From contig CAVSGI010000010.1 in NCBI GenBank assembly GCA_963727445.1, forward strand, positions 736,001 through 800,000: a DNA stretch of 64,000 nt, in the 5' to 3' direction. This document shows positions 1 to 64,000 of the stretch, in pieces. The position numbers and the translations under genes were made by a program. The number at the start of each line of letters is the position of its first letter. The first letter of the stretch is position 1. The DNA comes from an uncultured delta proteobacterium (lineage in GTDB: Bacteria; Myxococcota_A; Polyangia; Polyangiales; B10-G4). Below the pieces are notes generated by a model that searched no databases, was not told the origin of the DNA, and saw only the letters and a list, made by a program, of their open reading frames with translations.

Positions 1-681
1 ATAGACGAAGCCGTCGCGAACGGCGACATCCTGCGGCGCCCATCCGGGGTCGGTCGCGAGGATCATCGCCTCCGAGCCATCGAGGGCTGCGCGGTGGATC
101 GCTGCGCCCGTGGCTCCCGCCGCGGCCCAGACCACCACCCCATCGCCAAGTGCGATGCCCGAGGGGAGCCCCTGCCCGTCGGCGATGGTGGCGAGCGCAG
201 AGCCATCGAGGCCCACGTGCATCACGGTTCCCGCGTCCTCGTCGGTCCAGTAGACGCCTGTTTCGTCGACTGAGATCCGCCCGGGCCGCATCTGGTCGGA
301 CGCAATCATCGTGGGCGCTTCGGCGCCATTCACGGGCGCCACGCCAATGGTTCCGTCGCCCGCATTGGTCCAGTAGACGTTGCCGTCGAAAACGGCAAGC
401 CGCGCCGGCTCCGCCTGTCCATCCGCGACGGTCTCGACCGCCCCCCCGCTCAGCGGCATTCGTGCGATCCGCCCGCCGGTACGTTTTTCCGTCCAGTAGA
501 CGAAGGCATCATCCAGCGCCACGCCCCAAGCGTCGGCGGCGTCGCCGGTCGAGAGCTCGGAGGTCGCGCACGGGACAGAGCCGTCGCCGCCGGAGTCTAC
601 GGGAGCGTCCGTCGCCGAGTCCTCGACGGTGGCGTCCGAGCTATCGCACGCCATCAGTGCGACAGCTGCGAGTAGGGCCAT
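1..681 (-). CDS. Lipoprotein with VYWT-type beta-propeller repeats (partial, runs off left edge)
   Basis: Manual translation MALLAAVALMAC (lipobox), then repeats DDAFVYWT, DGNVYWTN, ETGVYWTD; absent from ORF track because there is no stop in the window. Confidence 0.8.
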   Translation of the reverse strand, partial: MALLAAVALMACDSSDATVEDSATDAPVDSGGDGSVPCATSELSTGDAADAWGVALDDAFVYWTEKRTGGRIARMPLSGGAVETVADGQAEPARLAVFDGNVYWTNAGDGTIGVAPVNGAEAPTMIASDQMRPGRISVDETGVYWTDEDAGTVMHVGLDGSALATIADGQGLPSGIALGDGVVVWAAAGATGAAIHRAALDGSEAMILATDPGWAPQDVAVRDGFVY

Positions 682-812
682 CTCTTTCACTCATAGAGCC
701 TACCTCTTCTTTGGCGGAAGCACCGGAAAGGTCGTCTGGATACTTCAGAGTCACGGCGTCTACCTGCGTCTCGGCGAACCACGTGGGGGACGATGGCGAC
801 TGAGCGACGCCC

Positions 813-998
813 TCACCCACAAACGGGAACCACCGGCGCCTCTTCGCAGCGCCATGGGTCGGCGCGACGGCGGGCGCGGGGGACCTCTTCCTTCGCGGTC
901 GCCGTCGCGTCGGCTGCGGCGCCTGCATCGTCACCGGCGTAGGTGCAGCTCATCGAGGACAGCGCGAGGGCCAGGGCGGTCATCAGTGTACGGGTCAT
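813..998 (-). CDS. Small putative lipoprotein (61 aa)
   Basis: MTRTLMTALALALSSMSC signal/lipobox-like start preceded by a purine-rich GAGAG SD-like sequence. Confidence 0.45.
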   Translation of the reverse strand: MTRTLMTALALALSSMSCTYAGDDAGAAADATATAKEEVPRARRRADPWRCEEAPVVPVCG

Positions 999-1042
999 CT
1001 CCAACTCTCCTCTTCGGGTTTCATCCGTTTCGGGTGCGTCTC

Positions 1043-2260
1043 TCACGACGCCGAGATCTGGCTGTATGCGCGCGCGTGAAGCTTGGCGATCAGCGCCCGC
1101 TCTTCGTTGCTTCCGCCGATCGCTGCCCAGGCGGAGAGCCGGTCGCGCTCGAGCGCCGCGAGGCACCCGCGCATGTCGCCTTCCGCGTAGGACCTGAACG
1201 CCGCCACCACCCGGAGCTCGGCGTCGTCTTCGCCGCTCTGGGCGGCGCGTTCCTTGTCCTCGATGCAGCGAAGGGCTTCGACGTCGCCGAGCGCGACCGA
1301 CAGAGCAGCAGCATGAACCGCCACGAAGGGGATCCTGAGCGCACCGCCCAGCTTGCCGAGGAGCGCCTCGAGCTCGGCCCGCGGCATCCCTTCGGTCGCC
1401 GTTCCGTCGAGCGTCATGCGTCCGAAGAGCCCCCCGGCGTCGGCCAGGAGCAGCCCGAGCGCGCAATGGCTCTTGCCGGGCGCGCTCGATCGACGGTAGC
1501 GCTCGATAGCCGCCGGCGCCTCACCGCGCTCGAGCTCTCCAAGCGACAGATGCCAGTGGATGTGCCCATCGAGAGGACCCGCGGGGTCGTGCTCTGCCGC
1601 CCAGTCGCGAAGGAAGAGATACGACGCGTCCCGCTCGCCCGACTCGAGGAGCGCGTGCGCCGTGGCGTGGGCGACGAAGGGTGCGTCCGGTCGCGCTTCG
1701 AGCGCCGGCGCGAGGATCGCGAGGGCCGCCCGGGGATCGCCGAGCTCGCTCGTGTGGAAGCCGAGACGCGCAGCGAAGGCCCAGTCGTCGGCGTTGTGCG
1801 CCTCGATCGACCGGAGCACTTCCATCACCGCCTCGCGCTTCGCCTCCCCCCCGTTGAAGAAGAGGTCCCCGATGAGCAGCGTCGCGAGGAGCAGGTCTCC
1901 GGGCCGGGCGCTCAGATGTGCGCGCACCTGGTCGGCCGCACCGGGGTCTCGCCCGAGCATCGCAGCCACGCACGCGACATGACCCTGCTCCCATGGAGTC
2001 GCGCCTTCACACGACGCGAGCGCTCCCACCCGTGCGCGCTTCGCCCTCTCCTCGTCCCCCGCTCCGTGAGCCTCCATCCAGCGCGCGGCGTGGGCCAGCG
2101 CGAAGGCCGGATCGGCAGCGATGGCCTGGTCGAGGAGCTCCGGCGGCCCCGCCTGCCCCGCGTGGATGCGCTCGATCGCTTGGCGATAGAGCCCGGCGGC
2201 CTCTGCCGAGCAGGTGGTGAGGGGGAGGCCGGAGCGGTCTTGGTGAAGCGTGTCTGCCAT
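1043..2260 (-). CDS. TPR protein, TTC38-like family
   Basis: MADTLHQDRSGLPLTT..., AIAADPAFALAHA, HATAHALLE, HIHWHLSL motifs typical of TTC38-like proteins. Confidence 0.8.
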   Translation of the reverse strand: MADTLHQDRSGLPLTTCSAEAAGLYRQAIERIHAGQAGPPELLDQAIAADPAFALAHAARWMEAHGAGDEERAKRARVGALASCEGATPWEQGHVACVAAMLGRDPGAADQVRAHLSARPGDLLLATLLIGDLFFNGGEAKREAVMEVLRSIEAHNADDWAFAARLGFHTSELGDPRAALAILAPALEARPDAPFVAHATAHALLESGERDASYLFLRDWAAEHDPAGPLDGHIHWHLSLGELERGEAPAAIERYRRSSAPGKSHCALGLLLADAGGLFGRMTLDGTATEGMPRAELEALLGKLGGALRIPFVAVHAAALSVALGDVEALRCIEDKERAAQSGEDDAELRVVAAFRSYAEGDMRGCLAALERDRLSAWAAIGGSNEERALIAKLHARAYSQISAS

Positions 2261-2280
2261 GAGCGGAGACTGGATTCGGC

Positions 2281-2312
2281 CCGTCGGAGCGAGCGTTGGA
2301 ATGAGCGTTGAA
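2281..2312 (-). promoter_or_regulatory. Three direct repeats at 12-bp period upstream of the TPR gene
   Basis: Minus strand TTCAACGCTCAT/TCCAACGCTCGC/TCCGACGG; same core as 4149-4180. Confidence 0.6.
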
Positions 2313-2387
2313 ATTCGTCCCTTCCGTCTAGGTGCCCGAAATATCAGGCGATTGACGGTGACTCTGCGATGGCCGTAGCATCCAGCG

Positions 2388-4109
2388 GTGACGACGAGGC
2401 CAGCGCTAGAGATTCGGCTCTCCCCCGCGCTGACAGTCGAACGGGACGGAGCGGTGGTCCCGCTGCCCAAGTCGAAGAAGTCCCGGGCCCTCCTCGCATA
2501 CCTGATGCTGAGCCCGCGACCGCTCTCGCGAGAGCGACTCTGTACCCTCCTCTGGGATATCCCCGACGACCCCCGGGCGGCGCTTCGGTGGAGCCTCAGC
2601 AAGCTCCGACCGGTCACCAATGGCGACGGCGTCGAGCGCCTCTGCGCCGATCGGGTGATGGCCTGGTTCGACGCGAAAGAGTGCAGCATCGACTGGCTCA
2701 CGCTTCGGGCGGCCAGCGCGACGGGCTTCGAGGGGATCGACGCGGTCCAGCTCGCGTCGTGGAGCAACGCACTCACCAGCGGCCTGTTGGTCGACGTGGA
2801 CCTCCCCGATCACCTCGACTATCAGGCGTGGCTGGTCGCGCTGCGCCGCGAAGCCGCCGACCTCGCCAGCGCGCTCGCGACCGCGCGCGGAGAGCAGGCC
2901 CAGGACACCGTCGATGCGTTCGACAGCCCCTCGGTCGCCGTCCTTCCTTTCGCCAATCGATCCTCCGATCCGGACGACGAATACTTCGCCGACGAACTGA
3001 GCGAGGACCTCATCACCGCCCTCGCCTCCTTCAAGTCCTTCCCCGTCATCTGTCGGAACTCCACGTTCACCTACAAGGGCCAGAACGTGCGCATCGAGGA
3101 GGTGGGCGCAGAGCTCGGGGCACGCTACGTGCTGGAGGGCAGCGTGCGGCGTGCTGGAGAGCGCGTCCGCATCACGGTTCAGCTCGTCGATGCGGAAAGC
3201 GGCCGAGAGATCTGGGCACAACGCATCGACCGCCAGCTCGAGGACGTCTTCGCGGTCCAGGACGAGATCACCAAGCGCGTGGTCGGGGCGATCACCCCCG
3301 AGCTCCACTCCGCCGAGCTGCGCCGGTCCTCCGCCAAAGGCACCGACGACCTCAACGCCTGGGACTACTACATCCGGGGCATCAGCTTCTTCAATCGCGA
3401 GGAGCCGTCCGACAATCATCGGGCCCGCGAGCTCTTCGAAAAGGCGACCGACCGCGACCCGAGCTACGCTGAGGCCTGGGCCCGGCGCGCCTGGACCCAC
3501 ATCCGCGACATCGACATGCGGGCCACGGACAGCCGCGAGCAGAGCCTCGGCGAGGCTTTCGAGCTCGCACGCCGCGCCATTTCCCTCGACGACGGATCAG
3601 CCTCGGCGCACCTCTGCCTCGGCAGCTGCCACGTCTGGCGCGAAGAGCTCGAGCAGGGTCTTCTGCAGGCGCAGCGCGCGCTCACCCTCAACCCGAGCTA
3701 CGCCCTGGCGGCGCTGGCCGTGGGCAATCGCCTCGACCTTCTCGGCGACAGCGCCCGAGGCATCGCCCAGATGGAGCGCGCGATGCAGCTCAACCCGCGC
3801 GACCCGGCGCGCTGGCATTACATGGGTTTCCTCTCGCGCGCCCATGGGGCGACCGGCGCGCACGCAACGGCGTTGCGCTGGGCGGAGCAGGCCCGCGCGC
3901 TCAAGCCCACCGACGCCGACGTGTGTTTCCGGGGGATCCTCTGCCTGGCCAACCTCGATCGCATGGGCGAAGCTCACGCACTCTGTGAGGAGTGCGAGCG
4001 CCTCGAGCCTGGCTACATGGAGAGTCGCGCCGCGGTCTGGTCCCCCTATCGAGACGAGGAGCGCAACGAGGTGCTCTTCGCCGGTGTGCGGCGCCACGGT
4101 CTGCTCTGA
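2388..4109 (+). CDS. Transcriptional regulator: SARP-like wHTH N-terminus, TolB-like domain and TPRs
   Basis: KSRALLAYL..SRERLCTLLWD..RAALRWSLSKLR; PSVAVLPFAN..YFADELSEDLITAL; TPR C-terminus. Confidence 0.85.
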   Translation: MTTRPALEIRLSPALTVERDGAVVPLPKSKKSRALLAYLMLSPRPLSRERLCTLLWDIPDDPRAALRWSLSKLRPVTNGDGVERLCADRVMAWFDAKECSIDWLTLRAASATGFEGIDAVQLASWSNALTSGLLVDVDLPDHLDYQAWLVALRREAADLASALATARGEQAQDTVDAFDSPSVAVLPFANRSSDPDDEYFADELSEDLITALASFKSFPVICRNSTFTYKGQNVRIEEVGAELGARYVLEGSVRRAGERVRITVQLVDAESGREIWAQRIDRQLEDVFAVQDEITKRVVGAITPELHSAELRRSSAKGTDDLNAWDYYIRGISFFNREEPSDNHRARELFEKATDRDPSYAEAWARRAWTHIRDIDMRATDSREQSLGEAFELARRAISLDDGSASAHLCLGSCHVWREELEQGLLQAQRALTLNPSYALAALAVGNRLDLLGDSARGIAQMERAMQLNPRDPARWHYMGFLSRAHGATGAHATALRWAEQARALKPTDADVCFRGILCLANLDRMGEAHALCEECERLEPGYMESRAAVWSPYRDEERNEVLFAGVRRHGLL

Positions 4110-4148
4110 ATTCGGCTCCGCGTCGGTCATTTCGACCGTTGGAACCGA

Positions 4149-4180
4149 TTCAACGCTGAGCACCACGCTGAATTCGACGC
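4149..4180 (+). promoter_or_regulatory. Three direct repeats at 12-bp period upstream of the OsmC-like gene
   Basis: TTCAACGCTGAG/CACCACGCTGAA/TTCGACGC, with ACGC at 4153, 4165 and 4177. Confidence 0.6.
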
Positions 4181-4247
4181 CGCCCCTGCACGGTCAGAGT
4201 CGTCCGGTGATGGACCGGGCGATTCGAAAGACCGACAGGAGATCGAA

Positions 4248-4814
4248 ATGACCAACGCAGCTCAGACCGTGAACAATGGCGTCAACGTGAACGCGCTCCT
4301 CGGCGCCAAGGAAGCGCTCGCCGGCGCCCCCGACGCCGCGCGCTTCAAGTGGCGCGCGACGAGCGAATGGCTCGAGGGCACCCACAGCCGCTCGAGCATC
4401 GACGGATTCTTCGGCCTCGGCGAAGAGCAGAAGCACCGTGAGCGCTTCGCCTTCACGATGGACCACCCGGAGGTATTCGCGTCCGAGGACAAGGGGGCCA
4501 CGCCGGTGGAGATGGTCCTGGTGGGCCTCGCCGGATGCCTCACCGCGGGCATCGCCGCCATCGCCCAGCACCGCAACATCCAGCTCCGCTCGGTGAAGGC
4601 CATCGTCGAAGGCAGCATGGACATCCGCGGCATCCTCGGCGCGTGCGAGGACACTCGCAACGGCTTCGACGGCATCTCCGTCCATTACGAGATCGACGCG
4701 GACGCCACGGCCGACGACATCGCGGCGCTCGTCGCGCAGTCCCAGAAGCGCTCCGCCGTCTTCGACGTCATCGCCAACCCGACCGACGTCTCCGTCAGCG
4801 CGAGCAAAGTGTGA
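4248..4814 (+). CDS. OsmC family protein (single-Cys type)
   Basis: NNGVNV, DHPEVFASEDKGATPVEMVLVGLAGCLTAG, QKRSAVFD; AGGAG SD. Confidence 0.9.
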   Translation: MTNAAQTVNNGVNVNALLGAKEALAGAPDAARFKWRATSEWLEGTHSRSSIDGFFGLGEEQKHRERFAFTMDHPEVFASEDKGATPVEMVLVGLAGCLTAGIAAIAQHRNIQLRSVKAIVEGSMDIRGILGACEDTRNGFDGISVHYEIDADATADDIAALVAQSQKRSAVFDVIANPTDVSVSASKV

Positions 4815-6097
4815 GCCTGTCGCGCCTCATCCACGGGCCGGCCGGCACCGTCGACGTCGTCGTCATCGGTGCCGGCCACTCGGGCCTCGCGATGAGCTAC
4901 GCGCTCTCGCAGCGTGGGATCGACCACGTCGTCCTCGAGCGCGGGGAGGTGGCGCAAAGCTGGCGCAGCGAGCGTTGGGACTCCCTGCGGCTCCTGACGC
5001 CCAACTGGATGACGCGCCTTCCGGGGAAGGATTACGAAGGCGACGATCCCGACGGTTACATGCGGGCCAGTGAAGTGGCCCGCTTCATCGCGGAGTACGC
5101 CGATCACACGAGCGCCCCCGTGTTCACGCAGACGTCGGTGCGGCGCGTTTCGAAGAGCGCCGGTGGCTATCGCGTCGAGACCGACCGCGGAGACGTGGCC
5201 TGCCGGGCGGTGGTCCTCGCGAACGGCGCTCACGGCGAGGCGCGCATTCCGCCGCTGGCGGCCGCCCTTCCCTCGCGGGTCGCGCAGCTCTCCGCGAAGT
5301 CCTACAAGAACCCCTCGCAGCTCGACGCAGGCGGAGTGCTCGTCGTCGGCGCCTCGGCCACGGGCCTTCAGCTCGCCGACGAGATCGCCCGCACCGGCCG
5401 GCGCGTCGTCCTGGCCGCCGGGGAGCACGTCCGCTTGCCGCGCTTGTACAGGGGCCGCGACATCCAGTGGTGGATGCTCGCCTCGGGCGTCCTCGACCGG
5501 CGAATCGAAGACGAGGACGACCCGGCGCGCGCGCGTCGCGTGCCGTCTCCGCAGCTCGTGGGCACCGCCGACCGCGCGACCCTCGACCTCGCCTCGCTGA
5601 AGGGCCGCGGCGTCGAGATCGTCGGGCGCCTCGCCGGTGTCCGTGGCAACGCAGCGCTCTTTTCTGGCTCACTCCGAAACGTCTGCACCCTCGCCGACCT
5701 CAAGATGAACCGCCTGCTCGGCGAGCTCGATGCGTGGGCCGTCGCGAACGGGGTGACGCGCGAGGTCGATCCTGTCGAGCGCTTCGCCCCGACGCCGGTG
5801 TCGGGCTCACCGCGCCTCTCCCTCGGGCTCGGCGAGGAGATCTGCACCGTCCTGTGGGCCACCGGCTTTCGCCCGAGCTACCCCTGGCTCGATGTCCCGG
5901 TCCTCGACACGAAGGGCCGGCTCCGCCACGACCGCGGTGTCGTCGACGCCCCGGGCGTCTACGCGTTGGGATTGCCTTTCCTCCGACGTCGGAAGTCGAG
6001 CTTCATCCACGGCGCAGCGAACGACGTCCGCGATCTGTCGCCGCACCTCGCCGCATACCTCGACCGGACCTCGAGGGCGCGCGCCGTCCACGTCTGA
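4811..6097 (+). CDS. FAD/NAD(P)-dependent oxidoreductase (flavin monooxygenase-like)
   Basis: VIGAGHSGLA, RWDSLRLLTPNW, VVGASATGLQLA, WATGF; GTGA overlap with the OsmC gene. Confidence 0.85.
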   Translation: MSLSRLIHGPAGTVDVVVIGAGHSGLAMSYALSQRGIDHVVLERGEVAQSWRSERWDSLRLLTPNWMTRLPGKDYEGDDPDGYMRASEVARFIAEYADHTSAPVFTQTSVRRVSKSAGGYRVETDRGDVACRAVVLANGAHGEARIPPLAAALPSRVAQLSAKSYKNPSQLDAGGVLVVGASATGLQLADEIARTGRRVVLAAGEHVRLPRLYRGRDIQWWMLASGVLDRRIEDEDDPARARRVPSPQLVGTADRATLDLASLKGRGVEIVGRLAGVRGNAALFSGSLRNVCTLADLKMNRLLGELDAWAVANGVTREVDPVERFAPTPVSGSPRLSLGLGEEICTVLWATGFRPSYPWLDVPVLDTKGRLRHDRGVVDAPGVYALGLPFLRRRKSSFIHGAANDVRDLSPHLAAYLDRTSRARAVHV

Positions 6098-6260
6098 CCA
6101 TGAATGGGGGTGTTCTGCACTGATTGATTCCGCTCTCATTGCAGAGCAGAAGGCTCGTTGTAGCTCCACGACGTTGGAACACGAATCCTGCAGAGAAACC
6201 CTCCGGTGAATACGGCATCCATGTTTCACTCGTCGAAGCTGGCGCGAAAGGAGCCGAACC

Positions 6261-7292
6261 ATGAAGCAACTCATCTCGTCCACCGCAGTCATCATCGTGT
6301 TTGCGCTCTTTGCGTGCGCATGCGGATCCACCACCACGGTGGCCTCGACGCCCGCGCACGACCAATCCGCTGCACAGGATCCCGCACCCGCGGCCGACCC
6401 ACCGGCCGAAACCGCCGCCGCGCCGGAGGACACCGCGCCCACCACGGAAGCGGTCGCTTCGCAGGATGACGAAGCAGCTCGAGCGCCCGCCGAGGAAGAG
6501 TCCGGAGACGAGGAGGCGCTCCCGGATCGCGAAGAGCTCATCGCGATGACCGTCGAACAGCGGCGCGAGCTCCTCGACCAGACGCGGCAGGACAGGCAGG
6601 AGGCGATGCGGGCGGCTGTGCAGGCGGAGCGCACCGCTGTGCAGGAGGCCGCCGAAGCCAAGCGTCAGGCGATCGCCGAGGCGCAGGAGCAGATGCGGGC
6701 GCAGATCACCGAGGCCACGGAAACGCGTGACGCCGCGGTCGCGGAGGCCCGTACGGCGGTGACCGAAGCCCGGCAGGCGGAGCGCGAGGCGCGGTCGGCG
6801 GCGCAGGAGAAGCAGCAAGAAGCGCGCGCGGCGCAGCGGGAAGCGAACCAGGCGGCGCGAGAGCTCGAGGGCGACGAGCGGCAGCAGGCGATCACCGCCG
6901 CGCGCGAAGCGCTCGCGGCGAAGCTGGAGGAGATCGACCAGGAGCGCGATGCGGCGATCGAAGCGGCGCGCACCGCGATTCAGGAAGCGAGGGCCGCCGA
7001 GGCCGCTGCGAGAGAAGCCGCTACCGAAGCGCAGGCCGAAGCTCGGCGCGGCTTCGCGGAGGCTCGCCGTGCAGCGACCCAGGCGGAGCAAGAGGCCGTG
7101 GCGGCCGCCGCCGAGGCCAAGCAGCAGGCGCGAGAGGCAGCGACCGAGCATGCGAGCCAGCTCCACGATCTGATCGTGGAAGCCGGCGAGGAAGCGCAGA
7201 CCCGTGAGCGGGCCGCGGCGCGTGAAGAGGCGAATCAGGAAGAAGAGGCCGAGGCGGAAGAAGCGCAGCCGGCCGAAGCGACCAACGGCTGA
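6261..7292 (+). CDS. Ala/Glu-rich coiled-coil lipoprotein
   Basis: AAGGAG SD, hydrophobic signal ending LFACAC, long A/E/R/Q helical region. Confidence 0.75.
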   Translation: MKQLISSTAVIIVFALFACACGSTTTVASTPAHDQSAAQDPAPAADPPAETAAAPEDTAPTTEAVASQDDEAARAPAEEESGDEEALPDREELIAMTVEQRRELLDQTRQDRQEAMRAAVQAERTAVQEAAEAKRQAIAEAQEQMRAQITEATETRDAAVAEARTAVTEARQAEREARSAAQEKQQEARAAQREANQAARELEGDERQQAITAAREALAAKLEEIDQERDAAIEAARTAIQEARAAEAAAREAATEAQAEARRGFAEARRAATQAEQEAVAAAAEAKQQAREAATEHASQLHDLIVEAGEEAQTRERAAAREEANQEEEAEAEEAQPAEATNG

Positions 7293-7295
7293 TGA

Positions 7296-7922
7296 TCAGG
7301 GCTCGCCCCTGTCCGCTTCCGACGGAGGCGGGCAGAGGCGACCGTCGCATGCGGTGGGGTCCGCGCCGGCGCTGCAGTCGACCCGCGTGCACGCGAAGTG
7401 GTGGCGGAAGTAACACGGGTACTCGGCGAGCACCGTGTCGCAGACGCCGCAAGCATCGAGACCGCAGCCCGCCCATCCGTCCGACCCGCCGCTCGCGCAC
7501 ACGCATCGATCGGCCGGCCCCGGCGCCGGGCAGTCGGCGTTGCATGTGAAGTAGCTGCCGGCGCAGTCGGTGTTTCTCTGGCAGCGCGGGTGGTTCTCCC
7601 AGTAGCAGGGCGCGTCGGCGACGAGGTCCTCACAGACCCAGACGCCGCTGCCCCTGCAGCCGTCCCAGCTGCCGGGAGTGCCCATGTCGAACTCGTCGTT
7701 GCAGCGACACCAGTTGCCTGCGGGGCTGCAGGCGCGAAATCCGAGTCCGTCGGCGCCGCATCGGATGATTCGCCCCGGCCGGCAGCTGCCGTCGGGTGGT
7801 GGGGCGGTGTCGCGTACGACGGTCGTGTCGTGCGGTGTGGAGGAGTCGGTCACCGAGCGGTCGTGCACCTGATAGCAACCCGCCGACGTGACCATGGCGA
7901 CGAGGAGGAAGACGACACGCAT
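7296..7922 (-). CDS. Cys-rich lipoprotein
   Basis: MRVVFLLVAMVTSAGC lipobox; more than 20 Cys. Confidence 0.7.
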   Translation of the reverse strand: MRVVFLLVAMVTSAGCYQVHDRSVTDSSTPHDTTVVRDTAPPPDGSCRPGRIIRCGADGLGFRACSPAGNWCRCNDEFDMGTPGSWDGCRGSGVWVCEDLVADAPCYWENHPRCQRNTDCAGSYFTCNADCPAPGPADRCVCASGGSDGWAGCGLDACGVCDTVLAEYPCYFRHHFACTRVDCSAGADPTACDGRLCPPPSEADRGEP

Positions 7923-7993
7923 GGGGCACCTTGCCACCGCACGCGATGGTTGTCTTCCCCCCGCCGCCTGCGTAATGAGGTAGAAAGCCTCCC

Positions 7994-8464
7994 GTGAAGG
8001 AGCGCGAGGAGGCGATCGTCGGCGGGGAGCCGGAGCCGAAATGGAAGCCGCGGGTGCGGATCTTCCTCGGCGTCTTCCTGGTGGCCCAGGTGCTGATCCC
8101 GCTCCGCTACTACTTCGGGTCGGACCCGTACGACGAGCGGTTCAGCTGGCGAATGTTCTCGGCGGTGCGGGTGCACCAGTGCCGGGTTCAGGCGACGGAG
8201 ACCATCGGGGGCACCCCTCGTCCGATCGATCTGAATCGGGAGATCCACCGGGCGTGGATCAACACCCTGAGCCGCAACCGCGACGCGGTGACCGAGAAGT
8301 TCCTGCGCGCTCGGTGTGAGGGCGAAGGGGTGACCGAGGTGGTGGTCACAAACAACTGTGTCGCTCCGGACGGTACCCGGGTCGATCCCATCGTCTGGAC
8401 GCGCGACTGCGCGAGCGGTGAGGTCTCGGAGCCGGAGATCGAGCTCGGGAGGGACGGATCGTGA
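7994..8464 (+). CDS. Small membrane protein resembling the lumenal segment of vitamin K-dependent carboxylase (SdpA-like partner)
   Basis: AQVLIPLRYY..DERFSWRMFS matches the bacterial VKGC-like QxxxPLR..RFSWRMM motif. Confidence 0.7.
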   Translation: MKEREEAIVGGEPEPKWKPRVRIFLGVFLVAQVLIPLRYYFGSDPYDERFSWRMFSAVRVHQCRVQATETIGGTPRPIDLNREIHRAWINTLSRNRDAVTEKFLRARCEGEGVTEVVVTNNCVAPDGTRVDPIVWTRDCASGEVSEPEIELGRDGS

Positions 8465-9879
8465 TCGAGCGTCTCGATCGCTTCTTCTTCGGGCCCATCC
8501 TCGCGGCGCGCCCGTGGCTCGTCATGAAGGCGTTTCTGCTTCTGCTCGCCTTCGACTGCTGGATCGACCTGTCGCCGCACGGCGGACGCTATGGGATCGG
8601 CGGATTCAACGTGGCGCACTTCGGATGGCTCGACGCGCTCACACCCACGCCCACGCCGGCCTTCTACGTCGGCCTCATCTGCTTCTGCGGCCTGCTCGCT
8701 TTCGCCAACGCCATCGGCGGCGTGAACCGATGGGCGCTCGGCGTGCTCGCCATCGCCTACACCTACAGCTGGGCGATGAGCATGCTGGACAGCTACCAGC
8801 ATCACTATCTGCTCACGTTGGCGCTCACCGCCTTCGTCTTCTACCCAAAGGTCTCCGCGGAGCTTCTCCTAGAGGGCCGCGAGGAGCCGAAAGAAGAGCC
8901 GAAGGCGAAGGGCAAAGAGAGCAAGAAGAAGCAAAAGAAGAAGCAAGAGAAGAAGGCCGCGAAGAAAGCTTCGGAAGACGCGCGTCTCCCCGGCGGCTCG
9001 CTCACGGCCTGGGCGTACTCCGCGACCGCGTGGTCCATCGGCATCGTCTACAGCTACACCGCCGTCTCCAAGTCCGAGCCGCAGTGGCGCGACGGAACGG
9101 CGCTCCAGCGCATCGCCCCCGAGGGAATGCGCCCCTTCCACGAGTACTTCGTCGACGAGCGCGGCTTTTCCGACGAGACCTTCTGGTCCCTCGTGGGTCA
9201 CTCGGTGATCCTCCTGCAGATCGTGGTCGCGGCCGGCTACTTCGTCGCGCCGCTCCTCGACCGCCGAGACCTGAGATGGCCGAAGTGGCTCTGCCTCGCC
9301 GCTTGGTTCGCCGCCATCAACTTCCACGTCGGCGCCGAGTACCTCGAGCTGCAGATCGGGTGGTTCAGTTACTACATGATGATCACCGCGTGCGTCTTTC
9401 TGCTGCCCAGCAGCGTCGTAGGCGCCGCCGGGCGCCTCTTCGCGACGCCCGCGCGCGCCCTCACCCGCGCACTGACCTCCGAGGGCGACAAGAGCTCCCT
9501 TCCCGTCGCCCTCGGCGTCGCTTTCATCTGTGGTCTCGCCGGTTACACCGTGGACATGCCGGGCGCCCTCACCGCCTCCGTCGCCGTCGGCGTGCTCCTC
9601 TTGGCGCTCGTCTTGGCCGACGAGACGGCGCCGCCCCTGTTGTGGAGCGCAGGTGTCGCCCTGGCCGCTCTCGCGATGTGGACGGCCTTCATCGGCACCG
9701 AGGCGCGCTACGACTATTATCGCTTCGTGGGTGGCGACCACCGGCGCCGCGGCGAGCTCGAGCAAGCACTCGAGGCATACATCAAGGCCAACGACTACGC
9801 GCCCGAAGAGGACAATCGGCGCGAGCGCGAAGACGAGGTGCGACGACAGCTCGGTCTTCCTCCGAGATGGAGCGATTGA
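8461..9879 (+). CDS. HTTM domain protein (vitamin K-dependent gamma-carboxylase-like / SdpB-like)
   Basis: Multiple TM helices; YQHHYL, YTAVSKSEPQWRDG, NFHVGAEYLELQIGWFSYYM; GTGA overlap with the upstream gene. Confidence 0.8.
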   Translation: MIERLDRFFFGPILAARPWLVMKAFLLLLAFDCWIDLSPHGGRYGIGGFNVAHFGWLDALTPTPTPAFYVGLICFCGLLAFANAIGGVNRWALGVLAIAYTYSWAMSMLDSYQHHYLLTLALTAFVFYPKVSAELLLEGREEPKEEPKAKGKESKKKQKKKQEKKAAKKASEDARLPGGSLTAWAYSATAWSIGIVYSYTAVSKSEPQWRDGTALQRIAPEGMRPFHEYFVDERGFSDETFWSLVGHSVILLQIVVAAGYFVAPLLDRRDLRWPKWLCLAAWFAAINFHVGAEYLELQIGWFSYYMMITACVFLLPSSVVGAAGRLFATPARALTRALTSEGDKSSLPVALGVAFICGLAGYTVDMPGALTASVAVGVLLLALVLADETAPPLLWSAGVALAALAMWTAFIGTEARYDYYRFVGGDHRRRGELEQALEAYIKANDYAPEEDNRREREDEVRRQLGLPPRWSD

Positions 9880-11105
9880 TGGCGAGCCCACGCCGCGACG
9901 GCGACAAGATCATCCTCCCCGGTCTCGCGACCGCACACAGCCACGCCTTCCAGCGGGGGCTGCGCGGTCGAACCCAGCGCCGCGCCGCCGAAGAGGGCTC
10001 GTTCTGGTCCTGGCGCGGCCTGATGTACGCCTTCGCCGAGAAGCTCGACCCGGGATCCATCTACGACCTCTCCCGGCTCGCCTACGCCGAGCTGGCCCTC
10101 GCCGGCGTGACCGCGATCGGAGAGTTCCACTACGTGCATCACCAAGCGGACGGCACGCCCTACGACGATCGCATCATCATGGCCGACGCGGTGGTGCGCG
10201 CGGCGCGCGACGTGGGCCTGCGGATCTGCCTGCTCCGCGTGCTCTACAACCGCGCCGGCAAGGACCGACCTGCGGCGGGCGCGCAGAGGCGCTTCAGCGA
10301 CGGCAAGGTGGAGGACGCGCTCGAGGACGTCGCCGCCATCGCCAAGCGCTTCAAAGGCGACCCCGGCGTCACCGTCGGTCTCGCCCCCCACAGCATCCGC
10401 GCCGTCCCCCGCGCGTGGATCCGCGAGGCCCACGACCTCGCCGAGGACGGCGACATGCCGCTGCACATGCACGTCGCCGAGCAGCGTCGCGAGCTCGATG
10501 AATGCGTGGCGGAGCACGGCATGCCGCCGGTGCGCGTGCTCGCCGAGGACGGCGTCCTCACCTCGCGCTTCGTCGCGGTCCACGCGACCCACCTCGAGGA
10601 CGACGAGATCCGCGCGCTCGGCGAGGCCGAGGCCTTCGCCTGCATCTGTCGCACGACGGAGCGCGACCTGGGTGACGGTGCGGTGAACGCCGCGGCGCTG
10701 GCGAACGCGGGCGTGCGTCTCTGCACCGGCGTCGACAGCCACGCCATCAGCGATCCGTTCGAGGAAGCGCGCGCCATCGAGCTCGACGACCGCACGCGCG
10801 CCGAGGGACGCGTCGTCGCCGCCGAAGCGCCCGAGCTGCTGCGCGCCGCCTGCGAGAACGGCTACGCGGCCATCGGCATGGAGGGCGCCGAGACACTCGA
10901 CCGCGTCGCTCTCGACGCCTCCGACGCGGCGCTCCTCGGTGCACCCGACGATCAGCTCGCCGACGCCGTCATATTCGCCGCGAGCCCCCGCACGGTGTGC
11001 GACGTCAACGTCGGCGGTCGCTCCATCGTCTGGGACGGCGAGATCCCCGACTGGCACGACATCCGGAAGAGCTACGAAGTAGCCCTGGCGCGATTGGTTG
11101 GTTGA
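9879..11105 (+). CDS. hutF: Formimidoylglutamate deiminase (amidohydrolase)
   Basis: PGLATAHSHAFQRG, SFWSWRGLMY, GEFHYVHH, APHSIRAV, HVAEQ, TTERDLGDG. Confidence 0.9.
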   Translation: MASPRRDGDKIILPGLATAHSHAFQRGLRGRTQRRAAEEGSFWSWRGLMYAFAEKLDPGSIYDLSRLAYAELALAGVTAIGEFHYVHHQADGTPYDDRIIMADAVVRAARDVGLRICLLRVLYNRAGKDRPAAGAQRRFSDGKVEDALEDVAAIAKRFKGDPGVTVGLAPHSIRAVPRAWIREAHDLAEDGDMPLHMHVAEQRRELDECVAEHGMPPVRVLAEDGVLTSRFVAVHATHLEDDEIRALGEAEAFACICRTTERDLGDGAVNAAALANAGVRLCTGVDSHAISDPFEEARAIELDDRTRAEGRVVAAEAPELLRAACENGYAAIGMEGAETLDRVALDASDAALLGAPDDQLADAVIFAASPRTVCDVNVGGRSIVWDGEIPDWHDIRKSYEVALARLVG

Positions 11106-11150
11106 CGCGACGGGACACGGAGCGGCGAAGCCGCGCGAGGCCCCCGCAAA

Positions 11151-11312
11151 TCAGCCCTTGGAGATCTTCTGCTCTTTGTGGCTGGTGTGCGTGCGGCAAG
11201 CGGCGCAGAACTTCTTGATCTTGAACTTCTCGGGCATCGTCCGCTTGTTCTTGTCGCTGACGTAGTTGTCGCGCCCGCACTTTTCACAGCGAAGGTGGAA
11301 GAGGTCTCGCAT
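11151..11312 (-). CDS. rpmG: 50S ribosomal protein L33 (Zn-binding C+ form)
   Basis: Manual translation MRDLFHLRCEKCGRDNYVSDKNKRTMPEKFKIKKFCAACRTHTSHKEQKISKG; AGGAG SD; below the ORF-track cutoff. Confidence 0.92.
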   Translation of the reverse strand: MRDLFHLRCEKCGRDNYVSDKNKRTMPEKFKIKKFCAACRTHTSHKEQKISKG

Positions 11313-11359
11313 CTCAGGACTCCTGAAGGGAGCGGACTATAGCCGCGGCCCGCGCCCGG

Positions 11360-13903
11360 TCAAGGCCCGACGAAGATCGGGTCAGGGACGCCGTCGCGGC
11401 CGTCGGAAGCGGAAAAACCGGGAGAAAATCCGCCCAGACCACCCCGACCGGGCACGCCGGCCTCGTCGATGGTCGTCCCCACCAGGAGCTCGGCGCCATA
11501 GCCCACCGGATCGGAGCCCCCGCTCAGGTAGAAGCCGTGGCTCCCTCCGCCACAGCCGCCGCCGCCCCCGCCACCAGCGCCGCCGCGCCCGCCGTCGCCG
11601 CCACGGCCGCCGGTGCGTGAGCACCAGAAGCGCGCGCTGCCGCCGAGGCCGCCCGTGCCGCCGGCGCCGCCCGAGGCGCCGATGCCGCCGTCGCCGCCCT
11701 GACCGCCGCTGGCGGTCACGATCCGCACCGTGTCGAAGGTCGGGCCACGCGACTGTGCCGGGCCCAGCCGCACGACGACCGCCGCGCTCGTGCCGCCGCC
11801 CGTTCCGCCGCCCGCGCCCGGCGCGCCGCAGCCGCCGCTCCCGCCACCGCCGCCCGCGCCGCCGCTGCGGTCCGCGCACTCGCCGCTGGTGGCGCCGATC
11901 ACCGCGTAGCCCGAGCCCGAAGTCCCGCCGCCACCGCCCGAGCCATCGTTGCCATCGGCGCCATCGGTGCCGCCGGCGGCCGTGATCCGTCCGCTCGTCA
12001 CGTCGAGGATCGGCGGCACCGAGCAACCGGCACCCGCAGACCCGTCGCTACCGGACGCGCCGTCGCCGCCGATGCCGCCATTGCGCGGGAGCGTCGGGTT
12101 GTCGTCGCAGAAGTTGCAGACGCCGCGGTCGGTAGGCGCGTTGTAGGTGAGCTCGCCTGCCGCGCCGCCCGAAGGCCCTCGGCCCGCCGTCGCCGCCGGG
12201 TTGGGGGCCGCCACCGCGATCGCCGAGGCGAGGTCGCAGACGCCGCCGACCGTGAAGTCCGTGCAACCGCCGTTGCCGCACGGCATGCCGTTGACGCATC
12301 CGGTGTCCGGGCAATCGCCGTCGCCGCCGTTGCCTCCGCTCACGTTCGTCATGCGACAGGAGTGTCGCCCGCCGCTGCCTCCGTCGACGCGCCGGCAGGT
12401 GCTGCCCGACGCCGGCGCGCCATCCGCGCCGTCATCGCCGGTGAGCTGGCCGAGATCCATCAGCCCCCAGTCGGCGAGGTTGTCACTGGAGTCGTCGCCG
12501 CGGATGCCGTCAGCCCCGCGCCCCGCCATGATCGTCATCTCGGCGAAGGTCACCGCCGGGCCGCAGCCGTTCGAATAGAGGGTGGTGCTCCCGGCGCCCG
12601 GAGCGGTCGCGTCACTGCCGCTGAGGATGAAGCCCTCCATGCGCGTCGTCGCCGTGACGCCGTCGCAGATCAACACCGGCGCCCCGGGCACGCGGCCCTC
12701 GAGCTGCACCGGATAGAGCTCGAGGTCGCGGTCGGCGAAGTCGGGCCGGTAGCCGCCGAAGACGTCGATGCCCGACGGCACCTCGAAAGGCCCTTCGTAG
12801 ATGCCGCGAGAGACGAGGATGTCTTTGCCCTCGCTGCGCGCGACGGTCACCGCGCGCGACAGCGTCCGCACCGGCCGCGCCAGGGTGCCTGGGTTGGTGT
12901 CGCTCCCCACCGCGGTCACGTAGACGAAGTCGGTGGTGTCGTCGGCGACGCCATCGCAGTTCGCATCGCCGCCAACCACCGGGGGCGGCCCCACGCCGTC
13001 CCAGCGCTCGCACTCGCAGCCGTTGGCCTGGATGCGATCGACGTCGACGAAGCCGTCCTGACAGACCACCTCGCAGCGCACGCCCGCCCCGTCCGGCAGG
13101 CAGGTCGCCACCATGTTCGGACCAGGTTCGACGCAGGGCATCGCGCAGCCGCCGCAGTGAAGCCGGGCCACGTAGCGCCCCGCGTCGTCGCGGAAGTCCT
13201 CGTCGACGCCGCCGTCGCAGTCGTCGTCGCGCCCGTTGCAGCTCTCGTCGAGGACGGGCTCGCAGGCGGTGAAGCCGTCCTCGGCGCAGACCGAAGCCCC
13301 CGCGCACTCGTAGCCGTCGCCGCGATCGATGAGGCAGGCGATCTCGAGGCCGAGGTTGTCAGCGTTGCACGTGCAGTCGCCGCCGATCGGCCGACATGCC
13401 CCCGCACTGCACTCGGTGCCAGGCGGACAGGGCGGGCCGTCGCCGGTCCCGCATGGCGGCAGGCACCGACCACCGCCGTCGATCGCCATGTCGCAAACCG
13501 AGCCTGGCAGGCGAAGCGCACAGTCGCCGTCGTCGTTGCACGGCAGGCAGGCGACGGGCGCATCGGGTGCGCAGAAGCCGTCACCCGCGCGGTGAGACCC
13601 CGGCGGACAGGAGATGATCTCGCAGCGGGCCCCGGCGTCGGTCACCACGCACGCCGTCTCCTCCGCGCTCGGGAAGACCTCCGCGCACGACACGCCGCAG
13701 GCCCCGCAGTTGTCGTTCGTGAAGTAAACGCCGTCCTCGTCGACGAAGTCCTCGTCCACCAGGTCGTCGCAGTCCTGGTCGAAGTAGTCGCAGACCTCGG
13801 GCACGTCGCAGAGGTGCGCCTGGTAACAGCCCGAGAGCGCCAGCGCGAAGAGCCCGGCGGCGCCCACGAGGAGGAGGCCGGAACGCTCAGCGAACGACGA
13901 CAT
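11360..13903 (-). CDS. Lipoprotein with MopE-like Cys/Asp repeats, DUF1565-like domain and Gly-rich C-terminus
   Basis: LALSGC lipobox; EVCDYFDQDCDDLVDE, ESCNGRDDDCDGGVDE; GSDTNPGTLARPVRT; long GGxGG tracts. Confidence 0.8.
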   Translation of the reverse strand: MSSFAERSGLLLVGAAGLFALALSGCYQAHLCDVPEVCDYFDQDCDDLVDEDFVDEDGVYFTNDNCGACGVSCAEVFPSAEETACVVTDAGARCEIISCPPGSHRAGDGFCAPDAPVACLPCNDDGDCALRLPGSVCDMAIDGGGRCLPPCGTGDGPPCPPGTECSAGACRPIGGDCTCNADNLGLEIACLIDRGDGYECAGASVCAEDGFTACEPVLDESCNGRDDDCDGGVDEDFRDDAGRYVARLHCGGCAMPCVEPGPNMVATCLPDGAGVRCEVVCQDGFVDVDRIQANGCECERWDGVGPPPVVGGDANCDGVADDTTDFVYVTAVGSDTNPGTLARPVRTLSRAVTVARSEGKDILVSRGIYEGPFEVPSGIDVFGGYRPDFADRDLELYPVQLEGRVPGAPVLICDGVTATTRMEGFILSGSDATAPGAGSTTLYSNGCGPAVTFAEMTIMAGRGADGIRGDDSSDNLADWGLMDLGQLTGDDGADGAPASGSTCRRVDGGSGGRHSCRMTNVSGGNGGDGDCPDTGCVNGMPCGNGGCTDFTVGGVCDLASAIAVAAPNPAATAGRGPSGGAAGELTYNAPTDRGVCNFCDDNPTLPRNGGIGGDGASGSDGSAGAGCSVPPILDVTSGRITAAGGTDGADGNDGSGGGGGTSGSGYAVIGATSGECADRSGGAGGGGGSGGCGAPGAGGGTGGGTSAAVVVRLGPAQSRGPTFDTVRIVTASGGQGGDGGIGASGGAGGTGGLGGSARFWCSRTGGRGGDGGRGGAGGGGGGGCGGGSHGFYLSGGSDPVGYGAELLVGTTIDEAGVPGRGGLGGFSPGFSASDGRDGVPDPIFVGP

Positions 13904-16460
13904 CGATCGCGCCTCCTTCCACGCCATCGGCGGCAGCCGCTGCGCCGCCGCCGCCACGCCCGGCGAGCCCCGGCCTGCCGAGATCGAAGGTGTTGCCGCT
14001 GCGCCAGGCCGCGACGCCCGGCGGCTCGCCCATCCCGGCGCCCGTCAGCCAGATCCCCACCGACGCGCCTCCGCAGCCGCCGCCGCCGCCGCCGCCTGCG
14101 CCGCCGTTGCCGCCCGCGCCGCCGCGCCCGCCGGGGAAGGGCCCCGAGAGGGTGGGCGTGGAGCGCGCCTCGCGGGAGAGGCCCTGGGCGAAGGCGCCCG
14201 CGCCGCCGAGGCCACCGTCGCCGCCCGCGCCGCCGTCACCGCCGCGCCCGCCGTCGCCCGGCGAGAGCGTGAGCTCGGTGAAGATCGGTAGCGCCGCACC
14301 AGGCGCGCTTCGAATCACGATCGCCGCCGCCGGCGCGCCGCTCGTCCCAGGCATCCCGGCGCCGCCGCCGCAACCGCCCGCACCGCCGCCGCCTCCGCCG
14401 CCACCGAGCCCATCGGGGAACTCACAGAGGCGATCGAACCAGTCCATCTCGGCGCCGCCGCCACCGCCGCCGCCTCCGCCGCCGGAGCCGGGGGTGCCTC
14501 GCGTTCCCGCGGTGCCGATGTCGGCGGTCCACATCGTTCCCATGAAGCTCCCGAAGGCGTCGACGCAGCCGCCCCCCGCCATTCCGTCGCCCCCGTCGCT
14601 GCCCGGGCTGCCCGCCTGGGGGCCCTGGAAGTCGGTGGGCACGGTGAAGTCGGCGAGGCCGCAACACACCACCTCGGAGCAACTGATGCCCATGATGGGA
14701 CCGTTCGAGTCCTGTCCGCCGGCGCCGCCGTTGCCGCCCCTCAGGCCGCCCACGCTCGGCGCGTTCTCGCCCGAAGGCTGGAAGTCGGCGAAGACCGGGC
14801 AGGTGGGGGAGCCGCCGCGACCGCCGTTGGTGGGCGTCCCCCGGCAGGTGTTCTGTCCCCCCGCGCCGCCCGCGACCACGTTGCGCATCTCGCGGATGCA
14901 CATGTGCCGCGTGTCTTCGAAGGCGCCGCGCGGCGGACGGCCCTCCTCCGCGGCGCGCGTGGGCGCCGCGCCGGCTGCCCCCGAGGCGCCGTTCATGCCG
15001 CGGCCTGCCACGCCGCTCCGGATCTGCGAGCGGTCGATGGTCAACATCGGCCCGGGTCGGTCGAGGAAGATCGCGAACGCCGGGCTGCTGGGCGCGTTCG
15101 CGTCCCGGCCGAGCACGGTCACCCACTGCAAGAGCGTGGGCGCCGTCGTGCCCACGTCCGAGCTTCCGACCACCGCGGCGCCGCCCGGGGCGTCGGTGTC
15201 GCTGGGCGCACGGATGATGGTGGTGAATCCGTCGGGATCGAGCGCGCGGAAGTCGCGCCGGTAACCGCCGTGGATGAAGACGCCGGGCGCGAGGGCGAGC
15301 GTCTCCGTGTAGGTCCCCGAGGCGACGAAGATGTGCGCGCGCGGGTCAGGTGTGGTGAGCGACTCCGTGGCGCGCGCGACGGCGGCGGCCAGCGTGCGGA
15401 GGGGACGCGTCGGCGAGCCGGGACCGGTGTCGTTGCCGTCGGTCGCGACGTAGAAGCTCTCGAGCACGATGCCGTCCGCCCCGTCGCAGTTGGTGTCGAG
15501 GTCCTGACCTTCGGTGAAGAGCGGCCCGGGCACGTCGTTCACGATGCTCACCACGCACTCGCAGCCGGTGGCGATGTCTCGGTCCGCGTCGACGCGATCA
15601 CCGGGGTCGATCCCGTCGGCGGCGTCCGGGCAGGACAGCACGCAGGAGGGGGCAAAGGGATCGCCGCCGCAGACCAGGTCCCCTTCGGGGATGCTGTCCA
15701 CCGTGCAATCGACGCCGCACTCGCCACAGTTGTGGAGGTCGAGGCTGTAGGCGCCACGCCTGTCGCGGAAGCCGTCGTCGATGACGCCGTTGCAGTCGTT
15801 GTCGACCTCGTCGCAGACCTCGGGGGGCGCCGCGCACTCCGACAGCACGCCATCGTTGCAGGTGGCCGCCCCGGGACAGCGAAGACCCTCCGGGTCGACG
15901 AGCGCGCAGGCGAGGTCGAAGGTCTCCCCCGGATCGCAGGAGCAGCTGCCACCGAGGGGCGCGCAGAGCCCTTCGGCGTTGCAGCCGTAGCCGACGGGGC
16001 AGCCCAACTCGCAGCCCACGGCGCAGCGTGGCTCGCCGCCCAGGTCCGCGCAGCGCGCCGAAGGAATGTCGCCGCAGTCGGCGTCGGTCACACACGAAAA
16101 GCACAAGCGCTCCCACGCCGGGATGCAGCGTCCGGAGGTCGAGATCGCGAACCCCTCAGCGCACTCGAGCGCGACGCAGAGCGCGGTCTCTTCGAGGATG
16201 CCGCAGCCGGAGGCGAGCTCGGCGCTGCTGCGCGGCGCGCACGCCATGTCGCAGCCGCCGCAGTGGTCGTCCGTGATGTAGCGACCCATCTCGTCGCGAA
16301 AGTCTTCGTCGACGCTGTCGTCCAGATCGTCGTCGAGCCCGTTACACTCCTCGGGCCTCGGGATCGGCCGCGCCGCCGCGTCGAAGACGTCGTCGACCAG
16401 AGCCGTCCGCCCGCAAGCCGACAGTACGGCGAGGAGGACGACGGGTCCCAGGCGAAGCAT
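13887..16460 (-). CDS. Paralogous MopE-repeat / DUF1565-like / Gly-rich lipoprotein
   Basis: VLSAC lipobox; EECNGLDDDLDDSVDE, EVCDEVDNDCNGVIDD; GNDTGPGSPTRPLRT. Confidence 0.8.
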   Translation of the reverse strand: MLRLGPVVLLAVLSACGRTALVDDVFDAAARPIPRPEECNGLDDDLDDSVDEDFRDEMGRYITDDHCGGCDMACAPRSSAELASGCGILEETALCVALECAEGFAISTSGRCIPAWERLCFSCVTDADCGDIPSARCADLGGEPRCAVGCELGCPVGYGCNAEGLCAPLGGSCSCDPGETFDLACALVDPEGLRCPGAATCNDGVLSECAAPPEVCDEVDNDCNGVIDDGFRDRRGAYSLDLHNCGECGVDCTVDSIPEGDLVCGGDPFAPSCVLSCPDAADGIDPGDRVDADRDIATGCECVVSIVNDVPGPLFTEGQDLDTNCDGADGIVLESFYVATDGNDTGPGSPTRPLRTLAAAVARATESLTTPDPRAHIFVASGTYTETLALAPGVFIHGGYRRDFRALDPDGFTTIIRAPSDTDAPGGAAVVGSSDVGTTAPTLLQWVTVLGRDANAPSSPAFAIFLDRPGPMLTIDRSQIRSGVAGRGMNGASGAAGAAPTRAAEEGRPPRGAFEDTRHMCIREMRNVVAGGAGGQNTCRGTPTNGGRGGSPTCPVFADFQPSGENAPSVGGLRGGNGGAGGQDSNGPIMGISCSEVVCCGLADFTVPTDFQGPQAGSPGSDGGDGMAGGGCVDAFGSFMGTMWTADIGTAGTRGTPGSGGGGGGGGGGAEMDWFDRLCEFPDGLGGGGGGGGAGGCGGGAGMPGTSGAPAAAIVIRSAPGAALPIFTELTLSPGDGGRGGDGGAGGDGGLGGAGAFAQGLSREARSTPTLSGPFPGGRGGAGGNGGAGGGGGGGCGGASVGIWLTGAGMGEPPGVAAWRSGNTFDLGRPGLAGRGGGGAAAAADGVEGGAIDVVVR

Positions 16461-16499
16461 GCCGCGAAGCATAGGGGCTGGATCTCGCCAGCGCACCCC

Positions 16500-17162
16500 T
16501 CAGATCGACAGCGCGGTGATGATCAACCCCTCCTCGAGCGTCAGCCGGCCCTCGAAACGGTCTCCCGTCGCGAATCGCCCGGCCTGTTCGGTGAGGAAGA
16601 GCTCGAAGCGCCCGGCCGACAGATCCAGGGTCACGTCCGCCGCGTGGAAGCCGAGGTACTGCCGGGTGAGGGGGTACTGCGCCTTGTAGAAGGCTTCCTT
16701 GGCGCTGAAGACGACGCGGACCAGGGCACCCAGCTCGCGGTCGGCCGTCTGGCGGAGCCGATCCAGCTCCTCGGCGCTGCAGATCTTGTCGAAGAGCGGC
16801 TCGCGCACGGCCTCGCTCCGCTCGACGTCGATGCCCAGGGACTCCACCGGGGCCCCGCGCCGCGCGACAACCACTCCGCAATAATTCTTGGTGTGGGTGA
16901 TGGAGCCGACGACGCCCAGCGGCCAGACCGGGCAACGCTCCTCGTCGTTGACGATGGCCGCATGCTCGGCCCCGAGGCGACCGAGCGCTCGCCGGGCCAG
17001 GAGCCGCGCGGTGGCGTACTCCGCCTTGCGCTTGTCGACGGCGCGGGCAATCTGCGCCCGCTCCTCCGGGAAGAGCGCGTCGACCGCGAGCGCGGGCCTG
17101 GCCTCTTCGGCCACCACCCCGTCGGGAAAGAGACGACTCAATCGCTCACCGTCGAGCTTCAC
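16500..17162 (-). CDS. 4'-phosphopantetheinyl transferase (EntD-like)
   Basis: KRKAEYATAR, PVWPLGVVGSITH, LGIDVE, FSAKEAFYKA. Confidence 0.92.
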   Translation of the reverse strand: MKLDGERLSRLFPDGVVAEEARPALAVDALFPEERAQIARAVDKRKAEYATARLLARRALGRLGAEHAAIVNDEERCPVWPLGVVGSITHTKNYCGVVVARRGAPVESLGIDVERSEAVREPLFDKICSAEELDRLRQTADRELGALVRVVFSAKEAFYKAQYPLTRQYLGFHAADVTLDLSAGRFELFLTEQAGRFATGDRFEGRLTLEEGLIITALSI

Positions 17163-17204
17163 GGAAAAGCAGTGTAATGTGCAAAGGTCCGCTTCGCACT
17201 TCGC

Positions 17205-17786
17205 ATGTCCCTGCCTTCACCCGTTCACATCGAAACCGAGCGCCTCGTCCTCACCATGCCTGGCCGACAGGACGCGCCGCTCATGGTGGACTACTTCTCG
17301 CGCAACCGGTCGCACCTGTCGCATTGGGAGCCGGCCTACCCCGACGGCTTCTTCACCAACGCGTACTGGGAGTCGCGCCTCGAAGACGCCCGTCAGGAGC
17401 TCATCGACGACCGCGCGCTGCGCCTCGTCGTCTTTCGTCGCGGTGGTGCGGACCGTCGCGTCATCGGCATCGCCAACTTCACGGCGATCATTCGCCTCGC
17501 CTTCAACTGCACCAACCTCGGCTACAGCGTCGATGCCGAGCATCAGGGGCAGGGGGTCATGCACGAGGCGCTCGCCGCGGCGATCGGGCACGTCTTCGCC
17601 GATCTGAACCTCCACCGCATCCAGGCGAACTATCAGCCGCACAACGAGCGCAGCGGACGCCTCCTCGAACGACTGGGCTTCGTGATCGAGGGGTATGCCC
17701 GCGATTACCTCCTGATCGACGGCGCTTACCGCGATCACGTCCTGACCAGCCTGACCAATCCGGACTGGAAGCTCCCGTCGCGTTGA
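17205..17786 (+). CDS. rimJ: RimJ-like GNAT N-acetyltransferase
   Basis: HLSHWEP, LGYSVDAEHQGQGVMHEAL, LHRIQANYQPHNERSG, EGYARDYLLIDG. Confidence 0.8.
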   Translation: MSLPSPVHIETERLVLTMPGRQDAPLMVDYFSRNRSHLSHWEPAYPDGFFTNAYWESRLEDARQELIDDRALRLVVFRRGGADRRVIGIANFTAIIRLAFNCTNLGYSVDAEHQGQGVMHEALAAAIGHVFADLNLHRIQANYQPHNERSGRLLERLGFVIEGYARDYLLIDGAYRDHVLTSLTNPDWKLPSR

Positions 17787-17789
17787 GTC

Positions 17790-19235
17790 ATGGAAAAGAC
17801 GCGTCTTCTCTCACGCTCCGGATCGCGCGGCCACCTCGCCGAGTTTCGACGAGCTCCCATCCCGCTCCTGATGAGGTTCAACCGCGAGCTGAACGACATC
17901 GGGCGGATCCGCTTCCTGGTGACCGACCTCCTGGTGATGAACTCGCCCGAGCTCGTTCATGCGCTCCTCGTCGAGCATCACGCGAGCTTGTCGAAGTCGC
18001 GCTTCCTCCGAACGGTCCTCGACCCGCTCGTCGGGCGCGGGCTCTTCACCAGCGAAGGGGAGCTGTGGCAACGGCAGAGGCGGCTGATGGCGCCCATCTT
18101 TCATCGGTCGAGGATCGGGGCGTTCGATCGGGAGATGACGGATGCGGCCACCCGATGCATCGACCGCTGGGAGGAGGGCGCGTCGATCGACGCGTCGGAA
18201 GAGATGACCCGAGTCGCCATGAGCGTCGCGAGCCAGACGCTCTTCAGCGTCGACACCTTCGACGAGGCGGACGAGATCGGCGACGCGTTGGCGGTCGCCC
18301 TCCGCTGGTCGGCGGACATCTCCACCACCGTCTCCCTCGGCGCCCAGGTCACGCTCGCCGAGGGCCTCGACGCCCTGGCGCGACGGCTCCCGGCAGGCCT
18401 TCGCGGTCCGCTCCACTCCGCCGCGAACTCTCTCGAACATCCCGTGCGATGGCCGGGCGAGAAGAGTCGGCGGCTCGAAGAGGCCATCGCACTCCTCGAC
18501 GATCGGGTCGCCGAGATGATCGCCGCGCGCCGCGCGAGCCCGGAAGGCTACGACGACCTCCTCTCCAGGCTCCTCGCCGCCCGCGACGAAGACGGCGGGA
18601 TGATGGACGACCGCCAGCTCCGCGACGAGGTCCTGACGCTCTTCGTGGCGGGACACGAGACGACCGCGACCGCGCTCGCCTGGGCGCTCTATCTCCTCGC
18701 GCGACACCCGGAGATCCGCGAAGCGCTCGAGACGGAAGCCGACGCCCTCGAGGGCCGCGTCCCGACCGCCGACGATCTCGGACGCTTGCCGCTCTCGCGT
18801 CGCATCTTCGCCGAAACGCTGCGGCTCTATCCCCCGGTTCCGGTCTATGAGCGCCAGGCACTCGAGGACGTCGAGGTCGCTGGGATCGAGCTCCCGGTCG
18901 GATCCTATGTCGCGGTCTTCCCCTGGGCGCTGCACCACAACCCGACGGTCTGGGACGACCCGGAGCGATTCGATCCCGATCGTTTCACCGAAGAGCGAGA
19001 GCGTGCGCGTCATCGCTACGCGTGGATCCCCTTCGGCGCGGGTCCCCGCGTGTGCATCGGCAACCACTTCGCGCTCCAAGAGGGGCCGCTGGTGCTCTCG
19101 TGCATCGCTGCGCGCGCACGCCTCGCGCTCGTCAGCGACGCGGAGATCCGTCCGGATCCGGCCGCCGCGACCCTGCGCCCGCGCGGCGGGGTTCCCATGC
19201 GGGTGACGTTGCGGCGCAAATCCGGCGCGGGGTAG
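17790..19235 (+). CDS. Cytochrome P450
   Basis: AGHETT, ETLRLYPP, FDPDRF, PFGAGPRVCIG heme motif. Confidence 0.95.
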   Translation: MEKTRLLSRSGSRGHLAEFRRAPIPLLMRFNRELNDIGRIRFLVTDLLVMNSPELVHALLVEHHASLSKSRFLRTVLDPLVGRGLFTSEGELWQRQRRLMAPIFHRSRIGAFDREMTDAATRCIDRWEEGASIDASEEMTRVAMSVASQTLFSVDTFDEADEIGDALAVALRWSADISTTVSLGAQVTLAEGLDALARRLPAGLRGPLHSAANSLEHPVRWPGEKSRRLEEAIALLDDRVAEMIAARRASPEGYDDLLSRLLAARDEDGGMMDDRQLRDEVLTLFVAGHETTATALAWALYLLARHPEIREALETEADALEGRVPTADDLGRLPLSRRIFAETLRLYPPVPVYERQALEDVEVAGIELPVGSYVAVFPWALHHNPTVWDDPERFDPDRFTEERERARHRYAWIPFGAGPRVCIGNHFALQEGPLVLSCIAARARLALVSDAEIRPDPAAATLRPRGGVPMRVTLRRKSGAG

Positions 19236-19277
19236 GCGCGTGATTGAGTCCCGACGTCGCACGGGCGACCATCGGGT

Positions 19278-21623
19278 GTGCTCCGTGCTTTCGCCTGCTT
19301 CGCACTCGCCGTCCTGACGCTCGGGTGCGGTGACGATGGGGCGATGGCGACTCCCGATGGCGCCGTCGATGGCGGCGGCGACGCCGCAACGGATGCCGGG
19401 ATCGAACCGGCTGCCCCTGCGATGCCTGCGCCGATGGACGCACGTCCCTGCCCGGAGGGTTGGCGCGAGCGCACCCTCGAGTCGGAAGCGGTCGGCTGCG
19501 AACCATATGCTGCCGCGGAGCCCACGGACTGCGGCCCTCACGAGGCTCACTTTCCCGGCGCCGCCGGTTGCACGACGATCGGGGCCGCGTGTCCCGCCAC
19601 CGACTTCCCGGACGTCGCCGCCGGCACCAGCGCGTTCTACGTCGCCGAGGGTGCGACCGGCGGCGATGGAACGATGTCGGCGCCCTTCGGCACCATTCGC
19701 GAAGCCGCGCTCGTCGCCCGGAGCGGTGACGTGATCGTGGTGGGCAAGGGAACGTTCAGCGACGAGATCACGTTGAGAAGTGGAGTCGAGCTGCGCGGCG
19801 CGTGCGCCGCCGAGACCGTCATCAGCAGCGACTCCGCGGTGACCGTGGCCGGCGTCTTGAACGTGAACGCGACGGACGTGGTCGTCCGGGACCTGCGCAT
19901 CGACGGCGCCGCGCGACCCGGCCTCGCAGTGACTGGTGGCTCCGTTCGGGCACAGGGCGTGATCTTCGACGGCAACACGGCAGCCGGCGTCCGCGTCGAC
20001 GGCGACGCCGACGTGACGCTCACCGACGTCATCGTGCGGGGGACGCGCGTTGCGGCCAGCGACCCGCGCTCGGGCAACGGCGTGAACGCCGTGTCGGGGG
20101 CGCACCTGTCGATGGAGCGCGTGCTGGTGGACGACAACCGCGCCCGCGGCGTCAGCGCGGTCGGTTCAGGCGTGGAGCTCAGCATCGTCGACTCGATCGT
20201 CAGCCGCTCCGGCGGCATCGGCATCGGCGTCGAGCTCGAAGCCACCGCCACCTTGGAGCGCATCTACGCGCCGGCCAACGAGGTCACGGGGATCGCCACC
20301 GCCGGCGCCGGCGCCAACACGACGATCACCCACCTCGTCTTGCGGGGAACCGAGGGCATCGGCCTCGCGACGGTCAGGGGCGCCGCGCTCACCCTGACGA
20401 AGTCGATCATCGAGTCGAGTGACCAATACGGCGCATTGGTCGAAAACGAAGGCGCGTCGGGCACCTTCGAGGACGTCGCGTTCGTATCGACTCGGGCGGA
20501 CTTCGTGCCCATGGGACGCTCGCTCTTCGTCTTCGAGGACGGCTCCGCCACGCTGCGCCGCGTCCTCGCCTTCGACTCGAAGCAGAACGCGATCTCCCTC
20601 TCGGGGCCCGCGGTCTCAGTCGTCGGCGAGGACATCACCATCATCGACACCAAGGCCCAGCCCGACGACCTGACCCACGGGCGCGGCGTGATGATGGAAG
20701 GCGGAGCACACGCCGAGCTTCACCGCATCTGGATCGACCGGTCGCGTGAAGCGGCGATGATCGCCATCCACGACGACACGTTTCTGAATGTCGAGGACCT
20801 GACGATCACCAACACCCTTCCTCGCGAGGGCGATTCCCGCTTCGGCCGCGGCCTCGTCGTCGAGTACGGCTCGGAGGCGGAGGTCCGCCGCGCTCGATTC
20901 TCGAACAACCTCGACGCGGCGGTATACGTGAACCAGCCGACCACCTCCCTGCTCCTCGAGGATGCCGTGCTCGAAGACACGGGCTCGGAAGTGAGCAGCA
21001 CGACGCGCGGACGAGGAGTGGAGGTCATCCTGGGCGCGAGCGCCACCCTGAGGCGGGTCGACGTCCTCAGAAATCGCGAGCTCGGCGTCATCGTCTCCAG
21101 CGGTTCGTCTCTCACCTTCGAGGACCTTCGCATTCTGGACACCGCGCCCTCCGAGTGGGATGGCGCCTACGGTCGCGCCTTCAACGTCCAGCTCGACTCG
21201 ACCGCTTCGGGACGAGGGTTGACCATCGAGCGATGCAGCGAAGCAGGCCTGACCACCGCGGGCAGCGGCGTGGTCGTCGACATCTCCGAGGTCGTCATCC
21301 GTGACGTCGCGCGCGTCGTGTGCACGCGCGAGGGCAGCTGCACGCCGGGGTTCGGCATGGGGCTGGGCGTGTACGCGGACGCGCGAACGACGATCACCGA
21401 CTTCCTCATCGAACGGGCGGCCACCTGCGGCGTTCAGGTGGACGGCGCCGCACTGAACCTGAGCCATGGCGTGGTCTCCTCCTGCGCGATCGGCGCCTGC
21501 GTGGGCACCGCTGACTTCGATCTGAGCCGTCTTCAGGACGACGTTGCCTACGTGGACAACGAATCGAACGTCGACACCACGAGCCTCCCCGTTCCCGACA
21601 TCATCGACACCCCCGAGGGATGA
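19278..21623 (+). CDS. Lipoprotein with right-handed parallel beta-helix repeats
   Basis: LTLGC lipobox; GDGTMSAPFGTI; repeated GxG-hydrophobic/xNxxG beta-helix turns. Confidence 0.8.
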   Translation: MLRAFACFALAVLTLGCGDDGAMATPDGAVDGGGDAATDAGIEPAAPAMPAPMDARPCPEGWRERTLESEAVGCEPYAAAEPTDCGPHEAHFPGAAGCTTIGAACPATDFPDVAAGTSAFYVAEGATGGDGTMSAPFGTIREAALVARSGDVIVVGKGTFSDEITLRSGVELRGACAAETVISSDSAVTVAGVLNVNATDVVVRDLRIDGAARPGLAVTGGSVRAQGVIFDGNTAAGVRVDGDADVTLTDVIVRGTRVAASDPRSGNGVNAVSGAHLSMERVLVDDNRARGVSAVGSGVELSIVDSIVSRSGGIGIGVELEATATLERIYAPANEVTGIATAGAGANTTITHLVLRGTEGIGLATVRGAALTLTKSIIESSDQYGALVENEGASGTFEDVAFVSTRADFVPMGRSLFVFEDGSATLRRVLAFDSKQNAISLSGPAVSVVGEDITIIDTKAQPDDLTHGRGVMMEGGAHAELHRIWIDRSREAAMIAIHDDTFLNVEDLTITNTLPREGDSRFGRGLVVEYGSEAEVRRARFSNNLDAAVYVNQPTTSLLLEDAVLEDTGSEVSSTTRGRGVEVILGASATLRRVDVLRNRELGVIVSSGSSLTFEDLRILDTAPSEWDGAYGRAFNVQLDSTASGRGLTIERCSEAGLTTAGSGVVVDISEVVIRDVARVVCTREGSCTPGFGMGLGVYADARTTITDFLIERAATCGVQVDGAALNLSHGVVSSCAIGACVGTADFDLSRLQDDVAYVDNESNVDTTSLPVPDIIDTPEG

Positions 21624-21791
21624 TCGCGCATGTGCGACGTTGTAGGATGCGCGTGAGCAACCGCACGCGTGCGTCACAGTGGATCATCGCGCGTGGAGCC
21701 GAGAGCATTCCTCGTTCCCCCGATTGTTAAGAAGTCGCCAAGAAACAAAAGACTTAATCGGAGGCATGCGCGTTGCTGAGCAGCGCGCGCG

Positions 21792-24284
21792 ATGAACCTT
21801 CCTTCCCCGAAGAACCTCTCCGGTTCCATTCACTCCGCGGTCGTTGTCTCACTCGCGATTCTCTTCATTGGATGCAGCCCGAAGGGCGGGCCCGGCACGG
21901 GCGGCGGTGGCGACGGCTACGGCGCGGGCGACGACGCGGGCGGTCCCGCCGTGATGTGCGCGGCTGGCCAACGAGCCTGCGTCGACACCTGCTGCGCGCC
22001 GGGCGACGTCTGCGGCGCGAACGGAACCTGCTGCGGCGCCGACGTCTTGTGCGGTAGTAGCTGCTGCGGCGCGGGTGAGGTCTGCGAAGGCGCGATCTGT
22101 CACGTCGAATGCGCGGCCGACACGGCGCGCTGTCACGACGGCGCTGGTGGCGAGGTCTGCTGCGGTCCGGGCGAGGTCTGTGCCGCCGATCGCTGCTACC
22201 TGCCAAGCGCTCCGTGCGAGGACTTCTGGGACTGCAGCGACGGGAGCTACTGCGAGCCCACGCTCGGCTATTGCCTGCCGCAGCCGCACGACGGCGAGCC
22301 CTGCCAGCTGTCCTCGAGCGGCGGCGAGGTCGTGCCGACCGAGCTCTGGCACTGGGACGGCACGGACGCGGTGATGCCGATGTGGAACCAGGTCATGATG
22401 ACCCCGGTCGTCGCCAACCTGAACGACGACGACGGCAACGGGATCATCGACCAGAACGACATCCCCGACGTCGTCTTCTCGAGCTTCTGCGGCGACACGA
22501 CGAACGTCGCGTGCCTCGGCGGCGAATACCACGAGAACGGCGTCCTGCGTGCCGTGAGCGGCGCCGACGGCTCGTCGCTCTTCGACGTGACCGACCCGCG
22601 GCTGCGGGTGATCGGCGGCGCCCAGCTCGCGCTCGGCGACATCGACGGCGACGGCCTGGTCGAGATCGTGGCGTGCGGCTCCGATCCGTCGTGGGAAGGC
22701 CCTCTGATGGCCTTCGAGAACGACGGCACCTTCAAATGGCAGAGCTCGGACCCGCGCGTCCGATGCGGGCAGAGCGCACCGGCGATCGCCGACCTGAACG
22801 CCGACGGGCAACCGGAGGTCTTCGTTCGCTACAGCGTCTTGAACGGCGCGGACGGCTCGCTGGTCTGGCATCACGACTGCCTGAACCCGGGCGACTTCGA
22901 GCTGACGAGCGGCTCGGACGGCTTCTACGTGACCCAGCAGGTCACCTACGAGCACTACTCGTGCGACTACACGACGGCCGCCGATCTCGACGGCCGCGGC
23001 CGACTCTCCATCGTCGGCGGCAACGTCGCCTACGACGACTCGGGTCGTTTGCGGTGGGATCGCAGCGCGGACTTCCGCGACGGCTACCCCGCGGTCGGCG
23101 ATCTGAACCTCGACGGCGTCCCCGAGATCATCGTCGTCAACTCGGCCTTCGACCCGCGCTACGCGCGCGGCGACCATCAGATCCGCGTCCTCGACAACCT
23201 GGGCCGCGATCTCTTCGGTCCGGTCGACATCAACGTGCCCGACATGAATCGCACGCCCGAATACGCCGACAACCTCACGACTTCACGCGTCGCTGGCGGG
23301 GGCCCGCCCACCATCGCCAACTTCGACGACGACGCGCAGCCCGAGATCGCTTTGGCGGGCGGCTACGGCTACGCCGTCTTCGACGTGGATCTCACGCCGA
23401 TCTGGTTCGCGCCAACACACGACCTCTCCTCGCGCAAGACCGGCTCGAGCGTCTTCGATTTCGACGGAGACGGCAGGGCCGAGGCGGTCTACAACGACGA
23501 GTACTGGCTGCGCGTCTACGACGGCGCGGACGGGCACGTGCGCTACTGCCAATGCAACACCTCGGCCACGCACTGGGAGTATCCGGTGATCGTCGACGTG
23601 AACAACGACGGGCACGCGGAGATCGTCGTCCCTTCGAACGACTTCTACATCGACTCCTGTCCCACGACCGAAGCGCCCGACGAATGCACGCAGGCGCGGG
23701 TCGCGGCGGGCGAAACCCACGGCTCGCACGGCGTCCGCGCCTTCGCGGCGCCGGATCGGGACTGGGTCGCGACGCGCCGCATCTGGAATCAGCACACCTA
23801 TCACGTGACGAACGTCACGGAGTCGGGCGCCATCCCGATGGGCGAGCGCCAGAACTGGATGATGAACGGCCTCGACAACTTCCGGCAGAACGTGCAGCCC
23901 GGCGCGCGCAACATCCCCGACCTCACGCCCATCGAGCTCTCGGTCGACCTCGCCGAGTGCACGGACGCCATGACGCTCCACTTCCGCCTCTCGAACATCG
24001 GCTGGGCGGCCGTGAGCGCGGGCGTGACCGCCGCGGTCTACGCAGACGGCGCCGACGGCAGCTGGATCCCGGTCGGAACCGTTCGCACGACGCGGCACCT
24101 GTTGCCGGGGGAGAGCGAGCCCTTGTCGATCCGCTATCCCCTCGACGGCCGCGACGGCTATGCCCCGGTCACCTTCCGCGTGGTCGCCGGAGCCTCCACC
24201 GATGACAGCCCGTCCGTCGTGATCGAGTGCCGCGACGACAACAACGACGCGACGATCGACGCGAGCTGCACGCTGGTGTTCTGA
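21792..24284 (+). CDS. FG-GAP repeat lipoprotein with Cys-rich N-terminus and CARDB-like C-terminus
   Basis: LFIGC lipobox; GDIDGDGLVEI, ADLNADGQPE, GSSVFDFDGDGRAE, RRIWNQHTYHVTN. Confidence 0.88.
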   Translation: MNLPSPKNLSGSIHSAVVVSLAILFIGCSPKGGPGTGGGGDGYGAGDDAGGPAVMCAAGQRACVDTCCAPGDVCGANGTCCGADVLCGSSCCGAGEVCEGAICHVECAADTARCHDGAGGEVCCGPGEVCAADRCYLPSAPCEDFWDCSDGSYCEPTLGYCLPQPHDGEPCQLSSSGGEVVPTELWHWDGTDAVMPMWNQVMMTPVVANLNDDDGNGIIDQNDIPDVVFSSFCGDTTNVACLGGEYHENGVLRAVSGADGSSLFDVTDPRLRVIGGAQLALGDIDGDGLVEIVACGSDPSWEGPLMAFENDGTFKWQSSDPRVRCGQSAPAIADLNADGQPEVFVRYSVLNGADGSLVWHHDCLNPGDFELTSGSDGFYVTQQVTYEHYSCDYTTAADLDGRGRLSIVGGNVAYDDSGRLRWDRSADFRDGYPAVGDLNLDGVPEIIVVNSAFDPRYARGDHQIRVLDNLGRDLFGPVDINVPDMNRTPEYADNLTTSRVAGGGPPTIANFDDDAQPEIALAGGYGYAVFDVDLTPIWFAPTHDLSSRKTGSSVFDFDGDGRAEAVYNDEYWLRVYDGADGHVRYCQCNTSATHWEYPVIVDVNNDGHAEIVVPSNDFYIDSCPTTEAPDECTQARVAAGETHGSHGVRAFAAPDRDWVATRRIWNQHTYHVTNVTESGAIPMGERQNWMMNGLDNFRQNVQPGARNIPDLTPIELSVDLAECTDAMTLHFRLSNIGWAAVSAGVTAAVYADGADGSWIPVGTVRTTRHLLPGESEPLSIRYPLDGRDGYAPVTFRVVAGASTDDSPSVVIECRDDNNDATIDASCTLVF

Positions 24285-24320
24285 CCGAGCGCCCAGGCCG
24301 CGCGGTGATACCCTCGCCCC

Positions 24321-26603
24321 ATGCGGGCGATTCTTCTCTGCGCGGCCGTCTCGCTCTGTGCGGCGGCATGCGATTGCGGCGACGGCGCTGCGCCGTGCAC
24401 CGTCTCCTCCGAGTGTGCGACGGGCGAGCAGTGCCTCGATGGCATGTGCACGCCGCGCAGCGACGGCGGCGGCAGCGATGGAGGCGATGCGACACTTCCC
24501 GACTCGGCGCCGCCTGACGCCAGCGGGCCGCCGTGCGCCGCGGACGGAAGCTGCGAAGGCGACGCGCGGTGCGTGAGCGGAGTTTGCGTGGCGTGGGGCG
24601 ACGGCGAGTACGACGACGGCTGTGAGCGCGTGACGGACCCCGGCCCGGTGCTCCCGCAGATCCAGTGCACCTTCGAGACCGCGCCGATGGACGACCCGCG
24701 ACCCGACGCCATTCGCGCGCTGCACACCCCTCTGGTCGCCAACCTCGGGGTGAACGCCTCGCCGGACGTGCCGGCGCGTCCCAGCGTCGTCTACATCGCG
24801 GACTATGGATACATGGAGGGCGTGCCGCGCGGCTGCACGGCCGGCGGGCGTGCTGCGCATCCTCGACGGCGCGACCTGCCGATCGCAGGGCGTCTACGAC
24901 GAGCTGCCCCTGAACTCGCCGGTCACGCCGGCGATCGGTGACCTCGACGGCGACGGGACCGCGGAGGTCGTGGCCGCGGCGACGCAGGGAGGGCTCGTCG
25001 CGCTCCGCGTCGCCATCGACGGAAGCGTGACGCGGATGTGGAGCACCACCATGGCGGACGGCTCGCCCGATCTCCTGGGGAGCGCGCAGTGCCAGTGGGG
25101 CGGCGTGTCCATCTACGACATCGACGACGATGGAAGCCCGGAGGTGCTCTTCGAAGGCGGCGTCTGGGATGCGGACGGCGTGCGCGTGGCGTCCCTGCCC
25201 GGCTGGACGCACATCTCCCACGGCGTCCCCGTCCCCGTCGGCGACTTCGACGGCGACGGGCGAGGTCGAGGCGGTGGCGGGCAACGCCACCTGGGAGTTC
25301 GATGGGACCGCGGGCGACTTCGTGATCGAATCCGGCTTCTCCACGACCGTGCCCGCGGGCTTCACCGCGGTGGCGGATCTCGGCGACTTCCCCGGGGTGG
25401 CGGGCGACGTCGCCGGGCAGCCGGAGGTGATCAGCGCGATGAGCGGCTTCGTCTCGGTGCGCACGCTTTCGGGCGGCGTGGTCGCGACCATCGCCACGTC
25501 GACCGGCGGCAACGGCGGACCGCCTACGGTGGCCGACTTCGACGGCGACGGCGTGCGCGAGTTCGGCGTCGCCTTCGGCGGCAGCTACGAGGTCTTCGAC
25601 CTGGCAGAGACGAGCCAGCGCCTCTGGACGAAGCCCTCTCAGGACCTCTCCAGCTCGCGCACCGGCTCGAGCGTCTTCGACTTCAACGCCGACGGCCGGG
25701 CCGAGGTCGTCTACGGCGACGAGTGCTTCGTGCGGGTGTACGACGGAACCGACGGCGAGGTGATCTTCTCGCAGGCGCGGTTCTCGTCCACCTGGACCGA
25801 GAACCCGATCGTCGCCGACGTCGACGGGGACGCCTCGGCGGAGATGGTCGTGGGCGCCAGCGGCATGTGCAACACGCCCTACTGCCCGCTGGTGGATCCG
25901 ATCTTCGAGGGGCTTCGCTGCGAGGGCGCCGACGATTGTCCCTCCGGCACCTGCACCGACGGGCTCTGCCGCTGCGCGGACGACACCGAGTGTCCGACGA
26001 CCTACGGCTGCTCCGATCCGCTCTCCGGTTCTGGCGACCAGGTCTGTCGCGCGTTCCATCGCGACTGCGTCCCGGGCATCCGGGTCTACCGCGACGGCCG
26101 CGACCGCTGGGCCGAGCTCGCGCACCATCTGGAACCAGCACGCCTATCACGTCACCAACGTCAACGAAGATGGAACCATCCCGCGGAGCAGCGCCGTGCT
26201 GCCGAACTGGTCCGACCCGACGCTCGACAACTTCCGCCAGAACGTTCAGGGCTCGCTGGGGCCGACCCCCGGCCCCGACCTCACGATTCAATCGATCACC
26301 GCCGTCTGCGTGACGAGCGACAGCACCGAGATGCAGGCCACCCTCTGTAACCGCGGCGCCGTCTTCCTCGACGCGGGGATCCAGGTGGTCTTCGATCAGG
26401 TCGCGGCCGACGACACGCGGACGCGCCTGTGCGATCTGCGCACCATGGAGCCGGTCGCCCCGGGCGAGTGCACGACCGTGAGCTGCACCGCGCCCGTCCC
26501 CGCCGACGGCACTTTCGAGGCCACGGCTGACGAAGAAGCGTTGGTGGGCGAGTGCATCGAGGACAACAACCGCGCCCAGAGCGAAGCGAACTGCCTGATG
26601 TGA
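24321..26603 (+). CDS. Second FG-GAP repeat lipoprotein (~759 aa), interrupted by three +1 frameshifts (~24845, ~25259, ~26112)
   Basis: Consecutive ORF fragments in successive frames carry GDLDGDG, GSSVFDFNADGRAE, WNQHAYHVTN and LDNFRQN, collinear with the upstream paralog. Confidence 0.8.
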
Positions 26604-26672
26604 GCCGCCGGCCGCCTCGGGACGCCGCCGCTCTCCCTTGAAGCGGCGAAACCGGCGCTTACGTGCCTCGTC

Positions 26673-28166
26673 GTGACGACCAAACGCATGCTGATCATCG
26701 GCGGCGGGCTCTCGGGCCTGTCCGCGGGTTGCTACGGCCGGATGAACGGGTTCGAGACGCACGTTCTCGAGCACGCGCCGGAGCCCGGCGGTGTGTGCCG
26801 CGCCTGGCCCCGCGACCCCTACGTGGTCGACGGGTGCATCCACTGGCTCACCGGCGCGGCCGAGGGCGGGGCCTTTCGGCAGGTCTACGAGGAGCTGGGC
26901 GTCGTGCCGGGCGTCGAGACGCGCGTGATCGACCGCTTCCTGCGCGTCGAGGATCCCGTCGACGACTGGGCCTTCGAGGTCGTCCGGGATCGCGCCGAGC
27001 TCCGGCGCCAGATGGAGCGCCTCGGCCCCGAGGACGGCGAGGCGATCGACGCGCTCTTCGCCGCCGTCGACGCCGCGGCGAAGCTCCCGATGGATGACAG
27101 CCGCCCCACCGAGATCGAGACCTTCCCAGAGAAGCTGAACCGGCTCTGGAACCTGCGTCACGTCGCACCGACCTTCTTGCGCTTCCGCGGCACGATGGGC
27201 GAGTGGGCCGACGAGCACATGCGGAGCGAGCGGCTGCGAAACGCCTTCACGCACCTGACCGCCTCGGAGATGCCCGCCCTGTTGGCGCCGTTCTTCCTCC
27301 ATCTCTTCGAGAGCGGTCAGCTCTCGGAGCCCATCGGGGGCAGCAACGCCGTCTCCGGTGCGGTCATCGAGCGCTACCGGGACCTCGGCGGCGAGCTGAC
27401 GACCGGCGTCACCGTCGACGAGATCGTCGTCGAGGACGGTCGCGCCACCGGCGTTCGCCTCACCGATGGACGCCTGTTGCGCGCGGACCTGGTGATCTCG
27501 ACCGCATCCGAGCACGAGACGCACCAGAAGCTCCTCGGCGGGCGTCACCTCGACGATCACGCCAAGCACCGCATCGACGAATGGCCGACCTTCAGCCCCA
27601 TCGTGATCGTCAGCGTCGGCGTCGCCGCCGCCTTCCCCGCCCTGCCGCATTCGCTCCTGGTCCGGCAGCGAAAGCCGCTCGTGGTGGGCGGCCGTGCGAC
27701 GGATTGGCTGCCGATCCGGATCTTCGGCGACGCCCCCTGGGTCGCGCCCGTGGGCCACACCGTGCTTCAGAGCGTCGTCATGACCGACTACGACCATTGG
27801 GCGGCGCTCGGTGACGACTACGCCCGCGAGAAGGAAGCGGTGATCGACGCTGTCGTCGAACGGATGACGGAGCGGCTGCCGACGCTCGAAGGAAAGGTGC
27901 GGATGCGCGACATCGCCACGCCGCTCACCTTCTGGCGATGGGCTCGGTCGTGGCGGGGCGCCTTCGAGGGCTACCTTCCGACGGCCGAGGGCTTCCGCGA
28001 ACACGTGCCCAAGCGCGTCCCCGGCGTGGACGCGCTCTACCGGGCGGGGCAATGGGTGGAGCCGGGCGGGGGGGTGCCGCCCGCGCTCCTCAGCGGACGG
28101 CAGGTGGTCGAGATCGTCGCGAACGACCTGGGCTTGGGGTTCGTCGCAAAGCGGCCGTCCCGCTGA
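26673..28166 (+). CDS. Phytoene desaturase-family FAD-dependent oxidoreductase
   Basis: IIGGGLSGL, DGCIHWL, ATPLTF, AGQWVEPGGGVP. Confidence 0.85.
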   Translation: MTTKRMLIIGGGLSGLSAGCYGRMNGFETHVLEHAPEPGGVCRAWPRDPYVVDGCIHWLTGAAEGGAFRQVYEELGVVPGVETRVIDRFLRVEDPVDDWAFEVVRDRAELRRQMERLGPEDGEAIDALFAAVDAAAKLPMDDSRPTEIETFPEKLNRLWNLRHVAPTFLRFRGTMGEWADEHMRSERLRNAFTHLTASEMPALLAPFFLHLFESGQLSEPIGGSNAVSGAVIERYRDLGGELTTGVTVDEIVVEDGRATGVRLTDGRLLRADLVISTASEHETHQKLLGGRHLDDHAKHRIDEWPTFSPIVIVSVGVAAAFPALPHSLLVRQRKPLVVGGRATDWLPIRIFGDAPWVAPVGHTVLQSVVMTDYDHWAALGDDYAREKEAVIDAVVERMTERLPTLEGKVRMRDIATPLTFWRWARSWRGAFEGYLPTAEGFREHVPKRVPGVDALYRAGQWVEPGGGVPPALLSGRQVVEIVANDLGLGFVAKRPSR

Positions 28167-28369
28167 GCTTTCGTGCGGGGCGGCGAAGATCGATGGCAGG
28201 GCTCACGGCAGTGGGCCGGGTGCGCAATTGCCCCACGTGTGATCGATTGGAAGCCCGGTCTGCGCAGGGAACGGGCCCTCGGTGGCCGCCAAACGCAGCC
28301 CTTGCGTGGGGCGCCTGGCAATTGCACGGATCTGCGTGTCGGCATGAGGAGTGCACCAGATCTTCGATC

Positions 28370-29344
28370 ATGGCATCCCCAATCGAAGCCCGAGAGAAGA
28401 TCATGGTCGTGGACGACGACAAGAACGGCCGGGAAGGGCTGTCGGACCTGCTCGAAGAGGAGGGCTTCGTCGTCACCGCCGCCACCGATGGCGCCGAGGC
28501 GCTGGCGCTCTTCGCGGACTTTCGTCCCGACCTCGTCCTGAGCGACATCTGCATGCCGAACATGAACGGGCTCGCGCTCGCGCGCGCCCTTCGCGCTTCG
28601 CCGCGGATGGCGGACACCCCCCTCATCCTACTGTCCGCCAGGCACGAAAAGGCGCGGCGCCTCGAGGCGCTGGAAGCCGGCGCCGACGACTTCGTGGCGA
28701 AGCCGCTGGAGCTGGACGAGCTCCTGGCCCGAGTTCGCGCGCACCTCCGACGCGCGCGCCGGCATTCGCAGGTCGTGCGGATGAGCATCATCGACGAGCT
28801 CACCTCCATCCTGAACCGCCGCGGTCTCTTCGAATTGCTCACGCAGGAGATCGCGCGCGCGAACGAGGACGGCACGCCGCTCTCGGTGCTCTACGTGGAC
28901 GTCGACGGCTTCAAGAAGGTCAACGACGACTACGGCCACGCGGCCGGCGACGAGGTGCTCAAGCGAACCGCGGACCTCCTGCAGGAGACCGCGCCGAAGA
29001 GCGCCTTCGTCGGCCGGCTCGGCGGAGACGAGCTCGTCGTCCTGCTCCCGCGATGCGACGGATGGGGCGCTGCTGCCCTCGCCGCCCGCGTGCGCTCGGT
29101 CGAAGGCCCGGACGGCAGCCGCATCACCCTCTCGGTCGGCGTCGCCACGCTTCAACCCGGCGAAACCGCGGACGACCTCATCGGCCGCGCCGACGAGCGC
29201 ATGTACGAGGAGAAGATCGCCGCGAAGGAGAAGGGACGCGGGCGCTCACCGAAAGCGGACACGAGCTACGTGCGCGTCCCGGGGCGGCAGACGCGCCGGC
29301 AGTCGCGCAATGGCTGGCGAGTCGGGGCGAAGAAGACCGGGTGA
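28370..29344 (+). CDS. Response-regulator diguanylate cyclase (REC-GGDEF)
   Basis: VVDDD, SDICMP, GADDFVAKP; DELTSILNRR, DVDGFKKVND, RLGGDEL. Confidence 0.9.
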   Translation: MASPIEAREKIMVVDDDKNGREGLSDLLEEEGFVVTAATDGAEALALFADFRPDLVLSDICMPNMNGLALARALRASPRMADTPLILLSARHEKARRLEALEAGADDFVAKPLELDELLARVRAHLRRARRHSQVVRMSIIDELTSILNRRGLFELLTQEIARANEDGTPLSVLYVDVDGFKKVNDDYGHAAGDEVLKRTADLLQETAPKSAFVGRLGGDELVVLLPRCDGWGAAALAARVRSVEGPDGSRITLSVGVATLQPGETADDLIGRADERMYEEKIAAKEKGRGRSPKADTSYVRVPGRQTRRQSRNGWRVGAKKTG

Positions 29345-29450
29345 GGGCGAACGAGCCTCGAACGCGAGGAGCCGGCCCGGCGGCGGGAAACGCACACCGC
29401 CCGGCTGGTCAGAGCCTACCGGGTACTAGGTGGCCGGTCAGGAGAGTGCA

Positions 29451-29795
29451 ATGAGCAACGAACGAGTGGCACCCGAGACGCGCGGTGTGGCTGTGGAGAT
29501 GCTTGCAACGCTCGACCTGGGCCTCGAAATCGAGGGCATGGCCGGACGACAACTTCGAATGCGAATGGTCACCATCGAGCCCGGAGGCGTCTTCGGCCCG
29601 ATGCACGACCACGAGGACAGGCCGGGCATCGTCTACATCCTTCGAGGAACGATCACCGACCATCGCGACGGGCGCGCGACCGACTATGGGCCAGGAGTCG
29701 GCTGGCCCGAGGACCGCAACACCAATCACTGGCTCGAGAACCGAGGCACGGTTCCGGCGGTGGAGATCTCGGTGGACATCGTGCGGCAGGAGTGA
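29451..29795 (+). CDS. Cupin domain protein
   Basis: EPGGVFGPMHDHEDRPG..HWLENRG; AGGAG SD. Confidence 0.85.
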   Translation: MSNERVAPETRGVAVEMLATLDLGLEIEGMAGRQLRMRMVTIEPGGVFGPMHDHEDRPGIVYILRGTITDHRDGRATDYGPGVGWPEDRNTNHWLENRGTVPAVEISVDIVRQE

Positions 29796-29858
29796 CGACG
29801 TGCCCGCGCGGGCGATCCGCCTGCCTGGTTTGCGACGCCAGCCGCCTGTAGAGTCGCC

Positions 29859-30284
29859 ATGATGAGGGTCGGAATCACTCTGGTAGCGCTGGGCTTCCTC
29901 GCTGCGGTGGGCTGTGGCGGAAGCGCCGAAGTACGAACCTGCGACCCCGAGAGCGCATGCACGTGCACCGACGGCGTCGAACGCGCGACCGCGTGCACCT
30001 GCGCCGGCGGGTCGAGTTGCACCATCGACGGCGACGACATCGAGTTTCAGTGCGAAGGCAACGCCGCCTGCGGCCTGACCTGTGGCGCAGACTGCCTCAT
30101 CACGTGCCCGGGAACGACGAGCTGCACAGTCACCGTCGGCGATCGCGGCGAGGTCACCTGCCCCGGCACCGCTACCTGCGACATCACCTGTCTCGGTGAT
30201 TGCACCGTCGACGTGGCCGGGGCGGCGACCGCCAACGTCGACTGCGTCCACGAAGCCGATGGCGCCGTCTGCATGGTCAACTGA
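29859..30284 (+). CDS. Small Cys-rich repeat lipoprotein
   Basis: AAVGC lipobox; 19 Cys in CxGxxxCxxxC-like units. Confidence 0.75.
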   Translation: MMRVGITLVALGFLAAVGCGGSAEVRTCDPESACTCTDGVERATACTCAGGSSCTIDGDDIEFQCEGNAACGLTCGADCLITCPGTTSCTVTVGDRGEVTCPGTATCDITCLGDCTVDVAGAATANVDCVHEADGAVCMVN

Positions 30285-30350
30285 GCAGCGGGCGACGCCT
30301 CGCCTGTCGCGCCGCGTCCATCTAGACCGACCGCCCGGCTCGCGAGTCCC

Positions 30351-31349
30351 TCAACCGCCTTCCCACGCGGCGGCATCGTTTTCCGAATCGTCGGCGCCAT
30401 CGTCCGCTGGCTCGGCAGCATCGGCCGGCGCGGGAGCCGGGGCAGGCTGGACGGCGGGCGGCGAAGGCCCCGGTGGAGGGGTCGGCGTCGGCGCCGGGGG
30501 AGCGGGAGCCGCGGTGCTCGGCGGGGGACCCGATGTCACGCGACCTCCGGGAGGCATGGCGAGGTTTCCAGGGCGCCGGAACTCGATGAGATTCAGGAGC
30601 GTATCCAGGTCGCCGAGGTCGCGCCCGAAGTCATCGGGGTGTGCCGCGTAGCCGACGATCAGCAGCACGGGGTAGACGTACGGGCTCGCCCCCTGTTGCA
30701 GCTTCCAGTGGGCGTTCGTGCGGACCAGGACGACCCGGACGCGTTCGAAGCTCGCGTCCTGGGACATCTGCAGCTGGTCGACGTTGGCCACGTCGAACGT
30801 CACTTCGTACGCCGGGAAGCCCGACACGACGAAAGGGTGTTCCTCGAGCACGCGCGTCGCGAAACGGCGTTCGACTCCCACCGCGACCGGGCCGATCTGC
30901 ACGTTGACGTAGCCTGCGCCTGCCACGGACTCGACATACTCACGCGCGATCACGCGCAGCTCGCTGTCCCGGCGTTGATTGCCCAGCGGCACCGACCGCA
31001 CGAAGAGCTCGGCGTTGCGCTGACGGTGAACCAACTTGAGATCGTAGCGCAGGACCCGCTCTCGATGATCGATGCGACCGTCGTCCTGATGGTCGAGGGC
31101 GACGGTGGAGAGATACCCAGCGCTCTCCTTCGGTTTCGGCGGCGATGTCGACATGGCGAAGTTGTCGATCCGCCACGCGGGCGACACGAATCCGTACCCG
31201 CTCGGATTGTCGGATCGGATACGGAAGCTCGCGCGGTTCTCGTACACGCCGTCTTTGCGGAGCTCCAGCCACGTCGGCCCACAACCCGAGCTCGTCGCCA
31301 TGCTCGCGAGCAAGACGACGTAGGTGAGCACCCCCTTCACCCCTTGCAT
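30351..31349 (-). CDS. Hypothetical lipoprotein with Pro-rich C-terminus
   Basis: Signal ending TSSGC; coherent ORF with GC3-rich codon use. Confidence 0.7.
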   Translation of the reverse strand: MQGVKGVLTYVVLLASMATSSGCGPTWLELRKDGVYENRASFRIRSDNPSGYGFVSPAWRIDNFAMSTSPPKPKESAGYLSTVALDHQDDGRIDHRERVLRYDLKLVHRQRNAELFVRSVPLGNQRRDSELRVIAREYVESVAGAGYVNVQIGPVAVGVERRFATRVLEEHPFVVSGFPAYEVTFDVANVDQLQMSQDASFERVRVVLVRTNAHWKLQQGASPYVYPVLLIVGYAAHPDDFGRDLGDLDTLLNLIEFRRPGNLAMPPGGRVTSGPPPSTAAPAPPAPTPTPPPGPSPPAVQPAPAPAPADAAEPADDGADDSENDAAAWEGG

Positions 31350-31634
31350 CGTCCAACCCTACAGGAGGTAGCTATTCGGTTTCCAGTTCCCATCGAGAGG
31401 TCCGCCGTTCCCTGAGGGATTCGGACGCGGTTCGTCGTGCGTGCGTCGGACATCCTGATCCAGCGGCGGTGCAGGCGGGCGCTGCTCGACGATGAACGTA
31501 TCGCCCCAGAACATCCGGACGATCGACGCTCTTTTGGGCGAGGCGACGCGTGCTTCGTCTCGCGACGGTGCACGCGGCGGCACTTCGTGCTCGCGCCCGA
31601 CCTTGGTGGGCATCGTGGCACCACGTCCAGGCCG

Positions 31635-31793
31635 TCCGGTCACATCGGCCGACGTTACGCTCAACCCTCCGAGTTGTGACCGCTATCCGGTCACATCGGC
31701 CGACGTCGCGCCCAACCAACGGAGTTGTGACCGCTATCCGGTCACATCGGCCGACGTCGCGCCCAACCAGCGGAGTTGTGACCGCTATCCGGT
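31635..31793. repeat. Three tandem 51-bp units with a palindromic core TGTGACCG-CTATC-CGGTCACA (REP-like)
   Basis: TCCGGT starts at 31635, 31686, 31737 and 31788. Confidence 0.9.
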
Positions 31794-31870
31794 GCCCGGA
31801 TGAAATCGCGCGAACCTCTGCCCCTTGGCTCGTCGCCTCCTCCGAGCACGCTCCTGTCCGCTCGCCGACG

Positions 31871-32134
31871 CTAAGGGCACGCGCCCCCGGAGTCTTCGAT
31901 ACAGGATCCCGGCCCGCACGTGTAGCCGGGAGGACAATCGCAACCCCCTGCCGGGGCGCACTCCTGAGAGCAGAAGTAGCCATCGGCTCCAATCCGGCAA
32001 ATGTCCGAAATGCACTCCGTGTCCGACGAGCACGACTCGCCGAACACCTTGGTCGGTTCGGGATCCGAGCCACACGACACCAGGACCATCGAATAGGTCA
32101 TCACGATCACAGCAATGGTTCTCTTCATGTTCAT
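31871..32134 (-). CDS. Small Cys-rich lipoprotein
   Basis: MKRTIAVIVMTYSMVLVSC, GESCSSDTECISDIC..CSQEC. Confidence 0.65.
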   Translation of the reverse strand: MNMKRTIAVIVMTYSMVLVSCGSDPEPTKVFGESCSSDTECISDICRIGADGYFCSQECAPAGGCDCPPGYTCGPGSCIEDSGGACP

Positions 32135-32374
32135 CCCTCAGTCGATGTCGGGAGGAGCTTGCGCAACGACGCCGCCAGAAGTGAGCAGCACGACGACGAA
32201 TGCGGCCCGGGCCGCGGGCCTCGCATGCGCGAATTCCGCCGCTTTCGCGACACGCGCGCCTCTTCTCCCACCCATGGGAGCAGCATTGCGTTCAGGGCCC
32301 CGCTCCTGGTCGATCGATATCACCCACCCGGAAGATTGAGCCACCTGGCCCAATCTCACCCGTGCATCAGGAAT

Positions 32375-33133
32375 TCACTTGACGCCGCGATCCGGGCGCG
32401 CCCTCAGCAATCCCCAGAGGCTCAGGTCGCTCGCGCCTTCGACGAGGCTGAGGATCTCCCAGACGTCGGCGATGGTCTCGATGTCGAGGGCGTCGAGGAG
32501 GGGCTTCTGTAGACGCTTGCGGGTGCCGCGGGAGACGCCGAGGCGTTCGTCGAGGGACTCGTTGCCGAAGAAGAGGTACTGCTGCACCAGGACCTTGTGC
32601 CAGTCGGTGAGGCGGTGGTCGGGGTCGGGGTCAGATTGAAAGTACGCGATGATCTTGTCGAGGCTCTGCTGATACGAAGGCCACTTCGCGACCATCCGGA
32701 AGTAACGGCGCAGCTCCGTTCCTTCGCCGGGCTTCGAGCGGAAGATCGCGCCCAGACGACAAGGGGCGACGATGAGCTGGTCGTCGGTGAGCCCCGACAG
32801 GACGAGCGCGGCGGTGAAGCTCACCAGGTCCTCGCGCGCGCGCCGCAGGAAGTCGAGACCGTCGCCGCCCTCGCCCAGGTTGACGTCGATGAGCATGCCG
32901 GCGACGTCGTTCGACTCCAAGAAAGCGAGCGCGCCGTCGGCGGTGGTCTCGACGTGGGTACGTGCGCCCATCCGCCGCGCCGCGCGCCCGTGCGAGCTCG
33001 CGACGACCGGCATGTCCTCGACGATCAGAAGCAGACCGGACTCCGAACGGACCGCGGCATGGCGCATGCCGCTGCCGCGTTGTCGCTTGGACTCGTCGAC
33101 CCCTTCAGTCGGCTCGTCGCCCGACTGCCCCAT
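32375..33133 (-). CDS. Response regulator (receiver plus degenerate HTH)
   Basis: LIVED, MLIDVNL..DGLDFL, VLSG, SKP; start uncertain. Confidence 0.75.
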   Translation of the reverse strand: MGQSGDEPTEGVDESKRQRGSGMRHAAVRSESGLLLIVEDMPVVASSHGRAARRMGARTHVETTADGALAFLESNDVAGMLIDVNLGEGGDGLDFLRRAREDLVSFTAALVLSGLTDDQLIVAPCRLGAIFRSKPGEGTELRRYFRMVAKWPSYQQSLDKIIAYFQSDPDPDHRLTDWHKVLVQQYLFFGNESLDERLGVSRGTRKRLQKPLLDALDIETIADVWEILSLVEGASDLSLWGLLRARPDRGVK

Positions 33134-33189
33134 GTCCCTCAGTATGGACCATTCGCCTCCGCCGGAGAAGGTGCGACTCGACGGCACAC

Positions 33190-34956
33190 TCATTCGCAGG
33201 TGACGGGGCGCTCTCCGGGAAAGCTGACGCGCGGATGGCGGGGATCGAGCTCGTCGCGCGCGCGCACGCGGCCGAGCTCGCTCAATCGCTCGGCGAGACG
33301 ATCCCGCATGAGGTCGCCGCCGAGGATCTCGGCCCGTCCGTCGCGCCAGGCGGCGGTGAGCGTGTCGTTGCCGCCGGTGACGAGGAAGTCGCTCGCGACC
33401 ACCAGGAGCTCGTCGTCGGGGCGGACGCGCCGCCCGTCGTCACGGCGGATCTCGATCTGGAGCGCCCCGTCACGACAGGTCGCGCGCACGCGGACGCCCG
33501 CGTAGCTGTCGAAGGTTCCGGTGGTGGTCAGGTCGTGCCGGATCATCGCCTCGACCTCCGCCCCCGTGAGACGCGCGGTGGCGAGGAGGTTGTCGAAGGG
33601 GAAGACGCCGTGCAGCCCGCCGTAGGTGAGCTCGCCTTCGGGGAGGGACCCGCGGATGCCGCCGCCGTTCATGATCGCCATGTCCGCACCGTCCACGGTG
33701 CTCTCGATCAGATCCGCCAGGAGATTGCCGAGGGCGGACTCCTTCTCGATCTCGTCCGGGAACGCGCCTTGAACGCGCACGCCGAGCTCACGCGCTTCCA
33801 CCGCCGAAGCCCGCTCGAGGTAGGGCGTGATCACGGTCGTCATCGCATCGACGCGCCGGACCGGCGCGCCCTCGTACTCGCCCGCCTCGCAGGTCTCGAA
33901 GGCCGCGTCGTGCTCCTCGCAGAGGAAGCGCGGCGGATAGATCGTCCGCTCGAGGACCTCGCCGTCGCTCGGGCGCACCACCATGTCGACCCGTCCGAAA
34001 GCGATCCCGTAGGCATAGGACTCGATGATCGCGATGCCGTTGACCTCGTGGGCGACGCCGCGATGCGTGTGACCCGCCACGATCAGGTCGACGTAGCCCT
34101 CCGGCAGCGCGCGCGCCACCTCGAAGATCTCCTGGTCGTCCTCGCAGGTGGAGGCGTCGGTCGGATCGGTGCAGTCCTGGCACTTACCGCCGGCGTGCGC
34201 GGAGACGACGACCACGTCCGCTCCCTGTGCCCGCAGGGACTCGGTGTACTCCGTGATGGTCTCGACCAGCGGCCGCATGGCGAGGTCGCGCACGTTGCCC
34301 GACGCCGTCGTGCGCAGCGTCTCGAAGGTGCTGATCCCGATGATGCCGACCTGCACGCCGTCCACGTCGACCATCATCGCTGGCGGCATGTTGTCGTCCC
34401 ACGCGACGCGCTCGCCGGTCTCCGCGACCAGGATGTTCGCCGTCATGATCGGGAATTCCGCCTCGCGGGCGCGCGCGATCAGCGCGCCGCGCGGGTCGTC
34501 TCCATCCCCGGTCGGCGTGGCCGAGTCGCCCACCGGGCCGTAGTCGAACTCGTGGTTGCCCACGGCGGCGGCGGTGTAGTCGAGCGCGTTCATCCCGGCG
34601 ATCACCGATGCGCCCTCGACCAGGTTCGACTCCAGGGTGCCCTGGAACATGTCGCCAGCGTCGATCAACAGCATCGCACCGCCGTCGCGCTCGCGGGCGC
34701 GGCGGAGGTTTTCGAGGTAGCCGGCGAGGAGCGGCAGCGCGCGGATGTGGCCGTGCAGGTCGTTGGTGCCGACGAAAGAGAGGGTGACCGGTGCCGCCGC
34801 TACCTCTTCACCGCCCGCGCCGTTTCCGTTGTCGTGCTCGATGCCGTCGCCGACATCGGTCGCGCCCGAACCGCATCCCATCGCCAGCGCGAAGAGGATC
34901 AGGGCAAGCGAGGCGACGGGAGCATTCTCGAGATGTGCTCTAGCCCTAGCCATCAC
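33190..34956 (-). CDS. 5'-nucleotidase / bifunctional metallophosphatase lipoprotein
   Basis: TNDLHG, DAGDMFQG, GNHEFD, AGHTH, NGGGIR, FPFDN. Confidence 0.92.
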   Translation of the reverse strand: MMARARAHLENAPVASLALILFALAMGCGSGATDVGDGIEHDNGNGAGGEEVAAAPVTLSFVGTNDLHGHIRALPLLAGYLENLRRARERDGGAMLLIDAGDMFQGTLESNLVEGASVIAGMNALDYTAAAVGNHEFDYGPVGDSATPTGDGDDPRGALIARAREAEFPIMTANILVAETGERVAWDDNMPPAMMVDVDGVQVGIIGISTFETLRTTASGNVRDLAMRPLVETITEYTESLRAQGADVVVVSAHAGGKCQDCTDPTDASTCEDDQEIFEVARALPEGYVDLIVAGHTHRGVAHEVNGIAIIESYAYGIAFGRVDMVVRPSDGEVLERTIYPPRFLCEEHDAAFETCEAGEYEGAPVRRVDAMTTVITPYLERASAVEARELGVRVQGAFPDEIEKESALGNLLADLIESTVDGADMAIMNGGGIRGSLPEGELTYGGLHGVFPFDNLLATARLTGAEVEAMIRHDLTTTGTFDSYAGVRVRATCRDGALQIEIRRDDGRRVRPDDELLVVASDFLVTGGNDTLTAAWRDGRAEILGGDLMRDRLAERLSELGRVRARDELDPRHPRVSFPGERPVTCE

Positions 34957-34965
34957 CCGCGCACT

Positions 34966-35769
34966 CTACTCCGCGAGGAGCGCCGCGAACAACGGCTCGG
35001 CGTCGCCCTCGGCGAGGGTGCGCACGGTCATCCCGTTGGCGCAGATCGTCTCGCCGCGCATCACGCGATGCTTGCAGACCAGCGCGCCTTCGGCGGTGCG
35101 GCCCACGGGGGTCGTCTCCACCACGGCCTGCTCCCCCGCCCCGAGACCGGCGCGGAAGGTGAGCGTCTCCGCCACCGGCGAGAGGGCCACCGGCGAAAGC
35201 CCCGCCGCCACCATGCGCCGGCTGATCGCCTCGTCGCAGAAGTCGAGGTAACCGGGGTGGTTCACGTGATCGAGCGGATCCATCGTCGTGTACCAGGGCG
35301 CGAAGGCGAAGCGATGCGTGGGACCCTCGATGGCCTCGTACTCCGGCATCTGAACCGATGGGTCCTCGTCGTGCAGCGGAAAGGCCTCCAGCAGCTCCGA
35401 CCCTGCGCGCGTCGGCTCGAGGGTGGCGCTGGTGTAGACCCACTCCTGGGTCGCTGCCGCCACCGGCCCCCGGTCGCCGAAGAGGCGCACCTCGCGCGTC
35501 GAGAACATCTGCCGGCGAAATCGCGAGACCCAGGTGCGCGCCCGCGTGCCCTCGCCGTACTCGGCCTCGCGGAAATGACGCACGGTCATCGAGCGCACGA
35601 TGAAGGCGGTCTCGGTCTGCCGGTAGCGCATGGGCGGCCAGCCGGCGCGCGTCGACGCCTCGACGGCGGCTTCCTGGATGCAGCGCCACACGTCGGCGGC
35701 GCGCGCCGCGTCACGCGCGGAGAAGGCGTGCCGCGGAAGACGCAGCGGAAATTCCCAGACCGCTTCCAC
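34966..35769 (-). CDS. Acyl-ACP thioesterase-like double hot-dog protein
   Basis: QEAAVEAS, RTWVSRFR, DPLDHVNHPGY. Confidence 0.8.
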   Translation of the reverse strand: MEAVWEFPLRLPRHAFSARDAARAADVWRCIQEAAVEASTRAGWPPMRYRQTETAFIVRSMTVRHFREAEYGEGTRARTWVSRFRRQMFSTREVRLFGDRGPVAAATQEWVYTSATLEPTRAGSELLEAFPLHDEDPSVQMPEYEAIEGPTHRFAFAPWYTTMDPLDHVNHPGYLDFCDEAISRRMVAAGLSPVALSPVAETLTFRAGLGAGEQAVVETTPVGRTAEGALVCKHRVMRGETICANGMTVRTLAEGDAEPLFAALLAE

Positions 35770-35777
35770 GTCGCGGC

Positions 35778-36194
35778 TCAGTGCGTGCGCAGGTTCCAGG
35801 TGCGGGTGACCCGCCCCGAGGTGTCGAAGCCGACGATCAGGACCGGCACGGCGCCGGTGCGACCCTCGCCCATCTGGCCGACGGTGTAGAACCAGTCGTC
35901 GTCCGAGAAGCCGTTCTCGGCGCAGCGCGGATGACGCGAGCAGGGATCGCCGCGGCCGATCGCCTCTTCGAGGTCGTGGCGGAACATCTCGTTCAGCACG
36001 CCGTCGTCGAGGATCTTCTCGACGAGGCGGCTGTTCTCCGCGGCTTCGTCGGGCGTGCTCAGGTTCTTCTGGATGGCCGTGCGGAGCTTCGGCAGCGCCT
36101 CGTCACGCGACATCGGCACCGCGCCGCATGCGGCGAGGAGGACGGTCGCGAGGAGGGAAAGGGCTGTGAGGACGGCGAAGGCATTTGTTCGCAT
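35778..36194 (-). CDS. Hypothetical lipoprotein
   Basis: LLAAC lipobox; DWFYTVG motif reminiscent of BamE/SmpA-like folds. Confidence 0.7.
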   Translation of the reverse strand: MRTNAFAVLTALSLLATVLLAACGAVPMSRDEALPKLRTAIQKNLSTPDEAAENSRLVEKILDDGVLNEMFRHDLEEAIGRGDPCSRHPRCAENGFSDDDWFYTVGQMGEGRTGAVPVLIVGFDTSGRVTRTWNLRTH

Positions 36195-36209
36195 GACGCG
36201 GGAGAATAC

Positions 36210-36512
36210 GGGCACGTGTATGGGGACGCTAGATTGACAATTGACTTACGCCCAACCAAACCTCCCCTGTCCTCCCCAGCGGCCCCTGGCGTAAGTCAAT
36301 TGTCAATCTAGCGTCCCCACAGGGACTTCGCGGCCGATGCCGTGGGGGAGGATCCAGAAGGGGCACGTGTATGGGGACGCTAGATTGACAATTGACTTAC
36401 GCCCAACCAAACCTCCCCTGTCCTCCCCAGCGGCCCCCTGGCGTAAGTCAATTGTCAATCTAGCGTCCCCAGAGGGACTTCGCGGCCGATGCCGTGGGGG
36501 AGGATCCAGAAG
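36210..36512. repeat. Tandem duplication (151 + 152 bp), each copy carrying a 99/100-bp element with perfect 32-bp terminal inverted repeats (REPIN/MITE-like)
   Basis: TGGGGACGCTAGATTGACAATTGACTTACGCC ... GGCGTAAGTCAATTGTCAATCTAGCGTCCCCA at 36221-36319 and 36372-36471. Confidence 0.92.
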
Positions 36513-37486
36513 TGCTCGGCTTCGTCCCAGCGGAAGGCGGCGCGAAAGTCGGCGACGGCCTGGCCGTAGGCTTCGTCGGTCTGCTGGAAGGTGCCGTAGT
36601 GACAGGGCACGGCCGTTCGGGCGCCGAGGATGCGGCTGGCGAGGACGGCCTCGTGCGGCGCGAGGTGGAAGGGCGCCATCAAGGTACGCGGCAGGTACGC
36701 GCCGATCGGCATGATCGCGAGCCGCGTCGGACCGAAGCGTTGGCGCACCTCGTAGAACTGCGGACCGAAGGCGGTGTCACCCGCGTAGAAGATCGGCCCG
36801 CCCGGCCCCTCGAAGAGGTAGCTCACCCAAAGCGTGCGATCGAAATCGCTGAGCCCGCGTCCCGAGAAGTGCTGCGCGGGCGTCGCGCTCACGCGAACGC
36901 CGGGCGCGAGGTCGAGCGCGTCCCACCAATCGAGCGCCACTCCGCCGCCGATCCCCTCCTCCTCGAGGAGCAGGTCCACCCCGAGACCCACGACGATGCG
37001 CGGCGAATGCTCCTCGGCGAGACGGCGCAGCGTCGGCACGTCCATGTGGTCGTAGTGGTTGTGGCTGATCAGCACCACGTCGATGGGCGGTAGGTCGCGA
37101 AAGCGGATCGCCGGCGCGCGCTTGCGCCGCGGACCGGTGCCTTCGAAGGGACCGACGGTCTCGGACCACACCGGATCGGTGAGCACGTTGAGACCCGCCG
37201 TCTGAAAGAGGACCGTCGAATGACCGATGAAGGTGACGCGAAGGGCGTCGCCTTCCACGCGATCGGGCGGCGCTGGCCCCGGCTCCTGCGGGATCACCTC
37301 CGGCCACTCCGGCGGGTCGCGGGTGATCGCCCAACGCATGAAGTCGCCCATGCGGCGCGGCGGGTTCGGCACCTGGTTTTCGAAGAAGTAGCCGCTGAAG
37401 TGGTCGGACTCGGGCCCGCGGTAGCGCGGCGCGGCGACGCAGCTCAAGAGCGGAAACACCGCGAGGGCGACGAGGACGCGGGTCAT
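36455..37486 (-). CDS. MBL-fold metallohydrolase (NAPE-PLD/RomA-like)
   Basis: GHSTV, LTDPVWS, SHNHYDHMD, PAQHFSGR, AGDT, PIGAY, HYGTF. Confidence 0.92.
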   Translation of the reverse strand: MTRVLVALAVFPLLSCVAAPRYRGPESDHFSGYFFENQVPNPPRRMGDFMRWAITRDPPEWPEVIPQEPGPAPPDRVEGDALRVTFIGHSTVLFQTAGLNVLTDPVWSETVGPFEGTGPRRKRAPAIRFRDLPPIDVVLISHNHYDHMDVPTLRRLAEEHSPRIVVGLGVDLLLEEEGIGGGVALDWWDALDLAPGVRVSATPAQHFSGRGLSDFDRTLWVSYLFEGPGGPIFYAGDTAFGPQFYEVRQRFGPTRLAIMPIGAYLPRTLMAPFHLAPHEAVLASRILGARTAVPCHYGTFQQTDEAYGQAVADFRAAFRWDEAEHFWILPHGIGREVPLGTLD

Positions 37487-37496
37487 CGAAGGGGGA

Positions 37497-38264
37497 TCAG
37501 TGGGGGCCTGTGCCCTCTTCCGCAAGCGACGATTCTTCCGAGGGCTCCGGTCCGTCCTCTTCGGACCCCGCCGGCCCCAACGCGTCCCGCGCCTCACAAG
37601 CCGACTCGAGGCCTTCGTCGCAAGCCATCCCGTAGAGCTCGCGCGCACGGTCGACATCCTCTTCGATGCCGCGCCCCTCCGCCATCAGGAAGGCGAGGTT
37701 GTTGCAGCCCTCCGGGCTTCCTCGGCTGCACGCCTTCTCGTAGAGCTCCGCGGCACGCCCGTCGTCCGCCGCCACGCCGTCGCCCAGCCGATAGCGGTTG
37801 CCGAGGTTGAAGCATCCGTCGCCGTGGTTGCCGTCGCAGGCCTGCTCGAAGAGCGACACCGCACGCGCGAGATCCTCCGGGACACCCTCACCACGCTGAT
37901 AGAGGAGCGCGAGGTTGTTGCAGCCCGCAGGCTCGCCGCCCTCGCACGCTTCGTTGTAGTAGCTGGCGGCGCGCACCGGATCCCGCGCCAGCCCCGTTCC
38001 CTCCTCGTAGGCGAGACCGAGAAACGCACAACCGTAGGGGACTCTGTGCTCACACGCCCAGGTCGCTCGGTCGAGGGCTTCGCTCCGCCGGCCCGAGGTC
38101 CAGGCCGCGAAGATCTCTGCTTCACAGCGCTCGGGCTCACAAGCGAGACGCTCTTCGTCGCCGTCGTCCACGCGCCGGACAGGCGCCGGCGGATGCGGGC
38201 TGGCTGTGGCGCAACCGGCGAGGCCGGTGAGGAAGGCCACGAGGACGAGCACACGAGGGGTCAC
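37497..38264 (-). CDS. Sel1-like repeat lipoprotein
   Basis: LAGC lipobox; GCNNLALLYQRGEGV..AVSLFEQAC repeats. Confidence 0.88.
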   Translation of the reverse strand: MTPRVLVLVAFLTGLAGCATASPHPPAPVRRVDDGDEERLACEPERCEAEIFAAWTSGRRSEALDRATWACEHRVPYGCAFLGLAYEEGTGLARDPVRAASYYNEACEGGEPAGCNNLALLYQRGEGVPEDLARAVSLFEQACDGNHGDGCFNLGNRYRLGDGVAADDGRAAELYEKACSRGSPEGCNNLAFLMAEGRGIEEDVDRARELYGMACDEGLESACEARDALGPAGSEEDGPEPSEESSLAEEGTGPH

Positions 38265-38355
38265 GCCGCGGAGGGTATCGGGTGTATTCTGCGCGTCCAG
38301 CCGGGGGCCCACGATTTCCGAAGACCAAAAAGAGTCACGATTCGCCACCACGCGC

Positions 38356-39198
38356 ATGTGCGACGGCGCGTTCCTCGAGCGCTTCGAGCCGACCACGCGG
38401 GACAGCGACGTCTTCGTCGCGACGGCGGCCAAGTCGGGCCAGACCTGGCTCCTCGCTCTGCTCTTTCATCTGAAGACGCGCGGCCTCGAGCCCGACTATC
38501 GCGGGACGGGCCTCCTGCGCCAGACCCCGTGGCTCGAGCTCCCCTTCGACATCGTCACCGACGAGAAGTGGGATCACGACACGAAGCTCGCGACGCTCGA
38601 AGCCCTCGACGACCCTCGCATCTTCAAGATGCACGTGACCTATCCGGAGATCCCGCGACCGGCCGGATCGAAGGCGCGGATCATGACCGTGACACGCGAC
38701 CCGCGGGACCTTCCCTACTCGATGTTCCGCCACCTCGCCGGCCTCAAGGGCGACTGGCCGGGCAAGCCGCCGACGGACGACTTCGACAGCTACTTCGAGC
38801 ACTGGTTCGAGTATGGCTACGTCTACACCTTCCTGCAGTCCTTCTGGCCACACCGCGACGACGAGGACGTGCTCTGGCTCCGCTTCGAGGACATGAAAGA
38901 GGATCTCGTCCGCGAGGCGACGAAGATCGTGGCCTTTCTCGGCTGGGAGGTCGACGGCGAGGCCATCGCGCGCTCCGTGGCCAACGTCGACTTCGCCCGG
39001 ATGCAACAGAACGAAAAGCGCGAAGTCATGCACACCGGCAAAGAGCGCTGGGAAAAGGACGCGCAATTCTTCCGCGAGGGCGCCGTGGGGAAAAATCGCG
39101 CCCGACTGAACGAAGACCAGGAAGCGCGCATCATCGAGCGCGCCAAAGAGACGCTTTCACCGGAGTGCGTCGAATTCGTCTTCGCCCAGGGGCTCTGA
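38356..39198 (+). CDS. PAPS-dependent sulfotransferase (start uncertain)
   Basis: AKSGQTW, RIFKMH, RDPRD..S, RFEDMK, FFREG. Confidence 0.88.
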   Translation: MCDGAFLERFEPTTRDSDVFVATAAKSGQTWLLALLFHLKTRGLEPDYRGTGLLRQTPWLELPFDIVTDEKWDHDTKLATLEALDDPRIFKMHVTYPEIPRPAGSKARIMTVTRDPRDLPYSMFRHLAGLKGDWPGKPPTDDFDSYFEHWFEYGYVYTFLQSFWPHRDDEDVLWLRFEDMKEDLVREATKIVAFLGWEVDGEAIARSVANVDFARMQQNEKREVMHTGKERWEKDAQFFREGAVGKNRARLNEDQEARIIERAKETLSPECVEFVFAQGL

Positions 39199-39226
39199 GC
39201 AGGCGGAAGCGCGTTATGATCGCCGG

Positions 39227-41248
39227 GTGAGAGTTCCTCTCTCGGCGTGGATGGGGAGCGCGCTCGTGGCTCTGGCCGCGTGCTCCGACGACGCGGGGGT
39301 GATCGACGCGAGCGGTGACACCGCGGTCGACGTGCCCGAGGACGTGATGGAGAGGGTTCCCGACCCGATGCCTCCTGCGCCACCGGCCCTCCCCGCCCTC
39401 ACCCCATGCCCCGATGGTTGGCAGGAGGTCGCGGTCGGGCCCACCCGCGCGTGCGAGCCGTGGCCCGAAGGGACCGAGGGATGCACCTTCCCCGAGGTCC
39501 GATTCGTCGGCGAGGACGCATGCGCGCCGCTCGGCCCCGCCTGTCCGATGACGGGGGACTGGCCCGCGGAGCTCGCCGACGACGGCGCGGTGATCTTCGT
39601 TCGCGAGGGAGCGATGGGCGGCGACGGATCCATGGGCGCGCCCTTCGGGACGCTCGCCGACGCGGTCACGGCGGTGACCGCTGGACAGACGATCGCGCTC
39701 GCCATCGGGACCTACGACGGCGACATCGAGGTGCCCGAGGACGTGACGGTGCGCGGGGCGTGCGTCGCGGGCACCGAGGTCGTCGGCTCGCCGGGCGACA
39801 TTCCCCTGGCGACGTTCTCACTGCAGCCCGGCTCGGCGGTGCGCGACCTGCGCATCAGCGGCGGGCGAAGCGGCATCTTGTTGAACTCCGGGGGTGCCGC
39901 GTCGGTCGCGAATCTCTGGATCGGAGGCGCTGGGCTCGGCCTCGGTGTGAGCAACACCGGCACGGTCCTCGACGCCGAGAACATCGTCATCGAAGATCTG
40001 GTGAGGTCGGACGACGGGCCGATCGGCGTCTTCGTCGTCAACGACTCGGAGGCCACCGTCCGGCGCCTCTACGTGCAGGGGCTCGAGGGAACGCCCGTGG
40101 GCGCGAATGGGGGCGGACACGTCACGGTCGAAGACGCGGCGCTCCTCGACACCACCGCCCCACCGAGCACCGCCCTCGGCATCGGGGCGTCGGCGCTCAA
40201 TCGGGGCTTCATGGAGCTGCGGCGCGTCCTGGTCGATGGCACGAACTCTGCCGGCGTATTCGTCGCCATGAACGGCAACGCGACACTCACCGACGTGGTG
40301 GTGCGCAACGTCCAGCTCACGGAAGGACGGGGCGCCGGCTCCTTCGGCATCGGCGTGACGAACGGCTCGACAGCGAGCGTGGAACGAATCTTCGTCTCTC
40401 ACTCCGAGGCATCTCCAATCCTGGTCCTGGGCTTTCGCTCTCAGATGACGGGAACCGACGTGGTCGCGGCCTCGCCTCTGCCCGCGACCGTGGAAGAGCT
40501 GACGGCGACCGGGATCCTGGTCGACACCGGTCAGGTCGATCTCGAGCGCGTGCTCGTCCACGACGTCCGAAACGCAGGAGTGACCATCACCCGCATGCAG
40601 AGCAGCGGGACCTTCCGCGACCTCACGGTCGAAGGCACCCGCCCGGAGACGGTCGGTGAGGCGGCGCTCGGCATCGACGTCAACATGAGCGGCGTCGCCA
40701 GCATCGAACGGGCCGCACTGAGCGACAACGTCGCAGGCGGCGTCGTGGTGTCGGGGGCGAGTAGCAGCATCACGCTGCGCGACATCCTCATCTCCGGAAC
40801 GCTCCCCACCGAGAGCGGCCGATTCGGCCGGGGGCTCGCCGTGCAGGGTGGGGCGGCGCTCAGCGCCGAGCGCATCTCGGTCGTCGACAACGTCGAGGTC
40901 GGCGTCTTCGTTCACGGCGAGGGACCGCTGGCCATGCTGCGCGACGTCTCCATCGAGCGCACCCTCCTGAGCGACGACTCGGGGGCGGGAAACGGCCTCG
41001 CCGCCGTGGAGTCGGCCCAGGTCGACGTCGATGGCTTCCGCATCGCCGACAACGCCCTCGCGGGGATCCAGATCGCCACCGGTGCGCGGGTGATCGCGCA
41101 CGCGGGCGTGGTCAGCGGCAGCCCCATCGGGGTGAACATTCAGATGAGCGACGTCGATCCGAGCGATTTCTCGGACCGCGTCGTCTACGTCGACAACCAG
41201 CAGAACCTCGACGCGAGCGAGCTGCCGGTCCCCTCACCTACCCAGTGA
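39227..41248 (+). CDS. Parallel beta-helix lipoprotein, paralog of 19278-21623
   Basis: LAAC lipobox; PCPDGW, GDGSMGAPFGT, RFGRGLAV, YVDNQQNLDASELPVP. Confidence 0.8.
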   Translation: MRVPLSAWMGSALVALAACSDDAGVIDASGDTAVDVPEDVMERVPDPMPPAPPALPALTPCPDGWQEVAVGPTRACEPWPEGTEGCTFPEVRFVGEDACAPLGPACPMTGDWPAELADDGAVIFVREGAMGGDGSMGAPFGTLADAVTAVTAGQTIALAIGTYDGDIEVPEDVTVRGACVAGTEVVGSPGDIPLATFSLQPGSAVRDLRISGGRSGILLNSGGAASVANLWIGGAGLGLGVSNTGTVLDAENIVIEDLVRSDDGPIGVFVVNDSEATVRRLYVQGLEGTPVGANGGGHVTVEDAALLDTTAPPSTALGIGASALNRGFMELRRVLVDGTNSAGVFVAMNGNATLTDVVVRNVQLTEGRGAGSFGIGVTNGSTASVERIFVSHSEASPILVLGFRSQMTGTDVVAASPLPATVEELTATGILVDTGQVDLERVLVHDVRNAGVTITRMQSSGTFRDLTVEGTRPETVGEAALGIDVNMSGVASIERAALSDNVAGGVVVSGASSSITLRDILISGTLPTESGRFGRGLAVQGGAALSAERISVVDNVEVGVFVHGEGPLAMLRDVSIERTLLSDDSGAGNGLAAVESAQVDVDGFRIADNALAGIQIATGARVIAHAGVVSGSPIGVNIQMSDVDPSDFSDRVVYVDNQQNLDASELPVPSPTQ

Positions 41249-41269
41249 GTGTTGAGATGGGCTCTGGTC

Positions 41270-42025
41270 TCAGGGCGTCTTTTCGCCGACGACCACGTAC
41301 TGGTAGGGCAGATCCTCTTCGAGAACGCGGGGCGTGAGCGAAGGGCGCATCTCGTCGGCCACGACCTCGGGGCGAATGCGCGCGTGAGCCGGCGGACCGT
41401 GGGGGCTGTCCTCGGTGAAGTCGACGACGTAGAGGCGGCCGGCCGCCTCGCCCTGGGCGGTGAGGGCGCGCGCGAGCTTCGCCGTGTAGGCGCCGCGGTC
41501 ACCGATGTGATGCCAGGTGTCCACGATGAGGATGCGATTCACGGAGTCGGGCGCGAGGCCGGGATCGTCGGGAGCGACCTCGCGCACCTCCACGTTGTCG
41601 AGGCCTTCGTCCTGAATGCGCTGGCGCATGTGCGCGACCATGTTGGGCTCGACGTCGAGCGCCAGCACGTGGCCCTCGGGTCCCACCGCGCGAGACAGAT
41701 ACGACAGGAAGTAGCCGGTCCCCGCACCGAGATCGACCACCGTCATCCCGGGCGCGATCTCCATCAGCGACACCACCTCTTCCGGCTTCTGCCAGGCATC
41801 GCGCTCCGGATCGTCGAAACGCGCCGCGAAGTGCTCCGCGTTGCTGAAGTCGTGATGATATCCGGCCTCCTCCCCATGCCCGTGCCCGTGCCCGTGCCCC
41901 CCCGACGTCGCCCGCCCTTCCCCGCTCCCAGCCGTCTCCCCGTTCGACGCCGCGCTCCCCCCGCACGCGCCGCCAAACGCCAGTAGCCACGCGACGACGA
42001 GCGTCGCCCCGCACGCCCCCCTCAT
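41270..42025 (-). CDS. Class I SAM-dependent methyltransferase with lipoprotein-like signal
   Basis: RDAWQKP, VVDLGAGTGYF, VDTWHHI; N-terminal FGGAC and His-rich linker. Confidence 0.85.
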   Translation of the reverse strand: MRGACGATLVVAWLLAFGGACGGSAASNGETAGSGEGRATSGGHGHGHGHGEEAGYHHDFSNAEHFAARFDDPERDAWQKPEEVVSLMEIAPGMTVVDLGAGTGYFLSYLSRAVGPEGHVLALDVEPNMVAHMRQRIQDEGLDNVEVREVAPDDPGLAPDSVNRILIVDTWHHIGDRGAYTAKLARALTAQGEAAGRLYVVDFTEDSPHGPPAHARIRPEVVADEMRPSLTPRVLEEDLPYQYVVVGEKTP

Positions 42026-44155
42026 CGACACACCGTCCGAACGTCGCTGCGCCCGAAGCGCGAGGTCTCGATACAGATCTGACCGTCGAGGCACATCGCG
42101 TCGGCCGTATCGCATTGCGCGACGCAGCCGCCGCGCGAGCCGAGATCGATGCAGAAGGTAGCGGCGTTGCCGGTGCGGTCCGGGCAGTAGGGGCTGTCGA
42201 GGCTGCAGGGCAGCGAGCAGAAGCTGGTGCCGCCCGAGGGCGTCTCGCACACGCCGCCGTCGTAATCGCAGTCCGCGTCGGTGGTGCACGGCCCGCCGAT
42301 CCAGCCCTCGTTGAAGGCGGGCGTGACCTCGGGGAGCGCCGTGATGAAAGCCGCGATCGTCGCGACGGCGGCCTCACCCTCGGTGATGGAGGGCCAGGCG
42401 CGATCGACGGGCGGCATGCCCGCGGTGCCGACCGGCGTGAGCCGCTCGTAGAGCGCGCTGGTCTCGGGCGAACCGGGATTCGAGCCATCCGCCGAGCGCC
42501 AGCAGGTAGCGCAGCTCCGGATACGCGGAGTCGTCGCCGACGAAGCGGAAGTCGTCGTGACAACCGCTGCACGAATCCGAGCGGAGCACCTGGGCGACCA
42601 TGTCGTCGTAGAGCCCCCGCAGCGTGTCGTCGGAGTCGAGGAGGCGCTTGTACGCCGGGTAGAGGTCGACGCGCGTCGTTGGGGGCAGCGCGCCGGTGGC
42701 GCGGCCGAGAACGATGATCGACCGGTTCTTGTCGTCGGCGATCCAGATGGTTCCATCGGCGGCGACGTAGGGGGTGACGGGCGCGCCCTTGGGACGGACT
42801 CCCTGCACCTCGAACCACGCCTCGATCAGATAGTTCGCCTGCGACGCGTAGAGCTCACCGGCGGTGGTCGGGAACTCCTCGGTGACGGAGATGCCCGCGC
42901 CGGTGGGATCCGCGAGGTAGGTCGCGCCTTCGGCGCGGATCGGCAGGCCGTCCGGATCGACGTCGATAGCCATGAGACGATGGCCGGCCGGGCGATAGCC
43001 GTGCAGAGGCACGAGGAGCTGCCCTTCGAGCTCCGAGAACATGTCGCCGTGATAATAGGTGAGGCCGAGCGGCGCGCCGTGGGGCGGCAACAGGATGTGC
43101 GGCGGGCTGTAGTTCGGGTTGTCCAGGCTACAGGGGAAGACGCTGTAGTCCGCCCACTCGTCGCTGGTCCCCTCGATGTCGTAGCAGTAGGGCCAGCCGT
43201 AATGCTTCGGCATCTCTTCGCCGTCGAGCACCGCCTTGGGGATCACGTTCAGCTCCTCGAAGGGCCGGCTCGACTCGCGGAAGTCGCGGGAGTTCTCGAC
43301 CTGGAGCAGATCGCCGGCCGGCGAAAAGGCGAGGCCCATGGAGTTGCGCAGGCCGAAGGCCACGGTGCGGAACGCCGGGTCCCAGCCCTCGGCGACGCTG
43401 CCACGGAAGGCGTAACGGCGGATCACCGCCCCTTCCTGCTCGGGCCCCGTCGCGGCGGGACCGCCGCCGAGATAGCCGTCGGCTTCGAGACACGGACCGC
43501 CCGCGAAGTCGGCGCAGTGATCGGAGAAGGCGCCGACGTTGAGGTAGAGGTTGCCCGCGTCGTCGAAGACGAAGTTCGACAGGGGGTGGAAGCTGTTGCG
43601 CGAGCCGTTGCGATCCATCGGCGGCAGCCCGTCGAGGATGGTGAAGATGGCGGACTCGTCGATCGCGCCGTCCGCGCCGATGGCGCTCGCGGGGAACGCG
43701 AAGATGCGCGTGTCCTCGCCGACGAAGAGGTAATCCTCGGGGCCGACGGTGACGAGGTGCGGCACGGAGAGGTGGTCGAGGACACGGGTGAGGCGTGCGT
43801 TCGGCGGCGTGCGCGCGTCGAGATACCACAGGCCTCCGTTGCCCGGGGTCCAGCCGCCGAGGTCGGTGACGAGCATCTCGTAGGGACGGCCGGGGATCTC
43901 GACGAGGGTGCGCGGCGAGAAGGTCGTGTCGTCGTCGCCGGCGACGAGCCCCGCACAGACGAACTCGGCGGTGTCGATGGCTACGCGCGGCCAGCCGCCG
44001 CAGCTGACGCCGGTCTGTGCGTAGTCGTCGGCCTTGCCGGTGGGCAGGGGTGGCAGGTCGTCGCGGCGGGCGTCGCTGCCGCTGCAAGAAAGGGCGAGGG
44101 CGAGGGCGAAAGCCGCCGTCGACCAGGGGAAAGCTCGGGTCACGGCGCCCAGCAT
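42022..44155 (-). CDS. Glucose/sorbosone dehydrogenase-like beta-propeller fused to a c-type cytochrome and Cys-rich tail (~710 aa; one +1 frameshift ~42480)
   Basis: GKAD lipoprotein motif; GLRNSMGLAF, EELN, HYGWPYCY, HGAPLGL, CSGCH, then SALYERL..GMPP in the next frame. Confidence 0.82.
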
Positions 44156-44264
44156 TGCACGACAATTCCCCCGTCGCGACGTCCGGACGACAAATCCGGT
44201 CACGAATCTGGGCCTCGACGCCACGTGAGAGGCAGAGGGCGGAAGCAGACGTGGGAAGGACAGC

Positions 44265-45341
44265 GTGACTCGGCGGATCTCATTTGCTTTTTTGGCTCTC
44301 GCGCTGGCGGCTCCCCTGGTGCTCATCAGCGGCGGGCCGACCGCCGCCCAGGTGGGGCAGCGCAGGGTGGTTCAGCGCCCGCATGTCCGGCCTCCGCCTC
44401 CGCCTCCGCCTCCACCGCCCCCGCCGCCGCCTCCCCAACTGCAAGCCGGACAGCTCATCGCGCACGAATGGGGCGTGTGGGTCGTCGAGAACGGACGGCC
44501 CACGCATCTGCGAGAGCTCGCAGCGGAGCTGCCACCGTTCGTCCAGCGCATGGCGGACGCCGCGGCGATGACGGCGCCGCTGCCGCAGCCTCATCCCCAG
44601 CCACATCCGCATCCCATCCATCCGCCGCCCCCGCACGGCCACCCGCCGGGCACGGTCGCGCGCAAGCCCGTCCTCTTCCTCTACGCAGAGCAGCCGACGC
44701 AGGTACACGTCGAGGTCGGCTTCACCGGCGGTGAGCCCTGGATGGTGTACCCGAATGCGCAACGCGTCCCGAACCTCACAGGGGCCGGATCGCCCGGCCT
44801 CGCATGGGACCTGACGGTCGCACCGACTCGTGCCCCCGCGTTTCACTCCATCCATCCCGGGCATTGGTGGAAAGACCTCCGCCTCGTCGGTGCGAGCGCG
44901 GTGGTCACCGCCGATGGGCACAGCGAGGGCTTCCTCTTCTACGACGGGCCGGTCGCCTTCGAGCGCTCCTTCGTTCTGAGCCACGAGCAGGGCGGCGCAG
45001 CGGTCTCACCCGCCTCGAACGAGACGATGCTCTTCCTGGCCAACGGTCAGTCGTACGTCGAAGCCGAGGTGGATCCTCGGACCCGCTCCTCGACCCAGCG
45101 CGCCGCGGGAGACATGACGCAACTTCGGGCGCGGCTGCTCACGGTGTTGCAAGAGCGCGGCCTGAGCGCCCCCGAAGCGCGCTCGCTCCTCGAGACCTGG
45201 CGCGACGATCTCTTCCGCGATCAGCGTGCACGCGCCATCTACTTCGTGCCCCGCGACGCGTACGACCGCATGCTCCCCTTGCGCATCACCCCCGCGCCCA
45301 CCGACCTGGTTCGCGTCGGCCTGGTGATCGATCGCGGCTGA
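44265..45341 (+). CDS. Secreted uncharacterised protein with poly-Pro linker
   Basis: Signal peptide, Pro-rich run, HEWG, KPVLFLY, FLFYDG, GLSAPEARSLLETW. Confidence 0.78.
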   Translation: MTRRISFAFLALALAAPLVLISGGPTAAQVGQRRVVQRPHVRPPPPPPPPPPPPPPPQLQAGQLIAHEWGVWVVENGRPTHLRELAAELPPFVQRMADAAAMTAPLPQPHPQPHPHPIHPPPPHGHPPGTVARKPVLFLYAEQPTQVHVEVGFTGGEPWMVYPNAQRVPNLTGAGSPGLAWDLTVAPTRAPAFHSIHPGHWWKDLRLVGASAVVTADGHSEGFLFYDGPVAFERSFVLSHEQGGAAVSPASNETMLFLANGQSYVEAEVDPRTRSSTQRAAGDMTQLRARLLTVLQERGLSAPEARSLLETWRDDLFRDQRARAIYFVPRDAYDRMLPLRITPAPTDLVRVGLVIDRG

Positions 45342-45364
45342 CGGCCTCCGCCGTCGTCGAGACC

Positions 45365-46357
45365 TCAGCCGGGAATGGTGCTGACGCGGTTGCGGCCCGA
45401 GCGCTTGGCCTCGTAGAGGGCGTCGTCGGCGCGGGCGACGAAGGCGTCGGCGGGAACGTGTCCGTCCCAGCTCGCGACGCCGATGCTGACCGATTGGGAG
45501 AGCCGGACGCCGTCGTCCAGGAGGATGGGCAGCTCGGAGACGGCGGCGCGGATGCGTTCGGCGACGTGGGACGCGTGCTCGCCGTCGGTGTCCGGCATGA
45601 CCAGGACGAACTCCTCGCCGCCCCATCGCACGAGGGCATCCTGGACGCGGGTGGCGGCGCGCACCCGGTCGGCGAACTCGCGCAGGACGAGGTCTCCGGC
45701 AGCGTGGCCGTGGTCGTCGTTGACCCGCTTGAAGTGGTCGAGGTCCATCATCAACACGCTGAGCGCCGTCTTCTGACGCTTCGCGCGCGCCATCTCCTCT
45801 TCGAGGCGCGGCACCAGGTATCGGCGGTTGAACGCGCGGGTGTGCGCGTCGGTGGTCGCCAGACGCTCGAGGCGTGAGCGCTCGATGGCCGGGACCGCGC
45901 AGTTCGCGAGCAGCCGCGCCAGCAGCTCGTCCCGATCGCCGAAGTGGCGCTGGTCGCCGTGGCTGACCGAGAGCACGCCGATGACCCTGCCCGCGGACCA
46001 CAGGGGCACCGCCATCATCGACCCGACGTCGAACCCCTGATTGTCCCGCTGCTCGAAGCGCGGGTCGGCGGCTACCTCGGGCAGGTGGGCGATGCTGCCG
46101 TGCTCGACCACCCAGCCCGCGATGCCTTCGTTCGGCTTGAAGGTCAACGGCGCCCGGTCGGTGCCGAGCCCCGAGCGCGCTCCGCACAAGAGGGCGCTCC
46201 GGGCGTCGTCGAGGAGTCGGATCGATGCGTGGTCCGCGTCGACGAGAGCGAGCGCCGAGTCGGTGACCGCCTGAAGCGAATGCTCGAGTGTCTCCTCCGA
46301 CGCCAGATGTCGCGTCAGGTCGAGTAGCACCACGATGGGATCCACGCGTTCGGCCAC
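45365..46357 (-). CDS. GAF-GGDEF diguanylate cyclase
   Basis: EGIAGWV..DPRF GAF domain; DLDHFKRVND, RVQD I-site, WGGEEF. Confidence 0.93.
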   Translation of the reverse strand: MAERVDPIVVLLDLTRHLASEETLEHSLQAVTDSALALVDADHASIRLLDDARSALLCGARSGLGTDRAPLTFKPNEGIAGWVVEHGSIAHLPEVAADPRFEQRDNQGFDVGSMMAVPLWSAGRVIGVLSVSHGDQRHFGDRDELLARLLANCAVPAIERSRLERLATTDAHTRAFNRRYLVPRLEEEMARAKRQKTALSVLMMDLDHFKRVNDDHGHAAGDLVLREFADRVRAATRVQDALVRWGGEEFVLVMPDTDGEHASHVAERIRAAVSELPILLDDGVRLSQSVSIGVASWDGHVPADAFVARADDALYEAKRSGRNRVSTIPG

Positions 46358-46359
46358 CT

Positions 46360-49300
46360 CTACCTCGTCCCCAGTAGAGTAACGAGCGCGTCGATTTCAT
46401 GCTCGTCCGTCACGTCGTCCCGCGCGCGATTGGCCTCGCCCACCACCCGCGCGGCGAGGATGGCAATCGCGGCGGCCGCCCGTGGGTCTCCCGAATCCAT
46501 GGCGTTCTGGACTGCCTGCACCACCGGATTGCGGCTCGTGAGCTCGTAGCTCTCGTCGTCGCCGCGCCGGAGGATCGCTCGCCGCCGGCTCGGGGTCACC
46601 GACACCGAGACCTTCACCTTCGTCTCGAAGAGGCGAGCGAATACCTCCTGTCCCACGCCCGGCGAAGGCGGTTTCGGTGCCGTCAGCGGTGCGGTGGAAG
46701 CGAGAGTTGGCGTCTCGACCACCTCGTCGAAGCTGACCGCCGGCCACTCGAAGTCGTCCGTGTCGTCGTCGTCCCCTGCGTCCGCGACAATCAGCGCCTT
46801 CGTCACAGGCGCCGGCATCAGCGCGGACCTCGCCTCGGGCGGCCACCGTCGCGCGCGCCAATCGAGGTGCATCAGGATGGCCCGCGCCGCGAGCAATCCA
46901 TCGTCGATGAGCCAGGGATCCTCCGCGGTCGGCCCCCCTTCGTTCGACTCGAAGGTGTCGCGCACCGCCTCCACCTGCGCGGGGCTGACGAACCAGACGA
47001 TGCCCCCCTTCCCCGTGAGCCACCGCTCCACGGTGGCGGGATCGAATCGGCCGCCCCACGCCGAGCGGCCATTCGTGCTCGCCCGGAAGGTCCTCGGCCT
47101 TCACCAGCTTCGCCGCGATCCCCTGAACGATGTGGGCGGCCTTCACCGGATCCCACTCGTTCGCCACGCGCCGCGAGAGGCTGCTGAGCATGCGGGTGTA
47201 GACGACCTTCGCGACCCGCTCCGCCGCGTCGACGTGCGGAAGCCCGTCGACGAAGAGACGCCCTTCGATGGGAAGAGACGCGGATCCTGCCCCGCGCAGG
47301 ACGCGACTTCCCCCGCGATCGACGACCGTCACCGGCTCGGGTGGGACGCCGCCGCTTCGCGCCCACAAGGCGCCGCGCACCGGAATCTCCACACCCGCGC
47401 GCCGCGCATCGGCCACGCTCACGCGCCGCGGCTCGAGGGCGTCGTGCGGGATCTTCACCAGCGAGCTCAGCGCGCGCTCCGAGGCGCGGCGCACCTCACG
47501 CTTCAGCGTTTCGAAAGCGTCGCCCTCCTCCAAGGCGCCCGACCAGGTGCGGTTGGGCTCGACCTGTGGCGCATCCACCACCGCGCGCGTCGGCCACTCG
47601 CACGGGTCCCGATGCTCTCCCAGCGGATGGCGTTCGCGACTCAGCCGCATCCCGCGATGCGCATCGAGACCTGGCCGGAGAGGCGCCACCACACCTTCGA
47701 TCCGGTGCTCGCCCTTGGCCTTCAAGATCTCCCAGGCCATGGCGGCGCTGTCCTCGCCGTATTCGAGGGTCAGGCTCTCCACCGGCCGACGGTTGCGGTT
47801 GCGCCGAGCCTCCGCATCCTGGCGCAGCTCCTCCGTGGCGTCGGTGAGGATCAACAGCTCGCCCAGGAGGTTCGTCGCCTCGTCACCGGAAAGCCGAAAC
47901 GCGTGGCGCTCGGGGTCGAGCGGGACCTCCGCGCACCCGAAGTCTGTCACGTACCACACCACGCCGAAGCGCTCCGACTGCTCGCGAATCGCGTCTTTGG
48001 TGAGCCAGATGCCCTCGGTGGTCTCGAAGAGCGGCAGCGCGTCCCCCTCCTCGTCGCCGGCGAGGACGCGGCCATCGAGCATGGCGCTTCGAATCCGCCG
48101 TTTCTCCTCCGTCGTGAGGAGCGCGACGCCGTCTTCGACGAGCCGTCGAACCAGCAGCGCTGTGAGCTGCTGGAGCCGCTCCGCGAGTGGGGCGTGCCCG
48201 GCGATCTTCGTCGGGTCACGGGGCACGTCGGGCGACTCGAGGGTCGCGACGATCGCTGGAAACACCGACACCGACACCACGTCGAGCGCGCGACCGCCGC
48301 GGCGAATGTAGACGCGGCTCGACCCCGAGTCGCTGAGGCCGATCTCTCCGGGACCGAGCGCCGCGCGGAGTCGGCGGTCTTTGCCGACCAGGGTGCTGAC
48401 GTCGTGCACGTGCGAGGCGTCCTCGACACCATGCAGCGTCGGCTTGGGCACCAGACCCTGGGCGACGCGCCTGCGCGACTGCAGCTGCTCACAGGCCTTG
48501 GTGACGTCGGCGACGTCACAGCCGGTGATGGCGCTGATCAACGCCAGCTGTCGCCTACGCTCCTGCCCTTCGGCGACGCGGAGCACGGGGCGGTCGAGGC
48601 TGTGTGGTGCTTCGCCATCGTCCGGGCCGAGCCACATCCCCACGTAGGTCGCCACGTAGACCTTCGAGCGCCGGAGGGCTGCGCGCGCGCCCACTCGATC
48701 CCCTTGAACCGAATCGAAGAGCGGCGCCTCCCCGAGGGTCTCGAGGGCCTTCGCGATGCGTCGTGCGCCCGGCCCATCTTCCACCGGATGGTCGATCCAC
48801 CAGTCGAGGAGGCGACGGGCGGCGTGGTCGACGCGCAGCGCGTCGGGATCGCGCGCAGCGAGCCCGGCCAACAGCGACGGGACCTGTTCGATCACCATCG
48901 CCTCGATCGCTTCGCGCGCCTTGTCGGAGACCTCGACGAAATCCTCGTCCGCTGCCATCGCGGTCGCCCGAACGGTGGCGGCGACCGGCGGGCCACCAAT
49001 CCAGGTCTTGGAGGAGAAGGACCGGTCCTCGATCAGGATCTCGAGGCTGCTCGACTCCATCGTCAGGCCCACCCGGAGCTTCCGCACGAGCGGCGACGAT
49101 GGCTCGACGTCGACGGCTCGAGCGTCGTCAGCGGAGGGAGGGATTTCGATCTTCGGCCGCTCGCGATGCACCTCGAGGCGCGCCGACCTGAGCGCCTTCT
49201 TGCGGCGCCGCTCGAGCTCCTTGTCGGCGTTCCTCGCCTGCTTGCCGAGCATCGCCGCCACGGCCCGTGCCAGGCGTTCGGGCGCGCGCAGGGGGTGAAA

Positions 49301-52027
49301 GCCATCGAGCTCGAAGTCTGCAGCGCGGTCGGGAGCGACGTAGCGGAGCGTGCCCGGGTGGAGCTTCTCGATCTCGTCGAGGCTGTGCGCGGCCTCGAGC
49401 CCGAGAACGAAAAAGAGCGGCAACGCGCGAAGACTCTGGCGAAGCGCTCTGGGTAGGACGGTCTCGAGCCCGACCTCGCCGAGCCGTTCCAGGAGCATCG
49501 GCACCACCTGCCGCTCGAAGATCTCGTCCGCTACGAAGAGACCCGGTGCGTCGTTGCCCACCAGGTGGGCCGCACACCTGCGCATCAGCATGCTCTCTTC
49601 GACCGAGAAGAGCGCCGGAACGAAGCCGCCCGTGACGCTTTGCCATTGCTCGTCCGGCACCAGCGCAGTCCCCTCGTAGAGAACCCACGCCGGAAAGCGC
49701 GTGTCGATCTCGTTGCCTTTGAAGAGCGTCTGACCGCAGTGACGGATGTCGACGATGGGCACCGTCACCGTCATGCCGATGGCGCCGAAACCCGCGTCGC
49801 GATCGAAGCTCATCGCGGCCCCGGTGACCGTGGCGAGCTCCCGCGCCAGGCTGTCCCCGTCGCGCGCGACCGAGAGCTCGCCGCGGTCGTAGTGTACGAA
49901 GCTCGCCGGCTCCGGCAGGAGCGCACGCAGGTATGCGCGATCGTCGGTACCGCCGGCGATCACCAGCCGCTTCGGCGGCAACCCCGGGCACGCACGCGAC
50001 GCGGCGCTCGCATCGGCGGTGAAGTACGTCCCGTGCTCGGCGCTCTTCGCGATCGTCTCCAGAGAGGCCCATCGCGCTTCGCCGTCGGTCGTCAGCGCCG
50101 GGAACACCTCTGCGCTGCGCAACGGTCCCGGAAAGTCGCGCCGGTCGAAGAGCTGGTGATGAGCGTAGATCGCCCCGCGCAGAGCGGCGCGCACCTCTTT
50201 CGACGCCGCCAGCTTCTTCGCGGAGCGGACCCAACGCTGCCGCGGCTCGCCTTCGGTCGTCGTGTCCCCCGCGAGCCGCGACGCCAGGAGCTCGGCCGCC
50301 CAGATGGCCGCCCCGATCAGCGCGCTGTCGACGGCGGCTGCGCCCTCGTCGTCCCGGAGCGCCGAGAACGTCTCGTTCGGGGTCAACAGCGGTGACCAGA
50401 CCACCGCCTCGAAGGGCACCCGCGACTCGATGCGTCGCTTCGCGAGCAGGCGCCCGTCGTAGAGGTAGCTGACGGTCGCGTGCGCGCCCGACGACGTGAG
50501 GCAGAGCTCGCCTTCGAGGGCGGGCATGGTGAAGAAGTGCGGCGACAGCGCGCTCCCATCCGTGACGCGCTCCGGCAGGTCCGCGAGCGGGATGGAGAGC
50601 AGCTGCCCCTCGGCCTCGCGCACCACGCCTTCGTGAACCGGGTACCGCAGGTATCTCAGGCGCGCGAGGCGGCTCCGCTCTGCAGTGGCGATGCGGGGCG
50701 CGACGTCTTCGAGCTCCGTGTGGGCGAGGAGGATCTCCACCGCATCGCCCGGCCGCACCCAGATCAGGTCGAAGAGCCACTCCGCCAGGCGCTCGTCGAG
50801 GGGCTCCTCGCCGCGATAGACGAAGGCCGAGTGGTGCGCCGCTGCGGCGACCTCCGACAGCGTGCGCGGGTTACCGAACGCATCTCGCAGGAGTGGAAGC
50901 TCGAGGAGCGGAGCGAGTGGACCCGAGACGAGCCCGCCCACGTGCGCGCGAAAATCGGTGACGCCCACCGCGGAAGCGAGGAGGGCGAAGGCGCTCCGTT
51001 CGAGCTCCGCCCGCCCGTGCGCGGACCACTCGAGCGTCGGCTCGGGTCCCAGCTCGCCGGCGATTTTTTCGACCAGCTCCGCGAACACCTCGGAGGCGCG
51101 GGCCTCTGCCTGCGCGATCGGCGCGTCGTCTCGCCGCACTTCGGAGCGCGAGGCGTTGGTCGGCAGGCGGTCCGCGTCGACCGAAACGCGGATCGGAACC
51201 GCCTGGTAGACGGAGATACCGAGCTCGATGGGATGGCGCGCGAGGAGCACCCCGCGCTCGCAGGCCTCGAAGATCGCGGGCCGGGCCCAGTCGGGCCGCG
51301 TGGCGGCGTGCATCAAGGCCATGAACCCGTCGATGTCGGGCCCGAGCGGGATGCGGAGCACGTCGCGGTCGGAGCGCGCTCGCTCGAGCACGCCGTCGCC
51401 GATGGCGATCGGCACCCGCGTGTCGTCGCAGCTCTCGCGGACCAGGCGCAGCTCCGGGGGCTCGCGTCCGGAGACGAAGGTCGTCAACACGCCGAGGTCG
51501 GGGAAGCGACGCAGATGCACCAGCACCCCCTTCGCCGGCGCAGCGAGGGGCTTCGCCACGTCCTCGGCGACCAGGTGGCGCAGCTTGGATGCGCCGGCGA
51601 GCGGATCGTCCTCGTCGACCTCCAGGATCGAAGGCGTGTAGCGCACGCGCTTCGTGCCCGCATCGGCGACGACGTAGATGTCGACGTACCGCGGCCGGAG
51701 GCCAAGGGCGGTGTTGATGGCCGTCGCCATCAGGCGCAGGTGGCGGCGCGCGGGATCGGCCACCGGATTGACGAGCTCGTCCAGGAGCGTCGTCAGGTCG
51801 TCGAGCTGGGGCGCCCTTCCCTCCCAGCTCACGCGCACGTCGTCCGAGTCGCCGGTGACGCGCAGCGAATCGGCGCCGAGGGTCACGCCCGCCCGGAGCA
51901 GCTCCAGGATCCACATCTCGGGCTCCGGCAGCTGATAGTCGCGGAGCTTCATCACCGCGCGCGCGGCATCGACGCGCAGGCTCCCCACACTGACCTGCCG
52001 TCCGGGCGCTGGGCGGCGCGCGGTCAA
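46360..52027 (-). CDS. Very large (~1888 aa) protein with degenerate HSP90/GHKL-like N-terminus (one +1 frameshift ~47046)
   Basis: TTG start overlapping the upstream stop; KLRDYQLPEPEMWILELLRAG; LPTNASRSEV; the 46360-47031 ORF continues it after the frameshift. Confidence 0.72.
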
Positions 52028-53655
52028 GAGAGGCTCCCCAGGATTCGCTCGACCGCGTCGCGGGTGAGCGCCTCGTCGGCGCTGGCGTCGAGACGGTCCG
52101 TGGTCAGGAGGATCGCGCGGGTCAGAAAGGTCGCCGCGACCTCGGGCTCCGCGCTCATCGCCGCGCGGGCGGCGCGGACGATCGGCGCGCGGACGTTGAG
52201 GACGAGTGGGCGCCGGCCGAGCAGGCGCATGGGGTCGGTGTCGATCTGGTCGCCGACCAGCCAGGGCGAGTCGATCTCCCCGCTCGCGATCCAGATGCGC
52301 CGCTCGCCCGCCCCCGAGAGCTCTCCGAGATGAATCGACGCCGGCGCGCGCGCATGTGCCTCGAGGAGCTCGCCGACCATGGAGAGCAGCGCATCGTCGG
52401 AGGGCCGACGCTCGACCGGCCGAACCAGCGTGTAGACGGCGCTCGCCGCGCGGCACCTTCGCCTTCGCGTCACCGAGGAGACCAACGCGAGCAGAGACTC
52501 CAGCTCGGAGGCGTCGAGACCGCGGGCGTCGAGGACCGCCACCCCCCGTTCGGCCAGGGCGCGCGTCAGCTCGTTCGCTTCGAGCGCATAGAGCTCCGGG
52601 GGGTGCTCACCCGTCGCGACCGACTTTCCAGCGATCGGCGCGAGCAGCGGAAAGGTCCAGCGCGACAGGGGCACGTCGATGCTGGACGGATCCATCACCG
52701 TGAGCAGCGCCCGGTGCCGCTCGACGTCCGACGCCGCCGCATCCGCCAGCGCATCGATCATCGCCCGCCCCAACTGATGCGACACCGCGTCCTGCACCAC
52801 GCGGATCGCGCGGTCGAAGGCCGCATCGCGCCGGACGTTGTCGCGGCTGAGCGTGTGCTCGAGGTGCGGGTCCTGAACCTTGAAGCTCACCGTCCCCACC
52901 AGGGGAGCGTCCGTCTCCCACAGCGTGAGCCCGCCGTTGAAGAACCCCGCGTAGGTTCCGTTCAGGCGCTTGCCAACGACCGCATGGGTGTCACCGCTTT
53001 GCACACTCACCGAGACCAGCGCGTCCTCGAGCTCCAGCGGGCGGTCGATGCGAGCCTCGCGCACGAGCTCGCCGCTCGCATCGAGCGCGACGAGCTGGAT
53101 CGGGATTCGCGCGTGCTTGCACCAGCGCACCAGCGCGACCTCGGAATCCACGATGAGCTTGCCGTAGGCCTCGGAGGCCATCGGCACGTGCAGCGTCACC
53201 GTCGTGCCGCTTTCGCTTCCCTGCACTTCGAAGAGCTCCCAGCTCTGGTCCGATCGCAGGTGCACGACGTGACCCACACCATCGCCCGTCGCCGTTCGCA
53301 CCTCCACTAGCTCCGGCGACATGGCCAGCACCGAAACGAAGCCGACGCCGAACTTCCCGATGGCGTCCTCCCGATCCTCCTTGCCGGATCGGAACAGAAC
53401 GAGGAGCTCCTCCTCGATCACCTCGCGGCTCATCCCGGTGCCGGCGTCGCGCACGGAGATCTGCGCCGCCCCCTCGTCCCATACGATCCGCACGGTGATC
53501 GATCGGCTGCCTGCGTCGATGGCGTTCTGGACGAGCTCGCGATAGAAGGCGAGTGGATCGGCGAACTGCTCGATCAGATCCGCGACGAGGCCCGTCTCCT
53601 CCGGCGCGGTCGATGCGCGCGCGTTCGGACCTCCGCGGTAGGGCGCTCCGGCCAT
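52024..53655 (-). CDS. HSP90-family (GHKL) ATPase
   Basis: FYRELVQNAIDA, RDAGTGMS, IGKFGVGFVS, SGTTVTL, LSRDNV. Confidence 0.88.
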   Translation of the reverse strand: MAGAPYRGGPNARASTAPEETGLVADLIEQFADPLAFYRELVQNAIDAGSRSITVRIVWDEGAAQISVRDAGTGMSREVIEEELLVLFRSGKEDREDAIGKFGVGFVSVLAMSPELVEVRTATGDGVGHVVHLRSDQSWELFEVQGSESGTTVTLHVPMASEAYGKLIVDSEVALVRWCKHARIPIQLVALDASGELVREARIDRPLELEDALVSVSVQSGDTHAVVGKRLNGTYAGFFNGGLTLWETDAPLVGTVSFKVQDPHLEHTLSRDNVRRDAAFDRAIRVVQDAVSHQLGRAMIDALADAAASDVERHRALLTVMDPSSIDVPLSRWTFPLLAPIAGKSVATGEHPPELYALEANELTRALAERGVAVLDARGLDASELESLLALVSSVTRRRRCRAASAVYTLVRPVERRPSDDALLSMVGELLEAHARAPASIHLGELSGAGERRIWIASGEIDSPWLVGDQIDTDPMRLLGRRPLVLNVRAPIVRAARAAMSAEPEVAATFLTRAILLTTDRLDASADEALTRDAVERILGSLS

Positions 53656-53742
53656 GGCGAGGAAGCATAATCCCTCGCCGCCATCGGTCGTAGGGCGCTC
53701 TGCTTGCCCTCCGCGCTCGGGCACCCCACACTCCGCCCTCCC

Positions 53743-54402
53743 GTGGAGCGCATTACCGAACCCGAGCTGATGGATGACAGCAATCAGGCGGCGGCGTACG
53801 CCGGCGCCGACTTCGACGAGCCGAATCGGCAGTTCGTCGAAGAGCTGAGGTCCCGCATCCCCGACGTGCCGACGATGATGAGGGTCGTGGATCTCGGCTG
53901 CGGGCCCGCCGCCATCCCCATCGACCTGGTCGCGCGCCACACCACCATGCGCATCGATGCCGTCGACGGCGCGGAGGCGATGATCGAGGTGGCGCGGGAA
54001 GCGGCCGAGGATGCCCCCGGCGCTGATCGGCTGCGACTGATCCACGGACTCCTGCCGGGCGCCGGGCTGGAGAGTGCGGCCTACGATCTCGTGCTGAGCA
54101 ACAGCCTGCTACATCACTTCGAGGACGCGTCGGTCTTCTGGAGCGAGGTGCGACGGCTGTCCTCCCCGGGTGGCAGCATCTTCGTCGTCGACCTCCGGCG
54201 TCCGCCCAGCCGCGGAGACGTGGCGGCGCTGGTCGACCGGTACTCGGGTGAAGAGCCGGAGATCCTGCAGCGCGATTTCTATCGCTCGCTCTGCGCCGCC
54301 TTCACGCCGGCCGAGGTGCGCAAGCAGGTCATCGCCGCGGGGCTCTCGCTCTCGGTGCAGAGCCTCGGCGACCGCCACCTCGTGGTCTGGGGCCGCGCTT
54401 AG
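53743..54402 (+). CDS. Class I SAM-dependent methyltransferase
   Basis: EPELMD, VVDLGCGPA, SNSLLHH, DLRRP, SLCAAFT. Confidence 0.88.
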   Translation: MERITEPELMDDSNQAAAYAGADFDEPNRQFVEELRSRIPDVPTMMRVVDLGCGPAAIPIDLVARHTTMRIDAVDGAEAMIEVAREAAEDAPGADRLRLIHGLLPGAGLESAAYDLVLSNSLLHHFEDASVFWSEVRRLSSPGGSIFVVDLRRPPSRGDVAALVDRYSGEEPEILQRDFYRSLCAAFTPAEVRKQVIAAGLSLSVQSLGDRHLVVWGRA

Positions 54403-55229
54403 AGGCCTGTCGCCTTCGGGCAATCGCTTCGGCACCACTCGCTCCACGAGCCCACGTAGAGCTGCGCGCCCTCGATCCCCGCGTGCGCGAGGGCGAGGAG
54501 CGTGTGGCAAGCTGTGACGCCCGAGCCGCAGCTGACAATCAGGTGCTCGGGCGGCCGTCCGTCGAGGAGCGCACGGTATTTCTCGCCGAGCGCTCGGGGA
54601 TCGAGGAAACGACCGTCGGGCCCCAGGTTGTCCTCGAAGAAGAGGTTGTCGGAGCCGGGGATGTGGCCCGCCACCGGATCGAGCGGCTCGATCTCGCCGC
54701 GATAGCGTTCGGCGGCGCGCACGTCGAGGACCTTCCACGACGGGTCGTCGACGCGTGCGGCGACCTCTTCCACCACGGCGGTGGGCGAGAGCCAATCTTC
54801 GGGCACGGGATAGTCGGGCGCGGGCTCGGGCGCGCGCGTCTCCTTCTCCGTGGGGAACCCTTGCGCCAGGGCCGCGGCCCATCCGCCATCGAGCACCCGC
54901 ACTCGCGAGTGGCCGACAGCGCGAAGCATCCACCACAGGCGCGCCGCGGCGTTGGCGCCGCCCTTGTCGTCGTAGACCACCACGTCGGAGTCGGGCGTGA
55001 TGCCCAGCCGGCCGAGGGTGTGAGCGAACGTGGACAGAGATGGCAGTGGGTGGCGTCCGCCGACGGAAGGGTCGGCATGATCGCCAGAGAGATCGGTGTC
55101 GAGCTCCACGTGCTGCGCGCCGCTCAAGTGCCCGTTGGCGTAGGCCGCCGCGCCGGCCGGCCCCGAGCGCGCATCGATCAGAACCATGCCGGGCTCGAGC
55201 GCCGAGGCGCCGATCAGCGGGGAGACCAT
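54399..55229 (-). CDS. Thiosulfate/3-mercaptopyruvate sulfurtransferase (SseA-like rhodanese)
   Basis: GRHPLP, AARLWW, GHIPG, SCGSGVTAC, YVGSWSEW. Confidence 0.93.
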   Translation of the reverse strand: MVSPLIGASALEPGMVLIDARSGPAGAAAYANGHLSGAQHVELDTDLSGDHADPSVGGRHPLPSLSTFAHTLGRLGITPDSDVVVYDDKGGANAAARLWWMLRAVGHSRVRVLDGGWAAALAQGFPTEKETRAPEPAPDYPVPEDWLSPTAVVEEVAARVDDPSWKVLDVRAAERYRGEIEPLDPVAGHIPGSDNLFFEDNLGPDGRFLDPRALGEKYRALLDGRPPEHLIVSCGSGVTACHTLLALAHAGIEGAQLYVGSWSEWCRSDCPKATGL

Positions 55230-55286
55230 GCGCTGAGCGTCTCAAGGAAACCCTGTATTCTCAACCACCTGAACGTTCGGGTCCGA

Positions 55287-55333
55287 CAAAGTGTAAAGTG
55301 TTACTTGACACTTTGCGGCGTGCGCCCGAGACT
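55287..55333 (+). promoter_or_regulatory. Palindromic operator overlapping a sigma70-like -35 element
   Basis: CAAAGTGTAAAGT-GTT-ACTTGACACTTTG (12/13 inverted match); TTGACA at 55305-55310, 17-bp spacer, GAGACT. Confidence 0.7.
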
Positions 55334-55340
55334 CGGGGTC

Positions 55341-56558
55341 ATGGCCGCTGCCATGAGTCGACGACGTTCGCCGCTGGTCGCCCTCCTGCCCCGCCGGCTT
55401 CGCCAGCGGATCGAGGGCGCGCGCCACGACCTGCGCATGCTGCGCGGCAGCCTCCGTGGTGAAGCGCCGCCCTACCTCGTGCCTCGGCGCGGGAAGAAGC
55501 CCGAGACGAGCCCACCGCGCCGATCCGTGATCGCGTGGCGACACTTCACCGCGACGGAGGTGATCCGCGAGACGCCGGACGCCGTCACCCTCGTCCTGTC
55601 GCCGTCGGACGGGCGCCCGATCGTCTTCGAGGCCGGGCAGTTCTTGACCGTCGAGGTGGAGCTCGACGGCCAGCCGCTGCGGCGCGCCTATTCGATCTCC
55701 AGCGCGCCGAGCGACGGCCGAATCTCGATCACCGTCAAGCGCATCCGCGACGGCCGCGTCAGCAACCACCTGAACGACCACGCGGTCGTGGGCTCGCGGC
55801 TGAAGGTGCGTGGACCGTCGGGCAGCTTCGGCGCACCAAGGGACGCGCGCGAGCTCGTCATGATCGCGGGCGGGAGCGGGATCACGCCTCTCTTCGCCAT
55901 CGCGCGCGAGGTCCTCGCGGGCGAGCCGGAAGCGCGCGTCACCCTGATCTACGGCAACCGAGCGCCCGAGGACGTCATCTTCGACGCGGCGCTCGCGGCG
56001 ATGGCGGAGAGCCACCGACGTTTCGTCCTCGATCGCGTGTACTCGGATCCGCCCGCGGGCCACGAGGGCCCGCGCGGGCTCCTCGACCGCGCGATGGTCG
56101 AGGCGCGCCTCGATGGCCTCGGCGTCGACCCTGCGCGCGCGGTCTTCCTCGTCTGCGGACCGGAGCCGATGCGCCACGCCACGCGCGCGGCCCTCGAGGC
56201 GCGCGGCGTGTCGGCGGCACGGATCCGCGAAGAGGTCTTCGTGCGACCGGAGCTGCGCGACGATGGCGCGCCGCTGCCGAAGGAGAAGGTCTCGGTGAAG
56301 ATCCTGGGCCAAGGCGACGCCCGCGAGGTGGTCGTCGCCCCAGGCCGGACGCTCCTCGAAGCCGGGCTCTCCGCAGGCGCAGCCCTGCCCTTCTCCTGCA
56401 CCATGGGCGGCTGCGCTGCGTGCAGGGTCCGCCTGACCTCGGGCGAGGTGCGCATGGAGGAGCCGAACTGCCTGACCGCGAGCGAGCGCGAAGCGGGCTA
56501 CATCCTCACCTGCGTCAGCCGGCCCCTCGGCCCCTGCACCGTGAAGGTCGAGTCGTGA
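55341..56558 (+). CDS. FAD/NAD ferredoxin reductase with C-terminal 2Fe-2S domain (PaaE/KshB-like)
   Basis: RRAYSISS, AGGSGITP, CGPEPM, CTMGGCAAC..LTC. Confidence 0.92.
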   Translation: MAAAMSRRRSPLVALLPRRLRQRIEGARHDLRMLRGSLRGEAPPYLVPRRGKKPETSPPRRSVIAWRHFTATEVIRETPDAVTLVLSPSDGRPIVFEAGQFLTVEVELDGQPLRRAYSISSAPSDGRISITVKRIRDGRVSNHLNDHAVVGSRLKVRGPSGSFGAPRDARELVMIAGGSGITPLFAIAREVLAGEPEARVTLIYGNRAPEDVIFDAALAAMAESHRRFVLDRVYSDPPAGHEGPRGLLDRAMVEARLDGLGVDPARAVFLVCGPEPMRHATRAALEARGVSAARIREEVFVRPELRDDGAPLPKEKVSVKILGQGDAREVVVAPGRTLLEAGLSAGAALPFSCTMGGCAACRVRLTSGEVRMEEPNCLTASEREAGYILTCVSRPLGPCTVKVES

Positions 56559-57286
56559 GCGCGGCAGCGGAGGTTCGGGAGCGCTACCCGTACAAGATGA
56601 AGGACCTCTGCGAGCAGACCGGCCTCGCGCGCCAGGCGATCCACTTCTACATTCGCGAAGGGCTGGTCCCCGCCGGACACAAGACCGGTCACAACATGGC
56701 GTTCTACGGCCCCGAGCATCTCGAGCGCCTGTCGCTGATCAAGCGCCTTCAGCACGAACGCTTCCTGCCGCTCAAGGCGATCAAGGCGATGCTCGACGGC
56801 CGGCAGGGTCACTTCAGCGACGAGCAGCAGCGCTTCCTCGAGGCGGTGCGCGCCGAGCTCGAAGCCATGCGCTCCGCCGGTTCGGAAGCACCGCGACTGG
56901 TGGACCCGGCGCCGCTCATGGAAGCGCACGGCGTCACGGAAGAGGAGCTCGCGCAGCTCGTCGATCTGGGGATCGTCGGCGCGGCCGAAGGCGAGGACGG
57001 GTCCCTCTCGGTCGCGGCCGAGGACGCCTGGGTCTTCGACATCGTCGGCCGCATGCGCGCGGCGGGCTTCACCGAGGAGCGTGGCTTCGACGCCAGCCAC
57101 CTGGCCATCTACGCCGAAGCGGTGGATCGCATCCTCGAACGCGACATCGAGCTCTTGAGCGAAAAGCTCCCGGGCCTGCCCCCCGGCGTCGCGGCGCGCA
57201 TGCTCGAAGCGGGCATGCCGCTGGTCCACGAGTTCCTCGCGCGCCGTCACGCGCGCCGCACCAACGACTATCTCTCGAGCGTCTGA
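56555..57286 (+). CDS. MerR-family transcriptional regulator
   Basis: YKMKDLCEQTGLARQAIHFYIREGLVP; GTGA overlap. Confidence 0.88.
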   Translation: MSAAAEVRERYPYKMKDLCEQTGLARQAIHFYIREGLVPAGHKTGHNMAFYGPEHLERLSLIKRLQHERFLPLKAIKAMLDGRQGHFSDEQQRFLEAVRAELEAMRSAGSEAPRLVDPAPLMEAHGVTEEELAQLVDLGIVGAAEGEDGSLSVAAEDAWVFDIVGRMRAAGFTEERGFDASHLAIYAEAVDRILERDIELLSEKLPGLPPGVAARMLEAGMPLVHEFLARRHARRTNDYLSSV

Positions 57287-57300
57287 CAGGGAGCACCATC

Positions 57301-58554
<1,254 letters not shown>

Positions 58555-58588
58555 CCACCTCGCGGGGGCTGTCGTACCCTCCCGCTCC

Positions 58589-59131
58589 ATGAAGAAGAAG
58601 ATCGCGTTGGGGGTGGGCGTGGTGCTCCTCCTCCTGATCATGGGCCCGGTCATCGCCGCCGCCATGCGACCGGACGAGTACCGTGTAGAGCGCACCCGCG
58701 TGATGAGCGCGACGCCGAATCTGATCGTCCCCCAGCTCGAGAACCTCGAGAAGTGGACCGAGTGGAACCCGTGGATGGATCTCGATCCGCACGCGCGCAT
58801 CGAATACTCCGATCCGTCGTCGGGCGTCGGCGCCTGGTACACCTGGGAAGGCAACGACGACCTCGGCAAGGGCAAGATGACGATCACCTCGGCCAGCGCC
58901 GAGGAGGTCACCTACGACCTCGAGTTCATCGAGCCCTTCCCCTCCACCGCCGACGTCGGCATCACCCTCGAGGAGCAGGGGGATGGCACGAAGGTCACCT
59001 GGTGGATGGAGGGAAGGAACGACTTCATGGGCAAGCTCTTCGACCTCTTCGTGGGCATGGACTCGATGATTGGCGCGGACTTCGAGCGCGGCCTCGAAAA
59101 GCTCGAGCACGCCGCGACCGACGGCGGATGA
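58589..59131 (+). CDS. SRPBCC (START-like) protein with N-terminal membrane anchor
   Basis: WTEWNPW, GVGAWYTWEGN, IGADFERGLEKL. Confidence 0.88.
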   Translation: MKKKIALGVGVVLLLLIMGPVIAAAMRPDEYRVERTRVMSATPNLIVPQLENLEKWTEWNPWMDLDPHARIEYSDPSSGVGAWYTWEGNDDLGKGKMTITSASAEEVTYDLEFIEPFPSTADVGITLEEQGDGTKVTWWMEGRNDFMGKLFDLFVGMDSMIGADFERGLEKLEHAATDGG

Positions 59132-61715
59132 CCGACCGGCTCCTCATCGTCCACGCGACGCATCTTCTGTCGCGCGGGTATCTGAGCGTCTCCGACGACC
59201 GGCAGACGCCGGAGGGAGATCCCGCCGGCGCGCTCTTCGCCGCGACCAGCGCGCTGCGGCGGGCCCTGGCCTTCAAGGAGCCGGAGATGGCGGTGGCCAT
59301 CTTCGATGCGGACGCCGACACCTCGAGCTGGTCGTCCTCGCTCGCCTCGCAGCAGGAACGCTTCCCGGATTTGCTGCGTGCTCAGGGGATCACCGTGACG
59401 ACGGCCTCCTCGGCCGCCGACGTCGTCGCGTCCTACACGAAAGCCGCCCGCGAAACCGGTCACGACGTCGTCATCGTCGGCAGCGACAAGCGCCTCGCCC
59501 AGCTCGTGGGCCACGGCGTGTGGTGGTACGACGCCTACAAGGACGTTCGCTACACGCCAGAGCTCGTGAAGAAGCGCTTCGAGGTGGGGCCGGCGAACGT
59601 GGCGGAGTGGCTCTCGATGGTGGGCGACGACGACACGCTCCCCGGCGTGAAGGGCCTCGGCAAGAAGGGGGCGACGCAGATCATCGAGGCTTTCGGGTCC
59701 CTCGACGCGGCGATGGAGAGGGCGGACGAGGTCGAAGGCCGCCCGGGCAAAGCGCTCCGCGCATCGCTCGACGACGCGAAGCGCGAGCTCGCGCGCGCCC
59801 GCCTCGATCAGAGCGTCGCCCTCCCCCTCCCACTCGACGCGCTCGCCTTCGAGCCGCCCGAGGCTTCTGCGCTCGGTGCCCTCTTCGCGGAGCTCGGCTT
59901 CTTCCAGCTGCTGGAAGCACGAGAGGGGCGCCTCGACGACGTAGATGTCACCGTCTGCGCGGACGCGGGGTCGCTCGCCGATGCGCTCTCCGCGCTCGAA
60001 GGCGCGCCGGTGTCGATCCACGCGCTCATCGACGGCCCCACGCCCTTCGCCGGGCGCCTCGCCGGGCTCGCGCTCGTGAAGAGCGAAGGCCCGGCGTTCT
60101 ATGTGCCCTTCGCGGGACGTGGCGCGGTGTTCGACGACGTGCCCGAAGCACTCGCCACGTTCCTGGCCGACCCCGCGCGCCCGAAGGTGGGGCACGACAT
60201 CAAGCGCGCAGTCGTGGCCTTCGCGCGGCGCGGCGCCGCCGTGACGGGCATCTCTGGCGACGCGGGCTTCGCGTCACACCTCCACCAGCCCAGCAACTGG
60301 GCCCCGCACGATTCTCGACATCCTGGCCAAGCAGGTCCTTCACCGCCCGCTGGTCGAGGAAGAGACGGTGCGCGGCGTCGGCCGCTCCCAGAAGCCGTGG
60401 GCCGAGCTCGAGACGGAGGTCGCGGCCGCCTACGCCGCGCACCTCGCGCGGGCGGCGGACGAGGTGTGGCGAGAGCTCGCTCCGACGACCGACGAGGCGC
60501 TGTTGGCCGAGTACCAGGCCCTTCGTGAGACTTGCGAACGCATGGAGCGGTCGGGTATCGCAGTGGACGGCGCGGACCTCGCCACCGCAGGGGACGACTT
60601 CGACCGGATCCGCGAAGAGCTCGAGAAAGAGATCTACGCGCTCGCCGACAAGACCTTCAACCTCGGCTCCACCAAGCAGCTCGGCTCGGTGCTCTACGAG
60701 GACCTCGGGCTGCCGATCGTGAAGCGCACCAAGACCGGCTGGAGCACGGCGACCGAAGCGCTCGAGCGCATCGAGAACGCGCACCCCATCGTGCCGCTGG
60801 TGATTCGCTGGCGCACCCTCCGGCGGCTGAAGGACACCTGGGTCACGGCGCTGATGGCGAGCATCGCGGACGACGGGCGCGTACACTCGATGTTTCATCC
60901 GGCGCGTTCTTTCAGCGGACGCCTGGTCAACTCGGAGCCGGACCTGGGCCGCGTGCCCGGCGCCACGCCCGAGATGGCGCGGAATCCGCCACGCCTTCGT
61001 CGCGCCGCCGGGGCGCGTCCTGCTCTCAGTGGACTACGAGCAGCTCGGTCTCTTCGTGCTGGCGCATCTGACGAAGGACCCGGCGCTGGTCGAGCCACTC
61101 GCAAACGAAGACGACCTGCACACGCTCACGGCGGCCGCCGTCCTCGACCTCGATCCGGCGAAGGTGGGCAAGAAGGAGCGCCAGATCGGCAAGGTCGTGA
61201 ACTTCGCCACCTTCGCCGGCCAGGGCGCGAGCGCGCTGGCGCTCCAGCTCGGCGTCGACGCCGCTGAGGCGAAGGAGATCATCGCCCGTTTCGATCGGCG
61301 CTATGCGGTGGTGCGGGCGTTCCAGGACGAACAGCTCGCGCTGGTGCAGAAGCGCGGCTTCATCGAGACGGTCGCCGGGAGGCGCTGGCCCATCGGAGGT
61401 CTCACTTCGAAAGACCAGCAGGCGCGCGCCTACGCGGAGCGTCTCGCCCGGCGCGCCACCCACGAAGGCTCGGTGGCGGACGTGTCCCGCCGCGGCCTCC
61501 TGCATGCAGACCAGGCGCTTCGCGCCCGCGGTCTTCGCGCCGAGCCTCTGCTGCAGGTGCACGACGAGGTGCTCTTCGAGGTGGACGGGGATCAGCTCGA
61601 GGAGGCCGCCGAAACCGCGGCAGATGCGATGCGAAAGGCCTTCGCGCTCGAAGTCCCCTTGCGGGTGGGGAAGAAGGCGGGACCGAACTGGGCGGAGCTG
61701 CGACCTCTCGGGTAG
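59128..61715 (+). CDS. Divergent DNA polymerase I paralog (~861 aa; two +1 frameshifts ~60312 and ~60983)
   Basis: Full Pol I domain order: LPGVKGLGKK, FNLGSTKQL, SGRL, DYEQLGL, KVVNF, LQVHDE; many canonical residues substituted. Confidence 0.85.
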
Positions 61716-61724
61716 AGTTCGGCC

Positions 61725-62375
61725 ATGCGCACGTTCGTCTCCCTCGCACTGGCGCTCGCCGCCCTCTCGACCGCCGCCTCAGCCCAGGCACAGAGCGGAG
61801 AAGACCGCCCTCCCTTTCGGGACGGTGTTCGCGTCGGAGGCGGCATGGTGACGGGCTTCGCCGGACAGCTCCACCTCGACTACGAAAACCTGCCCGACAC
61901 GGACGACGATCTCCTCGCCACGGTCGGCTTCGACGTCTTCGCCGAGTACGCGTTCATGCGCTACCTGGCGCTCGGTGCGCGGTCGAGCCTCGTCTGGTGG
62001 AACGCCGAGACCTTCGACAACGCGGGGAACGGACGCAGCTTCCTGTGGACGCTCGACATCCAACCGAAGGTTCGCTTCCCCTTCGCCCTCGCGGATTTCG
62101 GGGCGGAGGTGTTCCTCGCACTCCCGCTCGGCCTCACCGTCAGCGTGCCCAATCGGGACATCCTGGGCGATCCGAACGTAGCGCCCGGTTTCAATCTCGC
62201 GATCATGGGCGGGTTCGCGCTGTGGTTCACCGAGCAGATCGGCGCCTACACCCAGGTCGGCTGGCAATGGCATTGGGCCCGCCACCAGTTCACCAGCGGT
62301 CTGGCGTCCGGGGTCGACGTCAACGCGCGCATCAGCCAGCTCCGCTGGACCTTCGGCCTGACCGTCGCCCTCTGA
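61725..62375 (+). CDS. Outer-membrane beta-barrel protein
   Basis: Signal peptide (AQA), alternating amphipathic strands, C-terminal WTFGLTVAL. Confidence 0.75.
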   Translation: MRTFVSLALALAALSTAASAQAQSGEDRPPFRDGVRVGGGMVTGFAGQLHLDYENLPDTDDDLLATVGFDVFAEYAFMRYLALGARSSLVWWNAETFDNAGNGRSFLWTLDIQPKVRFPFALADFGAEVFLALPLGLTVSVPNRDILGDPNVAPGFNLAIMGGFALWFTEQIGAYTQVGWQWHWARHQFTSGLASGVDVNARISQLRWTFGLTVAL

Positions 62376-62388
62376 CCACAGCGTTGGC

Positions 62389-63324
62389 TCAATCACAGCT
62401 TCGGAGGGTCAGCACGCCGAACAGGCTCGGATCCTTCGTGGCGCCGATACCCGACGTCCACTCGATGAATCCCTGCGACTCGCCCGGGCCGTCCATCTCG
62501 TTCACGAGCCAGGAGATCCCGAAGCGATCCATGACCGCGAAGGAAGAGAGCTCGAGGTCAGCCGCCGATAGCCTCACCTCGTAGATGGTGGTGCTGCCGC
62601 TGCGCATGATGACCACCTCGTCCGTCGGCGTCGCCGCACCGCTGGGCGCCACCCAACGGTAGCGTTCCGTTGCCGAAGAGGTGCGTGCCCATCCATATTC
62701 GAAGTCGTCGGTGTCGTCGTAGGGTGAGCCGCCGTTCCTTGCGACGTCGAAAGCCGCCTGGATGCTGTCGCCGCGCCAGAGGTACTCACCCGTATCGTCG
62801 TTGAAGTGCGTGTCGTCGGTCACTTCGAAGGCGAGGTAGAGGTCGGTTTCGGTCCACAGGGCGGCCGCGCGAGCGGAGAGATCGTCGGCGGAGGTGACCG
62901 CCGGACCGGCACGGTCCCGCCATCGCGAAGGTGTGACCGATACGAAGATGGCCCAGCTCCAATCGCTCAGATCCCCGTCGAGTGCGATGGTGGGCGGCGC
63001 GGGAAGCGCGACCATCTCGTCGACCCCCGGCGGCGCGGTGGTGCAGCTCCCGGACGCATCGGCATCGGTGGTGGCGTCGGGCGGCACGAGCGAGTCCGTT
63101 CCGATGTCCGCCGGGGCCCCATCCGCCGTCGCGTCGCGTCCCCCGGAGTCCGTTGCGGCATCCATCGCGGAGGAATCGACGGCGGAGGTGTCCGCCGCGC
63201 CCGAGTCGGGCATGGGCGTCGCGGAGTCCGCCTCGAGCGCCGACGAATCGACACTGCACGCGACGACCAGCGCCAACGAGGAGAGCGGGACCGTGAACCT
63301 CCAGTCCAAGGCGCCAGTATACAT
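62389..63324 (-). CDS. Lipoprotein with CBM9-like sugar-binding domain
   Basis: LVVAC lipobox; LDGDLSDW, LYLAFEVTDD, WRGDSIQ, YEVRL. Confidence 0.82.
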   Translation of the reverse strand: MYTGALDWRFTVPLSSLALVVACSVDSSALEADSATPMPDSGAADTSAVDSSAMDAATDSGGRDATADGAPADIGTDSLVPPDATTDADASGSCTTAPPGVDEMVALPAPPTIALDGDLSDWSWAIFVSVTPSRWRDRAGPAVTSADDLSARAAALWTETDLYLAFEVTDDTHFNDDTGEYLWRGDSIQAAFDVARNGGSPYDDTDDFEYGWARTSSATERYRWVAPSGAATPTDEVVIMRSGSTTIYEVRLSAADLELSSFAVMDRFGISWLVNEMDGPGESQGFIEWTSGIGATKDPSLFGVLTLRSCD

Positions 63325-63372
63325 CGCCTTTGCCGTCGCTCGGGCTTCGCGAGGTCTGGTAAAACGTCCCCG

Positions 63373-64000
63373 ATGAAATACGTCGCTACGAAACGCAAGG
63401 ACTCGATCCCCATCTACGCCGTGGAGAAGAAGAAGCTCGCGAGCTTTCTGAGCCGCCAGTCACCGCTGATGCGCAACTGGGTGGCAGCCACCGGCTTCGA
63501 TGGCGGCACCGGCAAGCACCTCCTGGTGCCTTCGCGCAGCGGCAAGCTCGACGCGGTGCTGGTGGGCGTCGGCGGACGCGGACCGTGGGACTGGGCCGCG
63601 CTGCCGAAGGCCCTGCCGGAGGGCGACTATCATCTCGCGGGACGGCGGAGCCCCGGCGAGGGCGAGGACGCCACCCTCGGCTGGGCGCTCGGAACCTACA
63701 AGTACGCCCGCTACAAGTCCGACGAGACCAAGTACGCCACCCTCGGCTGGCCACGCGGCGTCGACCGCGACGAGGTGACGCGCCTCTTCGACGGGATCTG
63801 CCTGACGCGCGATCTGATCACCACGCCTGCCAACGACATGGGCCCGTCTCATCTCGCGGAGGCGGCGACCGAGATGGCCGAGGCGCAGGGCGCGTCGGTT
63901 CGGGTGATCGTGGGGGACGATCTCCTCGAAGAGGGCTTTCCCGCGATCCATGCGGTGGGCCGCGCCGCGGAAAACGCCCCGCGCTTGATCGACATCACCT
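63373..64000 (+). CDS. Leucyl aminopeptidase (M17 family), partial
   Basis: Manual translation: LGWALGTYKY, RDLITTPANDMGP, IHAVGRAA..PRLIDI; runs off the right edge. Confidence 0.88.
   Translation, partial: MKYVATKRKDSIPIYAVEKKKLASFLSRQSPLMRNWVAATGFDGGTGKHLLVPSRSGKLDAVLVGVGGRGPWDWAALPKALPEGDYHLAGRRSPGEGEDATLGWALGTYKYARYKSDETKYATLGWPRGVDRDEVTRLFDGICLTRDLITTPANDMGPSHLAEAATEMAEAQGASVRVIVGDDLLEEGFPAIHAVGRAAENAPRLIDIT

Follow-up and report, generated by a model that had tools for sequence, protein, structure and literature searches.

A DNA polymerase I (Pol I)-type gene in the window, i.e. in the whole stretch of 64,000 nucleotides analysed here, is best explained, with moderate confidence, as an intact gene from a conserved Myxococcota lineage of accessory family A enzymes; the frame breaks of the gene would be assembly errors and its product a polymerase tolerant of ribonucleotides (rNTPs). 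The start ATG of its first piece (59128) shares the ATGA with the stop of the upstream gene. Pfam analysis of the window protein identified 5_3_exonuc_N (E 1.6e-14), 5_3_exonuc (E 2.1e-14) and, narrowly short of the Pfam cut-off, DNA_polI_exo1 (E 6.7e-06); DNA_pol_A is found as two pieces (E 8.6e-32 and 8.7e-57), whose 110.9 and 193.2 bits, against a cut-off of 34.3, place the protein in family A, and in the genome-wide profile search the same domain scored 212.7 and 111 bits. The order of the three domains, 5' nuclease, 3'-5' exonuclease-like and polymerase, is that of housekeeping Pol I, as indicated by Pfam, AlphaFold2 and Foldseek. The coordinates of all features are collected in Table 1.

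Table 1. Features of the Pol I-type gene in the window and of the duplicated segment that contains it.
Feature	Position	Strand	Description
Pol I-type gene, full-length product	59128-61715	+	spread over three reading frames (ORFs, Pfam)
Gene piece 1, frame 1	59128..60312	+	5_3_exonuc_N, 5_3_exonuc, DNA_polI_exo1 (Pfam; tblastn frames)
Position of 5' nuclease first catalytic Asp	59152..59154	+	His codon in IVHATH; canonical relative LIDGSS
DKR for 5' nuclease DKD	59485..59493	+	second metal-binding Asp -> Arg; Taq ADKDL aligned with ADKRL
Frameshift 1	60312..60313	+	surplus T (of TT) in gat t ctc; orthologs continuous: PHD-L
Gene piece 2, frame 2	60314..60982	+	remaining exonuclease-like domain, thumb, palm start, including SGRLVNSEPDLGRVP (Pfam, tblastn)
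EPDLGRVP, canonical DPNLQNIP	60935..60958	+	primer-strand Gln, Asn -> Gly, Arg
Frameshift 2	60983..60983	+	surplus A (AA at 60983/60984) in cgg a atc; orthologs: EMARIRHAF
Gene piece 3, frame 0	60984..61715	+	palm and fingers; motifs A, B, 6, C
Motif A, DYEQLGLF	61032..61055	+	catalytic Asp GAC 61032-61034; steric-gate-position Gly GGT 61047-61049
Motif B (O helix), RQIGKVVNFATFAG	61179..61220	+	Arg, Lys, Phe retained
Motif B change, Ile -> Phe	61212-61214	+	
Motif B change, Tyr -> Ala	61215-61217	+	
Motif 6, RLARRATHEGSVADV	61440..61484	+	contains RRATHEG (61449-61469)
Motif 6 change, Asn -> Arg	61452-61454	+	
Motif 6 change, Gln -> Glu	61464-61466	+	
Motif C, QVHDEV	61554..61571	+	Asp-Glu (61563-61568) retained
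Stop codon TAG	61713-61715	+	end of gene piece 3
Duplicated segment	58481..62332		second occurrence G000:C14:3160-6976, opposite strand; 91.4% identity, 48 gap openings

The motifs listed in the initial annotation (DYEQLGLF, RQIGKVVNFATFAG, EPDLGRVP, RRATHEG and HDE) were all recovered in place. Residue equivalences were taken from a HMMER alignment of an intact ortholog with Taq polymerase (1bgx_T) and Mycobacterium smegmatis (Msm) Pol1 (6vde_A). In this alignment the Gly of motif A occupies the position of the steric gate, Taq E615 and Msm Pol1 E689, a Glu which normally bars ribonucleotides from DNA by a clash with their 2'-OH. The initial annotation also ascribed a Gly at the corresponding place to T7 RNA polymerase. 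In motif B, the retained Arg and Lys correspond to Taq R659 and K663, the Phe to Taq F667 and the Ala to Taq Y671; the Arg and Glu of motif 6 correspond to Taq N750 and Q754, and the Gly and Arg of EPDLGRVP to Taq Q582 and N583. In Msm Pol1, Asn656 makes a hydrogen bond to a primer base in the minor groove, according to the available text of PMC7102940.

These substitutions are shared by a whole group of proteins. A pattern search of 165 close homologs, encoded in metagenome genomes of Myxococcota, found D[YF]xQLG together with NFATF[A/N]G in every one; their polymerase domains are 58-74% identical to one of two queries. Moreover, in an alignment of full-length members, Gly in place of the steric-gate Glu is present in 106/106, as is each of the other four changes, Ile to Phe and Tyr to Ala in motif B, and Asn to Arg and Gln to Glu in motif 6. 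The substitutions are thus not due to decay, since both the 165 homologs and the 106 full-length members share them, and that reading was dropped; the clade-wide conservation of the DYxQLG-type motif and of the motif B changes, on which the initial annotation had made its proposal depend, proved to be fixed. Outside the clade, Gly is not the rule: of the 150 nearest representatives of sequence clusters, 123 have Glu as gate residue, 7 have Asp and 6 have Gly, with 14 unmatched by the pattern, and all six Gly-gate representatives belong to this clade.

Conversely, the catalytic residues of the polymerase site are preserved. An alignment of 89 sequences shows no variation at the Asp of motif A (D622) or at the Asp-Glu of motif C (D799, E800), in agreement with the earlier claim that the metal-binding aspartates are kept; nor does it show any at the Arg and Lys of the O helix or at the Gln and His that bind the triphosphate, and the O-helix Phe is conserved in at least 90% of the sequences. 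The His of motif C varies within the clade (H 68, L 33, V 5, A 3; 110 of 120 sequences matched by the pattern).

The clade is predicted to lack both nuclease activities, the 5' nuclease and the 3'-5' exonuclease sites being dead as judged from the aligned residues. At the first catalytic Asp of the 5' nuclease, the column of the 106-member alignment contains Ser in 39, His in 37, Leu in 12 and Asp in only 6 sequences; the change of DKD to DKR is found in 106/106 members, and the EADD block is unconserved in the same alignment. As for the proofreading site, in the ortholog of genome G024 the residues aligned with Klenow D355, E357, D424 and D501 are Ala, Ile, Ala and Val, so that none of the four exonuclease carboxylates is present. 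The same intact ortholog stood in for the window protein in fold prediction and structure search. Its AlphaFold2 model (pLDDT 94.4, pTM 0.87) has full-length Msm Pol1 and Taq as top Foldseek matches, with a target-normalised TM-score of 0.87-0.90 against the Bst large fragment; its identity to Pol I enzymes of solved structure is about 28-31%. The best 50 matches listed consist entirely of DNA polymerase I enzymes of family A and their fragments, and in the model the whole three-domain Pol I fold is retained. With two of the three ancestral activities clearly gone, and with a motif 6 Gln to Glu change and a variable motif C His that could impair catalysis, the protein might be taken for a weak or inactive polymerase homolog with a DNA-binding or scaffolding role, as ImuB is among Y-family homologs. 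However, the metal ligands and the triphosphate-binding residues are conserved as described above, and 305 columns of the 106-member alignment are at least 90% conserved, as expected for a selected active site; such a role is therefore considered very unlikely.

The gene is not the only polA of its genome, a possibility that was consequently discarded: contig C6 of the same assembly (G000) holds a canonical copy with DYSQIELR, NTPIQGSAAD and HDE. Genomes G022, G024 and G013 each contain an ortholog as well as a canonical copy, and every carrier checked also encodes a canonical polA (DYSQIELR or DWSQIELR; NTPIQG). DWSQIELR, together with NFATIYG, marks a second lineage with canonical motifs. 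A family A match was found in 39 of 41 relatives, G000 counted, and the Gly-gate form in five of them (G000, G013, G022, G024 and, as a partial copy, G027); in the phylum, 12 of 401 sampled genomes carry the paralog. The function of the paralog is therefore dispensable, given this patchy distribution. In the phylogenetic tree the paralog clade is monophyletic (SH-aLRT 100) with a long stem (0.48); it branches beside myxobacterial Pol I-type sequences, and its sister, P0132, still has the Glu gate and the Tyr. A search with the polymerase domain of one member gave 787 clusters at E <= 1e-100, of which the best 120 were inspected, and the clade appears, from these sequence matches, to comprise several hundred sequence clusters; in the best 120 of two lists, named homologs carry Myxococcota-type MAG labels or generic names throughout. 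Apart from the record of the query itself, a related-locus search of genome contigs with one protein brought up only three unrelated polymerases of low identity.

A Pfam scan of the flanks of 12 carrier loci (the window and 11 others) revealed no conserved gene neighbour: the flanking genes differ at all 12 loci and include SRPBCC, OMP, MutY-like, GST, globin, kinase and ICMT genes. Since the neighbours are different at every locus, these flanks support no operon partner and give no contextual pointer to repair or to another pathway.

The initial annotation had regarded the gene as a specialised paralog rather than as the housekeeping polA, and had asked whether carriers also hold a canonical copy and how the protein compares with published PolA classifications. 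The canonical copies in G000, G022, G024 and G013 answer the first question. As for the second, no such group is described in the available text of the family A classifications PMC10201439 and PMC12926913; the A-family table of the latter, which lies outside this scope, could file the paralog under PolA1. The clade thus represents a specialised paralog, neither housekeeping polA nor a product of decay, because it is conserved, is accompanied by a canonical polA, keeps the metal-binding motifs and is missing from those classifications; all the in-silico tests proposed in the initial annotation that could be run turned out in its favour. Apparently, this group of second Pol I copies in myxobacteria is new to the literature.

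The two frameshifts of the window gene are probably assembly errors, as suggested by a read-derived contig and by a comparable break elsewhere in the assembly. A 151-base short-read contig from run X1 (depth 2; it and the assembly may share a sample) does not have the extra base at 60983 and shows no other differences, and a frameshift likewise splits the genome's housekeeping polA. Once freed of both surplus bases, the window gene would span about 861 codons. As regards sequencing runs in general, a small word share (0.14) was found in only one soil metagenome run, no RNA run was among those listed, and runs X2 and X3 yielded only short pieces with about 88-95% identity, derived from other organisms. 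A second copy of the locus exists on contig C14: the duplicated segment takes in the polymerase gene and the greater part of each adjoining gene, and 36 indel events leave the polymerase gene of the C14 copy heavily disrupted; at the equivalent of frameshift 2 this copy reads ARIR, in frame. Two frame breaks within 2.6 kb, the condition of this second copy and the fact that independent reads reach the second frameshift (60983) and not the first (60312/60313) would agree with a pseudogene in G000, in which both frameshifts are real and the cell depends on canonical polA alone. Against this stand the identical contig lacking the surplus base, the frameshift in an essential housekeeping gene and the make-up of the assembly, 85.6% complete in only 27 contigs; in addition, two single bases aside, every conserved motif of the window copy is intact, making a pseudogene highly improbable. 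The inactivation of both nuclease sites, the probable origin of the frameshifts in the assembly and the badly broken second copy are all points absent from the initial annotation.

For the function of the clade, indications come from engineered enzymes. In family A the steric gate is a Glu, treated as constant there, and cellular rNTPs exceed dNTPs (PMC13492167, available text); removal of the gate is the classic laboratory way to RNA-synthesising variants, and, as far as the accessible part of PMC10351887 reports, Taq E615G incorporates ribonucleotides efficiently and stalls after 6-7 nt, its 5'-3' exonuclease degrades the RNA primer, and Pol theta E2335G yields RNA of 95-200 nt. Since Taq E615G alone stalls after few ribonucleotides, Gly alone does not make an RNA polymerase. 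In Klenow, the positions of the motif 6 Gln and of the motif B Tyr matter to catalysis and fidelity; therefore, with Gln changed to Glu and Tyr to Ala, the activity of the clade enzymes could be low.

From the biochemistry of such mutants we infer that the paralog may incorporate rNTPs, perform tailing and copy with low fidelity. As an accessory enzyme existing alongside housekeeping polA, it would be primer-dependent and templated, with weak discrimination between rNTPs and dNTPs and probably with reduced fidelity; when dNTPs run short, e.g. in starvation or in resting cells, it may fill gaps or carry out repair with short patches that contain ribonucleotides or are mixed, and loss of the 5' nuclease would prevent it from degrading RNA-containing strands. 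Both nucleases and the steric gate being lost, RNA-containing repair patches are probably what it builds. The changes also cluster at fidelity-related positions (the Tyr that stacks on the template, the Asn/Gln of motif 6 and the primer-side Gln/Asn), both nucleases are dead as in actinobacterial APEX/PolA2, a group of low fidelity, and canonical polA is present in the same genomes, all of which would suit an accessory DNA polymerase with low fidelity or tolerance of lesions and a preference for dNTPs, its open site accommodating damaged or bulky templates or nucleotides rather than ribonucleotides. This alternative is considered unlikely: in family A, loss of sugar discrimination is the most immediate effect known to follow when the Glu side chain is removed, and a Gly enzyme would need some other way of keeping out rNTPs, of which cells contain more than dNTPs.

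If the preferred reading, an rNTP-tolerant accessory polymerase, is true, some bacteria possess a Pol I-type enzyme devoted to synthesis that includes ribonucleotides. It is also conceivable, if rather improbable, that the clade is a natural, cellular enzyme of family A that normally makes RNA or mixed RNA-DNA chains from a primer on a DNA template, with the duplex-contacting residues rewired for an RNA-containing primer strand; here the Gly would open the sugar gate and the dead 5' nuclease would spare the RNA-containing strand. In that case the clade would show in living cells how a Pol I-type DNA polymerase moves towards a single-subunit RNA polymerase, and would provide a ready scaffold for making RNA enzymatically. 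A natural lineage carries a fixed Gly at the gate, together with coordinated duplex-reading changes and the predicted loss of both nucleases; it represents a testable case for the evolution of sugar selectivity, for the requirements beyond the gate residue and for the question whether nature has overcome the processivity limit of Taq E615G.

Among known polymerases, housekeeping Pol I (PolA1/cluster #1; PMC10201439, PMC12926913, available text) shares with the clade the FEN-like, exonuclease-like, polymerase order, the fold, the catalytic carboxylates and the triphosphate-binding Arg, Lys, Phe, Gln and His. The clade differs by Gly for the Glu gate, Ala for the Tyr of motif B, Arg/Glu for Asn/Gln in motif 6 and Gly/Arg for Gln/Asn on the primer side; the acidic residues of its 5' nuclease are gone, and it is a coexisting paralog. 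As judged from sequence, it has neither the Glu gate nor the active 5' nuclease of the housekeeping enzyme, nor is it the single near-universal polA. A small residue at the gate position is shared with Taq E615G, Pol theta E2335G (PMC10351887, accessible part) and Bst E658A, the last being found, as large fragment with rCTP, among the Foldseek matches (PDB 4dqq, 4dqr); unlike in these laboratory single or double mutants, the Gly is natural and fixed throughout the clade, and, compared with Taq E615G, many fixed changes are added and the 5' nuclease that degrades RNA primers is lost. Actinobacterial APEX/PolA2 is likewise encoded on the chromosome as a second polymerase of family A in addition to canonical Pol I, its 3'-5' exonuclease is dead as well, and it is presumed to act in repair or low-fidelity synthesis; however, according to the available text of PMC10201439 and PMC12926913, it has no 5' nuclease domain, occurs only in Actinobacteria and has Leu at B3 and a clamp-binding motif, whereas the clade keeps a dead FEN-like domain, resides in Myxococcota and falls outside this group.

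No natural gate-less family A polymerase was found in the literature searched. A T7-like single-subunit RNA polymerase was considered and rejected, since Pfam finds Pol I domains only and the Foldseek matches listed all belong to family A. Outside this family, human Pol mu (X family) is said, from work by Ruiz in 2003, to have a single Gly in place of the steric gate. The proposed logic is also that of mycobacterial DinB2 (Y family, PMC4176160) and MsDpo4 (PMC6846668), described in the available text as repair polymerases with a non-clashing gate that use rNTPs. DinB2, MsDpo4 and Pol mu have folds and belong to families unrelated to the clade; thus, if rNTP tolerance is true, the myxobacterial paralogs would be a parallel to mycobacterial DinB2 and LigD-POL in another polymerase family.

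The Pol I-type gene of the window is divided over three frames, and translation recovered in place every motif named in the initial annotation. In its product Pfam matches both parts of the 5' nuclease, DNA_pol_A and, weakly, the Pol I exonuclease-like domain.

Polymerase gene, neighbors and long overlapping frames in the window
Feature	Coordinates	Strand	Remarks
Open frame	48002-52606	-	1535 aa
Open frame	52027-54108	-	694 aa
MerR-family regulator	56630-57286	+	
Ferritin-like protein	57301-58554	+	417 aa; weak below-cut-off matches to AurF and ribonucleotide reductase small chain
SRPBCC (Polyketide_cyc2) protein	58589-59131	+	signal-like N-terminus; stop shares bases with the polymerase start ATG (ATGA)
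Pol I-type gene, three frames	59128-61715	+	translation, tblastn frames
Piece 1, frame 1	59128-60312	+	
Frameshift 1	60312/60313	+	surplus T, two-base run
Piece 2, frame 2	60314-60982	+	
Frameshift 2	60983	+	surplus A, two-base run
Piece 3, frame 0	60984-61715	+	ends at TAG 61713-61715

Residue equivalences were obtained by HMMER alignment of the intact ortholog of G024, a relative in the same order, to the solved structures of Taq (1bgx_T) and M. smegmatis Pol1 (6vde). The steric-gate Glu (Taq E615, M. smegmatis E689) corresponds to the Gly of motif A; Arg, Lys and Phe are kept at Taq R659, K663 and F667; Ala stands at Y671, Arg and Glu at N750 and Q754, Gly and Arg at Q582 and N583. In M. 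smegmatis Pol1 the triphosphate and metal are reported to be held by Arg733, Lys737, Tyr741, His713, Gln687 and Asp684 (PMC7102940), and all six are retained in the ortholog, Tyr741 being Phe as in Taq. The Arg of DLGRVP aligns with Asn656, described as hydrogen bonded to a primer base in the minor groove (PMC7102940). The residue following GRVPG, aligned with Taq R587 and M. smegmatis R660, a reported primer-phosphate contact, is Arg or Lys in most clade members and Ala in the window (60962-60964, in GRVPGATPEM).

The substitutions which had led the initial annotation to propose a ribonucleotide-incorporating or non-canonical polymerase are conserved throughout the clade of myxobacterial accessory paralogs to which the gene belongs, here named the Gly-gate clade. 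A search with the polymerase domain of the G024 ortholog gave, as its best 120 proteins, sequences of 66-74% identity, and one with the divergent member P0122 added 45 further proteins among the matches listed, with 787 clusters at E <= 1e-100; D[YF]xQLG and NFATF[A/N]G were matched as patterns in 165/165 listed homologs. When 106 full-length members were aligned by MAFFT with two canonical relatives, conservation reached at least 90% in 305 columns, and Glu-to-Gly, Ile-to-Phe, Tyr-to-Ala, Asn-to-Arg and Gln-to-Glu each occur in all 106 members. In an alignment of 89 sequences, six of them from outside the clade (P0128, P0130, P0131, P0132, P0134 and P0139), Asp of motif A, Asp-Glu of motif C, Arg and Lys of the O helix and the triphosphate-touching Gln and His are invariant, and conservation of the O-helix Phe is at least 90%; within the clade the His of motif C may be H, L, V or A. 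Identical motifs are retained, at 57-61% identity, in remoter members that belong to other classes within the phylum.

Judged from their residues, the 5' nuclease and the 3'-5' exonuclease are both predicted to be dead. Among the 106 full-length members, the first catalytic Asp of the 5' nuclease is kept in six, being otherwise Ser (39), His (37) or Leu (12), the EADD block is unconserved and DKD has become DKR in every one; the DNA-binding helix-hairpin-helix (GVKGIGKKGA), by contrast, remains conserved. The exonuclease-like domain was compared with Klenow for the G024 ortholog, which has Ala, Ile, Ala and Val aligned with D355, E357, D424 and D501. AlphaFold2, with the 89-sequence alignment as input, gave a model of pTM 0.87 and mean pLDDT 94.4, whose top Foldseek matches are full-length M. 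smegmatis Pol1 and Taq; its large-fragment part has a target-normalised TM-score of 0.87-0.90 with the Bst large fragment.

The two frameshifts are probably not real. Both points are read through uninterrupted in the orthologs of G024, G022 and G013, and the housekeeping polA of the source genome, on contig C6, is likewise divided over two frames; this assembly has 27 contigs, 9.47 Mb and a completeness of only 85.6%. A 151-base contig of the soil metagenome run X1 is identical to window 60909-61060 save for one base fewer at 60983; it reaches frameshift 2 only and, because its depth is 2 and it may stem from the same sample, is supportive, not decisive, for an error there. The frameshift of the housekeeping gene (C6:702632-703756; loci L001, L033) lies near L033 position 6612-6619, and its motif B, KTVNYAVIYG, has Tyr where Taq has F667. 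The two long minus-strand frames of the table lie in different reading frames and share about 580 bases; they may represent a further gene that a frameshift has split in this assembly.

A 3.9 kb segment (58481-62332), which takes in the polymerase gene and the greater part of each flanking gene, recurs on contig C14 of the same genome (3160-6976, locus L032) with 91.4% identity and 48 gap openings. Within the polymerase gene the two copies differ by 36 indel events, of which 32 are deletions on the C14 side, and mismatches at codon positions 1/2/3 number 63/50/118; DYGQLGLF, NFATFAG, RRATHEG and QVHDE are still legible. The C14 copy could be a badly assembled second gene copy or a decaying duplicate. 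A Pfam scan of 12 loci found no conserved neighbors, the flanking genes differing at every locus, and the MerR, ferritin-like and SRPBCC arrangement was absent at the other loci examined; the polymerase gene stands alone. In G024 only, a MutY-like gene (HhH-GPD, EndIII 4Fe-4S, NUDIX_4; L027:8708-10165, +) is the divergent neighbor of the ortholog.

As initially proposed, the clade polymerase is a paralog rather than the housekeeping enzyme. The canonical polA on C6 carries DYSQIELR, NTPIQGSAAD and TVHDE. A family A match is present in 39 of 41 genomes of the order, the source genome counted; the Gly-gate form occurs only in the source genome, G013, G022, G024 and, partially, G027, each time alongside a canonical copy. 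Of 401 genomes sampled evenly across the phylum, 12 contain it (E <= 1e-60), all of 4.8-10.3 Mb. A quick IQ-TREE phylogeny, midpoint rooted, comprised 78 polymerase domains: 19 from clade members, 13 from canonical copies of the order and 46 from cluster representatives, with fragments and three in four of the distant representatives omitted. In it the clade forms a single branch (SH-aLRT 100, stem length 0.48) with P0132, which keeps Glu and Tyr, as sister, and both fall amid a second lineage with canonical motifs (DWSQIELR, NFATIYG), which G022 and G035 carry as an additional copy and which is distant from the universal polA of the order. P0132 has an intermediate form (DWSQLELR, KVVNFATLYG, RLARNFPVQGTAAD), with Glu, Tyr, Asn and Gln all kept and RLAR and KVVNFAT already in common with the clade. 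The second canonical-motif lineage, next to which the Gly-gate clade branches, is present in some large genomes of the order (G022:C17, L030; G035:C54, L031; G022:C27; G035:C64); all its motifs are canonical (DWSQIELR, NFATIYG, NTPIQG) and the start of its 5' nuclease, LIDGSS, looks intact. Together with the universal polA and the Gly-gate copy it brings the family A polymerases of G022 to three. At the gate position the 150 nearest 50%-cluster representatives have E in 123 cases, D in 7 and G in 6, with 14 unmatched, and all six with G belong to the clade.

Sequence comparison defines a conserved Pol I paralog, predicted to be nuclease-dead, with an intact catalytic and triphosphate-binding core and a small residue fixed at the sugar gate. 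With a probability that we put slightly above even, the enzyme would select sugars less strictly, probably with lowered fidelity as well, and under dNTP shortage would fill gaps with patches that contain ribonucleotides. Loss of the 5' nuclease together with alteration of duplex-contacting residues would suit an enzyme tolerating RNA in the primer strand, which is an argument rather than evidence.

As far as they were covered, neither of two published PolA classifications contains the group: Czernecki et al. 2023 (PMC10201439) sorted family A into 19 clusters, and its outline, sections 12, 15 and 26 and term searches mention neither Myxococcota nor a non-Glu gate; PMC12926913 sets out PolA1, PolA2, PolA3 and PolA1-like, and the group is undescribed in its section 15 and term searches. 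Full-text literature searches for "steric gate" with "myxobacteria" gave no match, and related searches brought up no naturally occurring family A enzyme that lacks the Glu gate, a conserved residue reported as typical of the family (Glu710 in Klenow; 2026 review, PMC13492167). In other polymerase families the gate is reported to be naturally lost, e.g. in DinB2 (PMC4176160) and MsDpo4 (PMC6846668). Among engineered family A enzymes, Taq E615G incorporates ribonucleotides efficiently but halts after 6-7 nt, and degrades an RNA primer, likely via its 5'-3' exonuclease; Pol theta E2335G yields RNA products of 95-200 nt (PMC10351887).
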